Assembly: GCF_030028105.1 (NCBI RefSeq)
Contig: NC_092375.1
Location: forward strand, 145,947,415-146,011,414
DNA from: Mobula birostris
Taxonomy: Eukaryota
Length of the DNA: 64,000 nt
Direction: 5' to 3'
A program made the translations under genes and the position numbers. The notes under the pieces were generated by a model. The model saw nothing but the letters and a program-made list of their open reading frames with translations. It had not been told where the DNA came from and ran no database searches. Of this stretch, positions 1 through 64,000 are shown in pieces; the first letter of the stretch is position 1; each line of letters opens with the position of its first letter.

Positions 1-444
1 TGCTGGAGAGTTTGAACATATCTATGATTCTGCGTGGGTCTGCATTGTGAAGGATGGAATTTGAGGTGACTGAGGACAAAAGGGAAAAGTGGGACATGAG
101 GAGCTAGCTTTTCACACAGAGTGTAATGGGGTATATGGAACAAGCTACCAGAGGAACTTGTAAAAGTTGGTACAATTTCAAAGTTTAAAAGACATTTAGA
201 CAGGTACATGGATTGCAAATATGCACCAATGCATGTGAGACTTGCACTGCTGAGTAAATTGGTCAACATGGCTGAGTTGGGCTGAAGGGCCTGTTACTGT
301 GCTATATACCTCCAAGACCCTATTACTCCTTGGAGAGAACATTTCAAACTCTCAAACTCCACCAGAGAAAAGGACAAGGATAGCAATAGCATGGAAACAC
401 CTCCACCTGGAAGTTGCCTCCAAGCCACACTCACACAATTGAAG

Positions 445-1371
445 ACATGGGAACAATTAAAGTTACATTGGATATGTTAAAAGAAGTTATAAAAATTACC
501 CACAACTGGAAAAGTACCAACAGTGATAATATTCATAATTATTGGTATAAAATTTTACTTGCCTTTATTCATACCTATTAAACACATGTCAACAATTTTC
601 TTACAATCCCAAAAAATGCCTGAAATTTTGATAGAAGTTACAACTTATGTCTTAACTAAAGGAGAAAACACAAATGAACCATCAAAATATTGTTCTATTG
701 CTGGGTTACAAATGATGTACAAAATCGTATGCATCCCACAACTAATCACCACTCATTTAGATAACCACTATATACTTACTGAAGAGCAGAAAGGATGCTG
801 TAAGGATGCAAAAGGATGTAAAGAACAATTGATAGTATATTCTGTAATTCTAAATCAAAGCGAGAGAACACAGACATTTTTGATTTTGCTATACCAAAGA
901 GCATTTGATTATGTCCCACACTCATAGTGAAAAGAAGTTCTTAAAATACGTAAACTACACCCAATACTTGTGAAATTTCTTCAACATCTGATGAAGCATT
1001 AATGTACCATAATCACCCTATCTATTAACAACCAAAAAAGAACCACCATTATCAAAATAAAGTGAGGCATTTTCCAGGACTTCACTGTAAGCCTACTATG
1101 GCTTTGTCTAGCTTTAAACCCACTCTCTAATTTACTGAAATGGATGAAAATAGGACATCAAATCTGAAACAACCAAATAAATTACACCTTGACACGCATT
1201 CTATACATGGGCAATTTGAAATTATACACTCCTTCATTAGTAAAGCTAAAGCAATTAATTCAAACAGTAGAACAATTTTTGAAAGATGTAAAAATGTACT
1301 TTGGACTGGATAAGTGCAGAACATTAAAGATAAAGAAAGGTGCAATTCAGCATATAGAACACAAAACTAAC
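445..1371 (+). mobile_element. R4/Dong-clade non-LTR retrotransposon RT fragment, degenerate
   Basis: Motifs include THNWKS..D.IHNYWYK, EEQKGCCKDAKGCKEQLI, AFDYVPHS, LYMGNLKLY and FGLDKC, with many stops. Confidence 0.75.
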
Positions 1372-1968
1372 TGACTGAGGTCAACCTGAGTATCCAATGA
1401 CTCAAGGAAGTATTGAGGCCAAGGTCTTGAAGCTTATTGATTTGTTTTGAGGGGATGATAGTATTGAATGATGAGCTGCAGTCAATAAAGAGCAACCGGA
1501 TGCATGCATCTTTGCTGTCCAGATGTTCCAGGATTGAGTTAACAGCCAATGGACTGGAATCTGCTGTGGAGCTGTTATTCCGAAAGACAAATTACAGCAG
1601 ATCCAAATCACTTCTCAGGCAGTAACAAGAATGTTTCATAATCAATCACTCAAAACACTTTATCATTCTCGATGTAGGTGCTACTGGATGATGGTCATTG
1701 AGGCACATTACCATGTTCTTCTTAGACCACTGCATAATTGGATCCTGCTTGAAGTAGGTGGGTACTTCAGACTGCTGAAGCAAGAGGTTAAATATCTCAG
1801 TGAACACCCAGCCAGTTGATCAGCACAGGTTTTCAGTACTTGGCCAGGTACCCCATCTGGGCCAGAAGATCTCTGTGGTTAACTCTCCTGACGGATGCTG
1901 TCATGTTGGCCTCAGTGACTGAGAATACAGGGTTATCGGGAGTTGTGGCAGACTGTGATGGTTCTTAC
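1372..1968 (-). mobile_element. Rex1/Babar LINE fragment (continues at ~5452-5700 beyond the CR1 insertion)
   Basis: Peptide LEHLDSKDACIRLLFIDCSSSFNTIIPSK...DLGLNTSLSHWI is typical Rex1 RT. Confidence 0.75.
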
Positions 1969-1969
1969 A

Positions 1970-4900
1970 TGGAATATAGAAACATAGAAAACCTACAGCA
2001 CAATACAGGCCCTTCAGCCCACAATGCTGTGCTGAATATGTACTTAATTTAGAAGTTACCTAGGGTCACACATAGTCTCTATTTTTCGAAGCTCCATGAA
2101 CCTCTCCAAGAGTCTCTTAAAAGACCCTATTGTGTCCGCCTCCACCACTGTTGCCAGCAGCCCTTTCCATGCACTCACCACTTACTGCATAAAGAACTAA
2201 CCCCTGACATCTCCTCTGTACCTACTCCCAAGCACCTTAAAACTGTGCCCTCTCGTGTTAGTCATTTTAGCCCTGGGAAAACGTCTCTAACTATCTGTAC
2301 AATCAATGTCTCTCATCATCTTATACACCTCTATCGGGTCACCTCCCATCCTCCGTCTCTCCAAGGAGAAAAAGCTGAGTTCACTCAACCTATTCTCCCC
2401 AATCCAGGTAACATTCTTGTAAATCTTCTCTGCTCCCTTTCTATAGTTTCCACATCCTTCTTGTAGTGAGGTGACCAGAAATGAACACAGTAATCCATGT
2501 AGGGTCTGACCAGGGTCCTATACAGCTGTGACATTACCTCTCGGCTCTTGAAATCAATCCCGCAGTGGATGAAGGCCAATGCACTGTATGTCTTCTTAAC
2601 CACGCAGTCAAACTGCGCAACAGCTTTGAGTGTCCTTTGCACATGGACTCAAAGATCCCTCTGATCCTCCACACTGCCAAGAGTCTTAACATTGATACCA
2701 TATTCTGCCATCATACTTGACCTACCAAAATGAACCACCTTACACTTGTCTGTGTTGAACTCCATCTGCTACTTCTCAGCCTAGTTTTGCATCCAATCAA
2801 TGTCCCACTGTAACCTCTGATGGCCCTCCACACTATCCACAACACCCCCAACCTTTGTGTCATCAGCAAATTTACTAAGCCTTCCCACCACTTCCTCATC
2901 CAGGTCATTTATAAAAATCACGAAGAGTAGGGGTCCCAGAACAGATCCCTGAGACACACCACTGGTCATCGACCTCCATCCAGAATCTGACGCATCTACA
3001 ACCACACTTTGCCTTCTGTGGGTAAGCCGTTTCCCGATCCACAAAGCAAGGTCTTCTTGGATCCCATGCCTCCTTACTTTGTATGGGGTACCTTATCAAA
3101 TGCCTTGCTGAAATCCATATACGCTATATCTACTGCTCTACCTTCATCAATGTGTTTAGTCACATCTTCAAAAAATTCAATCAGGCTCATAAAGCACGAC
3201 CTGCCTTTGGCAAAACCATACTGACTATTCCAAATAATATTATGCCTCTCAAAATGTTCATAAATCCTACCTCTCAGGATTTTCTCCATCAACTTACAAC
3301 CTCTGAAGTAAGAGTCACTGGTCTATAATTTCCTGGACTATCTCTACTCCCTTTCTTGAATAAGAGAACAACATCTGCAACCCACCAATCTCCGGAAAGT
3401 CTCATGTCCCCATTGATGATGCAAAGATCATCATCAGAGGCTCAACAATCTCCTCCCTCAGCTTCCACAGTAGCCTGGGGTACATCTCATCTGGTCCCGG
3501 TGACTTATCCAACTTGAAGATTTCCAAAAGCTCCAGCACATCCTCTTTCTTAATTTCTATATGCTCAAGCTTTTCAGTCCACTGTAAGTCATCCCTACAA
3601 TCACCAAAGTCCTTTTCCATAGTGAATACTGAAGCAAAGTATTCATTAAGTACCTCCGCTATTTCCTCTGGTTCCATACACACTTTTCCACTGTCACACT
3701 TGATTGGTTCTATTTTCTCACATCTTATCCTCTTGCTCTACACATACTTGTAGAATGCCTTAAGGTTTTATTTCATCCTGCTCGCCAAGGCCTTCTCATG
3801 GCCCCTTCTGGCTCTCCTAATTTCATTCTTCAGCTCCTTCCTCCTAGCCTTATAATTTTCTAGAACTCTCACATTACTTAGTTTTTTGAACCTTTCGTAA
3901 GCTCTTCCTTTCTTCTTGACTAGATTTTCAACCACCTTCGTACACCATGGTTCTTGTACCTACCATCATTTCCCTGTCTCATTGGAACGTACCTATGCAG
4001 AACCCCATGCAAATATCTCCTGAACATTTGCTACATTTCTGCCATACATTTCCATGAGAATATCTGTTCCCAACTTATTCTTCCAAGTTCCTCCCTGATA
4101 GCTTCATACTTCCCTTTACTCCAATTAATTATGTCCTATTTTGTCTGCTCCTATCCCTCTCCAATGCTATGGTAAAGGTGATAGAATTGTGATCACTATC
4201 TCCAAAATACTCTCCCACTGAGAGACCTGACACCTGACCAGGTTCATTTCCCAATACCAAATCAAGCACAGTCTCTCCTCTTGTAGGCTTATCTACATAC
4301 TGTGTCAGGAAATCTTCCTGAACACACCTAACAAACTCCACACCATCTAGCTCTATGGAGATGTCGATCAGTATTGGGGAAATTAAAATCTCCCATCATG
4401 ACAACCCTGTTATTATTGCACCGTTCCAGAATCTGTCTCCCTATCTGTTCCTCGATGCCCCTGTTACTACTGGGTGGTCTATAAAAAATACACAGTAGAG
4501 TTATTGACCCCTTCCTGTTTCTAACTTCGACCCACAGAGACTCAGTAGACAATCCCTCCATGACTTCCTCCTTTTCTGCAGCTGTGACACTATCTCTGAT
4601 CAGCAGTGCCACACCCCCACCTCTTTGGCCTCCCTCCCTCTCCTTTCTGAAACATCTAAAGCCTGGCACTCTAAGTAGCCACTCCTGCCCCTGAGCCATC
4701 TAAGTCTTTGTAATGGCTACAACTTTATAGCTCCAAATACTGTTCCACGCTCGAAGCTCATCCGCTTTGTTTATGATACTCCTTGCATTAACATCTCGAA
4801 CTATCAGTCTAAGCGCTTCTCTATCACCTGCCTATCTTCCCTCTCATACTGCCTACAAGATTTCTCTATTTGTGAGCCAAACACTTCTTCCTCCATCTCT

Positions 4901-5451
4901 TCAGTTTGGCTCCCACCTTCCAGCAATTCTAGTTTAAACTCTCCCTAATACTGTAGCATTAGCAAACATCCCTGCCAGGATATTCGTCCCCCTCAGATTC
5001 AAGTGCAAACCATCCTTATTGTACAGGTCATGCCTGCCCCAAAAGAGGTCCCAATGATCGAGAAATCTGAAACCCTTCCCCCTGTTCCAATCTCTCAGCC
5101 ACGCATTATTCTTCCACCTCACGCTACTTCTATACTCACTGTCACGTGGCACAGGCAGTAATCCTGAGATTACTACCTTTGAGGTGCTGCTTCTTAACTT
5201 CCTTCCTAACTTCCTGTAGACTGTTTTCAGGACCTCCTCCCTTTTCCTACCTGTGTCGTTGGTACCAATATGTACCACGACCTCTGGCTGTTCACCTTCC
5301 CAATTCAGGATATTGTGGACATGATCAGAAACATCCTGGACCCCAGCACCTGGGAGGCAAACTACCATCTGTGTTCCTTTCCTGCGTCCACAGAATCACC
5401 TGACTGACCCCCTAACTATAGAGTGCCCTATCACTGTGGCCATCCTCTTCC
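1970..5451 (-). mobile_element. CR1 LINE with ORF1 SGNH-esterase, APE endonuclease and RT remnants
   Basis: ORF1 has CLPGA...VVHIGTND...DGLHLN (4934-5368). APE motifs are GGGVALL, YRPP and MGDFNFP. RT motifs are DFSKAFDKVPH, GVSQGSVLGP and KFADD. The (TTCTATGT)-type tail lies at ~1975-1990. Confidence 0.92.
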
Positions 5452-6229
5452 TTTCACTTTGTAAGAAGTGATAGTATTCAAACTCTGTCATAGCTGTTGA
5501 GCATGATTCATTGATTCAGGTTTAGCCTGGAATTACCACTTCATTCGTGAGATGGCTTTCCAGAAATTGTACTTGGACCTTTGTAACTTTCTTGGTTGCC
5601 AAACATGAATGCCTCTGATCTGGCTCTCAGCAGACTGCGGATATGAATCATCCAACGCTTCTATATGGGGAAATCTCTGGCTGATTTTGTAGAGACACAC
5701 TCATCTGAGACCACTGACTTATCAGAGGTAATTATTGATTTATTGACCTTTTTCACATCAGAAAAGTGAACTGAAAGGAATGGGGTATCACAAGGGTAGT
5801 GAGGAAATCCAGAATGTGGAGGTAATTGAAATGCTGAGCGTATGTGCACAGTTCTTCACTGACAGGAGAGTGGAAGGCTTTGACTGTTCAACGTGTTCAA
5901 CAAGAGAAGTGGAGCAAACGTAATGAATGCGGGAGGTGGGAAAACTACAAGGAACCACTGCAAAAGGCAATATTAACTCTTATTTGGAGGATCAAATGGG
6001 TTATGAAGGGAGAGGCAGCAGTAAATATTGAAGACAAATCATGTTTGACTCATCTGGCTGAATTTACTGATGAAAGAATGGAGGCGGCGATCAGTTTTGT
6101 GTAGAAGAACCTGTATAGAAGGATTCTCAAAAAATGTTTGTCAGTTGAATAAGGTGTATCCTCAACTTAGGCAGTTTGAGAAAGAGAACCAAAATTCTAC
6201 TTTGACCAAGGTGAATGGACCTGGGTGAT

Positions 6230-6496
6230 ATGTAGCTGTGAATGTTCCTGAACTGTTTGGTTGAAACAACAATTAAAATGATAAGAAAGCACTACTGAAT
6301 GAATCCACGATGCAACAAATGTCTTTCTGCTGTTTTTTGACAATAAATGAAAAAAAAAAGATTTTGCTGATGTTTAATGTTGTGTCATCAGAATAACAAG
6401 AAACTGCCTAGTGAGGCCTTTCTACCCTGCATATAAATACCAACTTGTGTTAGGCAGTGAAACATTCAGCTGGTTACCAGACTAACTGTGTTCAAA
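6230..6496 (+). promoter_or_regulatory. Crystallin promoter, copy 1 (TATAAA 6432-6437; AT-rich-flanked TGCTGA Maf half-site-like at 6365; Sox-like AACAAAT/ACAAT motifs)
   Basis: The block is highly conserved upstream of all five ATGs, with the TATA 65 nt before the ATG in each. Factor assignments are inferred from known Maf/Sox control of lens crystallins. Confidence 0.75.
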
Positions 6497-8792
6497 ATGG
6501 GAAAGGCAAGGGCTACTCAGAAAATGAACTAAATGAGAATTCTTCATGAACACCTGAGCAACTATTAACACAGATATGTTTCTTCCCACAGATCATCTTC
6601 TATGAGGACAGGAACTTCCAGGGTCGGCACTATGAGTGCAGCTCCGACTGTGCCGACCTCTCCCCTTACTTCAGCCGCTGTAACTCCATCCGTGTCGAGA
6701 GTGACTGGTGGGTGTTGTACGAGAGACCCAACTACATGGGATACCAGTATGTCCTGAGCAGGGGAGAGTATCCTAACTACCAGCACTGGATGGGATTCAA
6801 TGACTGTGTCAAGTCCTGTCGCAGTTACCCACCTGTAAGTTTCAATTTTTTTTCAGGGCATTTGACTTTTTTCAGTTTGTCTCTATAGATGGGGAATTTG
6901 CCCAGCAAGTACCTAATGGGTTTCAAATATGCCTGTGTGTATTAACATTAGATTAGATTAGATTATGAGGACACTCAGTCCTCGTTTATTGTCATTTAGA
7001 AATGCATGCATTAAAAATGATACAATGTTCCTCCAGAGAGATATCACAGAAACACAGGACAAACCAAGACTAAAACTGACAAAACCAAATAATTATAACA
7101 TATAGTTACAACAGTGCAAAGCAATACCGTAACTTGATAAAGAGCAGACCATGGGCACGGTAAAAAAAGTCTCAAGTCGCGATAGCCCCATCATCTCACC
7201 CAGACTGTAGAGGGGAGAAACTCTCCCTGCCATGAACTCCAAGCACCGCAAACTTGCCGATGCATTGGAAGCACCCGAACGCAGCCGACTCTGAATCCGT
7301 CCGAAAACTTCAAGCCTCCGACACCGAGCACCGAGCACCATCTCTGCCGAGTGCTTCAACCCTGCCCCGGCCGCCGAGCAACAAGTAAAGCCGCGGACTC
7401 GGGGCCTTCCTCTCCGGAGATTCTCAATCACACAGTAGCAACGGCAGCGAAGAAGGCATTTCAGAAGTTTCACCAGATGTTCCTCCGTGCTCTCACGTCT
7501 GCCTCCATCAAATCAGGATTGTGCACGGCACCGTACTTGACAAATAACGGATATCATCATCACTGGAGTGGCCGCTGCAAGCTGCGTCGCGCTGTCATCT
7601 TCTCCTCCCATCGGGCATTTCGATGTGAAATGGAAGTAGTGTGGAGTCTCTTAAAGAGCAATAAGGTGGATAAATCTTCACATCTTTCCTATAAATCTGG
7701 AGTATTGCATGCAGTTTTACACTGTTATATGAATGATGGTGAGACTTTAAATGATGCAGAAAAGGCTTATCAGGATTCTGCCTGGATTAGAGAGATTGTG
7801 CTATAATGAGAGATCAGAAAAACTTGGGTTGTTTTCTTCTGGAGTGGTGGAGTTTCAGAGGGAGATCTGATAGAGATTTATGACAGGCATAGTTAGAGTA
7901 GAGAGACAGTATCTTTTACCGGGTTTAAAATATCTCATACCAGATGATAAACATATAAGATGAGAGGATGTGAGTTCAAAGGAGATGTGAGGGGCAAGTT
8001 TTTTACACAGAGAGAGGTGGGTGTCTGGAATGGACTGCCCGGAGTGATGATGGAGGAAGATACATTTGGAACTTTTAGGAGATGTTTGGATAAGCACATG
8101 AATGTGAGGGAAGTGGAAGGATATGGGCACTGTTTAAGCAGAAGGGATTAGTTTAGTTGTCCGTTTAAGTTAAATAGCCAACTAACCCTTTAAATTTTCT
8201 AATTTAATTAGTTGGGCACAACAGTGTGGACCAAAGAGTCTGTAACTGTGCTTTACTGTTCTATGTTCTATGTTCTAAGTGCAGAATTTCTCATATTTAA
8301 TTTTGCTGTTTTCTTCTTTAACTTCTGTTTGAACCAGCAACAATGCCGGTTGGAGGCATCGTTGAGGCAAATGATTAATGAAATGATCAAATTACATCTG
8401 ACTTTATTTCCCATTGAAGTCAATGTCTAGTTTGTAAAATAGTGCTCAGATGTAGTGTAGAATGAGTGAATGATTTACAAAAGATCACTACTAAAGTTCT
8501 GTGTTTCCTATTCCAGTACCGAGGTGGAAACTACAGGATGAGAATTTACGAGAGGTCTGACTTTGCAGGGCAGATGATGGAATTCATGGACGACTGTTCC
8601 TCAGTCTACGATCGTTTCCGTTACCGTGACATCCACTCCTGTCAGGTGATGGATGGTTACTGGATCTTCTATGAACATCCCAACTACAGAGGCCGACAGT
8701 ACTTCCTGAGACCCGGGGAATACAGGAGATACAGTGACTGGGGTGGCTACAACTCAATGATCGGGTCCTTCAGGCGCATGAGAGACTTCTAA
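6497..8792 (+). CDS. Gamma-crystallin (shark gamma-S1-like), copy 1, intact; exons 6497-6505, 6592-6834, 8517-8792; 175 aa
   Basis: Spliced translation is MGK|[40 protein letters not shown]...CRSYPP|[16 protein letters not shown]...GSFRRMRDF*. It has the classic gamma-crystallin layout of a 9-nt exon 1, 243-nt exon 2 and phase-0 introns. TATAAA is at 6432 and AATAAA at 8843. Intron 1 is GC-AG and intron 2 is GT-AG. Confidence 0.95.
6949..7608 (-). mobile_element. ~650-bp non-autonomous retroposon inserted in intron 2 of copy 1
   Basis: Reverse complement of the elements at 25424 and 45811, with a (TCTAA)n tail. It is absent from intron 2 of the other copies. A CAT duplication at 6946-6948 and 7609-7611 is possible. 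Confidence 0.8.
7620..8275 (+). mobile_element. Decayed CR1 3' remnants in intron 2 (homologs at ~21180-21920, 37235-37730, 43880-44440, 58530-59270)
   Basis: Peptides KVDKSPGPDGIYPRL and [21 protein letters not shown], and a TTCTATG-type tail. Confidence 0.8.
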
Positions 8793-8842
8793 AAGTTGCT
8801 CTTGAAAATCTGATTTTATCTTGTTGGAATATTTATGGAGGT

Positions 8843-8848
8843 AATAAA
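8843..8848 (+). terminator. Polyadenylation signal AATAAA of copy 1 (equivalents at 22489, 38264, 44954)
   Basis: Located 50 nt after the stop codon at the same position in each copy. Confidence 0.75.
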
Positions 8849-9189
8849 ATACCTTTAATGACACAATCAGCTCATTTGGTTCATTTACCCTGATTCCACT
8901 GGAAGTCCCAGTATAACAGAAATCATAATCTGAGGTCCACATTAAATTGTTTTACCTGAGTTGGTTCCAGTTAACAGATAACATTATGATGATTCATCGG
9001 AGGCTGAAAAATCTAAAATGAACAGAAAGTTGTTCTTTGCCTTTGTGTCCATTGTGTGACATCGTGCTCCATTTCTGAACTTATTTCCAGTGAATTAAAT
9101 TAGTTCAAATATCTATCTTTACGAGTTTCATGATTCTGATGGTTTATTTAAGTGACTTGGATTGGAACAACACAGGAAGCAACACTTTT

Positions 9190-10297
9190 CAAAGCTTCAA
9201 ACGTTCATTTTATTGTTGAAGTATGGTTGCACAATACAACTCTGATATTCATCTTCTCCAGATAACCATGAAATACCAAAGAACCAAAGGTCATTTTGAA
9301 GGAAAAGACATCAACTCTCTGTATGTAACATGAAAAAAAAAGCAATACTTGCAAACCCAAACCCCCCACACCCCCTCCCTCACACAAAAAAACTAACGGA
9401 TTGGCCACATGGAAAATGGCAGCTGGAACCTCAGAAACTGCAAACCCCCAATCCCAGCCCTTGCAAAAAAAGCAGTGACAATGACATCAAACCCTTGACC
9501 CCCTCCCTCACAGAAAAACAGTGACAATAACATCAAAACCCCATCTCCAACTCTTGCAAAAAATCAGTGACAATCACATGAAAACCCTCAAACTCTCTCG
9601 CTCACAAAAAACTAACAGATTGCCCACACAGAAAATCACCAACAAGAACATCAGTACCTGAATCAAATCCCAACTGCTTCCTCTCAGAAAAAGTAAAAGT
9701 CTACGGATAGGCAAAAAGAAAGAAAACTGACAACTGAAGGAGACCTATATAACGTACGGTCCAATAATCACATAAATCTCCGAATATTAAAACATCCTCT
9801 CTTAAGCACTTGAGGAGAGTGGCCACACGAACTCAGTCTTTCCGTGAAGAACGACCGCAACTCTGGGCTCGAATGCCGCTGATCCAGCTACTGACCGCTG
9901 TGGACCCTATGGCAACCATTGAGTGTAAGCCCTGACCTCCGCATTTGCCTCCATGCTTCAATCTTCCTGGATGGTTCGAAATGAAGTTGCTTGTGAACAT
10001 ACATGCCCCACCTTCGGTCTTTTCTATGAGGCTGCTCGTGCTTTTGGTCCTCTTTGGGATTCTTTCTCCAGATCTCTTGATGAGGCAGCTCATTCTCTCG
10101 GTCCTCTCCGGACACAGCTGAGTGCCAGATCATTTGATGGAATTCCAAACTGTATGTCACAGGCAATTTCTGTAACGCAATGAAGATAAAAGGAGCACAC
10201 AGAAGATGTGGAGAAAGTGAAATAACTGAAAAGATTGGCTATTTTTGAGATGTCTCTTGAGGAATTGTTGTTCACAGATGCTTCCTTGACCAGAAGA
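9190..10297 (-). mobile_element. ~1.1-kb non-coding retroposon-like element downstream of each gene (homologs ~22880-22990 partial, 38470-39328, 60210-61326), with internal ~46-bp tandem repeats
   Basis: The minus strand ends AATAAAATGAACGTTTGAAGCTTTGA, a LINE-like tail. Three imperfect copies of AAAACAGTGACAATAACATCAAACCC lie at ~9465-9605. No credible ORF. Confidence 0.55.
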
Positions 10298-10432
10298 TTT
10301 ACAAAATGTTTTACAAGTTTTATTTTTACATTTACAAAACGTGATGAATTCTCCTAGAGTTGAGACTGGTGTAAATAACATGATGACCTGGACAGAAACC
10401 TTCTGGATACTTTATACCTATCTATGACTCTG

Positions 10433-13400
10433 GGTTCCGGTGACGTCATCGTTCAGAATGGCAGCTTAAATCAACAGCCCCTCCGGAAAAACGCATATTT
10501 TGCCCCGTTAATTCATTAAACACAAGATCTTTCGAAAATATCTGAATTGATAAGGGGGGCCAGAATGGGGAAAAAGAGTGGAGATAAAAAAAGCACCACT
10601 GCGGAGCTGATGGAAGAGAGAGGTGCAGCGCATGGCCCTCCTACACCTACGCGTGGCGGCAAAGCTGAAAGTCCGAAAAGATATAAAACAGCAACTCAAT
10701 GATACCAAGTCAGAGCTCGCCAATGTCAATCAGAAAATAGCGGTGGCAGAGACTGGAATTGAAAAGGTGGAAGATCGCGTGCAAAACCTGGAACAGATAC
10801 TAAGTAAGACGATAAAAATACTAAATCAACAGGAAAGTAAATTGCTTGGCCAGGAGGGAAGACCGCGACAGAAAAATATCAGGATTTATAATGTTTCCGA
10901 AGGAGCGGAGGGGTTGTCGATGATAGACTTTGTAGACAAGCTGCTGAGGGAAGTGCTGGAGCTTCCCCAGACTATGGAGATTGAAATTGAGAGGGCACAT
11001 CGTTCGCTCGTCCAGCAGCCTCCCAGGGACAGATAAAGTAAACCGCGCTCAATTGTACTCAAATTTCTTCGATTCAAGAGCAAGGCGGAGATTCTACAAA
11101 GGGCCTGGGGCAAGAAGAGGGTTTTTTGGAACGGTAAGTTAATATACTTCGATCATGATTACCTTCCGGTGGTCCTACAGAAACGGAAAAAGTATTCTGA
11201 AGCGAAACGAAAATTAAAGCAAGATTAAATTCCAAACCCCGTACCCTGCTAAACTGAAGGTATTTTACCAAGAAGGGATACGACTATACCAGACAGTGGA
11301 GTAGGCAATTACAGACATGAACAACAGAGGACTGCCCATTAATGTGGTCAAACCAAGGGAAAGTCTGGCTGAGCAGTTATCCCGATCTGCTTGGGAAATA
11401 GAGAACCTAGAAAGCAGGGGACGGGAGTAGGACGAGAGAAGGATATTAGGAAGAGACCGTCAGTTCCCCGAGAGCAGCCCTCACCTCCTCCCGAAGAGCC
11501 ATAAGGTTTGGCTAACTTTAAAAGTGCTGATAAACTAAATGGAAGCAAAAATAGACAGTGATATACCTATCTCGAGAAATACGTGTTATAATGTGGATTT
11601 TATATTACTCAATTTTTAAAAAGTCATTTATTCATTCCTTTTTCCCCACCTAAATGAGAATATATACATGGGAGGAATACACAGGGAGATAATTTCTGTT
11701 TAATGGACATAGTTTTTTTTTACTTACTTTTATAGGTACTGCAAGGGGGGCCCTCAACCCACAGGTAGGAGGGGCTATCCCCCACAGCTAGACTTTTCTT
11801 CTAGCCCAACCCAGGGTCATCTAGAGACCCCAGCCTTGGAATCACACCTTCATTAACTTTTTTTTATTATTCACGTTTCTTGGCTCTTATTTGTTCAGGG
11901 AGTAGATTGATTAAGTTATATTCTGCAAATTTCAATGATATACTAACAGATAAATACACATGGCTCAGGACAAAGGAAAATTCATTTCTTTTACTATCAA
12001 TGGGCTGTTAAATCCAGTCAAGCGCAGTAAAATTCTGTCAAAAATGAAAAAAAGAACAAGCCCATGTAGTATATTTACAGGAAACTCACTAAGTGATAAT
12101 GAGCATGGAAAATTAAAGAGAAAGGGGTTCACTAATTTGTTTTTCCCCTCATATAAATCAGGACATAGAAGAGGAGTTGCTATTCTCATCTCAAGTAAGC
12201 TAAATTTTGAAAAAGTATTCGAAATGGGAGATAAGGAGGGCAGATATATTCTGGTAAGGGGGAATATGGATGGAAATACAGTTACTTTATTGAATATATG
12301 CGCATCCCCAGGAAGTGATATTAGTTTCTTCCAGAAAATTACTAATACTATGGTAACGGAAACAGAAGGTCTCTTGATATGTGGGGGAGACTTAAATTTA
12401 CAATTACAACTAAAGTTAGACTCTTCCAGTAGAAAAACTTATGAAACAAAGTCCTTACATAAGAAAGTTAACACTCTTTTTGAGGATGCTGGTCTAATTT
12501 ATATATGGAGGGACCTTCTCCCCGACAGAAGTGATTACACTCATTATTCTGCCCCTCATTCCGTATATACAAGAATAGACTATTTCATAACATTTGGAAA
12601 AGATAGAGACAAAATAATCACCTGTGGAATTGGGACAATAGTTGTAAGTGACCATGCACCTATATATTTATCTGTTGATTTTGACCTACAACCAAAGAAT
12701 ACTATTTGGAAACTAAATTCAAGTCTACTCAATGATCCCTATTTTAAGGAACAAATTAAAAAAGAAATTGGTATTTACTTAGAATTCAATGATAATGGAG
12801 AGGTTTCACCTCCCATTTTATGGGATATTCTGAAGGCTGTCTTAAGAGGGAAAATTATAGCGATATCTCATATAAGAAAAAAATAAGGAATAAAACATTA
12901 GAGGAAATACAAAATAAGCTGAAGGAACTAGAAAAAAACACAAATTGAGTTTGGCACAGGATACACTAGACGAAATTTAAAAAATAGAAATGAAATTAAC
13001 AGTTTGGCTACTCAAGAAATTAGAAAATAATTATTGTTTCTGAAACAGAGACACTATGAAAGTGGATCTAAATCTATGAAAAAACTGGCGTGGAAACTGA
13101 AAAAAAAGCTAGCAGAAAATACGATTCATAGAATAAGGGATCCAAGAACAAAAGTGATAAAAAAAAAGCTAAGTGAAATTCAAGAAGCTTTTGAAATGTT
13201 CTACAAAATTCTATATTCCAAAGTTCCAGGAGGAATCATAACCCAAATTGACACCTTCCTGAATTCTTTAGAGTTACCCACTTAAGGAAAGAACAAAATA
13301 GAACAATGACGGCTGACATAACTGAAGCTGAACTAAAAACTGTAATTAGTAGGCTTAAATTAAGCAAGTCACCAGGATAAGTTGTTTACATGGCAGAGTG

Positions 13401-15885
13401 GTATAAAGAGTTTAGAAGTGAGTTAATTCCTATTTTACTGCCACACTGAACTGGAACCTAAGAAAGGCGCAAATGCCACCCAGCTGGAAGGAGGCGATAA
13501 TCTCAGCTATACCGAAAGAAGGCAAGGATAAAATGGAATCTAGGTCATTTAGACTGATACCTGTTCTTAATGTGGATTATAGAATATTTACTTCCACCAT
13601 GGCCAAGTGATTAGAAGAGTTTCTACCCACACTGATACATAATGATCAGACAGGTTTTATACAACAACGCCAAACACAATATACGAAGGACACTTCATAT
13701 TATGGAACATATTTAAAAAAATGAAATTGAAGCAATAGTGATAAGCATGGATGCTGAAAAGGCATTTGATTCGGTTAATTGGAATATTCTTTACAGAGTT
13801 TTACATAGATTTGGTCTACGTGACACAATTATTAAAACTATTCAGGCTCTATATGACAATCCTACTGCCAGGATTAAAAGGAATAGATATTTATTTAATA
13901 GTTTTGCCCTAGAAAGGGGCATGAGACAGGGTTGTGCATGGTCACTGCTACTCTTTGCGTTATATCTGGAACCATTAGCTCAATACATCAGACAAAATGA
14001 AGATAACAGGGGAATTACTACTAAAGGGACAGAGCATAAATTGGCCTGTTATGCGGATGACATTTTGATCTATCTAGGGCAACCAACAGACTCTTTAACT
14101 AAATTGATGCAATCCTTTGAACAATATGGCCAATTATCAGGATACAAGATCAACATAGATAAAACCCAACTACTTTCATATAACTATAGCCCACCAAGAG
14201 AAGTTTTAAGTAGATATCCTTGGGCATGGCAAACAGAGTCTGTCAAATATTTGGGCATCACTATGCCAAAAGATTTGTCAAGATTATCAGAATGCAATTA
14301 TCAGCCTATATATATAAAAAAAGATATAACAAGATGGAACCTAATTCCTTTTCTTGGTCTCAGTTTAAGGATTGCATCTATTAAAATGAATATACTGCTC
14401 AGACTACTATGTCTCTTTTAGACCCTACCAATAGAGATTAACCAAAATCAATTCAATGAATGGAACAAAATGCCATCAAGATATATATGGCAAGGTAAAA
14501 GGCCTAGGGTTCATCTCAAAACTTTGCAATTATCCAAGGAAAAGGGGGGATGGGGCCTACCTTCTCTTAGAGATTATTATTTTGCAGCACGGTTGAGAGC
14601 AGTGATATGCTGGTGCAATCCATCATATGACGCACAATGGAAAAACATTGAGGAGAGGATACTCTCCATCCCCATACAGGCAATTTTGGCTGATAACAAC
14701 CTACAAAGTTACATAAATAATATTGACAATCTGTGGGTGAATGAAGTCTTAAAATATGGAAAACTATTATAAAAGAATATAAACTAGAGAGAGACATTGC
14801 AATTCTTAAATGGTGTGCATATGACTCAGATTTTACGCTGAATAAACTGGATGCTAGATTTAAAACACTTACTAGAAAAACAAGACTTTTATCGGTATTT
14901 ACAGATGCAACCGTATGTTAATAGGATGGTTAAAAATGTAACCAAGGCAAATACATGTCTGATAGAGCTATTTAGAAAAGCATATAATTCAGACAACAGT
15001 AGTAGAATAATTTTAAGCGTTTATAAGGGTTTGTCAAATCTTAAAACACACTCGACTTCATACGTTAAAACAAAATGGGAGAAGGAAGGAGGGATAATAA
15101 TATCTGAGGAAGACTGGACAATAATATGGAGGTATCAATGGAAGTGTACCAGTTCACAGAAATGGAGGGAGTTCGGGCGGAAAAACTTGATAAGATATTT
15201 TATTACACCCTCTCAGAAATCCCATTATAATAGTAATCCCCCTGCTTGCTGGAGAAATTGTGGAAATCAAAATGCAAACCATTATCATATTTTCTGGGAA
15301 TGCCCTGTTATCAAAGACTATTGGAGTGGGATACATAATGCCCTACGAGACATCTTTAAATGTGAAATACCCTTAGAGAGTAAGACCATATATTTTGGGT
15401 ATATACTTCAAGAATGGTTGAAAAGAGATAAATATTTAATGAATGTACTGCTGGTGGCTGGTAAAAAGACCCTTACCAGGAAATGTTTATCTCGGGAGAG
15501 CCCAACTTTAAATGTATAGATGGAAATTACAATGGACATTTACAAAATGGAGAAGATAACAGCATCTGTTGAACATAAGTTGGAACAATTTTATTCATAC
15601 TGGAAAAATGGTTTAACTATATAACACCTCATAGGCCTGATCTTATTCTCACAAGTCAATGAATATGCTGTTAAAAAAAATCACTCCCTACTTTGTACAT
15701 AGTTTTCTTCTTTCGATTGTTCTATCTTTCCTCTCCTTTCTATAAGTGTATACCTCAGATAAATATTATGTGGAGATTTGTGACAAATATGTTTATATAA
15801 TATATATGTACAGTATCTGAAACACATTTTATGGAAATGTTTGTTTGATGATGAAATGCAATAAAAAATAAATTACAAAAAAAAA
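10433..15885 (+). mobile_element. Full-length L1-clade LINE, inactivated; ORF1 ~10565-11503, ORF2 from 11960
   Basis: ORF1 has a coiled-coil followed by RQKNIRIYNVSEGAE...EIERAHR. ORF2 has APE (GDLN, SDHAP), RT (DAEKAFD, RQGC, YADD) and a C-terminal CWRNC...HIFWEC. The element ends in AATAAA plus poly(A). A 15-bp TSD, CTATCTATGA(C/T)TCTG, lies at 10418-10432 and 15886-15900. Multiple frameshifts and stops are present. Confidence 0.95.
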
Positions 15886-16314
15886 CTATCTATGATTCTG
15901 TATGAGTCCGCATTGTGAAGGATGCAATTTGAGTCAATTTAGGATGAGAGGGGAAAGAGAGGACTTGAGGAGCACATTTTTCACACAGGCCATGGTGGGT
16001 AAATGGAACAAGGTACCAGAGGAATTTGTAATGGTTGGTACAATTTCAAAGTTTAAAAGGCATTTAGACAGGTGCACGGATTGCAAATATGCACCAATGC
16101 AGGCAAGTGGGACCTGCACTGGTTTACAAATTGGTCAACATGGCTGAGTTGGGTTGAAGGGCCTGTCACTGTGCTGTATAACTCCATGACCCAAATACTC
16201 CTTGGACAGAACCTTCCAAACTCTCAACCTCCACCAGCGAAAAGGACAAGGGCAGAAACAGCATGGAAACACCTCCCTCTGGAAGTTGCCTCCATGCCAC
16301 ACTCACTCGTGAAG

Positions 16315-18810
16315 ATATGAAAATACCAGAAGTTACATTGGATATGCTTAACGTGGTTATAAATACAACCACAACTGGAAAAAATACCAGTAGTGATAAT
16401 ATTCATAAATATTGGTATAAAAATGTACCTGCCTTTATTCGTACCTATTAACGCATGTCAACAATTTTCTTAACATCCTGAAAAAGTGTCCGAATTTTTG
16501 ACAGAAGTTACTACTTACCCCTTACCTAAAGGAGAAATCACACATGATCCATCAAAATATTTTCCTATTACTTGTTGACAAAGTATATACAAATTTGTCA
16601 CATCATGCATCTCACAACTAATTTCCACTCTTAGATAACCACTATATACTTAAAGAAGAGCAGAAAGGATGCCGTAAGGGCATGAAAGGATGCAAAGAAC
16701 AACTGATAATAAATTCTGTAATTCCAAATCAAGCTTGGAGGAAATGCAGAAAACTTCCATGTTGTTATTGAGACTTAAAATATATAAACCATACCCAATA
16801 TTTGTGAAATTCTTTCAACATCTGATCAAGCATTGGTGTACTATCTTTTAACAACCAAAAGATAACTACCACTGTTATCAAAATAATGCGAGGCATTTTC
16901 CAGCTTGACTCTATAAGCCCACTAGGTTTTTGTCCAGCATTAAACCCTTCTCTAATTTACTGAATCTGATGAAAATAATTCAAATCAGAAACAACCGAAT
17001 GAATTGTACCTTGACACACCTATCCATGGACAATTTGAAATTATATACCCCTTCATCAGTAAAGCTAAAGCAAGTAATTCAAAAGGTATAACTATTTTCG
17101 AATGATATAAACATGTACTTTGGACTAATAAGCGCAGAATGTTAAACATAAAGAAAGTTGCAATATTGCTAATAGAATATAAAACAGAGCAGCAGGATAC
17201 AATACAAGTGATGGATAACCATGAAATATGTAAGTATTTGGGACACCAACAAGCAAACAAAACAGAACATTGCAAAATAAAGGGAAAACATTCAGCAGAA
17301 TTTATTTCAAGGCTTAAGAAAATCTTTCAAACAGAGCTCAATAGTAAAATATAACAAGGGTAATAGATACTTTCACTACAGCCATATTGATGTATTGAAT
17401 AAGAACTGAAATGAGAAACTTTAGAAAACACTATTGACCCTTGAAAACACTAAGGAGAGAAAGAGGAAAAGGAATAACTGACATAAAAAGTTTACACAAT
17501 AGTCAGTTAAGACTCCTAAGGATATAGTTTCATCAATGTAAACAGGATCCAACGTTCCATGCGAGTATATGTAATTCTCATAAGTACACACAAATGAACA
17601 TAAATGAAGGAATTATCACTGTAGAAGAAAAAGTTAACCAATGAAACAGCATGACCCTCCATGGAAGACCTCTCCATGATATGAGCAAAGTAGATGTCAA
17701 CAAGGAAGCGTCAAATGCCTGACTCTGAGTTGGAGACTTCTTCCCAGAAACAGAAGGATTCCTTGTGGAAATGCTGGACCAGGTGGTTAACACAAAAATG
17801 ATCAAAAATACATAATAAAAAAACAACAAATTCAAGACAATTAATGCAAAAAATGCCAGGAGAAACCAGAAGCAATCCAACAAATTACAGGATCCTGTAG
17901 CAGTTTAACTCAATCTGATTACTTACACAGGTGCAATCAAAAGGCAAATATAATTCACTGAAATCTTGCGTTAGAGTACAAACTCATAAAAGACACCATA
18001 CCTTGCTATAAATCTGGTCTTATCCAGTTTTAGAGTCAGAGTTTGACAAATTATATGCTGAACAATTTGTGATTAACGCTAGGACAATCTATAGTAACCG
18101 TCCGGATATAATAATACAGGATAAACAAGCTCGAACAACTTGCTTACCAGATGTAGATATTATAAGCACACATAACCTACAGAAATCAATAAGTTTAAAA
18201 CACCAGAAATATACTGAATTAAAAGAGAAAATTGAATGCCTATGGACTATGAATAGGTTATTCATTATCCCATTTGTAATATAGAACATAGAACAGTACA
18301 GCACAGTACAGGCCCTTCAGCCCACAATGTTGTGTCGACCCTTAAACCCTGCATCCCATATAACCCTCCACCTTAAATTCCTCCATATACCTGTCCAGTA
18401 GTCACTTAAATTTCGCTAGTGTGTCTGCTTCCACCACTGACTCAGGCAGTGCATTCCACACACCAACCACTCTCTGAGTAAAAAACCTTCCTCTAATAAC
18501 CCCCTTGAACTTCCCACCCCTTGCCTTAAAGCCATGTCCTCTTGTATTGAGCAGTGGTGCCCTGGGGGAGTGGCGCTGGCTGTCCACTCTATGCATTCCT
18601 CTTAATCTACAATTGGTACATCCCAAAGTCACCACAGAATTGCATTAAACAGTTAGGGATAGATGACAATATCTGTGATTGAAGTTCCAGAAAGTCACAG
18701 TACTAAACACCACTCGAATAGTCCGAAAATTCATAGCAATTAAGAAATGAGTGTGCACAGCAATTCCTGTACCTCAGGTTTTACCAGCGTGAGCAGAAAA
18801 AAGAAAGTAA
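16315..18810 (+). mobile_element. R4/Dong-clade element remnant including the C-terminal restriction-like endonuclease; interrupted by CR1 at ~18280-18608
   Basis: RT motifs as at 445-1371, plus NRPDIIIQDKQ...KY.ELK..IE.LW (18069-18284). Confidence 0.75.
18280..18608 (-). mobile_element. 5'-truncated CR1 3' end
   Basis: Peptide TRGHGFK...GRFFTQRVVGVWNALP and tail ATAGAACATAGAAC. Confidence 0.85.
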
Positions 18811-18829
18811 TATTTACTAAATAAGCAAT

Positions 18830-19930
18830 AAACTTCAAGAACATGAGATGAAGAGTCCTTGAGAGCAAGTCCATAGGTTGTGGAGCAGTACAGAGACGTG
18901 ACAAGTGATGTTATCCTCAGTGGTTCAAGAACCGGATGCTTCAGGATTAATAACTGTTCCTAAACATGGTGGTGTGAATCTTGAGGCTCCTGTACCTTCC
19001 TCTAGAGAACATCAGTACGAAGAGAGCATGACATGGGTGGTGGAAGGTCTCTGATCATGGATGCTGCTTTCCTGTGACAGAGCTCTATGTAAATGTGCTC
19101 ATTGCTGGGGAGGGCTTTACCTGGGATGGACTGGCTCATATCCACTACTTTTTGTACGAGTTTATGTTCAAGGATATTGGTGTTTCCAACCCAGGCCATG
19201 ATGCAACCAGTCAATCTATAGAAATTTGTAAGAGTTTCAGATGTCAAGCTGAATCCTTGCATCAAGTATTGCAGGGGGCCAGGTGCACCTCTGATGATGG
19301 TGATGGTGGAGGAGAATTTGTTGCCAGTCCAAACTGACTGGCAGTAATTGAAACGTTTCATGATGAACATTCAAAACACTTCATCACAGTGGATGAAAGT
19401 GCTACTGGATGATAATCATTGAGGCAAGTTATTATGTTCTTCTTAGGCACTGGTATAACTGGTGGAACACTCTAGCCAGTTCATCAGCACAGGTTTTTAG
19501 TGCTTGGCCAGGTGCCCCATCTGGGCCAGATAATTTCCATGGTCTCAACCTCCTTAAGGATGCTCCCACATTTGCCTCAGACACTGAAATCACAGGGTTG
19601 TCAGGACTTGAGGGATTCATGATTGTTCTTCCATATTTTGATGGCCGAAATGAGTACAGAAGACTTTGAGCTCATCAGGAATTGAAGCCCTGTTGCTTGA
19701 TTTCACTTTGTAAGAAGTGATAGTATTCAAGCACTGCCACAGCAGTTGAGCATCCTTCATTGGTTTGAGTTTAGCCCAGAATTGCCACTTTGCTCGTGAG
19801 ATGGCTTTCCGGAGATTGTACTTGGACCTCTTGTAACTTTCCTGGTTGCCAGACATGAATGTCTCTGATCTGGCCCTCAGCAGATTGCCAGTCTCAGGGA
19901 TTATCCAGTGCTTCTATTTGGGGACATCAC
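18830..19930 (-). mobile_element. Rex1/Babar LINE fragments with internal deletions (homolog ~26410-26960)
   Basis: Peptides [22 protein letters not shown] and LVQKVVDMSQSI.G..LP. Confidence 0.75.
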
Positions 19931-20474
19931 TGAATGATTTTGTAGAGATACACTCGTCTAAGACTGTTTTTCATAAACCACCAGCTTATCAGAGGCAATT
20001 ATTGATTGATTGGCCTTTTTCACATCAGAAAAATGAACTAAAAGGAATGGGATATCACAAGTGTAGTGAGGAAATCTAGAATGTGGAGGTAATTGAAATG
20101 CTGAGTGTATGTGTACAGTTCTTCAATGACAGGAGAGTGGAAGGCTTTGATTGTTCAACGTGTTCAACAAGAGAAGTGGAGCAAACATAATGAATGTCGG
20201 AGGTGGGAAAGCTACAAGGAACCACTGTGAAATGAGGATCAAGGGGGTTATGAAGGGAGAGGCAGCAAAGATTATTGAAGGTGAATCACATTTAACTCAT
20301 CTGGCTGAATTCACTGATGAAAGAGTAGAGGTGGCTGATCAGTGTTGTGTAGCAGAAACTGTACAGATGGAGTTTTAAAAGACATTTGTCAGATTCACAA
20401 GATTACTCCTCAGTTTAGGCAGTTTGTGAAAGTAATTCAAAATTCTACCTGACCTAGGTGAATGGACCTGAATG

Positions 20475-20746
20475 AAATGTAGCTGTGATTGTTCCTGAAC
20501 TATTTGGTTGAAACAATTAAAATGATAAGAAAGCACAACTGAAAGAATCCACGATGCAACAAATGTCTTTCTGTTGTTTTTCTACAACAAAGACTAAAGG
20601 ATTTTGCTACATTTTGCTGATGTTTTATGTTGCATCACCCGAGCAACAAGAAACTGCCTAGTGAGGCCTTTCTACGCTGCATATAAATACCAACTTGTGT
20701 TAGGCAGTGAAACATTCAGCTGGTTACCAGACTCACTGTATTCAAA
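20475..20746 (+). promoter_or_regulatory. Crystallin promoter, copy 2 (TATAAA 20682-20687)
   Basis: Homologous to the copy 1 promoter. Confidence 0.75.
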
Positions 20747-22438
20747 ATGGGAAAGGCAAGGACTACTCAGTAAATGAACTAAATGAGAATTCTTCATGAA
20801 TACCTGAGCAACTATTAACACAGATATGTTTCTTCCCACAGATCATCTTCTACGAGGACAGAAACTTCCATGGTCGGCACTATGAGTGCAGCTCGGACTG
20901 TGCCGACCTCTCGCCTTACTTCAGCCGCTGTAACTCCATCCGTGTCGAGAGTGACTGGTGGGTGGTGTACGAGAGACCCAACTACATGGGATACCAGTAT
21001 GTCCTGAGAAGGGGAGAGTATCCTGACTACCAGCGCTGGATGGGATTCAATGACTGTGTCAAATCCTGTCGCAGTTACCCATATGTAAGTTTTACTGTTT
21101 GGCTCTGAAAATGGAGAATTTGCCCAACAAGTACCTAATATGTATCAAATGTGTCTGAGTGCATTAGTATGCCCGGGTATTTCAATGTAAATGAGGAAAT
21201 AGTGTTGAGTCTCTTAAAGACCATTCAAGTGAATATGTCTACAGGGCCTGATGAAATATACCTCTGGTTATTGAGAGAGGCAAGACATTGGATAACTGGA
21301 ACATTCACTAAAATCTTCACATCTCTTCCAACCATCTGGATTTTTGCATGCAGTTTTGGTCACACCGTTATAGGAATGATATCAAGAGTTTGGAGAGGGT
21401 GCCGAGCAGGCTTTTCAGGATGATGCCCAGTTTAGATAGCATGTGCTATGACAAGAGGTTGGACAAGCCTGAGTTATTTTCTCTGGAGTGGTGGAGGCTA
21501 AGGGAAGGCCTGACAGAGCTTTGTAAGATTATGAGGGGCGTAGATAGAGTAAACAAACGGGATCTTTTTCCCAGGGTTAAAATATCTCATACCAGAGAAC
21601 ATGCATATAAGGTGAGCGGGTGTGAGTTCAAAGAAGACGTGAGTGGCAAGTTTTTACACAGAGAGGGGTGGGTACCTGGAAACCACTGACAGGGGTGGTG
21701 TTAGCAGACACAATAGGGGGATTTAAGAGATGTTTAGTTACACACATGAATGTGAGGGAAGTGAAAGGGTATGGACATTGTTTAAGCAGAAGGGATTAGT
21801 TGAGTTGGCCATTTAATTTAAATAGCCAACTAAATTTAGATTTACTAATTTAGTTGGTTTTGCACAACATTGTAGGCCAAAGGGCTTGTTCCGATGCTCT
21901 ACCTGTTCTCTGTTTATGTTCTAAATGCAGAATTTCTCATATTTTTCCCTGAGTTTTCTTTTACCATATGTTAGAACCAGCAGCAACGCTGGTTGGAGGC
22001 ATCTTTAAGACAAATAATAAGTGAAATGATCAATTTGCATCTGACTTTAACGCCTATTGAAGTCAATGTTCAGTTTATGAATTGATGTTCAGATGTCGTG
22101 TACAATGAGTGAATGATCTCTCAAATATCATGAGTAAAACTGCTTTTTAAAATCTATTCCAGTACCGAGGCGGCACCTACAAAATGAGGATTTACGAAAG
22201 GCCTGACTTTGAGGGGCAGATGATGGAATTCATGGAAGACTGTCCCTCTGTCTATGATCGTTTCTGCTACCGTGACATCCACTCCTGTCAGGTGCTGGAT
22301 GGCTACTGGATCTTCTATGAACATCCCAACTACAGAGGCCGACAGTACTTCCTGAGACCTGGGGAATACAGGAGATACAGTGACTGGGGTGGCTACAATT
22401 CAACTATTGGGTCCTTCAGGCGCATGAGGGACTTCTAA
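20747..22438 (+). CDS. Gamma-crystallin copy 2, intact; exons 20747-20755, 20842-21084, 22163-22438; 175 aa
   Basis: Exon sizes are the same as copy 1 (9/243/276). The frame is open: [22 protein letters not shown]...RSYPY|[16 protein letters not shown]...RRMRDF*. TATAAA is at 20682 and AATAAA at 22489. Confidence 0.95.
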
Positions 22439-23489
22439 AAGTCACTCTTGAAAATCTGATTTTATCTTGTTGAAATATTTATGAAGTTAATAAAATACAT
22501 TTGATGACACGATCAGCTCATTTAATTAATTTACCCTGATTCCACTGAAAATCACTGTAAAACAGTAATTATAATCTGAGGTCCACATTAAATTGTTTTA
22601 CCTGAGTTGGTTCCAGTTAACAGATAACATTGTGATGATTCATCGGAGGCTGAAAAATATAAACTGAATAGGAAGTTGTCCTTCTCCTCTTGTTTTATTA
22701 TGTCCATTGTGTGGCATTGAGCTCCATTTCTAAAATTTATTTCCCATGAATTTAATGAGTACAGATATCTATCTTTATGATTTCCATGATTCTGATGGTT
22801 TTGTGAAATGTCTTCACAAAAGTATTAATAACATAAGTAGAGACATGAGTTAAAAAGCACAGAAAATGGCACTTTTCTAAGCTTCAATGCTTCATTTTAT
22901 TTTTAACGTATGCATGGACAGTACAACTCTGATGTTTGTCTTCTCCAGATAACCATGAAATACACAAAAACCATGGGAGTTTTACATGAAGTAAGTAACC
23001 ACTGTAAAGATAAAGCTTCCCCCAGAGTGAAGGAAACTGCTGTAAGACACTTACAACATGAGATACCTGGATAAGGTGGAGGGTTGCAGTATCCTGCACA
23101 TTGTAGAGGAGTATAAAATTAGAGGGCATAGTTTAGGATGAGAGAGGGCAGAGAAGACCTGAAGAGCTCATGTTTCACACAGAGCATAGTGGGTATGTGG
23201 AACAGTCTATCAGAGGAATTTGTTAATTTCAATGTTTAAATGACATTTAGACAGGTACATGGATTGCAAATATGCATCAATGCAGGCAAGTAGGATTGAT
23301 AAAGGTGAACAAATTGGTCAACATGCCTGAGTTGGGCTGAAAAGCCTGTGCTGTATAACTCCATGACCCAAGTACTCCCTGGAGAGAACCTTCCAAACTC
23401 TCAACCTCCACCAGCGAAAAGGATAAGGGTAGCAACAGCATGGAAACACCTCCACCTGGAAGTTGCCTCCAAGCCAAACTATTTTCACA

Positions 23490-26380
23490 AGATATGAAAA
23501 CACCTGAAGTTAAAATGGATATGTTAGATGCAGTTATAAAAATACCCACAACTGGAAAAGTACCACCAGTGATAATATTCATTATTATTGGTATAAAAAA
23601 TTTACTTGCCTTCATCCATACCTATTAACACATATCAATGGTTTTCTTAAATCTGAAGTTAAAACTTCCCTCTTACGTAAAGGGGAAATCACAAATCACC
23701 CATCAAAATATTGTCCTATTGTTTGTTTACAAACTACATACAAATTCATATGCATCTCAACTAATTGCCACTCACTTAGATAACCACTACACCTTTCAGA
23801 AGAGCAGAAAGGATGCTGTCAGGGTACGAACGGATATAAAGAACAATTGGTAATAGATTCTGTAATTCTAAACCCAGCCTGGAGGAAATTCAGAAATGTT
23901 TCATTTTGTTATCCAGACTACCAAAAAGCATTTGATTCTGTCCTACACTCATGGTTAGTAGAAGTTCTTAATATATACAGCATAAACTACATCCAATATT
24001 TGTGAAAATCCTTCAGCATCTTATGAAGCATTTGGGTACTACGATGACCTTATCTATTAATAACCGAAAAAAATACAACCACTGTATCAAACTAAAGTGA
24101 AGCATTTTCCAGGGTGACTCTGTAAGCCAACTATAGTTTTGTCTAGCTCTAATTTACTGAATTGGGTGAAAATATGGTATCAAATCTGAAACAACCAAAT
24201 GAATTACACCATGATACACCTTCTATACATGCACAGTTTGAAATTATACGCTCCTTCATCAGTAAATCCAAAACAATTAATTCAAATAAAATTAATTCAA
24301 ATAGCAGAACTATTTTCAAAAGATATAAACGTGAACCTCGGACTAGATTAATGCAGCGCATTAAACATAAGGTAAAATGCAATAGAGCTAATAGAATACA
24401 AAACAGAGCAGCAGGATACAATACAACCAATGGATAAATATGAAATACGTAAGTATTTGGGATATCAACAAGCAAAGAGAACAGATCATAGTGAAATAAA
24501 GTGAAACATTCGATAAAATTTACCTCAAGACTTAAGAAAATCCTTTAGAGCTCAATAGTAAAATATAACAAAGACAATGAACACTTTCGCTGCAGCCATA
24601 TTAATGTATTGTTTTGGCATAATATCTTGGTGTAAATCCGATCTGGATAATTTACAAAGAAAAACAAGAACTCAAATAAAACATCTTAGAAAACTCTATG
24701 TGCATCTGAGCGCACTTAGGCTAACACAGCCTAGGACTGAAGGAGGAAGAAGAATATCAGATGTAAAAACTTTACACAACAGATGGAATAAAACTACTAA
24801 GGATATAGTTTCATCAGTGAAAACAGGATTCAGTATTCTATGTGAGCATATGTAATTCTGATAAGAAGTACACACAACTAAACTTAAATGAATGCACAAC
24901 CCAGATAAATTAAGAAATGTGCACTATAGAAGAGAAAGTTATCCATAGGAAGAGCATGATGCTCCATGGAAGACATCCCATGATCTGAGCAGACAAGATG
25001 TCGACAAGGAAGCGACAAATGCCTGGCTCTGCGTTGGAGACCTCTTTGCAGAACTGAAAGGAGTCCTTGTGACAATACAAGACCAGGTAGTTAACACAAA
25101 AAATTAACAAACCTGCATAATAAAAGACTAACAAATTCAAGACAGTAAAAGCAGAAAATGCCAAGAGAAACCTAACAATCGAACATATTACAGGATCCTA
25201 CAGCAATTTAACTCAATCTGATACCTTACACAAGCACAATCAAGTAGCAAACATCATTCACCAAAATATGAAAGACACCATACTTTACTATAAATCAAGT
25301 CTTTTCCAGTTTCGGAGTCAGAGGTTGAAAAAATTATATTCTGACCAATTTGTTGTTACCAGTAGGACAATCCATAATAACATTCCAGATATAATAGTGC
25401 AGGGTAAACAAACTAGAAGAACTGGGAGGGAAGAGAAGATGGCGATGCGATGCAGCACGCGCGGCCGTTCTGAATGAATATCAATTATGTGTAACTAGGG
25501 GGCCGTGCACAATCCGGATTTGATGGAGACAGCTGTGAGAAGCGCAAAGGAACATCTGGAGTAACTTCTGAAATGCCTGTTTCGCTGTCGCTGCTACTGT
25601 GCAGTTGAGAATCTCCGGAGACAAAGGCCCCAAATCCCCGGCTTTGCGTATCACCTGTTGCTGGGGCCGGAGTCGAAGCGCTCGGCAGAGATGGTGCTCG
25701 GTGCTCGGTGTCGGAGAGCTGGTCGGAGGCTCGGAGTTTCCGGACGGACTCGGAGTCAGACTGTGGTCAGATGCTTCCAGGATGCTGCATCGGCAAGTTG
25801 GCGGCGCTGGAGGTTTACCATCTGCGTGAGATGATGGGACTTTCGAGAGACTTTGAGACTTTTACTGTACCATGGTCTGTTCTTATCAAATTACGGTATT
25901 GCTTTGCACTGCTGTAACTATATGTTATAATTATGTGGTTTTTGTCAGTTTGTCATGTGTTTTCATGATATCATTCTGGAAAAACATTGTATCATTTCTT
26001 AATGCATGCATTACTAAATGACAATAAAAGGGGACTGCGTGTCCTCATAATCATAATCATAATCAACTTACTTAGCAGATACAGATATTCCAAATACACA
26101 TAACATACAGAAATCAATAGTGAAGTAAAACAGAAATATGCTGAATTAAAAGAGGAAGTTGAATGCCTATGGATCATCAACAGTTCATACATTATCCCAC
26201 TGGTAATATCTACAATTGGTATCATCGTAAGGTCACCACAGAATTGTATTAAACAACTTGGGCAAGACGGCAATATCTATGATGTTAATACTAAACCACT
26301 AGAATAGTCCGGAAGTTCGCAGCAACTGAGAAATGATAGTGCTTGGAGAGTCCTTGTACTTCAGGTTTTACCAGCTTGAG
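23490..26380 (+). mobile_element. R4/Dong-clade remnant, interrupted by the retroposon at 25424-26064
   Basis: Peptides DYQKAFDSVLHSWL, FQGDS, INTFA..ILMY.FGII.W and LTQPRTEGGR, followed by PD-type endonuclease remnants. Confidence 0.75.
25424..26064 (+). mobile_element. ~650-bp non-autonomous retroposon
   Basis: Starts GGGAGGGAAGAGAAGATGGCG and ends AATAAA...(CATAAT)n. TSD AACT lies at 25420-25423 and 26065-26068. Confidence 0.82.
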
Positions 26381-27504
26381 CTGAGAAAAAAAAAGTAATG
26401 TTTAATAAATAATCAATAAATATCGAGAAAATGAGATGAAGAGTCCTTGAAAGTGAGTCCATAGGTTGTGGAAACAGTTTGGTAGTTGCAGAGCCTGATG
26501 CTTGAGGATTAATACCTGTTTCTAAACCTGGGGGTGTCCGTCCTGAGTCTCCTGTACCTGGGCATCTGGGCCAAATGATGTCCATGCGTTCACTCTCCTG
26601 AGGATGCTCTCATGTTGGCTTCAGAGACCAAACACACAGGGTCATTGGGAATCGTGGGACTTCAGGATGGTTCTTCCTTATTTTGATGGCCAAAGCGAGG
26701 ATACAATTCATTGAGCTCATCTGGAAGTGAAGCCCTGATTTCACTTTGTAAGAAGTGATAGTATTCAAGCACTGCCACAGCTGTTGAGCATCCTTCATTG
26801 GTTTGAGTTTAGCCCAGAATTGCCACTTTGCTCATGGGATGGCTTTCCGGAGATTGCAGTTGGAACTCTTGGAACTTCCTTGGTTGCCAGACATGAATGT
26901 CTCTGATCTGGCCCTCAGCAGAGTTCAGATCAAGTGATTCATCCAGCATTTCCATATGGGGAAATATCTGAATGATTTTGTGGTGACACAATCGTATGAG
27001 ACTGCTTTTATAAACAACCAGCTTATCAGAGGCAATTATTGATAGATCGATCTTTTTGAATTGAAAGGAAGGGATATCACAAGTGTGATGAGGAAATCCA
27101 GAATGTGGAGGCGACTGAAATGCTGAGTGTATGTGTACAGTTCTTCAATGACAGGAGAGTGGAAGGCTTTGACTGTTCAACGCGTTCACCAAGAGAAGTG
27201 GAGCAAACATAATGAATGTCGGAGGTGGGAAAACTACAAAGAACCACAGTGAAGGACAATATTAACTCTCACTTGAAGGATCAAGGGGTTATGATGGGAG
27301 AGGCAGCAGATATTATTAAAGAGAAATCACAACTGAATTGGCTGAAGAAAAAATAGAGGTGACTGATCAGTGTTGTGTAGCAGAAGCTGTATAGATGGAT
27401 TTTCAAAAGATGTTTGTCAGTTTAATGATGTATGGCTTTACTTTTGGCAGTTCGGGAAAGAGAACCAAACTGCTACTCAGACAAAGGTGAATAGACCTGG
27501 GTGA

Positions 27505-27780
27505 TATGTAGCTATGAACGTTCCTGAACTGTTTGGTTTAAACAACAATTAAAATGACAAGAAAGCACAACTGAAAGAATGCACGATGCAACAAATGTCT
27601 TTCTGTTGTTTTTCTACAATAAATGGAAAAAAGGATTTTGCTGCATTTTGCTGATGTTTAATGTTGTGTCATCAGAACAACAAGAAACTGCCTAGTGAGG
27701 CCTTTCTACCCTGCATATAAATACCAACTTGTGTTAGACAGTGAAACATTCAGCTGGTTACCAGACTAACTGTGTTCAAA
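27505..27780 (+). promoter_or_regulatory. Orphan crystallin promoter (TATAAA 27716-27721)
   Basis: Nearly identical to the promoters of intact copies although the gene body is deleted. Confidence 0.7.
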
Positions 27781-27842
27781 ATGGGGAAGGCAAGGGCTAC
27801 TCAGAAAATGAACTAAATGAGAATTCTTCATCAACACCTGAG
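27781..27842 (+). pseudogene. Gamma-crystallin 5' remnant: exon 1 (ATG GGG AAG, 27781-27789) and truncated intron 1; exons 2-3 deleted
   Basis: Promoter and exon 1 match the other copies. Intron 1 homology stops at ...AACACCTGAG (27842) and is fused to the middle of the R4-like spacer fossil. No exon 2 sequence follows. Confidence 0.88.
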
Positions 27843-28375
27843 AATTATAAAATGCCCACAATTGTTGAAGTAGTCACTGTGATATTACTTATAATTATTG
27901 ATATAAAATTTACTTACTTTCATTTGTAACTATTAAAAGATATCAACAATTTTCTAAAAATCCTGAAAAAGTGTCCAAATTATTGACAGAAGGTAAAACA
28001 AGTCTCTTACTTAAAGGAGAAAGCTAAAATGACCCTCAAAATGTTGTCCTAGCACTTGTTTACAAACTAGATATAAAATTGTAACATTTATCATCTTGTA
28101 ATTAATTGCTACTCACATAAATAATCACACAAGTATACCTACAGAAGAGCAGAAAGGATGCTGTAAGTGTATGAAAGGATGTAAATAACATCTGATAATA
28201 AATCCTGTAATTCTACTCAAGCACAGAGGAAAAGCAGAAGTCTTTCATGTTGTTATATTTGATTCTGTCCCACACTCATGGATAATAGAAGTTTTAATAT
28301 ATATAAACTACACCCAATACTTGTGAAATTCCTGCAACATCTGATGAAGCTTTGGTGTTCTATAATCACCCTATC

Positions 28376-28685
28376 CAGAACGAGGGGCCACAGTTTGAGG
28401 ATAGAGGGGAAGCCTTTTAGGACCGAGATTAGGAAAAACTTCTTCACACAGAGAGTGGTGAATCTGTGGAATTCTCTGCCACAGGAAACAGTTGAGGCCA
28501 GTTCATTGGCTATATTTAAGAGGGAGTTAGATATGGCCCTTGTGGCTACGGGGGTCAGGGGGTATGGAGGGAAGGCTGGGGCGGGGTTCTGAGTTGGATG
28601 ATCAGCCATGATAATAATAAATGGCGGTGCAGGCTCGAAGGGCCGAATGGCCTACTCCTGCACCTATTTTCTATATGTTTCTATC
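28376..28685 (+). mobile_element. 5'-truncated CR1 3' end
   Basis: Peptide RTRGHSLRIEG..FRTEIRKNFFTQRVVNLWNSLP and tail TTTCTATATGTTTCTAT. Confidence 0.85.
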
Positions 28686-29553
28686 TATTTACAATTGAAA
28701 AAGAACCGTTTTTATCAAAATAAATGGAGATATCTTTCAGGGCATTTTTCTAAGCCGTTTATGGTTTTATCTAGGTTTAAACGGGCTCTCTAATTTACTG
28801 AATTGGATGAAAATAGGGTAGCAAATCAGGAAAAAACAAGTTATGCTTTAACACAGCTCTAATACACGAATGATTTGAAATTATACGCTCCATCATTAGT
28901 AAAGCTAAAGAAATTAAGTCAAATAGTAGAACTATTTTCAAAAGATATAAAGAAGGACTTTGGACTGGATAAATGCAGAACATTAATCATAAAGAAAGGT
29001 GCAAACAGAGCTGGCAGAATGGAAAACAGAGCAGCAGGATACAGTACAACCGCTGGATGACTTTGAAACATGTAAGTATTACAGTGTGTTAAAGGGAAAC
29101 CTTCCGAAAGAATTTACTTCATGGCTGAAGAACCTCTGCTAAGCAGAGCTCAACAGTAAAAAATACAACAAAGGCAATAAACACTTTTACTATGTCAATT
29201 TTAACATATTCTTTTGGCATAATATCTCGATCCAAAACCCATTTGGAAAATTTACAAAGAAAAATAGGCACTGAAATGACAAATTTTGGAAAACACTGTG
29301 TACACTCGAACACACTTGTGGGACAGAATGAGGAAGAGGAATAACAGACATAAAACAGTCACAACAGTCAAATAAAACTTCGGAGGATATACTTTCATCA
29401 ACAGAAACAGGATGCAGCACTCCACGTGAGCACATGCAATTCTGTTAAGATGTGTACCACTAAAATTAAGTGAAAGCACAACCCAGATAGAGGAAAAATT
29501 ATCACTGCAGAAGAAAATGTTAACTAGTGGAAAAATACGGCCCTCCATGGAAG

Positions 29554-31882
29554 AAACCATAGAAACCATACCATAGAAACTACAGCACAGAAACAGGCCT
29601 TTTGGCCCTTCTTGGCTCTGCCGAACCATTTTCTGCCTAGTCCCACTGACCTGCACACGGACCATATCCCTCCATACACCTCCCATCCATGTATCTGTCC
29701 CATTTATTCTTAAATGATAAAAAAGAACCTGCATTTACCACCTCGTCTGGCAGCTCATTCCATACTCCCACCACTCTGTGTGAAGAAACCCCCCCTAATG
29801 TTCCCTTTAAACTTTTCCCCCCTCACCCTTAACCCATGTCCTCTGGTTTTTTTCTCCCCTTGCCTGAGTGGAAAAAGCCTGCTTGCATTCACTCTATCTA
29901 TACCCATCATAATTTTATATACCTCTATCAAATCTCCCCTCATTCTTCTACGCTCCAGGGAATAAAGTCCCAACCTATTCAACCTTTCTCTGTAACTGAG
30001 TTTCTCAAGTCCCGGCAACATCCTTCTAAACCTTCTCTGCACTCTTTCAAACTTATTTATATCCTTCCTGTAATTTGGTGACCAAAACTGAACACAATAC
30101 TCCAGATTTGGCCTCACTAATGCCTTATACAGCCTCATTATAACATTTCAGCTCTTATACTCAATACTTTGATTAATAAAGGCCAATGTACCAAAAGCTC
30201 TCTTTACGACCCTATCTACCTGTGACGCCACTTTTAGGGAATTTTGTATCTGTATTCCCAGATATTCTGTTCCACTGCACTCCTCAGTGCCTTACCGTTA
30301 ACCCTGTATGTTCTACCTTGGTTTGTCCTTCCAACATGCAATACCTCACACTTGTCAGTATTAAACTCCATCTGCCATTTTTTAGCCCATTTTTCCAGCT
30401 GGTCCAAGTCCCTCTGCAGGCTCTGAAAACCTTCCTCATTGTCTACTACACCTCCAATCTTCGTATCATCAGCAAACTTGCTGATCCAATTTACCACATT
30501 ATCATCCAGATCATTGATATAGATGACAAATAGCAATGGACCCAGCACTGATCCCTGTGGCACACCACTAGTCACAGGCCTCCACTCGGAGAAGCAATTC
30601 TCTACCACCACTCTCTGGCTTCTTCCATTGAGCCAATGTCTAATCCAATTTACCACCTCTCCATGTATACCTAGCGATTGAATTTTCCTAACTAACCTCC
30701 CATGAGGGACCTTGTCAAAGGCCTTACTGAAGTCCATATAGACAATATCCACTGCCTTCCCTTCATCCACTTTCCTGGTAATCTCCTCGAAAAACTCCAA
30801 TAGATTGGTCAAACATGACCTACCACGCACAAAGCCATGTTGACTCTCCCTAATAAGTCCCAGTCTATCCAAATGCTTGTAAATTCTGTCTCTTAGTACT
30901 CCCTCCAATAACTTACCTACTACCGATGATAAACTTACTGGCCTATAATTTCCCGGATTACTTTTCGATCCTTTTTTAAACAACGGAACAACATGAGCCA
31001 CTCTCCAATCCTCCGGCACCTCACCTGTAGACAGCGACATTTTAAATATTTCAGCCAGGGTCCCTGCAATTTCAACACTAGTCTCCTTCAAGGTCCGAGG
31101 GAACACCCTGTCAGGTCCCGGGGATTTATCCACTTTAATTTTCCTCAAGACAGCAAGGACCTCCTCCTTTTCGATCTGTACAGTTTCCATGATCTCACTA
31201 CTTGTTTCCCTTAATTCCATAGACTTCATGCCAGTTTCCTTAGTAAACACAGACGCAAAAAACCTATTTAAGATCTCCCCCATTTCCTTTGGTTCCGCAC
31301 ATAGCCGATCACTCTGATCTTCAAGAGGACCAATTTTATCCCTTACAATCCTTTTGCTCTTAATATACCTGTAAAAGCTCTTTGGATTATCCTTCACTTT
31401 GACTGCCAAGGTAACCTCATGTCTTCTTTTAGCCCTCCTGATTTCTTTCTTAAGTATTTTCTTGCACTTCTTATACTCCTCAAGCACCTTATTTACTCCC
31501 TGCTTCCTATACACGTCATACAACTCCCTCTTCTTCTTTATCAGAGTTGCAATATCCCTTGAGAACCAAGGTTCCTTATTCCTATTCACTTTGCCTTTAA
31601 TCCTGACAGGAACATACAAATTCTGCACTCTCAAAATTTCTCCTTTGAAGGCTTCCCACCTACCAATCACATCCTTGCCAGAGAACAACCTGTCCCAATC
31701 CACACTTTTTAGATCTTTTCTCATTTCTTCAAATTTGGCCTTCTTCCAGTTAAGAACCCTAGGACCAGATCTATCCTTGTCCATGTACCTTTCCAATATA
31801 TTTTTCAGTAAGTAAAATAACAAAATGCTTGGCGCCCCCTTCTCAGTCTGTCAACCCTAGGACCAGATCTATCCTTGTCCAT
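29554..31882 (-). mobile_element. Young 5'-truncated CR1 (529-aa open RT frame 30234-31823, continued in 29755-30138)
   Basis: Motifs KSPGPD, NYRPVSL, DFSKAFDKVPH, GVPQGSVLGP and KFADD, with a (TTCTATGG)-type tail at 29554-29580. A frameshift near 30260 breaks the ORF. Confidence 0.95.
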
Positions 31883-32296
31883 CTGCATGATCTGAGGAGT
31901 TCCTTGAGGCATACACACAAGAAATTATCAAAATATATAATAAAAGACCAATAAATCAAGACCATTAATGCAGAAAATGCCAAGAGAAAACAGAAACAAA
32001 CTTAAAAGACACCACACCTTACTTCAAGCCTGATCCAGTTTTAGAGCCAGATTTGTACAAACTACATTATGACAAGATTAAGTCTATCCATCCGTATATA
32101 ATATTACAGGATAAATACTGAGCGATAGTCAATGAACAGCATCCTGACATCAGTATTTGTGTTGCCCAGGTGTTCTAAAGCTGAGCAATTGTGATTGCAT
32201 CTGCCGTAGACCTATAGTGGCGATTGGCAAGTTCCAGTGGGTCCAGATCCGTGTTGAGTTGAATCATTCACCTCTCAACACACTTCATCATTGTGG

Positions 32297-32972
32297 ACGA
32301 CCCAGTGGGACAAGTGATCCCATTTGTTAAGGTTGGTAAGCGTGCAGATTGCATCTGCCCAAGAGTTCCTTCAGGACTCCCCTCCACAGGCAAGCAGTGG
32401 AACATGAAGGCAGATCTCGGCAGACAGCTACCGTTCCCCATGGAAATCACCACCACATCTCACCATCTAGACTTAACACTGTGGTCCAGGGCTGCCAAGG
32501 CAGTTAGCCGTCCCATGGGAGGAAGGAGTGAAGGCTGCCCACGAACAGAAAAGGCTGAAATATTCTGACCTGGCAGCTGAATGTAAGGATCTACCCTGTG
32601 GAGGTGGGACGCTAGGGCTTCATTGGCATATCGACGACAAGGTTACTGGTAATACGGCAGTGACTGGAGTGAGGTTCAGAAGGGCCATCAGAGCGTTGGC
32701 TGAAGAGCCAGAAAAGGGCAGCTTTTGGCTGTGCCTGAGCAGGAAGGACGAAACTGGGGGACCGACTAACCCCATTGGAAGCTGCAGGGGGTGAGTAGGG
32801 AGACGTCCCTGCCACTGCTCCGCCACCAGGAGAGGTACCAGGGCTAAGAGAGCGAGACATCAATGAGTGGTGGTCCCCGGCTGATGACCCTGCAGCTGAC
32901 CTAAGGGCAAAGTTGGATGTGGGGCAGGCAGCCATGCCAAGCAGGAAACAACATATTCCTGTAAATCTCATT
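32297..32972 (+). mobile_element. HERO-like (R2-group) non-LTR element 3' fragment inserted in a Rex1 fossil
   Basis: Endonuclease-region peptides ADLGRQLPFPMEITTT, AHEQKRLKYSDLAAEC and AEEPEKGSFWL, followed by a 3' UTR. Confidence 0.75.
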
Positions 32973-35900
32973 GAAACTTCTGGGTATCTAGCGTCTACCA
33001 TGAGAAGGCAGGAAGAGTCCAGGGAGGACTGGAGGATGTCCAGGAAAGTGATGACTGTAGGAGTGGACAGTTAGTTACCCAACCCACTAGTTTCTTGTAG
33101 TGGAGACATCAATCAAATGACTATGAAGCCAGATAAGAGAAGAGAATCCGAAGGCTGTCTGAGAGGCATAATGAAAGATGGGTCGAAAAGGATCGATTAC
33201 ACCACAACAGCCAGAACGAATATAGACAATGAGATAAGGATCCTTTGGAAGTGCACATGTGGATGGGCAAATGTATCGACACATAAAAGGACTACAAATC
33301 CATCGGGGGAGAATGAAGTGCAGCAAGAAAGGCCAACAGCAACCTTGCACTGCTGGACAGATCAGACAAGAGGAACTCAAAGTCATGTAGAAAACAACCA
33401 GCTGAAGGATCCAACATTGCTGGAGGTGATTTGTTGGTAGGGGAAAAAGGCCTAGTAATGAAGGTAACCCCCCTGTGTGTAGGCACACAAACAGAACTGA
33501 CACCCACCCACCTGCGGAGCCACGCTGCAAAGCTGAGGGAAGAACCCAGGAAGAGTTACAAGATCAATAGGCAAGTGGCAGAGGCTGGACATGGATCTCA
33601 GTGCGATCCTAGAGCATGCGCTACTCAGCGAGTGGAAGATACGCTTAACTCATTTAGAGACTTCCTCTATGAGGCATGTAAGGCTAGTCTTGGTGAAGTT
33701 GACGCGTCAAGCAATTCACTGCTCCAAGAGAAAAGGGAAGAAGAGAGAAGGACATAGAGCAGCCCGTACAAAGGCAGCACCAGCTGCGAAGAACTGGAAG
33801 AAAGCAACACAGGAGGAGAAAGTGGGTTTGAAGCTATTGTGGAATGGAGCTGTCCAGGCTGTGAAGGGCAGAGCACATTTAGAAGGATTAAGAAGGAGAG
33901 AGAGAGAGAGAGAGAGAGAGTGAGAGAGAGAAAGAGAGACAGTGAGGGAGAGTGTGAGAAAGAGAGAGAGAAAGTGTGAGAGAGAGAGAGAGAGTGTGAG
34001 TGAGTGAGAGAGAGACAGAGAGAGATAGATTCTTCAAGAATCCCTTCAAGTACACCCAACAGCAGATGGAGGATAAAAACAGCAGGAAGCTGAAAGCCAC
34101 CAGAGAGGAGCTGGTGCAGTACATCATGGGCCAGTACAGTGATCCAGCAAGGAAAACCTCCCTTGGATTACTGTCTAGTTTGACCCCTCCACCAAGCTAA
34201 GTGAAGTCAGAGAAGTCATCAAAAAGGTCAGTGTTAGCACCAGGTCTAAATGGAATTCCTTACAGGCACTACATAAACTGCCCTTGTGTGCTGAAGATCA
34301 TGTGGAACCAAATGAGAACCTCTGGAAAACCAGCGCATCCCATCAGAGGGGCAAAGAACTGTGGTGGTGTTCATCCCCAAAGAGCAGAACTCCAGTTCCA
34401 ACAACCAGTTCAGGACCATTGCACTACTGAACGTCAAGGGAAAAATCTTCTTGGTTGTGGCTAAGAGGATGGCCAGCTACCTCATGGGCAATGGATACAT
34501 TGACACCAGCTGCCAGAAGGCAGGAGTTCCAGGCTTCCCAGGATGTGTGGAGCATCCATCATTGAAATGGAACCAGATCCAATGAGCTAAGAGTGAGAAA
34601 GTTGACTGACACGTTGAGTGGCTGGATTTTGGGAATGCCTATGGATCTGTGACTCACCAGCTCATGAACTTTATGATGGAGTTCTTTTACATTTCTGATT
34701 ATATTAGAGGCATGGTTTACGATTACTTCAGTGACCTCCAGATGGGCTTTTCTTAAGATTTTACAACGGAGTTGTAGCATCTCGAAGTAGGCATTGCAAT
34801 GGGGTGTCCCATCTCTCCCATCCTGTTTGTGGCAGCCTTCAAGATTGTCCTTATTGGAGCAAGGCAGGTGGTTGGAGGGATAAAGCTACAGTCAAGACAG
34901 AGATTTCCATTGAGAAGTGATGTCACAAACATTCTCCAGGCAGCTGCATACACAAGAAGACTGCTGAAGAGGTTGAACAAATATCATGGGCAAGTCACTA
35001 AGCCCACCCCTCTGAACAGGTGTCAAAGGTGACAAAATCACCTTCGTTTAGGGGGCGAGAAAGTCCCATTGTTGGCCAGGAGTCCCATCCAAAGCCTTGG
35101 AGGCAGTACACCACAGAGCTCTCTGACAGGCAGATGGGAAAAGTAGCACAGAAACAGCTCATAGAGGGCCTGGTCAGAATCGACCAGAGTCAACTACCCG
35201 GAAAGTATAAAGTTCACATTGTACCAAAGGGTGATGTGGTCTCCTGAAAACGTGTAATATTCCCTAACCAACTGCCAGTAGGATGGATGGGATAGTCAGT
35301 TTGTACATCCAGAAATGGCTGGGGCTGCCTTGGTGTTTCTCGACACTGACCTCTTTGGGAAGAATATGTTGCAGCTACCATTGAGATCCACCAGCCTGGG
35401 GTACAAGCAGGAGAAAACCCTACTGGTCATTGAGTTGAAGAGTCCACTGACCCACTGGTGAGGAATGCCAATGCCCCAATCCATACTGGCAGTAAATGGA
35501 GAGCTCAAGCTGAAGTAGACCAGGCTATCAGCAGGTTGCAACACCAAGAAATTGTCGGAAGAGTCCAGGCTGGACAAGCAGGACTTGGCTGGGGGAAGGC
35601 AGAACATTTGTGGTCCAAGGTCTTGAAGAAAGAGAGGAAAGCCATGGTAATGGAGGAGGTGATAAAGACAGAGCAGGAGCGTTACGGGGTGAAGGCAGTG
35701 GCACAGGGCCGCCAGGAAAGCTAGACAACATGGGAGGCACCTTCAACAGGTCATTCAGCTGGCCTGACCTGCGGAAGATCCCACAAGCCAGACTCAGCTT
35801 CCTCATCAGGGTAACCTATGCCACCTTGCCCTGCTCCTGAAATCTTCACCAGAGGTTCTGCAGTGAGGGTAGCTGCCCTCTGTGTAATACCACCAACGCC

Positions 35901-36402
35901 AACCTCCAACACATCCTGGCAGGATACAAGTCAGTGCTGTCCCAAGGACACTACTGATGGCAGCACAACCAGGTCCTAAAGAAGCTGGTGGAGATCCTAG
36001 AATCCTGCAGGAAGGATGTGAGAAGCAGCCTTTCCCCAGCGGGCCAACAACTTGTCTGATTTGTTATTATTGGTAAGAGTGTTGAATGCATCTGCCCAAG
36101 ATCTCGTTCAGGACTCCTCTCTACAAGGCAGATCTCGACAGAGAGCTATGGTTTCCCATGGAAATCACCACCAAATCTCTCCACTCAGATATAGTCCTGT
36201 GGTTCACATCCACCAAGATAGTCCTCCTCATTGAGTTAGCCATCCCATGGGAGGAAGGAGTGAAGGCTGCCTAAGAGCGGAAGAGGCTGAAGTACTCAGA
36301 CCAGGCAGCTGAGTGTAAGGAATCTGGCTGGAGGACCATCATCTACCCTGTGGAGGTAGGAGGCAGCAATGTCAAGCAGGAAACAACATACTAAATTTCA
36401 TT
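32973..36402 (+). mobile_element. Near full-length HERO-like non-LTR retrotransposon, degenerate
   Basis: N-terminal CTCG..H zinc finger; RT motifs RTIALLNVKGKIF, QKAGVPGFPGCVEH, WLDFGNAYGSV and MGCPISPILF; CPLC...QHIL knuckle; and IELAIPWEEG endonuclease. Confidence 0.8.
33896..34025 (+). repeat. Imperfect (GA)n microsatellite inside the HERO ORF
   Basis: About 130 bp of GA/GT dinucleotide runs. Confidence 0.95.
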
Positions 36403-36990
36403 ATGTGCAACTGGACGATAGTCATTGAGGCAGGTTAACATGTTCTTCTACCAGTATAATTGAAGCCTGCTTGCAGAAGGTTGGTACCTCAGCCTGCTGC
36501 AGCGAGGGGTTAAAGATCTCAATGAATACTCCAGCCAGTTGATCTTCACAGGTACTCAGCTGGGAACCCCAACTGGTGCTGATGATTTCCATGGGTTCAC
36601 CCTCCTGACAGATGCTCTCATGTTGGCCTCAGAGACTAAAATCACAGGGACATCATGAGTTGTGGGAGTTCGTGATGATTACTCTATGCTTTGATGGTCA
36701 ACGTGAGCATAGAGGACATTGAGCTCACTTGAAAGCGAAGTCTTGTTGCCATCACTGTCGCTTGATTTCAGTTTGTAGGAAGTGTTAGCATTCAATCCCT
36801 GCCACAGCTGATGAGCATCCTTCATTGGTTCAATTTTAGTTCAGAATTGCCACTTTGCTCCTGAGATGTCACTCCAAGATAGTACCCGGACCTCTTGCAA
36901 CTTTCTCGGTCACCAGACTCGAATGCCTCTGATCTGGTCCTCAGCAAATCGCAGATCTCATGGTTCAGCCAGGGCTTTTGGTTGGGGAAG
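36403..36990 (-). mobile_element. Rex1/Babar fragment (other half at ~32118-32296)
   Basis: Colinear with Rex1 pieces at 1630-1960 and 42100-42580. Confidence 0.7.
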
Positions 36991-37106
36991 ACACTTTATG
37001 ATTTTGTGGGACACATTCGTTGAGGACTGTTTTTATAAACCATCAGCTTATCAGAGGCAATTACTGATTGATTAGTCTTTCTTACATCAGAAAAATGAAT
37101 TAAAAG

Positions 37107-37232
37107 GAAGTGTCCTGGCCCAAAACATTGACTGTACTCTTTTCCATAGATGCTGTCTGGTTTGCTGAGTTCCCCCAGCATTTTGTGTGTGTTGCTTGGA
37201 TTTCCAGCATCTGCAGATTTTCTTGTGTTTTG
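37107..37232 (+). mobile_element. Penelope-like terminal-repeat fragment at a deletion junction
   Basis: GAAGTGTCCTGGCCCAAAAC...AGATGCTG..TG..TGCTGAGTT..CCAGCATT...CCAGCATCTGCAG resembles the abundant chondrichthyan Penelope-type repeat as I recall it. Not database-verified. Confidence 0.6.
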
Positions 37233-37952
37233 TTATCAGGATTCTGCCTGGGTTAGAAGGCATCTGCTATAACGAGAAGTCGGACACACTTGAGTTGTCA
37301 TCTCTGGAGGTTGAGGGGTGAACTGAAAGAGATTTATAAGTTTATGACAAGCAGACATAGAGTATACAGAAAACATCTATTTCCACAGTTAAAATATCTA
37401 ATACCAAAGAACGTGCATTTAAGGAGAGAAGGTGTAAGTTCAAAGGGGATGTGTGGGGCGAATTTTTTAAACAGAGAGTGGTGGGTGCTGGAATGCACAG
37501 CCCAGGTTGGTATCAGAAGCAGATACATTAAGGACTGCTAAGAGATGTTTAGATAGGTACATGAATGTGAGGAAAGTGGAAGGATATGGACACTGTTTAA
37601 GCAGAAGTGATTAGTTTAGTTGGCCATTTACTTTAAATAGCCATCTAAATTTAAATGTACTAATCTATTTGGTTCTACACAGCACTGTGGCAAAAGAGCC
37701 TGTTCCTGTGCTCTTATACCCGATGTTCTAAATGTAGAATTTCTTGTATTTTCCTTTAACTCCAATTTGAACCAGCAGCAATGCCAGCTGGAGGCATCAT
37801 CGAGACAGATAATGTGAAATGATCAAATTGCATCTGATTTTATTTCCCATTGAAGTCAATGTCCAGCTTCTGAATTAGCATTGAGATGTAGTGAATAATG
37901 AGCAAATAATCTACTGAGCATCATGACTAAAACTCTGTGTTTCCTATTCCAG

Positions 37953-38213
37953 TACCGAGGTGGAAACAACAGTATGAGGATTTACGAGAGGCCTAACTTT
38001 GCAGGACAGATGATGGAATTCATGGACAACTGTCCCTCTGTCTACGATTGTTTTCCGTTACCGCGACATCCACTCTTGTTAGGAGATGGATGGTTTCTGG
38101 ATCTTCTATGAACATCCCAACTACGGAGGCCGACAGTACTTCTTGAGACCTGGGGATTACAGGAGATACAGTGACTGGGGCGACTACAGTTCAGGCATAT
38201 GAGAGACTTCTAA
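37953..38213 (+). pseudogene. Gamma-crystallin orphan exon 3, decayed
   Basis: Acceptor TTCCAG|TACCGAGGT is present. Lesions are a +1 T at 38051-38054, a TAG at 38080-38082 and a net 16-nt deletion near 38189 (261 nt versus 276). Only the 3' part of intron 2 precedes it. AATAAA is at 38264. Confidence 0.9.
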
Positions 38214-40639
38214 AAGCTGCTCTTAAAGATCTGATTTTATCTTGTTCAAATATTTATGGAGGCAATAAAATACCTTTGATGACACTATCAACTCATTTGA
38301 TTCATTTACCCTGATTCCACTGGAAATCACAGTTGAACAGTAATCATAACCTAAGGACCACATTAAACTGTTCTAACATATTTGGTTCCAGTTGATAGAT
38401 AACATTATGATGATTCCCAGGAGGCTGAAAAACGCGAACTGTATTGAAAGTTGTTTGGAAAGTGGCACCTTTAACATCAAAAATCCCACATCCCCTTTCC
38501 CCACCCTCACAAGAAAAACAGCGACAATAACATCAAACCCTTAATCTACCCCCACAGAAAAAATCAGTGACAATAACATCAACCCTTACACCCCCCACAG
38601 CAAAAAACAGTGACAATAACATCAAAACCCCCAACTCACCCTCTCACAAACAAAAACAGATCGCCCACACAGAAAAACACGATCAATAACATCAGTCCCC
38701 AAATCCCCACCAGCTTCCTCTCAGAAAAAGTAACATATCACCCACCACCAATTGGCAACAAGAAAGAAAACACTGAAAACTGAAGGTGACCAATATAAAG
38801 TACAGTCCAATAATCACATAAATCTCGGAATATCTAAAACATCCTCCTTTCAGCATTTGAGAAGAGCGGCACACAACTCAGACCTTCCATGAAGAGCGAC
38901 TGCAACAATGTCGCCAGCTCTGCTACGGACTGTCGTCGACCCCATGGCCTTCATTGAGAGCAGCTGCTGACCTCCTCCGAATTTGGCCTCGTTACCTCAA
39001 TCTTCCTCGACACGAAGATGGAGTCATTCATAACCACGTGCACTGTGATTGGTCTTTTCATAAAGCTGCATGTGCTCTAGGTTCTCTTGGGGACCCTGTC
39101 TCTGATCTTCTCCATGAGGCAACTCATGCTCTTGGTCCTCTCCTGACACAGCAGAGCGCTAGGTCATTTGATCAAATTCCAAACTGCACGTCGCATGTTC
39201 AGCAGTTTGTATAAAACAATCAAGACAAAAAAAACTTAGAGAAAGTGATATAATGGAAAAGATTGGCTATCTGGAGAAGATGCTGCCCAAGGAATCAATA
39301 TTTGCTGACGTCTTCTTGATCAGAAGATTTACAAGATATTTCAGAAATTTATTTTTTACTTTTACAAAACATGATGAATTCTACCTCAGTTGAAACCAGG
39401 GTAAACAACAAGAATACATGGACAGAAAACTGCTGGAGAACTTGAACATATCTAAGATTCTGCATTGTGAAAGATGGAATTTGAGTTGAAATTGGTGTGG
39501 AATGATTCAAAGCTGTAGGATCTTCTATTGAAAGTTAACAAAAAGAAATAAACATGAATTATTGAAACCTCAGTCAACACAGATCCTAAAGAATGTGGTA
39601 AGACTGAACTCTAAGTCTTGAAGAGGATGGTGATCTCTGGAATTGTCTATCCCAGAGGTTATAGAAATAGATCATTGGGATATTGAAAGAGGACATGGAA
39701 ACACCTTTGGAAAGTTGGGATATGGGGAAATAGCCCCGAGGACAGGTGCAGGTTCTGGTGGTGTAGCAATAACCTCATACAGCATAATACAATAACAGTA
39801 TGAAAGAGATACAGAAAGTAGTTTAACATAGAAGCACAATCTAAGTTGAAATTGAAGCTTATCAAATCCACATGTTTTTGGCGGTTTTCAGTTAATCTGG
39901 AATTATATCAAAGCAGAGTGCTGTGAAGAGTTTTAATTCTGAAAGTGGAGCTAATAGATGTTAGAGAAAGGCTTTTTACTTTGGCAAAGAGCCGCAATTA
40001 CCATTACTTTGGGAAGCCTTCCTCATGGCTTGTTGAGGGATACTAATGTAATGACAGAAGGACCTTTCCAGTTTTAAGTCACATTTCTGTGTTCTTTGGA
40101 ATGGAGTGAAGGATGATCTTATTGAAACAAATAATGCCCTAAATCACACCACCAGGTTGATGTTGATCTCTCCACCACTAGGTGCCTTGGATAATCTGTC
40201 ATAGCTACAAGATAATGGAGCAATTATTAAAAGTTGATTTAGTGACAGATTTCTTCTCTCTGAAATTGGCAAATCGGTGATTCAGTAAATTCATAGCTAA
40301 ATAATTGTAGAGCATGTGTAACCTTATAGACCTGTCCAAAATAATAATCTCAGATGTAACCTCCCTAAACATAAAAATTTCCTCTGAATATAGGAAACTG
40401 ATGGATGACGTTACAGAGGTAATTAAAATTATGCTAACGATAAAATTATGCTAGGATAAGATGGAGGGTCACAGTATATTTTGTTGTGAAGAGGAGTCAA
40501 AAATGAGAGAGGAAAGAGAGGACTTGAGAAGCACATTTTTCACACAGAGCACGGTGGGCAAAATGGAACAAGCGACCAGAGGGATTTGTAAAGGCCAGTA
40601 CAATTTCAATGTTTAAAAGACATTTAGATAGGTACATGG

Positions 40640-41115
40640 GAATCCTGCAGAAGGACTCCAAAGTCCCTTTGTGCCTCAGTTTTTGTATTTTCCCTTCATT
40701 TAGATATCAACCCTTTCATTTCTTCTGCCAAAGTGCATCACCATACACTTCCTGACACTGTATTCCATCTGCCATTTCCTTGCACATTCTCATAATCTGT
40801 CTGTCTTTCTATAGCCTCTCTACTTCCTTAAAAATACCTGCCACTGCACTTAACTTTATACTCCTTGCAAACTTTGCAACAAGGTCATCAATTCCATCAT
40901 CCAAATCATTGACATATAACATTAAAAAAAAATCAGTCCCAACACACACCCATATGGGACAACACTAGTCACTGGCAGCCAACCAGAAAAAGCTCCCTTT
41001 ATTCCCAATCTTTGCCTCCTGCCAATTAGCCACTGCTTTATCCATGCTGGAACCTTTCCTGAAATACCATGGGCTCCTAGTGGGTGAAGCAGCCTCATGT
41101 GTTGCACCTTGTCAC
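40640..41115 (-). mobile_element. CR1 RT fragment
   Basis: Peptide AHGISGKVPAWIKQWLIGRRQR...SGWLPVTSVVP. Confidence 0.8.
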
Positions 41116-41119
41116 CTTG

Positions 41120-42590
41120 TACAATTTTTGATTCAAAGGCATTGGTTTTTCAATCCCTGGCCATGGAGCAGCCAGTCAATATACTCTCCACAACATATCT
41201 ATAGAAGTTGTCAAAGTTTTAGACGTCATGCTGAATCTTCGCAAACCTCTAAGTAGAGGTGCTGCTGTGCTTTCTTCATAATTGCACAACGCTGATCAGC
41301 CCACTCTATTCTTTCATCAGTAAATTCAGCCAGATGAGTCAAACGTGATTTACCTTCAGTATAATCTCTGCCGGGCAGAGTACAGGTTCTCTGAAATATC
41401 AACACCAATGAACTTAAAGTTGTTGACCCTTTTGTTCTCTGACCCATTGATGGGGACTGGCTCATGGCCTTCTGTTCCCCTCCTCCTGAAGACAATAATC
41501 AGCTCTTTGGTCTTGCTGACACTGAATAAGAGATTGTCATTGTGGTTCCACTCAGCCAGATTTTCAATCTCCTTCCTATTTTCTGATTTATCACCACCTT
41601 TGATTTGGTCTATTGCTGTGGTGCCATCAGCAAGCGTCACTGTGGTATTGCAGCTGTGCTTAGCCTCATAATCACCAGTGTAAGGTGAGTAGAGCACGGG
41701 GCTGGGCACACAGCCTTGCGGTGCATCTGTGTTGATGGAGATTAGGGTTGAAAATATGTTGCTAATTCAAACTGACCGGGGTCTGCAAGAGAGGGAAACA
41801 GGGATCCAATTGCACAAAGAGGTACTGAGGTCAAGGGATTGCAGCTTACTGATTAGCTTTGAGGAGACGATGGTATTGAATGCTGAGCTATAGTTAGTAA
41901 AGAGAATCCTGTTGTGCATGTCTTTGCTGTGCAGATGTTCCAAGAATCAGTTGTAGAGCCAATGAAATGCCATCTGCTGTTGACCTGTTGTGCTGGTAGG
42001 CAAACTGGAGCAGATTCAAGTCGCTTCTTAGGCAGGAGGTGATGTTTCATCACCAACCTCACAAAACAATTCATCACTCTGAGTATAAGTGCTACTGGAC
42101 AATAGTCAATGACGCAGGTTAGTATGTTCTTCTTAGCCAGCAGTAGAATTGAAGAACGCTTGAAGCAGGAGGGCACTCAGACTGCTGAAGTGAGAGGTTA
42201 AGGATCTTAGCGAACACTCCAGCCATTTGATTAGCACAGGTCTCAGGTTTTTAGCCACGAACCCCATCTGGGGTGGATGATTTCCATGGGTTCACCCTCC
42301 TGACGATGCTTTCACATTGGGATCAGAGACTGAAATCACAGGATCATCGGGAGTTGTGAAAGTTCATGATGGTTCCTCCATGTTTTGATGGTCAAGCCCT
42401 GCCCCAGATGACCAGCATCCTTCATTGATTCAAGTTAAGTCCAAAATTGCTACTTTGCTTCTGAGATGGCTTTCCAGAGATCGTCCCTGGACTTCTTCTA
42501 ACTCTTTTTGTCACCAGACTTGAATGCCATTGATTTGGCCCTCAGCAGTTTGCAGATCTCATGGTTCATCTTGAACTCCTGGTTGGGGAA
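41120..42590 (-). mobile_element. Rex1/Babar LINE remnant
   Basis: Peptides SPVLYSPYT.D, LADGT, SKTKELII.FRR and DYCPVALI..VMNCF. Confidence 0.8.
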
Positions 42591-43144
42591 GACAATGAAT
42601 GATCTTCTGGGGACACACTCATCAATGACTATTTTTATAAATCAACAGCTTATCAGAGATAATTATTCATTTATTGGCCTTTCTCGCATTAGAAAATTAA
42701 TTACAAGGAATGGGATGTCACAAGGATGGTGAGGTAATCCAGAATGTGGAGGTAATTGAAATGCTGAGTGTATGTGTACAGTTCTTCAATGACAGGAGAG
42801 TGGAAGACTTTGACTGTTCAACGTGTTCAACAAGCCACATGAAACAAACATAATGAAAGCTGGAGGTGGGAAGACTACAAGGAACCACAGCGAAAGGCAA
42901 TATTAACTCTCACTTGGAGGATCAGGTGGGTTATGAAGGGCGAGTCAGCAGAGATTATTGAAGACAAATCACGTGTGTCTCATTTGGTTGAAGGAATCGA
43001 GGTGACTGATCTGTGCTGTGGAGCAAAAGCAGTATAGATAGATTTTCAAATCAAACCTGGCAGAACAATAAGGTACGTCCTCAATTTAGGCAGCTTGAGA
43101 AAGACAACCAAAATGCTACTTTTTCTCGGGTGAATGGACCTGGG

Positions 43145-43423
43145 TGATATGCAGCTGTGAACGTTCCTGAACTGTTTGATTGAAACAACAATTAAAATGA
43201 TAAGAAAGCACAACTGAAAGAATCCACGATGCAACAAATGTCTTTCTGTTGTTTTTTGACAATAAATGAAAAAAAGGATTTTGTTACATTTTGCTGATGT
43301 TTAATGTTGTGTCATCAGAATAACAAGAAACTGCCTAGTGAGGCCTTTCTACGCTGCATATAAATACCAACTTGTGTTAGACTGTGAATCATTCAGCTGG
43401 TTACCAGACTAACTGTGTTCAAA
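43145..43423 (+). promoter_or_regulatory. Crystallin promoter of the 43424 gene (TATAAA 43359-43364)
   Basis: Homologous to the copy 1 promoter. Confidence 0.75.
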
Positions 43424-44903
43424 ATGGGAAAGGCAAGGGCTACTCAGTAAATGAACTAAATGAGAATTCTTCATGAACACCTGAGCAACTAATAACACAG
43501 ATATGTTTCTTCCCACAGATCATCTTCTACGAGGACAGGAACTTCCAGGGTCGGCACTATGAGTGCAACTCCAACGTTGCCGACCTCTCTCCTTACTTCA
43601 GCCGCTGTAACTCCATCCGTGTTGAGAGTGACTGGTGGGTGTTGTACGAGAGACCCAACTACATGGGATACCAGTATGTCCTGAGCAGGGGAGAGTATCC
43701 TGACTACCAGCACTGGATGGGATTCAATGACACAATCAGGTCCTGTCGCACCTACCCTTACGTAAGTTCAATTTTTTTTAAGGAATTTTATCCTTTGCAG
43801 TTCATCTCTTAAGATGGAGATTTTGCCTAGCAAATGCCTAATGGATATTAAATACGCCCAAGTTTATTAATATACTAGGGGATTTCTATGTAAAGGAGGA
43901 GGTAACGTTGGATCTCTTAACAAGCATTAATATATCCCAGTTTATTGTGAGAGACCAGAGATGAGATTGCTGAGATCTTGACCAAAATCTTCATGTCTTT
44001 TCTCGCCATAAGGTGTATTACAGTTTTCACTGGAGCAGCGGAGGTTGAGAGGAGAACCGATTGAGATTTATAAGTTCATGAAAGTCATATTTAGAGTAGA
44101 CAGGTGGTGAAATTATCTAATACCAGAGGACATGCATTTAGGGTGAGATCATGTAAGTTCAAAGGAGATGTGAGGGGCAAACATTTTTTACAGCATGGTG
44201 GGTGCCTGGAATGCGCAGCCTGGGATGATGTTGGATGCAGATACATTACTAACTTATAAGAGATGTTTAGTCACATGGACGTGAGGGAAGTGGAAGGATA
44301 TGGACATTGTTTAAGTCGAAGGGATCAGTTTAGTTATCCGTTTAATTTAAATAGCCAGCTAAATTTAAATTTATGAATTTAATCGGCTGGGCACAACATT
44401 GTGGGCCAAAAGACCTGTCCTGTGCTCTACTGTTTCTGTCCAGAATTTGCTTTCCTTTAATTTATGTTAGAACCGACAGCAAAGCCATTTGTTGAGGCAG
44501 ATAGTGAAATGATCAATTTGTATCTGACTTTATTTTCCATTGAAGTCAATGGCCAGTTTATGAACTGGTGTTCAATGCTTGAATGCTCTACAAAGCGTCA
44601 TTACTAAAACCGTGTTTCCTATTCCAGTACCGAGGGGGCATCTACAGGATGAGGATTTACGAGAGGCCTGACTTTGCAGGGCAAATGATGGAATTCATGG
44701 ATGACTGTCCCTCTGTCTATGATCGTTTCCGTTACCGTGACATCCACTCCTGTCAGGTGATGGATGGTTACTGGATCTTCTATGAACATCCCAACTACAG
44801 AGGCCGACAGTACTTCCTGAGACCCGGGGAATACAGGAGATACAGTGACTGGGGTGGCTACAACTCAATGATCGGGTCCTTCAGGCGCATGAGGGACTTC
44901 TAA
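43424..44903 (+). CDS. Gamma-crystallin, third intact copy; exons 43424-43432, 43519-43761, 44628-44903; 175 aa
   Basis: The frame is open: [30 protein letters not shown]...[13 protein letters not shown]|[16 protein letters not shown]...RRMRDF*. TATAAA is at 43359 and AATAAA at 44954. Confidence 0.95.
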
Positions 44904-45527
44904 AAGTTACTCTTGAAAATCTGATTTTATCTTCTTGAAATATTTATGGAGGTAATAAAATACCTTTGATGACACTATTAGCTCATTTGATTCATTTACC
45001 CTGATTCCACTGGAAATTCACAGTCGAACAGTAATAATAATTTAAGGACCACATTGAATTATTTTATTACAATTGGTTCCAGTTAACAGATAACATTAGG
45101 ATGATTCATAGGAGGCTGAAGAATATAAACTTAATAGAAAGTTGTTCTTTGCCTCTTGTATTATTCTGTTCATTGTGAAGCTTTGAGCTCCATTTCTGAA
45201 TTTATTTCTGGGGAATTTAATGAGTACAAATATCTATCTGTATGATTTCCATAATTCTGATAGTTCTGTGAAATGACTTCACTAAAGTATAAACAGCAGA
45301 AATAGAGACATGGAGTTAAACAGCACAGAAGCAACACTTTCCCGAAACATGATGAATTCTACTGAAGCTGATACCAGTGTAAACAACAAGAAAACATGGA
45401 CAGAAATCTGATGGATAGTTTAAGTGTATCTCTGATTCTGTTTGGAACCACATTGTGAAGGATGGAAGTTTGAGCTGAAATTGATGTGGAATGATTTGAA
45501 GCTGTAGAATCTTCCAAGAAGAGTTAG

Positions 45528-45650
45528 TAATAAAAGTCCCTTGTGAGTGTTGATTGTGAGGAACCTCCTGCTTGAATCCTCAATCTCCATTTGCAGATAG
45601 GCATGTGACAAGTCAATCTTTCAAAACATCTTCCCACTTGCTAAAGATGC
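45528..45650 (-). mobile_element. Short Gypsy/Ty3 RT fragment
   Basis: Peptide IDLSHAYLQMEIEDSSRRFLTINTHKGL, with no LTRs nearby. Confidence 0.75.
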
Positions 45651-45810
45651 AAAACTATCTTCTATTTGTCTTCTGTTTTGGAAAATCAGGGTATGGGGAA
45701 ATGGCCCAGAAGAGGTCAGAAACAGGTTCTGGTGGTAAAGAAGTAAATTCTTAACACTTAATACTACAAGACTATGAAAGACATACGGAAAGTGTATAAT
45801 AGTTTAATAT

Positions 45811-46498
45811 CAGGTAAGAAGGAGGAGAAGATGGCGGCGGGACACAGTGCGTGCAACCTCTCCGGTGAAATGATATTGTATTTGTTAAATAGGGGCTATG
45901 CACAATTCTGATTTGATGGAGACAGATGTGAGAAACACGGAGGAACATCTGGAGAAACTTCTGAAATGCCCGGTTCTACTGTGCTACTGTGCGATCGAGA
46001 ATCTCCAGAAGGAAGGCCCCAAATCCTTGGCTTTTCCTGTTGCTGGCGGCTGGGGCTGGGGTCGAAGCGCTCAGCAGAGATGGTGCTCGATGCTCGGTGT
46101 CAGAGGGCTGGTCGGAGGCTCGAAGTTTTCGGACGACTCAGAGTCGGACTGTGGTCAGGTGTTTCCAGGATGCTGCATCGGCAAGTTTGCAGCACTGGAA
46201 GCTCATGGCAGGAAGAGAGTTTTCTTCCTTCTCCCATCTGCGTAGGATGATGGGACTTTCAAGAGACTTTGAACTTTTTTTACCGTGCCCATGGCCTGTT
46301 CTCCATCAAGTTACGGTATTGTTTGCACTGTTGTCACTATATGTTATAATTATGTGGTTTTTGTCAGTTTTTCAGTCTTGGTCTGTCCCGTGTTTCTATG
46401 ATATCACACTGGAGGAACATTGTATCATTTCTTAATGCATGCATTACTAAATGACAATAAAAGAGGACTGTGTGTCCTCATAATCTAATAATCTAATC
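45811..46498 (+). mobile_element. ~650-bp non-autonomous retroposon
   Basis: GGAGGAGAAGATGGCG near the 5' end and an (ATCTA)n tail. TSD TAATAT lies at 45805-45810 and 46499-46504. Confidence 0.82.
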
Positions 46499-47319
46499 TA
46501 ATATAGGAAACACAATCTTCCTAATGGCTTGTTGAAGGATGCTAATGTAAGGACAGAAGAGCCTTTCCAGATTTAAGTCACATTTCTGTGTTCTTTGGAG
46601 TAGAGTGAAACAAACCACATCACTGGGCTGATGTTGAGATTTTTCCACCACCGAGGGTCTTTGGTAAGTTGTGATAGCTAGGAGACAATGGGAAAATTAT
46701 TTAAAGCTGAGGTATTGTGAAATTTCCTCTCACTGAATTTGGCAAATCAATGATCTATTACGGTCGTAGCTAAATAACTGTAGTGTATGTGTAATCTCAT
46801 AGAACTGCCTGAAATAATAATCTCAGATGTAACCTCCTTAAAAATAAAAATTCCCCAAGATGAAGGAAACTGATGTATGACATAATAGAGGTTTGGAAGA
46901 TCATGAGAAGCATGGATAAGTTGGAGGTTTGCAGTATCCTGCATATAACAGAGGAGACTAAAATTAGAGGGCATAGATTTTGGATGAGGGGGGAAGGAGG
47001 GGACTTGAGGAGCACATTATTCACACAGAGTGTGGTGGGACCGAGCTACCAGAAGAATTTGTAAAGGTTGGTACAATTTAAAAGTTTAAAAGACATTTAG
47101 CCAGGTACATGGATTGCAAATATGCACCAATGCAGGCAAGTAGGACCTGCACAGGTGAGCAAATTGGTCAACATGGCTGAATTGGTCTGAAGGCCCTGTT
47201 ACTGTGCTGTATACTTCCATGACCTTATTACTCCACCAGAAGTTAAAGGACAAGGGCAGCAATAGCATGGAAACACCTCAACCTGGAAGCTGCCTCCACA
47301 CCACACTCACACAACTGAA

Positions 47320-48246
47320 GATACAAAAACACCTGAAGTTACAATGGATATGTTAAAAGATATTTTATAAAATCCCCACAATTATTGAAGTAGTGACCGT
47401 GATATTATTCATAATAATTGGTGTAAAGATTTATATGTCTTCAATAATACCAATTAACACATATCAACAGTTTTGTTAAAAATCCTGGAAAAGTGTCTGG
47501 ATTTTTGACAGAAGGCAAAATATGTCTCTTTCCTAAAGGAGAAAGCAAAGATGATCCATCAAAATATCGCCCTCTCACTCGTTTATAAACTATATATAAA
47601 TTTGTAACATCTAGCGTCTCGTAACTAATGACCACTCACATAGGTAATTACAACAAAAGAACAGAAAGGATGCTATAGGGGTACAAAAGGATGTAAAGAA
47701 GGATGTAAATATCTAATCCTGTAATTCTAATCAAACATGGAGGAAAAGCAGATATTATCTTTCATGTTGTTATATTGACTACCAAAAAGCATTTGATTCT
47801 GTCCCATACTCATGGTTAATAGAAGTTCTTAAGATATATAAGCTACACTCAATACTTGTGAACTTCCAACAACATCTGATGTATTGGTGTACTATAATCA
47901 CCTGATCTATTAACAATCAAAAAAGACCATTATTATCATAACAAACTGAAGCATTTTCCAGGACATCTCTCTAAGCTGACTATGGTTTTATCTAGGCTTA
48001 ATCGGGCTCTCTAATTTATTGAATTGGGTGAAAATATGGTATGAAATTAGAAGCAACCAAATGAATTACATCTTCTATACATGGATGGTTTGAAATTATA
48101 TGCTTCATCATCAGTAAAGCTGAAACACTTAAGTCAAATAGTAGGACTATTTCTGAATGATACAAACAAGGACTTTGGAATGGATTCATGCATTACATTA
48201 ATCATAAAGTAAGGTGCAATAGAACAGATGGGATATAAAACAGAGC
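47320..48246 (+). mobile_element. R4/Dong-clade RT remnant
   Basis: Peptides YIDYQKAFDSVPYSWL, KEQKGC and LYMDGLKLY. Confidence 0.75.
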
Positions 48247-48812
48247 ATAAGACCATAGACCATAAGACATAGGAGCAGAATTAGGGCATTTGGCCCATCA
48301 AATCTGGTCCGCCATTCAATTGTAGCTGATCCTTTTTTCCCCTCCTCAGCCCCACTCCTCAACCTTCTCCCCGTAACCTTTGATGCCGTGTGCAATCAAG
48401 AACCTATCAATCTCTGCCTTAAATGCACTCAATGACCTGGCCTCCACAGCTGCCTGTGTAATAAATTCCACTAATTCACCATCCCCTGGCTAAAGCAATT
48501 TCTCCATTTCTCTATTTTATATGGACAGCCCTCTATCCTGAGGCTGTGCCCTCTTATCCTAGACTCCCTCACCATGGGAAACAACCTTTCCACATCTACT
48601 CTGTTTAGGCCTTTCAACATTCAAAATTTCAACTTCAATGAGATCCCACTCATCCTTCTAAATTCCAGCGAGTACAGATCCAGAGCTATCAAACATTACT
48701 TGTATGATAAACCTTTCATTCCTGGATTCAAACTTGTGAACCTCCTCTGAACCCTCCACAATGCCAGCACATCATTTCTTGGATAAGGAGCCCAAAACCG
48801 TTCATAATACTC
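48247..48812 (-). mobile_element. CR1 3' end
   Basis: CATAAGACCATAGACCATAAGACATAGGAGCAG tail and CR1 C-terminal homology. Confidence 0.82.
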
Positions 48813-48814
48813 AA

Positions 48815-49598
48815 CATCAGTGTGACCAAAGAGTTGATTGTGGACTTCAGAAATGCTAGGATGAGGCTACATGAACCAATTTTCATAGAGGGATCAGAAG
48901 TGGAGAGAGTGAGAGGTTTCATGCTCCTGGGTGTCAAGATCTTTGAGGATCTAACCTGGTCCCAACATATCGATACAGTGATAAATAGGGAAAAATAGCG
49001 GTTGTATTTCATTTGGAGTTTGAAGAAATTTGGCATGTCACCTAAAACCTTGAAAGCTTCTGCAGATATACTGTGGAGAGCATTCTGACAGGCTACATCA
49101 CTCTCTGGTATCGGGGGCGGGGAGGGCGGTGTTTCTAATGCACAAGATCGAAAGAAGCTATAGAAGGCTGTACAATTAGTCAGCTCCATCTTGGGTTCGA
49201 GGCTCCATTGTATCTAAGACATCTTCAGGGAGTGGTGCCTCTGAAAGGTGGTGTCCATTATTAAGAGCCCCCTTCACCAAGGACTTGCCCTCTTCTCATG
49301 GTTACCATTAGGAAGGAGGAACAGAAACCAGAAGGCATGCACTCAGTGATTCAGGAACAGCTTCTTCCACTCTGCCATCCAATTTCTAAATGGATATTGA
49401 ACCCATAAACACTATCTCACTTTTATTTCTTGCACTATTTTTAATTTAACTATTTAATATCCATATATATTCTTACTGTAATTGATTTATTCATTTTTTC
49501 TTTCTATAATATCATGTATTGCATTGTACTGCTAAGTGAACAAATTTTATGAGATCTGTCAATGATATTATTTGAGAAGTTAATTAATTGATTCTGAG
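48815..49598 (+). mobile_element. Rex1/Babar 3' end
   Basis: Peptide TKELIVDFRN...EVERVRGFMLLGV.I, AT-rich 3' UTR and ATTCTG tail remnant. Confidence 0.78.
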
Positions 49599-49614
49599 TC
49601 AATTGAGAAATGAT

Positions 49615-51389
49615 TGTCACAACCATGGATTTGGCAGTGCAGTAGATACAGCAATTGCGTTTGTAAATATGCATGTGTCAGCTAATTATTATTTAATCAT
49701 GATAGTTAACAAAGTTCACGTCACATGCCAGTGATAATAACCCTGATTCTGATTTAACTCCATACTTGTTGATGTAGTGCTTGTTGAGACTTGGACAGAG
49801 CACAGCAACCCTTCACTGCCTGTCTGCTTTGGCCTTCCCTGAGATATTGGACTGTCAAGTCAAGTGACTCTGAAGGCTAGCGGTATTCATTTAACGTTAA
49901 GATGTTCTATTCAGCCGCAACGTGGGCTTCGTTTTCCATTCGAGAGTTTTAGTTAATGGCCCTGTTTGTCCTAGCGTTTATTGTTTATTTTTCCCTTTAA
50001 CATTGTTCGCATTAAAGTCTGTGAACTCTCGACCTGCTTCAGTGTCTCTCACTCCACACCTGGGCCATATCCGAACCTGGTAACAACTCCTCTCTTGTGA
50101 CAGTTATCATGAGCACCTCTGAGGGAAGTTCTACTGTGAGAGCAGAGAAATATGTGAGAGACTGAATGCTGAAGGAATAGTTCCATCTGCTTTGACATCA
50201 ATGATGATCTGATTGCACCTGAAACTCTGGCATTTCTTCATTGTGAATCCAGTACTTCCGAAAAGCTCCTTTATACTGTACCAATAAATAACTCAGACAC
50301 GGGCCAAGAACATCCATCTTATTGTGGTCCACAGGTCTGTCTCTATTGAATATAATGCAGTAACAAATGATTGTCTGACTCCAAAAAATAAAACAAAATG
50401 CTTGATGCAATTCTCTGCTTCACGTAGTAAGTAGATACATGCTTAGATAATCGTAACTTATGCACAAAATACTCTTTGTACTGGTCATTTGAGCTAAATA
50501 TTGATTGAAACCCGTTGGCTTTCCACTCATCTCTAAGAGTGGTCAAGGCTCTAGCCGCAGTAGCTATGGGTGATGCACAACATATTGATTGTGGTTAAGG
50601 AGGTGTATTGAAAGCTAATCATTTCATGCTGAGTATTCAACAATGAGAAACCCCTCACATGACTCCAATTGAAATTACATTTGAAACTTTTCAAAAACTA
50701 ACCAGGTGGGCCATTGAGATGACATTTTGACAGTGCTTCACAGTTCTTCATTATTCAACAATTAGATTTGATCCCTGCCCCATCACAAGCCATCACTCTC
50801 TCACCTAACCCTGCCACCTTTAATACCCTGCGAAAAGACGGGCTCCCAGAGAAAGGACAAGCAAATGGTTCATCTCAGCATTCAGTCTCTCAAATATTTC
50901 TCTGCTCTCATAGTAGGACTTCCCTCAGAGGTGCTCATGATAACTGTCACAAGAGTGGAGTTGTTACCAGGTTTGGATATGGTCCTGGTGTGGAGTGAGA
51001 GACGCTGAAGCAGGTTGAGAGTTCACAGACTTTAATGCAAACAGTGTTAAAGGGAAAAATAAAACAATAAACACTAGGCCAAACAGGGCAATTGACTAAA
51101 ACTCTCAAATGGAAAACGGAACCTCCACTGAGGCTGAAAAGAACACCTGAACATTAAACGAATACCACTAGTCTTCAGAGTCAGTTGACTCGACAGTCTA
51201 ATTTCTCAGGGAAGGCCGAAACAAACAGGCAACGAAGCGTTGCTGTGCTCTGTCCAAGTCTCCACAAGCACTACGATGACAAGTATGGAGTTAAATACAC
51301 TCACGATTAAATAATAATTAGCTGACACGTGCATATTCACAAGCAGATTTTGCCGTATCTACGGCGTTGCCGAATCCATGGTTGTGACA
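49615..51389. mobile_element. 1.78-kb element with long inverted terminal arms (LTR-like) and 5-bp TSD ATGAT
   Basis: 49615-~50190 is the reverse complement of ~50858-51389. Termini are TGTCACA...TGTGACA. ATGAT lies at 49610-49614 and 51390-51394, and the empty site is visible in other units (26330, 63350). Confidence 0.85.
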
Positions 51390-51409
51390 ATGATTGTGTT
51401 TTAGCAAGC

Positions 51410-52435
51410 AATAAATATAGAGAACATGAGATGAAGAGTCCTTGAAATTGAGTCTATAGGTGGTGGGAACAGTACTGTGATGGGCTGGTGAAGTTAAGTG
51501 AAGTTATCCCCTCTGGTTCAAGAGCCTGATGCTTGAGGGGTAACAAGTGTTCTTAGATAAGCTGGTGTAAGTCTTGAGGCTCCCATACCTTCTTCCTGAT
51601 GGCAACAGTGAGAAGAGAGCATGTCCTTGATGATGAGGGTCCCTGATGATGGATGTTGCTTTGCTGCGACAGCGCTCTGTGTAGATGTGCTGAATGGTGG
51701 GGAGGGCTTTACCCATAATGGACTGGGCCGTATCCATTACTTTTTGGAGTATTTTCCATCCAAGTGTATTGTGTTTTTCAATACCTGGCCATGATGCATC
51801 CAGTCAATATGCTCTCCACAACACATCTATAGAAGTTTGTCAAAGTTTTAGATGTCATGCTGAACTTTCTCAAACCTCTAAAGTAGAGGAGCTGCTCTGC
51901 TTTCTTTATTATTGCACGACATTGATCAGCCACCTGTATTCAGCCAGATGAGTCAAACATGATTTGCCTTCAATAATCTCTGCTGGGCAGAGTGCAGGTC
52001 CTCTGAAATGATAACACAAAGGAATTTAAAGTTGCTGAGCCTCTCCATCTCTGATCCCCCGATGAGGGCTGTCTCATGGCACTCCGGTTTCCTCCTCCTG
52101 AAGTCAGTAATCAGCTTCTTGGTCTTGCCTGTGGTGTATCTAGCTGATGGAGTTTAGGGAGGAGAATTTGTTGCCAATCCAAACTGACTGGGATCTGCAA
52201 GTGAGGAAGTTGAGGATCCAATCACACAAAGAGGCATTGAGACCAAAGCATTGAAGCTTACTGATTAGTTTTGAGGGAATGATGATATTGAATGCTGAGC
52301 TGTAGTCCATAAAGAGTATTCTGTTGTATGCACCTTTCCAGAATGGAATGAAGAGCCAGTGAAATGGAACCTGCTGTGGACCTCTTGTGCCAGTTGGCAA
52401 AATGGAGCAGATCCAGGTCACTTCTTGGGCAGGAG
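51410..52435 (-). mobile_element. Rex1/Babar remnant
   Basis: Peptides [23 protein letters not shown]...[10 protein letters not shown] and DTAQSIMG...LFSLLPSGRRY. Confidence 0.8.
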
Positions 52436-53628
52436 TGGAATCAGAATCAGAATCAGATCAGGCTTGTTATCACCGATGTGTCATGAGATATGTTTACCTA
52501 GCAGCAGCAGTACAATGCAATACATGATAATATAGAAAGAAGGAAATAAATCAGTAAATCAATTACAGTATATATTTATATGTATATTCAATAGTTAGAT
52601 TACAAATAGTGCAAAACAGAATTAATATAAAAAAAATTGAGGTAGTTTTCATAGGTTCAATGTCCATTTAGGAATTGTATGACAGAGGGGAAGAGGCTGT
52701 TCCTAACACACTGAGGGTGCGCCTCAGGCTTCTGTACCTTCTGCCTGATGGTAACAATGAAAAGAGGGCACGTCCTGGGTGATTGTGGTCCTTAATAATG
52801 GACACCGCATTTCTGAGGCACCACTACTTAAAGATGTCTTGGATACGATGGAGGTTAGCACTCAACATGGATCTGACTAATTTTGCAACTTTCTGCAGCT
52901 TCTTTTGCTCCTGTGTAGTAGCCCCCACCCACCCCACCCCCATACCAGACAGTGATGCAGCCTGACAGAATGCTCTCCACAGTATATTTATAGATATTTT
53001 TGAGTGTTTAAGGTGACACACCAAATCTCTTCCGACTCTTAAGGAAATATATCTGCTGTCTTGCCTTCGTTATAGCTGCATCGATGTGTTGGGACCAGGT
53101 TAGAAGCACAGAGATCTTGACAACCAGGAACATGAAACTGCTCACTCTCTCCACTCCTGATCCCTCTGTGAGGATTGGTTCATGTTCCCTTGTCTTACGC
53201 TTCCTGAAGTCCACAATCAGCTCTTTCAACTTACTGAGGTTGAGTGCAAGGTTGATGCTGTTACACCACTCAACTAGCTGGTATATCTCACTCCTGTATG
53301 CCCATTTCGATCTGAGATTCTACCAATAATGGCTGTGTCATCAGCAAATTTCTAGATGGCTTTTGAGCTATACCTAGTCACACAATCATGGGTATAGAGG
53401 AAGTAGAGCAGTGGGCTAAGCACACACCGCCGAGGTGCGCCAGTGTGGATCATCAGTGATGAGGAGATATTATTATCAATCCAAACAGAACGTGGTCTTC
53501 TAGTTAAGAAGTTGCACATCCAATCGCAGAGGGAGGTGCAGACGTCCAGTTTCTGCAACTTATCGATCAGGACTCTGGACCGATGGTGTTAAATGCTGAG
53601 CTATAGTCAACAAACAACATCCTGGCAT
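52436..53628 (-). mobile_element. Second, nested Rex1/Babar element (continues at ~56680-56830)
   Basis: (GAATCA)n tail at 52438-52457; peptides KELIVDFRK and GAPRRCVLSPLLY.LYTHDC. Confidence 0.82.
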
Positions 53629-56600
53629 GGCAGGAGTATGGGAACCAGAATGATAGAGCTGAGGATGAGCCAACAGGTTTACAAGTAGATGATGGGTGTA
53701 ACATGAATGTAAGGAAGGTCAAGCAAATGATTGGCTACAAATGCAGACAGGGCAAAGAGTTAAATTGTACCACAGAGCCAAAATTCAAAAGGGCAAAGAA
53801 TGCAGGACTGAAGGTGCTATATTTAAATGCGCGTAGCATTTGGATAAGGTGAAAGAATTCATGGGGCAATTAGAGATTGGTTGGCATGACATTGTGGCCA
53901 TCATTGAGTTGTGGCTGAAAGAAGGCCATAGTTGGGGAGCCTAGCATCAAAGGATATACTTTACATTGAAAGGACAGGCAGGAAGGCATAGGCGGTGGTG
54001 TGGCTCTGTTTGAAAGAGATGGAATTATATCTTTAGAAGGAGGTGACATAGGGTCAGAGAATATTGAATCTTTGTGGGTGGAGTTAACAAATTGCAAGGG
54101 TAAAAAAAAAATTATGTGGTTCATATATAAGCCTCCAAGTAGTAGCCAAGACGTGGGGTTGAGATTGCAAAGGGAACTGGAAAGGCATGTAATAAGGGTA
54201 ATGACATAATTTTAATGGGGGACTTCAACATGCAAGGGGATTGGGAACATGCAAGGTTGGTGTTGGATTGCAAGAGAGAGTGAATTTATTGAAAGCCTAT
54301 GAGATGGCTTTTTAGAGCGGCTTGTGCTTGAGCCTACTTAGGGAAAGGTTATTTTAAATTGGGTGTGTGTAATAACCCAGATCTTATTAGGGAACTGAAT
54401 TGTAAAGGAACCTTTAGGAGGCAGTGAGCATAACATGATTGAATTCATACTGCAATTTAAGAGGGAGAAGCGTAACTCACATGTATCAGTATCACAATGG
54501 AATAAAGGGAATTATAAAAGCATGAGAGCGGAGCTGGCCCAGGTGGATCAGAGGAGGGTACTGGTGGGGATGATGGCAGAGCAGAGATGGCTGAAGTTTC
54601 TGAGAATAATTCACAAGCGCAGGATAGATATGTCCTACAGAGGAAGAAGTTTTCAAATGGCAGGGAAGGCAACCTTGGCTGACAAAGGAAGATAAGGACT
54701 GCATAAAAGCCAAGGAAAGGGCACATAAGGTAGCAAAAGTGAGTGGGCAGTTGGATGATTAGGAAGCTTTTAAAATACAACAAAAGACAACTAAAAAAGA
54801 TAAAAGAAGGGAAAAGCTGAAGTATGAGGGCAGACTAGCCAAAAATATAACGCAGAACACCAAAAGTTTTTTCAGTTATACAAAGAGTAAAAAGGAGGTG
54901 AGTGTTGATATTGAACCACTAGAAAATGATGCTATTGAGGTAGTAATGGGGGACAAAGAAATGGCAGATGAACTTAATAGGTACTTTGTATCTGTCTTCA
55001 CTGTGGAAGACAATAGCAGTGTGCCAGAGGTCCCTGAGTGTCAGGGAGCAGAAGTAAGTGCCATTGCTATTACAAAGGAAAAAGTGCTAGGCAAACTCAA
55101 AGGTCTTGAGGTGGATAAGTCACCTAGACCAAATGGACGACATCCTAGAGTCCTGAGAGAGGTGGCTGAAGAGAGAATGGATGCATTGGTCATGATCTTT
55201 CAAGAATCATTTGATTCTGGCATGGTCCCAGAGGACCGGAAGATTGCAAATATCACTGCACTCTTTAGGAATGGGGGAAGGCAAAAGAAAGGAAATTATA
55301 GGCCAGTTAGCCTAACCAGAGATTGGGAAAGTGTTGGAGTCTATTATTAAGGTACTTGGAGACTAATGATAAAATAAGTCAAAGTCAGCATGGTTTCTGT
55401 GAAGGAAAATCTTGCCTGACAAATCTGTTAAGATTTCTTCGAGGAAGTAACAGGCAGGGTGGACAAAGGAGAGGCAGTGGATGTCATTTACACGGGTATG
55501 CAGAAGGCATTTGATAAGGTGCCACACATGAAGCTGCTTAACAAGATAAGATCCTATACCATTACAGGAAAGAAATTGGCATGTATAGCAGAATGGCTGA
55601 CAGGCAGTAGAAGCGAGCAGGAATAAAAGGGACCTTTTCTGGTTGGCTGCCAGTGACTACTGGTGCTCCTCAGGGGTCAATATTGGGACTGCTGCTTTTC
55701 ACATTGTTTGTCAATGATTTAGATAATGGAATTGATGGCTTTGTGCCAAAGTTTGAGGATGATACAAAGGTAGATAGAGGGGTAGGTAGTACTGAGGAAG
55801 CAATGGATTGCAGCAAGACTGAGACAAATTGGAAGAATGGGCAAAAAAGTGGCCGATGGAATACAGTGTTGGGAAATATATGATCATGTATTTTGGTAAA
55901 AGGAACAATAGTGCAGACTATTATCTAAATGGGGAGAAAGTTCAAACATCAGAGGTGGAGAAGGACTTAGAAATCCTCATACAAGCCTCCCAGGAGGTTA
56001 GTTTACAGGTTGAGTCTGTCCTAAAGAAGGCAAATGTAATGTTGGCATTTATTTCTAGTAGAATAGAATATAAAAGCAAAGAGATAATGCTGAGGACTTA
56101 TAAGACACTAGTCAGGTCACACTTGGAGTATTGTCAATAGTTTTGGGCCCCATATCTCAGAAAAGATGTGTGGTCATTGGAGACAGTCCAGAAGAAGTTC
56201 ACAAGAATGATTCTGGGAATGAAGGGGTTAAAATATAAGGAGCATTTGGCAACTTTGAGCCTGTACTCATTGGAATTTAGAAGAATGCGTGCAGATTTCA
56301 TTGAAACCTAAGGAATGTTGAAAGGACTAGACAGGGTGAATGTGGAGAAGATGTTTCCCATGGTGTGGGTATCAAGAACTAGAGGGCACAGCCTCAAAAT
56401 TGAGGGGTGACACTTAAAACAGGTAAGGGGGACTTTTTCTTTCACCAGAAAGTAGTAAATCTGTGGAATGCTCTGCCACAGACTGTGGTGGAAGCTAAGT
56501 CCATGCTTATATTTAAGACAGAAGTTGATCATCTCCTGATCGGTCAGGGCATCCAAGGATATGGCAAGAAGGCAGGTGTAAGGGGTTGAGTGGGAGCTGA

Positions 56601-56679
56601 GATCAGCAAGAATGGAATGGCAGAGCAGACTCAATAGGCTGAATGGCCTAATTCTGCTCCAATGTCTTATGGTCTTATA
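53629..56679 (+). mobile_element. CR1 LINE ORF2 (APE + RT), degenerate
   Basis: Motifs YLNARSI, GGGVAL, MGDFN, VDKSPRP, NYRPVSLT, GAPQGSILG and FEDD; tail TCTTATGGTCTTAT. Confidence 0.92.
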
Positions 56680-56831
56680 GGTATTTGTGTTGTGCAGGTC
56701 ATCTAAGGCCGTGTGAAGAGCCATTGAGATTGTGTCTGCTGTGCACCTATTTTTGCAAGAGGCAAATTGCAGTGGGTCTAGGTCCTTGTTGAACTTAATT
56801 ACCAATCTCTCGAAACACTTCATTATTGTTG

Positions 56832-57532
56832 TCAACCCAGAGGGACAAAAACTCATCCTATTTGTTAAGGCTGGTAAGAACGTTGAATGCATCTGCCCAA
56901 GATATTCTTCAAGACTCCTCTCCACAGGCATGGAGTGGAACATGAGGGTAGATCTCAACAGACAGTTTCAGTTCCCCATGGAAATCACCACCACATCTCT
57001 CTGCCCAGATATACTACCGTGATCCATGGCCGCCAAGACAGTCTTCCTCACTGAGTTAACCATGGGAGGAAGGAGTGGAGGCTGCCCACGAGCATAAAAG
57101 CCTGAAGTACTCAGACCTGGCAGCTCTCTGTAAGGAAGCTGGCTGGTGAACCGTCATCGACCCAGTGGAAGTAGGATGCTGGGCTTTGTCAGCGCATCGA
57201 CGAGAGGGTTACTCCGTGACATAGCAGTGACTAGAGAGAGGCTCAGGAGGGCCTCCAGAGAGTTGGCTGAAGAGGCAGAAAAGGGCAACTTTTGGCTGTG
57301 GCTGAAGAGGAAGGACAGAAATTGGGGGAACCAACTTATCCCATTGAAAGCTACAGGAGGTGGCAAAGAGATGCCCCTGTCACTGATTTGCCACCAGGGT
57401 TAAGGGAGCGAGACATCAATGAGTGGTGGTCCTCGGCTGATGATCCTACAGCTGACCTAAGGACACAGTTGGATGTGCGGCAGGCAGCCATCCCAAGCAG
57501 GAAACAACATCTTCCTGTAAATCTGATTAATT
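56832..57532 (+). mobile_element. HERO-like 3' fragment, homologous to 32297-32972
   Basis: Same 5' truncation point and same site within the Rex1 fossil as the 32297 copy. Confidence 0.78.
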
Positions 57533-57799
57533 GTGACTGGGCGATAGTCATTGTGGCAGGTTAGCATGTTCTTGTTAGACACCAGTATAACTGAAGCCTG
57601 CTTGACGCAGGTTGGTAGCGCAGACTGCTGAAGCGAGAGCTAAAAGATCTCAGTGAATTCTCCAGCCAGTTGATCTGCACAGGTCTCAGGAACTCAGCCA
57701 GGTACTCCGTCTGGGGAAGGCTACTGGTTGGGGAAGACACGAAAAGGTCTTCTGGGCAAAGAGAATCAAAATGCTACTTTGACCTAGGTGAATGGACCT

Positions 57800-58076
57800 G
57801 GGTGATATGTAGCTGTGAATGTTCCTGAACTGTTTGGTTTAAACAATTAAAGTGATAAGAAAGCACAACTGAAAGAATCCATGATACAACAAACGTCTTT
57901 CTGTTGTTTTTCTACAATAACAAAAAAAGGATTTTGTTACATTTTGCTGATGTTTAATGTTGCGTCACCAAGATAAAAAGAAACAGCTTAGTGAGACCTT
58001 TTTACGCCGCATATAAATACCAACTTGTGTTAGGCATAGAAACATTCAGCTGGTTACCAGACTCGCTGTGTTCAAA
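57800..58076 (+). promoter_or_regulatory. Crystallin promoter of the nonsense copy (TATAAA 58012-58017)
   Basis: Homologous block with several private substitutions just upstream of the TATA. Confidence 0.65.
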
Positions 58077-59778
58077 ATGGGAAAGGCAAGGACTACTCAG
58101 TAAATGAACTAAATGAGAATTCTTCATGAACACCTGAGCAACTATTAACACAGATATGTTTCTTCCCACAGATCATCTTCTACGAGGACAGGAACTTCCA
58201 GGGTCGGCACTATGAGTGCAGCTCCGACTGTGCTGACCTCTCCCCTTACTTCAGCCGCTGTAACTCCATCCGTGTCGAGAGTGACTGGTGGGTGTTGTAT
58301 GAAAGACCCGACTACATGGGATGCCAGTATGTCCTGAGAAGGGGAGAGTAACCTGACTACCAGCGCTGGATGGGATTCAATGACTGTGTCAAGTCCTGTC
58401 GCAGTTACCTATATGTAAGTCTCAGTTTTTTTTCAAGGAATTTGATCTTTTGCAGATTGGCTCTGTAAGCAAAGAATTTGCCTAGCAAGTGCCTAATGGG
58501 TATTAAATATGTCTGAGTGCATTATTATACTCGGGTACTTCAAGGTGAAGGAGGCGGTAGTGTTGTGTCTCATAAAGACCATTAAGGTGGATAAGTCCCC
58601 AGGGCCTGATGGGATATATCCCAGGTTACAGAGAGAGGCAAGGGATGAGATTGCTGGGACAATGACCAACAACATCATGTCTTTTCTAGACATCTGGAGT
58701 TTTGCATACAATTTTGGTCACACCATTACAGGAATGATGTCGAGACTTTGGAGAGAGTGCAGAAGAGGCTAATCAGGGTGCTGCCTGGTTTAGAAGATTT
58801 GTGCTATAATGAGAGGGCGGGCAAACTTGATTTGCTTTCCCTGGAGCGGCGGAGGTTGAAGGGAGATCTGATAGAGGTTTATGGGATGCATAGATAGAGT
58901 AGACAGACAGTGACCTTTTCCCATGTTAAAATATCTCCTATCGCAGGGCATGCAAATAGGTTGAGAAGGTGTAAGTTCAAATGAGATGTGAGGGGCAAGT
59001 TTTTTCACACAAAGAGTTGCGGGGACCTGGAATGCGCTGCTCGGGGTGATGTTAGAAGCAGATACATTAGGGACTTTTAAAAGATATTTAGGTCGGCACA
59101 TGATGTGAGGGAGGTGGAAGGATATGGATATTGTCTAAGCTGAAGCGATCAGTTTAGTTGGCCATTTAATTTAAATAGCTAACTAAATTTAAATTTACTA
59201 ATGCAATTGGTTGGGCAGAAGTCTGTGGGCCAAAGGTCCTGTTCCTGTGTTCTTATGTCTGATGTTCTATATTCTAAATGCAGAATATCTCTTATTTTTT
59301 CCTGTGTTTTTCTTTAACTTATGTTTGAAACAGCAACAATGCTGGTTGGAGGCATCACTGAGGCAGATAATAAATAAAATGACCAAATTGCACCTGATTT
59401 TATTTCCCATTGAAGCCAATGAATTGGCTATTCAGATGTAGTGTATAATGAGTGAATACTCTACAAAATGTAATTACTAAATCTTTGTGCTTCCTATTCC
59501 AGTACCAAGGTAGAAACTACAGGATCAGGATTTATGAAAGGCCTGACTTTGCAGGACAGATGATGGAATTCATGGATGACTGTCCCTCTGTCTACGATCG
59601 TTTCGGATACCATGACATCCACTCCTGTCATGTCATGGATGGTTACTGGATCTTCTATGAACATCCCAACTACAGAGGCCGACAGTACTTCCTGAGACCC
59701 GGGGAATACAGGAGATACAGTGACTGGGGTGGCTACAATTCGACTGTTGGGTCCTTGAGACGCATCAGGGACTTCTAA
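58077..59778 (+). pseudogene. Gamma-crystallin copy with nonsense codon (Y63*); exons 58077-58085, 58172-58414, 59503-59778
   Basis: All splice sites are intact, but TAT>TAA occurs in frame at 58349-58351. The poly(A) signal is mutated to AAGAAA (59829-59834). There are also promoter substitutions and an upstream deletion. Confidence 0.88.
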
Positions 59779-61689
59779 AAGTTGCTCTTGAATATCTAAT
59801 TTTATCTTATTGAAATATTTATGGAGGTAAGAAAATACCTTTGATAACACTATCAGCTCATCTGATTCATTTACTCTGCCTCCACTGGAAATCACAATAG
59901 AACAGAAATCATAATCTAAGGACCATATTAATTTGATTTACTATGGTTGGTTGCAGTTAACAGATAACATTATGATGATTTATAGGAGGCTGAAAAGTAT
60001 AAACTGAACAGAAAGTTGTTCTTTGCCTCTTGTATTATTGTGTCTATTGAGAGGCATTATGCTCCATTTCTGAATTTATTTCCAGTGAATTTAATGAGTC
60101 TATCTTCATGATTTTCATGATTCTGATGGTTTTGTGAAATGACTTCACAAAAGTATGAACAACATAAATAGAGACAGGAAGTCAAACAGCACAGAAAGCA
60201 ACACTTTTCAAAGATTCAAAGGGACATTGAATTGTTAAAGTATGCATGTACAACCCAACTCTGATATTCATCTTCTCCAGATAACCATGAAATACAGAAA
60301 ACTCAGGGGTCGTTGAAAGAAAAGAAATGAACTCCCCCACCCAGCATGAAAAAGAAAAAGAAACAAAACTTGTAAACCCCCAGCCCTCCGCTCCCTCCCT
60401 TACACAAAACACTAACAGGTCGCCCACATGGAAAATGGCAATTGGAACATTAAAAACCCCAAATGCCTAATGCCCCTCCTTCGCAATAAAACAGTGGCAA
60501 TGACATCAAACCCCTAACTCCCTCCCTCACAGAAAAAAAGCAGTGATAATAACATCAAATTGCCAACCCACTCCCTCACAAAAAAGTTGGAGACAATATC
60601 ATCAAAATCCTCAACCCCCTTTCTCACACATAAAAAAATAATAAATCACCAATACAGAAGAACACAAACATGAACATCAGTCCCCAAATCCCTAACTGCT
60701 TCCTCTCAGAAATAGTAACATATCGCCCACCCTCTAATCAGCAACAAGAAAGGAAACACTATAAACTGAAGGTGACCAATGTAAAATACAGTCCATAATG
60801 GCATAAATCTCAGAATATCAAAAACATCCTCACTTAGGCATTTGATGAAACAGTCACATGAACTCATTCCTTCCATGAAGAACAATTACAATGTTAGGTC
60901 CAAACACTGTCGACCTGGCTACCAACTACCGTTGCCCTGTGGCCTCCATTGAGAGCAACCACTGATCTCCTTTGCATTCGCCTCCATGCCTCAATTTTCC
61001 TCAACGCTTTGAAGTGGAGCTGTTTGTGATCACATTTTGTTCTTTTCCACGAGGCCGCTTATGCTCTTGTTCCTCTTTGGGACTCCATCCTTGGTTTTCT
61101 CGACAAGGCAGCTCATGCTCTCAATTCTCTCCGGACACTCCGAAGAGCTAGACTGCTCGATTGAAGTCCAAACTGCATGTCACAGGCTCCAGCAGTTTCT
61201 ATAAAACAATTAAGACAAAAAGTACAAGCAGAAGATGGCTAGAAGGTGAAATAATTGAAGAGATAGGCTATCTGGAAGATATCGTTCGAGGAATCATTGT
61301 TCTCTGGCACCATCTGGATAAGAAGATTTACAAAACATCTTACAAGTATTAGTTTTTACTTTTACAAATCATGATAGATTCTACCTAAGTTGAGACCAGC
61401 ATAAACAACAAGAAGACATGAACAGAAACCTGCTGGAGAGTTTGAACATATCTAAGATTCTGTGAGGGTCCGCAATGTGAAGGATGGAAGTTGAGTTGAA
61501 ATTGATGTGGTGTGATTTGAAGCTGTAAAATATTCTATTGAAAGTTAACAGAAAAGGAATAAGCATGAATTATTGAATCCTCAGTCAACACAGATCTTAA
61601 AGAACGTAATAAGACTGAAATGCCAGTATTGGAGAAGATGGCGATTCTCTAGAATTGTCTATCCCAGAATGCTGTAGAAGCAGAAATCT

Positions 61690-63405
61690 TTCATGTTATT
61701 TTATTGACCAGTAAAATGCATTTGATTCTGTCCCACGGTCATGTATCATAGATGTTCTTAGTATATATACTGTAAACTAAACACTTACATGTGAAATGCC
61801 TACATCTGATGAAGCATTGGTGTACTAGAAGCATCCTATCTATCAACAACCAAAAAGAACCATTGTTATCACAATAAAAGGAGGCATTCTCCAGGATACC
61901 TCTCTAAGCCAACTCTGGTTTTGTCCAGCTTTAAACTCACTTTCTAATTTACTGAATTCGATGAAAATAGGGTATCAAATCAGAAACAACCAAACAACTT
62001 GCACTTTAACACAGTTATTCATGGATGATTTGAAATCATATTTTCCATCATCAGTAAAGCTAAAGCAATTAATTCAAATAGTAGAACTATTTTCAGAAGA
62101 TATAAGCAAGGTTTGGAATATATAATGGCAGAACATTAAACATAAAAGAAGGTGTAATAGAGCTGATAGAACATAAAACAGTGCAGTAGGTTACAATATA
62201 ACAGATGGTAACTGTGAAACATGAAGTATTTGGGATATCGATAAGCAAAGAAAATAGATCATAGTGTGATAGAGGGAAACCTTTCAACAAAATTTACTTC
62301 GTTGCTTAACAAAATCTGCCAAACAGAGCTCAATAGTAAAAATATAACAAAAACAATAAACACTTTCACTTTACCCATATTAATGTATTCTTTTGGCATA
62401 ATATCCTGATGTAAAACCGATCAGTAACATTTACAAGGAAAAATAAGAACTGAAATGACAAATTTTAGAAAATACTATGTACCATACACTCGACCACACT
62501 TAGGTTAACACTACTGAGGACAGAATGAGGAAGCGGAATAACAGACATAAAAAATTTACACAACAATCAGATAAAACTTCAAAGGATATATTTTCATCAA
62601 TGTAAACAAGAGTCAGCACTCCTTGTGAGCATATGCAATTCTGAAAAAAATTACACCATTGAGCTTAAATGCAAGCTGAGTCTGAGCCTGAGGCCTCCGT
62701 CAGTTAGAGTTGACCATGGATGTTGCATGCCAGCTGTCTAGGTATGCAGCCTGGGCAGTACAATATGGAGAGCAAGCTGTTGCCCATGTAGCAAGCTCCC
62801 CCTCTCCACCCAGATGATGAACCCAAGGGCATGTCAGAGACCGATACAGTTTGGTACCAGCAGTGTCACAGGATTGCCAGCCAGCATTGAACTCAGTGTA
62901 GGTCTGCCTTAGGGACTCCAGCTCCGGAATTTTCCCCTCGGGGTTTACTCCTGAAGCCTTCCCCATGAACGGGTATAGCAGCAAGACTGTGGAAGTTTGA
63001 GATCAGTTTTCCTTCCCCTAGATGAGCTGCCAGCCATGGCTAATGAGCCCCATCTGCCCAAAGTGACTGGTTTTAAGTCACCAGTAACTCGCCTTTGCCC
63101 TTTCTCTTGCCAGTAGAAATGGTTCCGCCGGGCTTAGTAGCTAAGCCACATGTGAAGTCTTGGAACTGGATTTGGTTGTCAGAGGCTTTTTGGGGTGCAC
63201 GCCATTGGGAGCATATAATAAGTAGTGGGAGCTTGTCCCGTTACCACCCCCGGCTACAATAACCTTAATCTTAAGGTTGATTTATGTAAATCTTCAGAAA
63301 ACAATAATACTAAACACCACCAGAATAGTCTGAAGGTTCCTAGCAATTGAGAAATGAATGTGCTTGACTATGTCCATACCTCAGATTTTACCAGCTTCAG
63401 TTGAG
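61690..63405 (+). mobile_element. R4/Dong-clade remnant interrupted at ~62676-63268
   Basis: Peptides GILQD.SLSQLWFCPALN, LFMDDLK and INTFTLPILMYSFGII; the 3' end matches 18700-18810. Confidence 0.72.
62676..63268 (-). mobile_element. ~590-bp SINE-like element resembling an RTE-clade 5' UTR with a (CTCAG[A/G])n tail
   Basis: GC-richer insert absent from other R4 copies, with a tandem CTGAG tail at 62676-62695. The RTE affinity is from recalled similarity only. Confidence 0.5.
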
Positions 63406-63429
63406 AAAAAAAATAGCAATAATGATCAG

Positions 63430-63776
63430 TAAATAAGTGATAAATATCGAGAACATGAAATGAAGATTCCTTGAAATTGAGCCCATAGATTGTGGGGACA
63501 ATTCACAGATGGGACAAAGGAGATTGTGTGAAGTTATCCCTTCTGGTTCAAGAGCCTGGTGGTGGAGGGGGAATAACTGTTCCGGAATCTGATGGTGTGA
63601 GTCCTGAGGCTCCTGTCCATTCTTCCTGTGAGCAGCAATGAGAAAAAAGCATGACTTGGGTGGTGACGCTTCGTGATGATGGATGCTGCTTTCCTGTGAG
63701 AACGTTCCATGTAGATGTGCTGGATGGTGGGGAGGGTTTCCTCATGATGGACTGTGCTGTATCCACTACCTTTTGT
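63430..63776 (-). mobile_element. Rex1/Babar 3' end
   Basis: Peptide LQKVVDTAQSIM; homologous to 51410-51740. Confidence 0.75.
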
Positions 63777-64000
63777 AAGACCATAAGACCATTAGGTATA
63801 GGAGCAGAAATAGTTCATTTGGCCCAGCGAGTCTGCTCTGCCATTTCATCATGGCTGATCCAATTTTTCCCTCGGCTCCAATCTCCTGTCTGCTCCCTGT
63901 TTCCCTTCATGCCCTGACCAATCAAGAATCTATCTACCACTGCCTTAAATAAACATAAAGACTTGGCCTCCACAGATGCCTGTGGCAAAGAATTCCACAG
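63777..64000 (-). mobile_element. CR1 3' end, runs off the window
   Basis: TAAGACCATAAGACCA tail followed by CR1 3' UTR. Confidence 0.8.

Follow-up and report, generated by a model that had tools for sequence, protein, structure and literature searches.

The window, that is, the whole stretch of 64,000 nucleotides analysed here, is a tandem cluster of beta/gamma-crystallin genes on contig C7 of the 4.0-Gb genome, with crystallin frames at 6550-6885, 8466-8789, 20800-21105, 22151-22435, 43477-43809, 44583-44900 and 59452-59775 that represent at least 4 or 5 gene units; three of the exons were matched by Pfam Crystall (E 5e-30 to 5e-36). Between the crystallin gene copies at ~43.5-44.9 kb and 57.8-59.8 kb lies an insertion with two inverted arms, bounded on either side by ATGAT (49610-49614 and 51390-51394, forward strand). 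The exact ATGAT pair, together with the uninterrupted, empty-site-like sequence found at 18737, 26323 and 63344 in three paralogous units of the window, indicates that the element entered in one event, generating a 5-bp target-site duplication (TSD), as an earlier note on this DNA had proposed. The arms align from the first TG at 49615 to ~50172 and from 51389 back to 50875, with 455 of the 511 aligned bases identical; the inverted repeats already recognized in the earlier note reach 85% identity between 49752-49998 and 51050-51296 and 94% between 49984-50172 and 50875-51063. Whereas the outer ends of the arms stand as given in that note, the inner ends, placed there at ~50190 and ~50858, had to be moved to 50172 and 50875. 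None of four open reading frames in the core matched Pfam at E 0.1, and the region 49000-52000 yielded no Rfam match. The element is a single-copy, old insertion, non-coding by Pfam and Rfam.

Searching the genome with the left arm yielded 4676 first-look candidates, 40 of which were scored. Among the 28 top matches examined, the repeat measures 415-428 bp and in most cases runs from TGTCACA to GGTAACA; 17 of the 28 are solo LTRs enclosed by a 5-bp TSD, exact in 12 and with one mismatch in 5 more. In the same set, GCAAGTCT(C/G)GAC follows three LTRs and a purine tract precedes four, and this placement of the primer site after and the purine tract before the family LTRs puts U3 outermost in both arms of the element. 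A purine run beside each LTR of the element could be read as a polypurine tract (PPT), which would reverse the LTR orientation, but this reading was rejected because the PBS and PPT of the family fix the opposite one. Since family copies end in GGTAACA, the LTRs of the element end at 50085 and 50962, and not at the inner TGTGACA that closes the units 49615-50102 and 50945-51389 delimited in the earlier note. The left LTR (U3-R-U5, 49615-50085, forward strand; ends defined by solo copies and their TSDs) measures 471 bp including a later insertion of ~46 bp (49706-49751, forward strand, boundaries approximate) that is confined to this LTR and matches the end of an abundant interspersed repeat (L042, L036, L037, L018). 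The right LTR (50962-51389, reverse strand; 428 bp) belongs to the same family and is inverted, again with U3 outermost. The ATTAAA that had been pointed out near the LTR's 3' end is present at 50011-50016 (forward strand), mirrored by TTTAAT at 51031; lying ~70 bp from the LTR end, it is a likely polyadenylation signal.

The family to which these LTRs belong includes a 5.3-kb copy, L037, with direct LTRs, broken reading frames and a near-exact TSD (AATAG/AATAA). In natural frames of L037, L033, L035 and L039, Pfam matches were obtained to RVT_1 (3.5e-22), RT_RNaseH (1e-27 to 4e-29), rve (9e-13) and Chromo (7e-11); SH3 was also found in family frames, and the matches to gag and protease were weak, below the curated cut-offs. 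The family thus has the Tf1/Sushi-type arrangement gag-PR-RT-RH-IN, in which the chromodomain is C-terminal, and its direct LTRs run TG...CA. The actual primer site of the family is GCAAGTCTCGAC, an 11-nt complement of which is located at LTR bases ~125-136, where GTCGAGACTT is the commonest form, the relationship being one of complementarity only; in the RNA fold of one natural, decayed 5' leader (L057) the primer pair was not formed (z 0.5, not significant). In the left arm, the LTR site that is complementary to the primer site, the predicted self-primer near the U3/R border, can be discerned in decayed form at 49785-49795 (forward strand). Judged by these sequence features, the arms are ordinary LTRs belonging to a Gypsy chromovirus family of high copy number, with a primer site complementary to its own LTR. 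Assignment to the Tf1/Sushi group is suggested by the chromodomain, the self-complementary primer site and the TSDs rather than by a reverse transcriptase (RT) tree; self-priming has been described for Tf1 and implicated in its vertebrate relatives in the available passages of PMC4600332.

The family also displays considerable structural variety. About 21 of 60 PBS sites (L055, L062, L075, L088, L091, L106, L111 and others) belong to a non-autonomous subfamily that shares the LTR and the first 75 and last 90 internal bases with the coding element and has a different 1.5-kb interior. A direct-LTR copy on C1 at 83.39 Mb (L036:7354-9447) contains an inverted internal RT segment, equivalent to two opposite-polarity switches in one molecule. 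In the direct copies L086, L110 and L113, the internal sequence passes abruptly into the 3' LTR midway along it, with no PPT or U3 start and with the outer TSD present, and L096 (C5:68.556 Mb) and L098 (C5:100.07 Mb) are tandem arrays, each with a shared middle LTR that is followed by a second primer site. Finally, the solo LTR L149 (C6:19224334) shows an apparent 6-bp duplication, GAGATC, instead of one of 5 bp.

The LTRs of the window's element are inverted, not direct, neither arm contains a PBS or the family PPT, and neither LTR has a TSD of its own, both being joined to the same host base. The ~670-bp core, described as unique in the earlier note, has one paralogue, at 85-86% identity, on contig C13 at 69.355 Mb. 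A genome search with the core matched only the core itself and this C13 locus (2 of 2 candidates), and a search with the junction leading inward from the LTR returned the two arms and two spots of the same C13 segment (4 of 4 candidates), the copy counts being lower bounds as both searches skip very common words. The continuation of C13 beyond the donor segment is also essentially single-copy, no LTR is present at the donor site or within the 30 kb fetched around it, and no second copy of the arm-core-arm unit was found in the genome searches. Read from the right arm, the element consists of the LTR and donor bases 1-795, followed by the reverse complement of donor bases 87-1 and that of the LTR. 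The long copy of the host segment (bases 1 to ~795) occupies 50163-50961 on the reverse strand, is 86% identical to C13:69355643-69356437 and is non-coding by Pfam and Rfam, and the short copy (bases 1-87) lies at 50086-50172 on the forward strand. The junction between LTR and donor is flush at the terminal CA, with neither primer-site letters nor shared terminal bases, and the captured piece is colinear with C13 genomic DNA except for indels of 16 bp and 11 bp and bears no poly(A).

The provenance of this segment also explains two features of the earlier note. The ~90 bp shared inward of each LTR had been compared there to a tRNA-iMet primer-binding site, an identification that fails because the inner TGTGACA and the putative PBS (GTTATCATGAGC) are donor bases 11-29, host DNA that is present on C13 without any LTR. 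In addition, the donor carries TTGTGACA, the complement of the first 8 bases of the LTR, 9 nt from the LTR junction (L002:1403-1410; window 50095-50102 and 50945-50952), and this match is the source of the misplaced LTR boundary. Scored with a target-site matrix built from 50 exact TSDs, the C13 site falls at the 72nd percentile, against a median at the 76th for true sites, a preference too weak to discriminate.

The point at which the strand turns lies on the 10-nt TGAATGCTGA (50163-50172, forward strand), which corresponds to donor bases 78-87 and, simultaneously, to the reverse complement of donor bases 786-795. Microhomology of at least 10 nt occurred in 3e-5 of random junction pairs (200,000 draws), and six inverted matches of at least 10 nt are present within 2.26 kb of the donor. 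When the donor segment was folded as RNA, the pairing probability of the 10-nt stem was near zero, so that priming by RNA fold-back is not supported.

Inverted insertions are not restricted to the window. Among the first 100 of 192 exact matches to the U5-end pattern there were two inward-facing pairs, the window element and L051 on C6, with U3 ends outward and the exact TSD TTAGG, in which LTR-PBS-gag-PR-RT is joined to an LTR in inverted orientation together with four letters of the primer site. We then surveyed 60 PBS-bearing sites, the first of the 100 listed among 198 matches (five already examined were left out and one close pair was merged): five of these copies are inverted (L054, L066, L080, L089, L090), 45 have a direct second LTR and 10 could not be resolved after extensions. 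A further 60 U5-end sites yielded two inverted units (L117, L122) and 29 copies with a solo-type TSD. These counts are samples of well-conserved ends on the first contigs, viewed in stretches of 5.4-6.4 kb, and the rates are rough. All eight inverted, U3-out units (5 + 2 + L051) lie inside an outer 5-bp TSD, exact in six (CTCTC, TATCC, TGGAC, ACCCT, AACTC, TTAGG) and with one mismatch in two (GTAAA/GTAAG, AGAAC/AGAAT). Each holds family sequence only, which in L080 is that of the non-autonomous subfamily, and the C13 segment is absent from all 120 surveyed stretches. The earlier note had considered that the architecture might prove unique; the exact element is indeed a one-off, whereas its architecture recurs with other contents.

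The switch points differ among the eight units, with short homologies at no fewer than six of the junctions. The minimal unit is L054 (C1:10597476; 547 bp, exact CTCTC), a whole LTR and primer site copied back through U3, in which the turn coincides precisely with the point of pairing between the primer site and its own complement in the LTR. L066 (C1:247386946) and L117 (C1:121084962) have a common junction of ~11-14 nt within different TSDs; as no rare LTR bases are common to the two, a recurrent hotspot is more probable than the copying of one unit. Three other loci were not counted as inverted: L172, the apparent partner of which is the 3' LTR of another element; L104, with a 22-bp inverted LTR piece after the PBS and no second end; and L176, a truncated LTR without a partner. 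An inverted arrangement of a different family was seen on C7 at 37.317 Mb (L188:7254-7635), where a 382-bp palindrome with two LTR-like arms is embedded in a TA run.

To the age of the insertion speak three sets of divergences. The arms differ from each other by 12.3% (7.9% without CpG), 21 direct LTR pairs of the family by a median of 12.4% (9.8% without CpG, range 6.6-13.8%); between the core and C13, the divergence amounts to 10.7% (10.0% without CpG). This agreement indicates that the capture dates from the period of activity of the family. A common origin of the two LTRs is weakly supported by their sequences: the family LTR tree is a star, in which neither arm lies nearer to its partner than to other copies, and the arms have one private base in common that was seen in 0 of 90 other copies, with 28% of unrelated pairs sharing at least one rare base.

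Traces of the element were also detected in other organisms. The best core-carrying sequencing runs were from organisms A, B and C, and no RNA run was found among the listed runs carrying the core. When contigs were aligned to the C13 locus, those of B, D and F continued into LTR sequence at the junction base. The inversion junction is represented in F by a contig in which position 1454 is connected to position 2188, the two lying on opposite strands, and in D by a contig that continues into arm sequence at position 2188 of the C13 locus. The donor site is bridged without an LTR by contigs of B, E and F, and by no contig of D; in run X10 of organism D (L002:1205-1387), no contig was found on the upstream side of the donor, and the LTR-joined contig has a depth of 24. 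No listed contig bridged the outer flanks of the element, and the evidence from other organisms thus concerns the inner junctions.

Taken together, the element is likely the product of a slip during reverse transcription, inserted by its two identical ends, and not a new transposon family. Very probably, a plus-strand cDNA switched to a template of opposite polarity, giving rise to DNA with two U3 ends that was inserted by the integrase; indeed, U3 is found at the start of either strand of the element, as expected of plus strands. One of the two readings offered in the earlier note, a composite of inverted LTRs integrated in one piece by an integrase, is supported. The process would have begun with the joining of the LTR U5 end to C13 DNA, a junction that is preserved flush in the element. 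We slightly favour read-through past the 3' LTR of an insertion on C13, the allele having later been lost, since primer-site letters are absent at the LTR-host junction, as expected behind a 3' LTR. Against this route counts that an LTR-bearing C13 allele was found neither in the assembly nor in the contigs of B, E and F. It is rather less probable that plus-strand strong-stop DNA jumped, without the help of homology, onto co-packaged host nucleic acid; in L051, L054, L089 and L104, where the strong-stop strand has apparently switched, primer-site letters are kept, in contrast to the junction here. Following capture by either route, the 3' end of the strand comprising the LTR and host bases 1-795 would have paired with host bases 78-87, located either on the strand itself or on another plus strand, and have been extended back through host bases 87-1 and the LTR to the tip of U3, the junction being visible in the element and the chemistry conjectural. 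The ends and the TSD suggest that the integrase then used two U3 ends and made the usual 5-bp duplication, after which the insertion would have undergone point decay and acquired one small insertion in the left LTR.

Several other histories could be envisaged for such a structure. Microhomology fold-back is also a signature of repair, and both the 10-nt fold-back at the junction and the host DNA from another chromosome would be compatible with a chromosomal repair event, in which a templated insertion copied an LTR-bearing C13 allele into the site. Repair is nevertheless improbable: both outer ends lie exactly at the first TG of the LTR within an exact 5-bp duplication, as in normal insertions of the family, and eight other inverted units with family-only contents have the same layout. 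Scarcely better are the chances of two cDNAs, each consisting of an LTR and read-through host sequence, having taken part in one integration event with their inner ends joined by microhomology-mediated end joining. The final sequence predicted would be the same (one TSD, two U3 ends and microhomology at the junction), and the sequences do not establish that one strand gave rise to both arms, but two rare read-through cDNAs would be needed in one event, and the switch in L054, L089 and L104 is found where the copy of the primer site ends, a position indicative of a slip of the plus strand in the course of reverse transcription. Independent landings of two LTRs in opposite orientations, which the abundance of the family (4676 first-look candidates) could suggest, are refuted by the LTR-host junction base common to both LTRs and by the presence of an outer TSD only, and an assembly artefact fares no better, given the junctions in contigs of other organisms; the 12% difference between the arms speaks against both, and we give this pair of explanations practically no weight.

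Membership in a known class of elements with inverted ends was considered as well. DIRS retroelements have no TSD and encode a tyrosine recombinase and RT; they were rejected in view of the exact 5-bp TSD with empty-site paralogues, and the core ORFs tested had no Pfam match. The other reading of the earlier note, a non-autonomous, Ginger-like family of DNA transposons with very long terminal inverted repeats (TIRs) that moves by cut-and-paste, could draw on the TGT...ACA termini, the inverted arms and the single TSD, and the termini of Ginger resemble those of Gypsy according to the accessible parts of PMC2836005. However, it is largely refuted by copy number, as the core and the LTR-host junction are found only here and at the LTR-free C13 donor; moreover, the arms are LTRs found elsewhere as solos and direct pairs, and other inverted copies of the family hold different contents. 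The TIR length and TSD do not fit either: in the portions of Bao et al. 2010 (PMC2836005) at hand, Ginger1 has 40-270-bp TIRs and 4-bp CCGG or CCGT TSDs, and Ginger2 has 50-180-bp TIRs and 4-bp TSDs with an RTATAY target, TSDs of 5 bp being mentioned only for TDD-4/5. The element resembles Ginger1 and Ginger2/TDD, as presented there, in its TGT termini, inverted ends and integrase-type insertion, but it lacks a transposase, is single-copy, has a 5-bp non-specific TSD and carries arms of 515-560 bp in which a retro-LTR is combined with host DNA, so that a Ginger-like origin is highly improbable. The preferred reading remains a reverse-transcription slip of the chromovirus.

In the sections available of PMC4600332 and PMC3601003, Tf1/Sushi-group chromoviruses share with the parent family the chromodomain integrase, self-complementary primer site, 5-bp TSDs and a poly(A)-like signal close to the LTR's 3' terminus; the element, unlike them, has inverted LTRs with two U3 ends and no PBS, PPT or coding sequence, and its replication by the normal cycle of an LTR element would not be possible. 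LTR-mediated retroposition, as described in the main text of Tan et al. 2016 (PMC5131818), is similar in that host sequence lies between pieces of an LTR element, is inserted as a unit and involves a microsimilarity-guided template switch. There, however, the host piece replaces internal sequence between the 5' and 3' LTRs, and the word 'inverted' does not occur in that main text, whereas the LTRs of the element are inverted; the microsimilarity described lies at the element-host junctions, which are flush and without homology in our case, where the microhomology is host-to-host on opposite strands. In HIV-1 proviruses, aberrant second-strand transfer gives rise to defective integrated copies with deletions (PMC12657518); plus-strand transfer errors are likewise at issue, but 'inversion' and 'inverted' are absent from the accessible text. 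One copy of a guppy endogenous retrovirus has an inverted 5' LTR, tentatively ascribed to recombination, with no analysis of TSD or junctions in the passages concerned (PMC5210030). Within the open-access literature searched, we found no mechanism for an inverted-LTR or two-U3-end integrant, the nearest cases, in the parts available, being this guppy retrovirus and the HIV-1 deletions (PMC5210030, PMC12657518).

Of the 50 PBS-bearing copies for which a second LTR was located, 5 are two-U3-end insertions. As LTR finders search for direct repeats, insertions of this type would be missed or split into unrelated solos. The inverted insertions imply that, in the germ line, a pair of identical U3 ends is acceptable to the integrase of the family, and they also mark the sites of mis-annealing of plus-strand cDNA in a self-priming element. 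To this, the window copy adds capture of host DNA from another chromosome, persisting across several species; if transcribed, its sequence could form a duplex of ~510 bp with 89% complementarity and a longest perfect run of 38 bp. It is conceivable, though we advance this only tentatively, that two-U3 cDNAs are routine in self-priming vertebrate chromoviruses (~1 in 10 two-LTR insertions here) and also carry single-copy host DNA from one chromosome to another within inverted repeats ready for the integrase. The window copy also makes the relation of integrase-type DNA transposons to LTR elements, as outlined in the available parts of PMC2836005, testable. If two-U3 cDNAs do behave in this way, an LTR retrotransposon could become, in one step, a host-capturing unit bounded by TIRs, the layout of which is what a DNA transposon of the Ginger/TDD type would need, had a copy kept the integrase gene.
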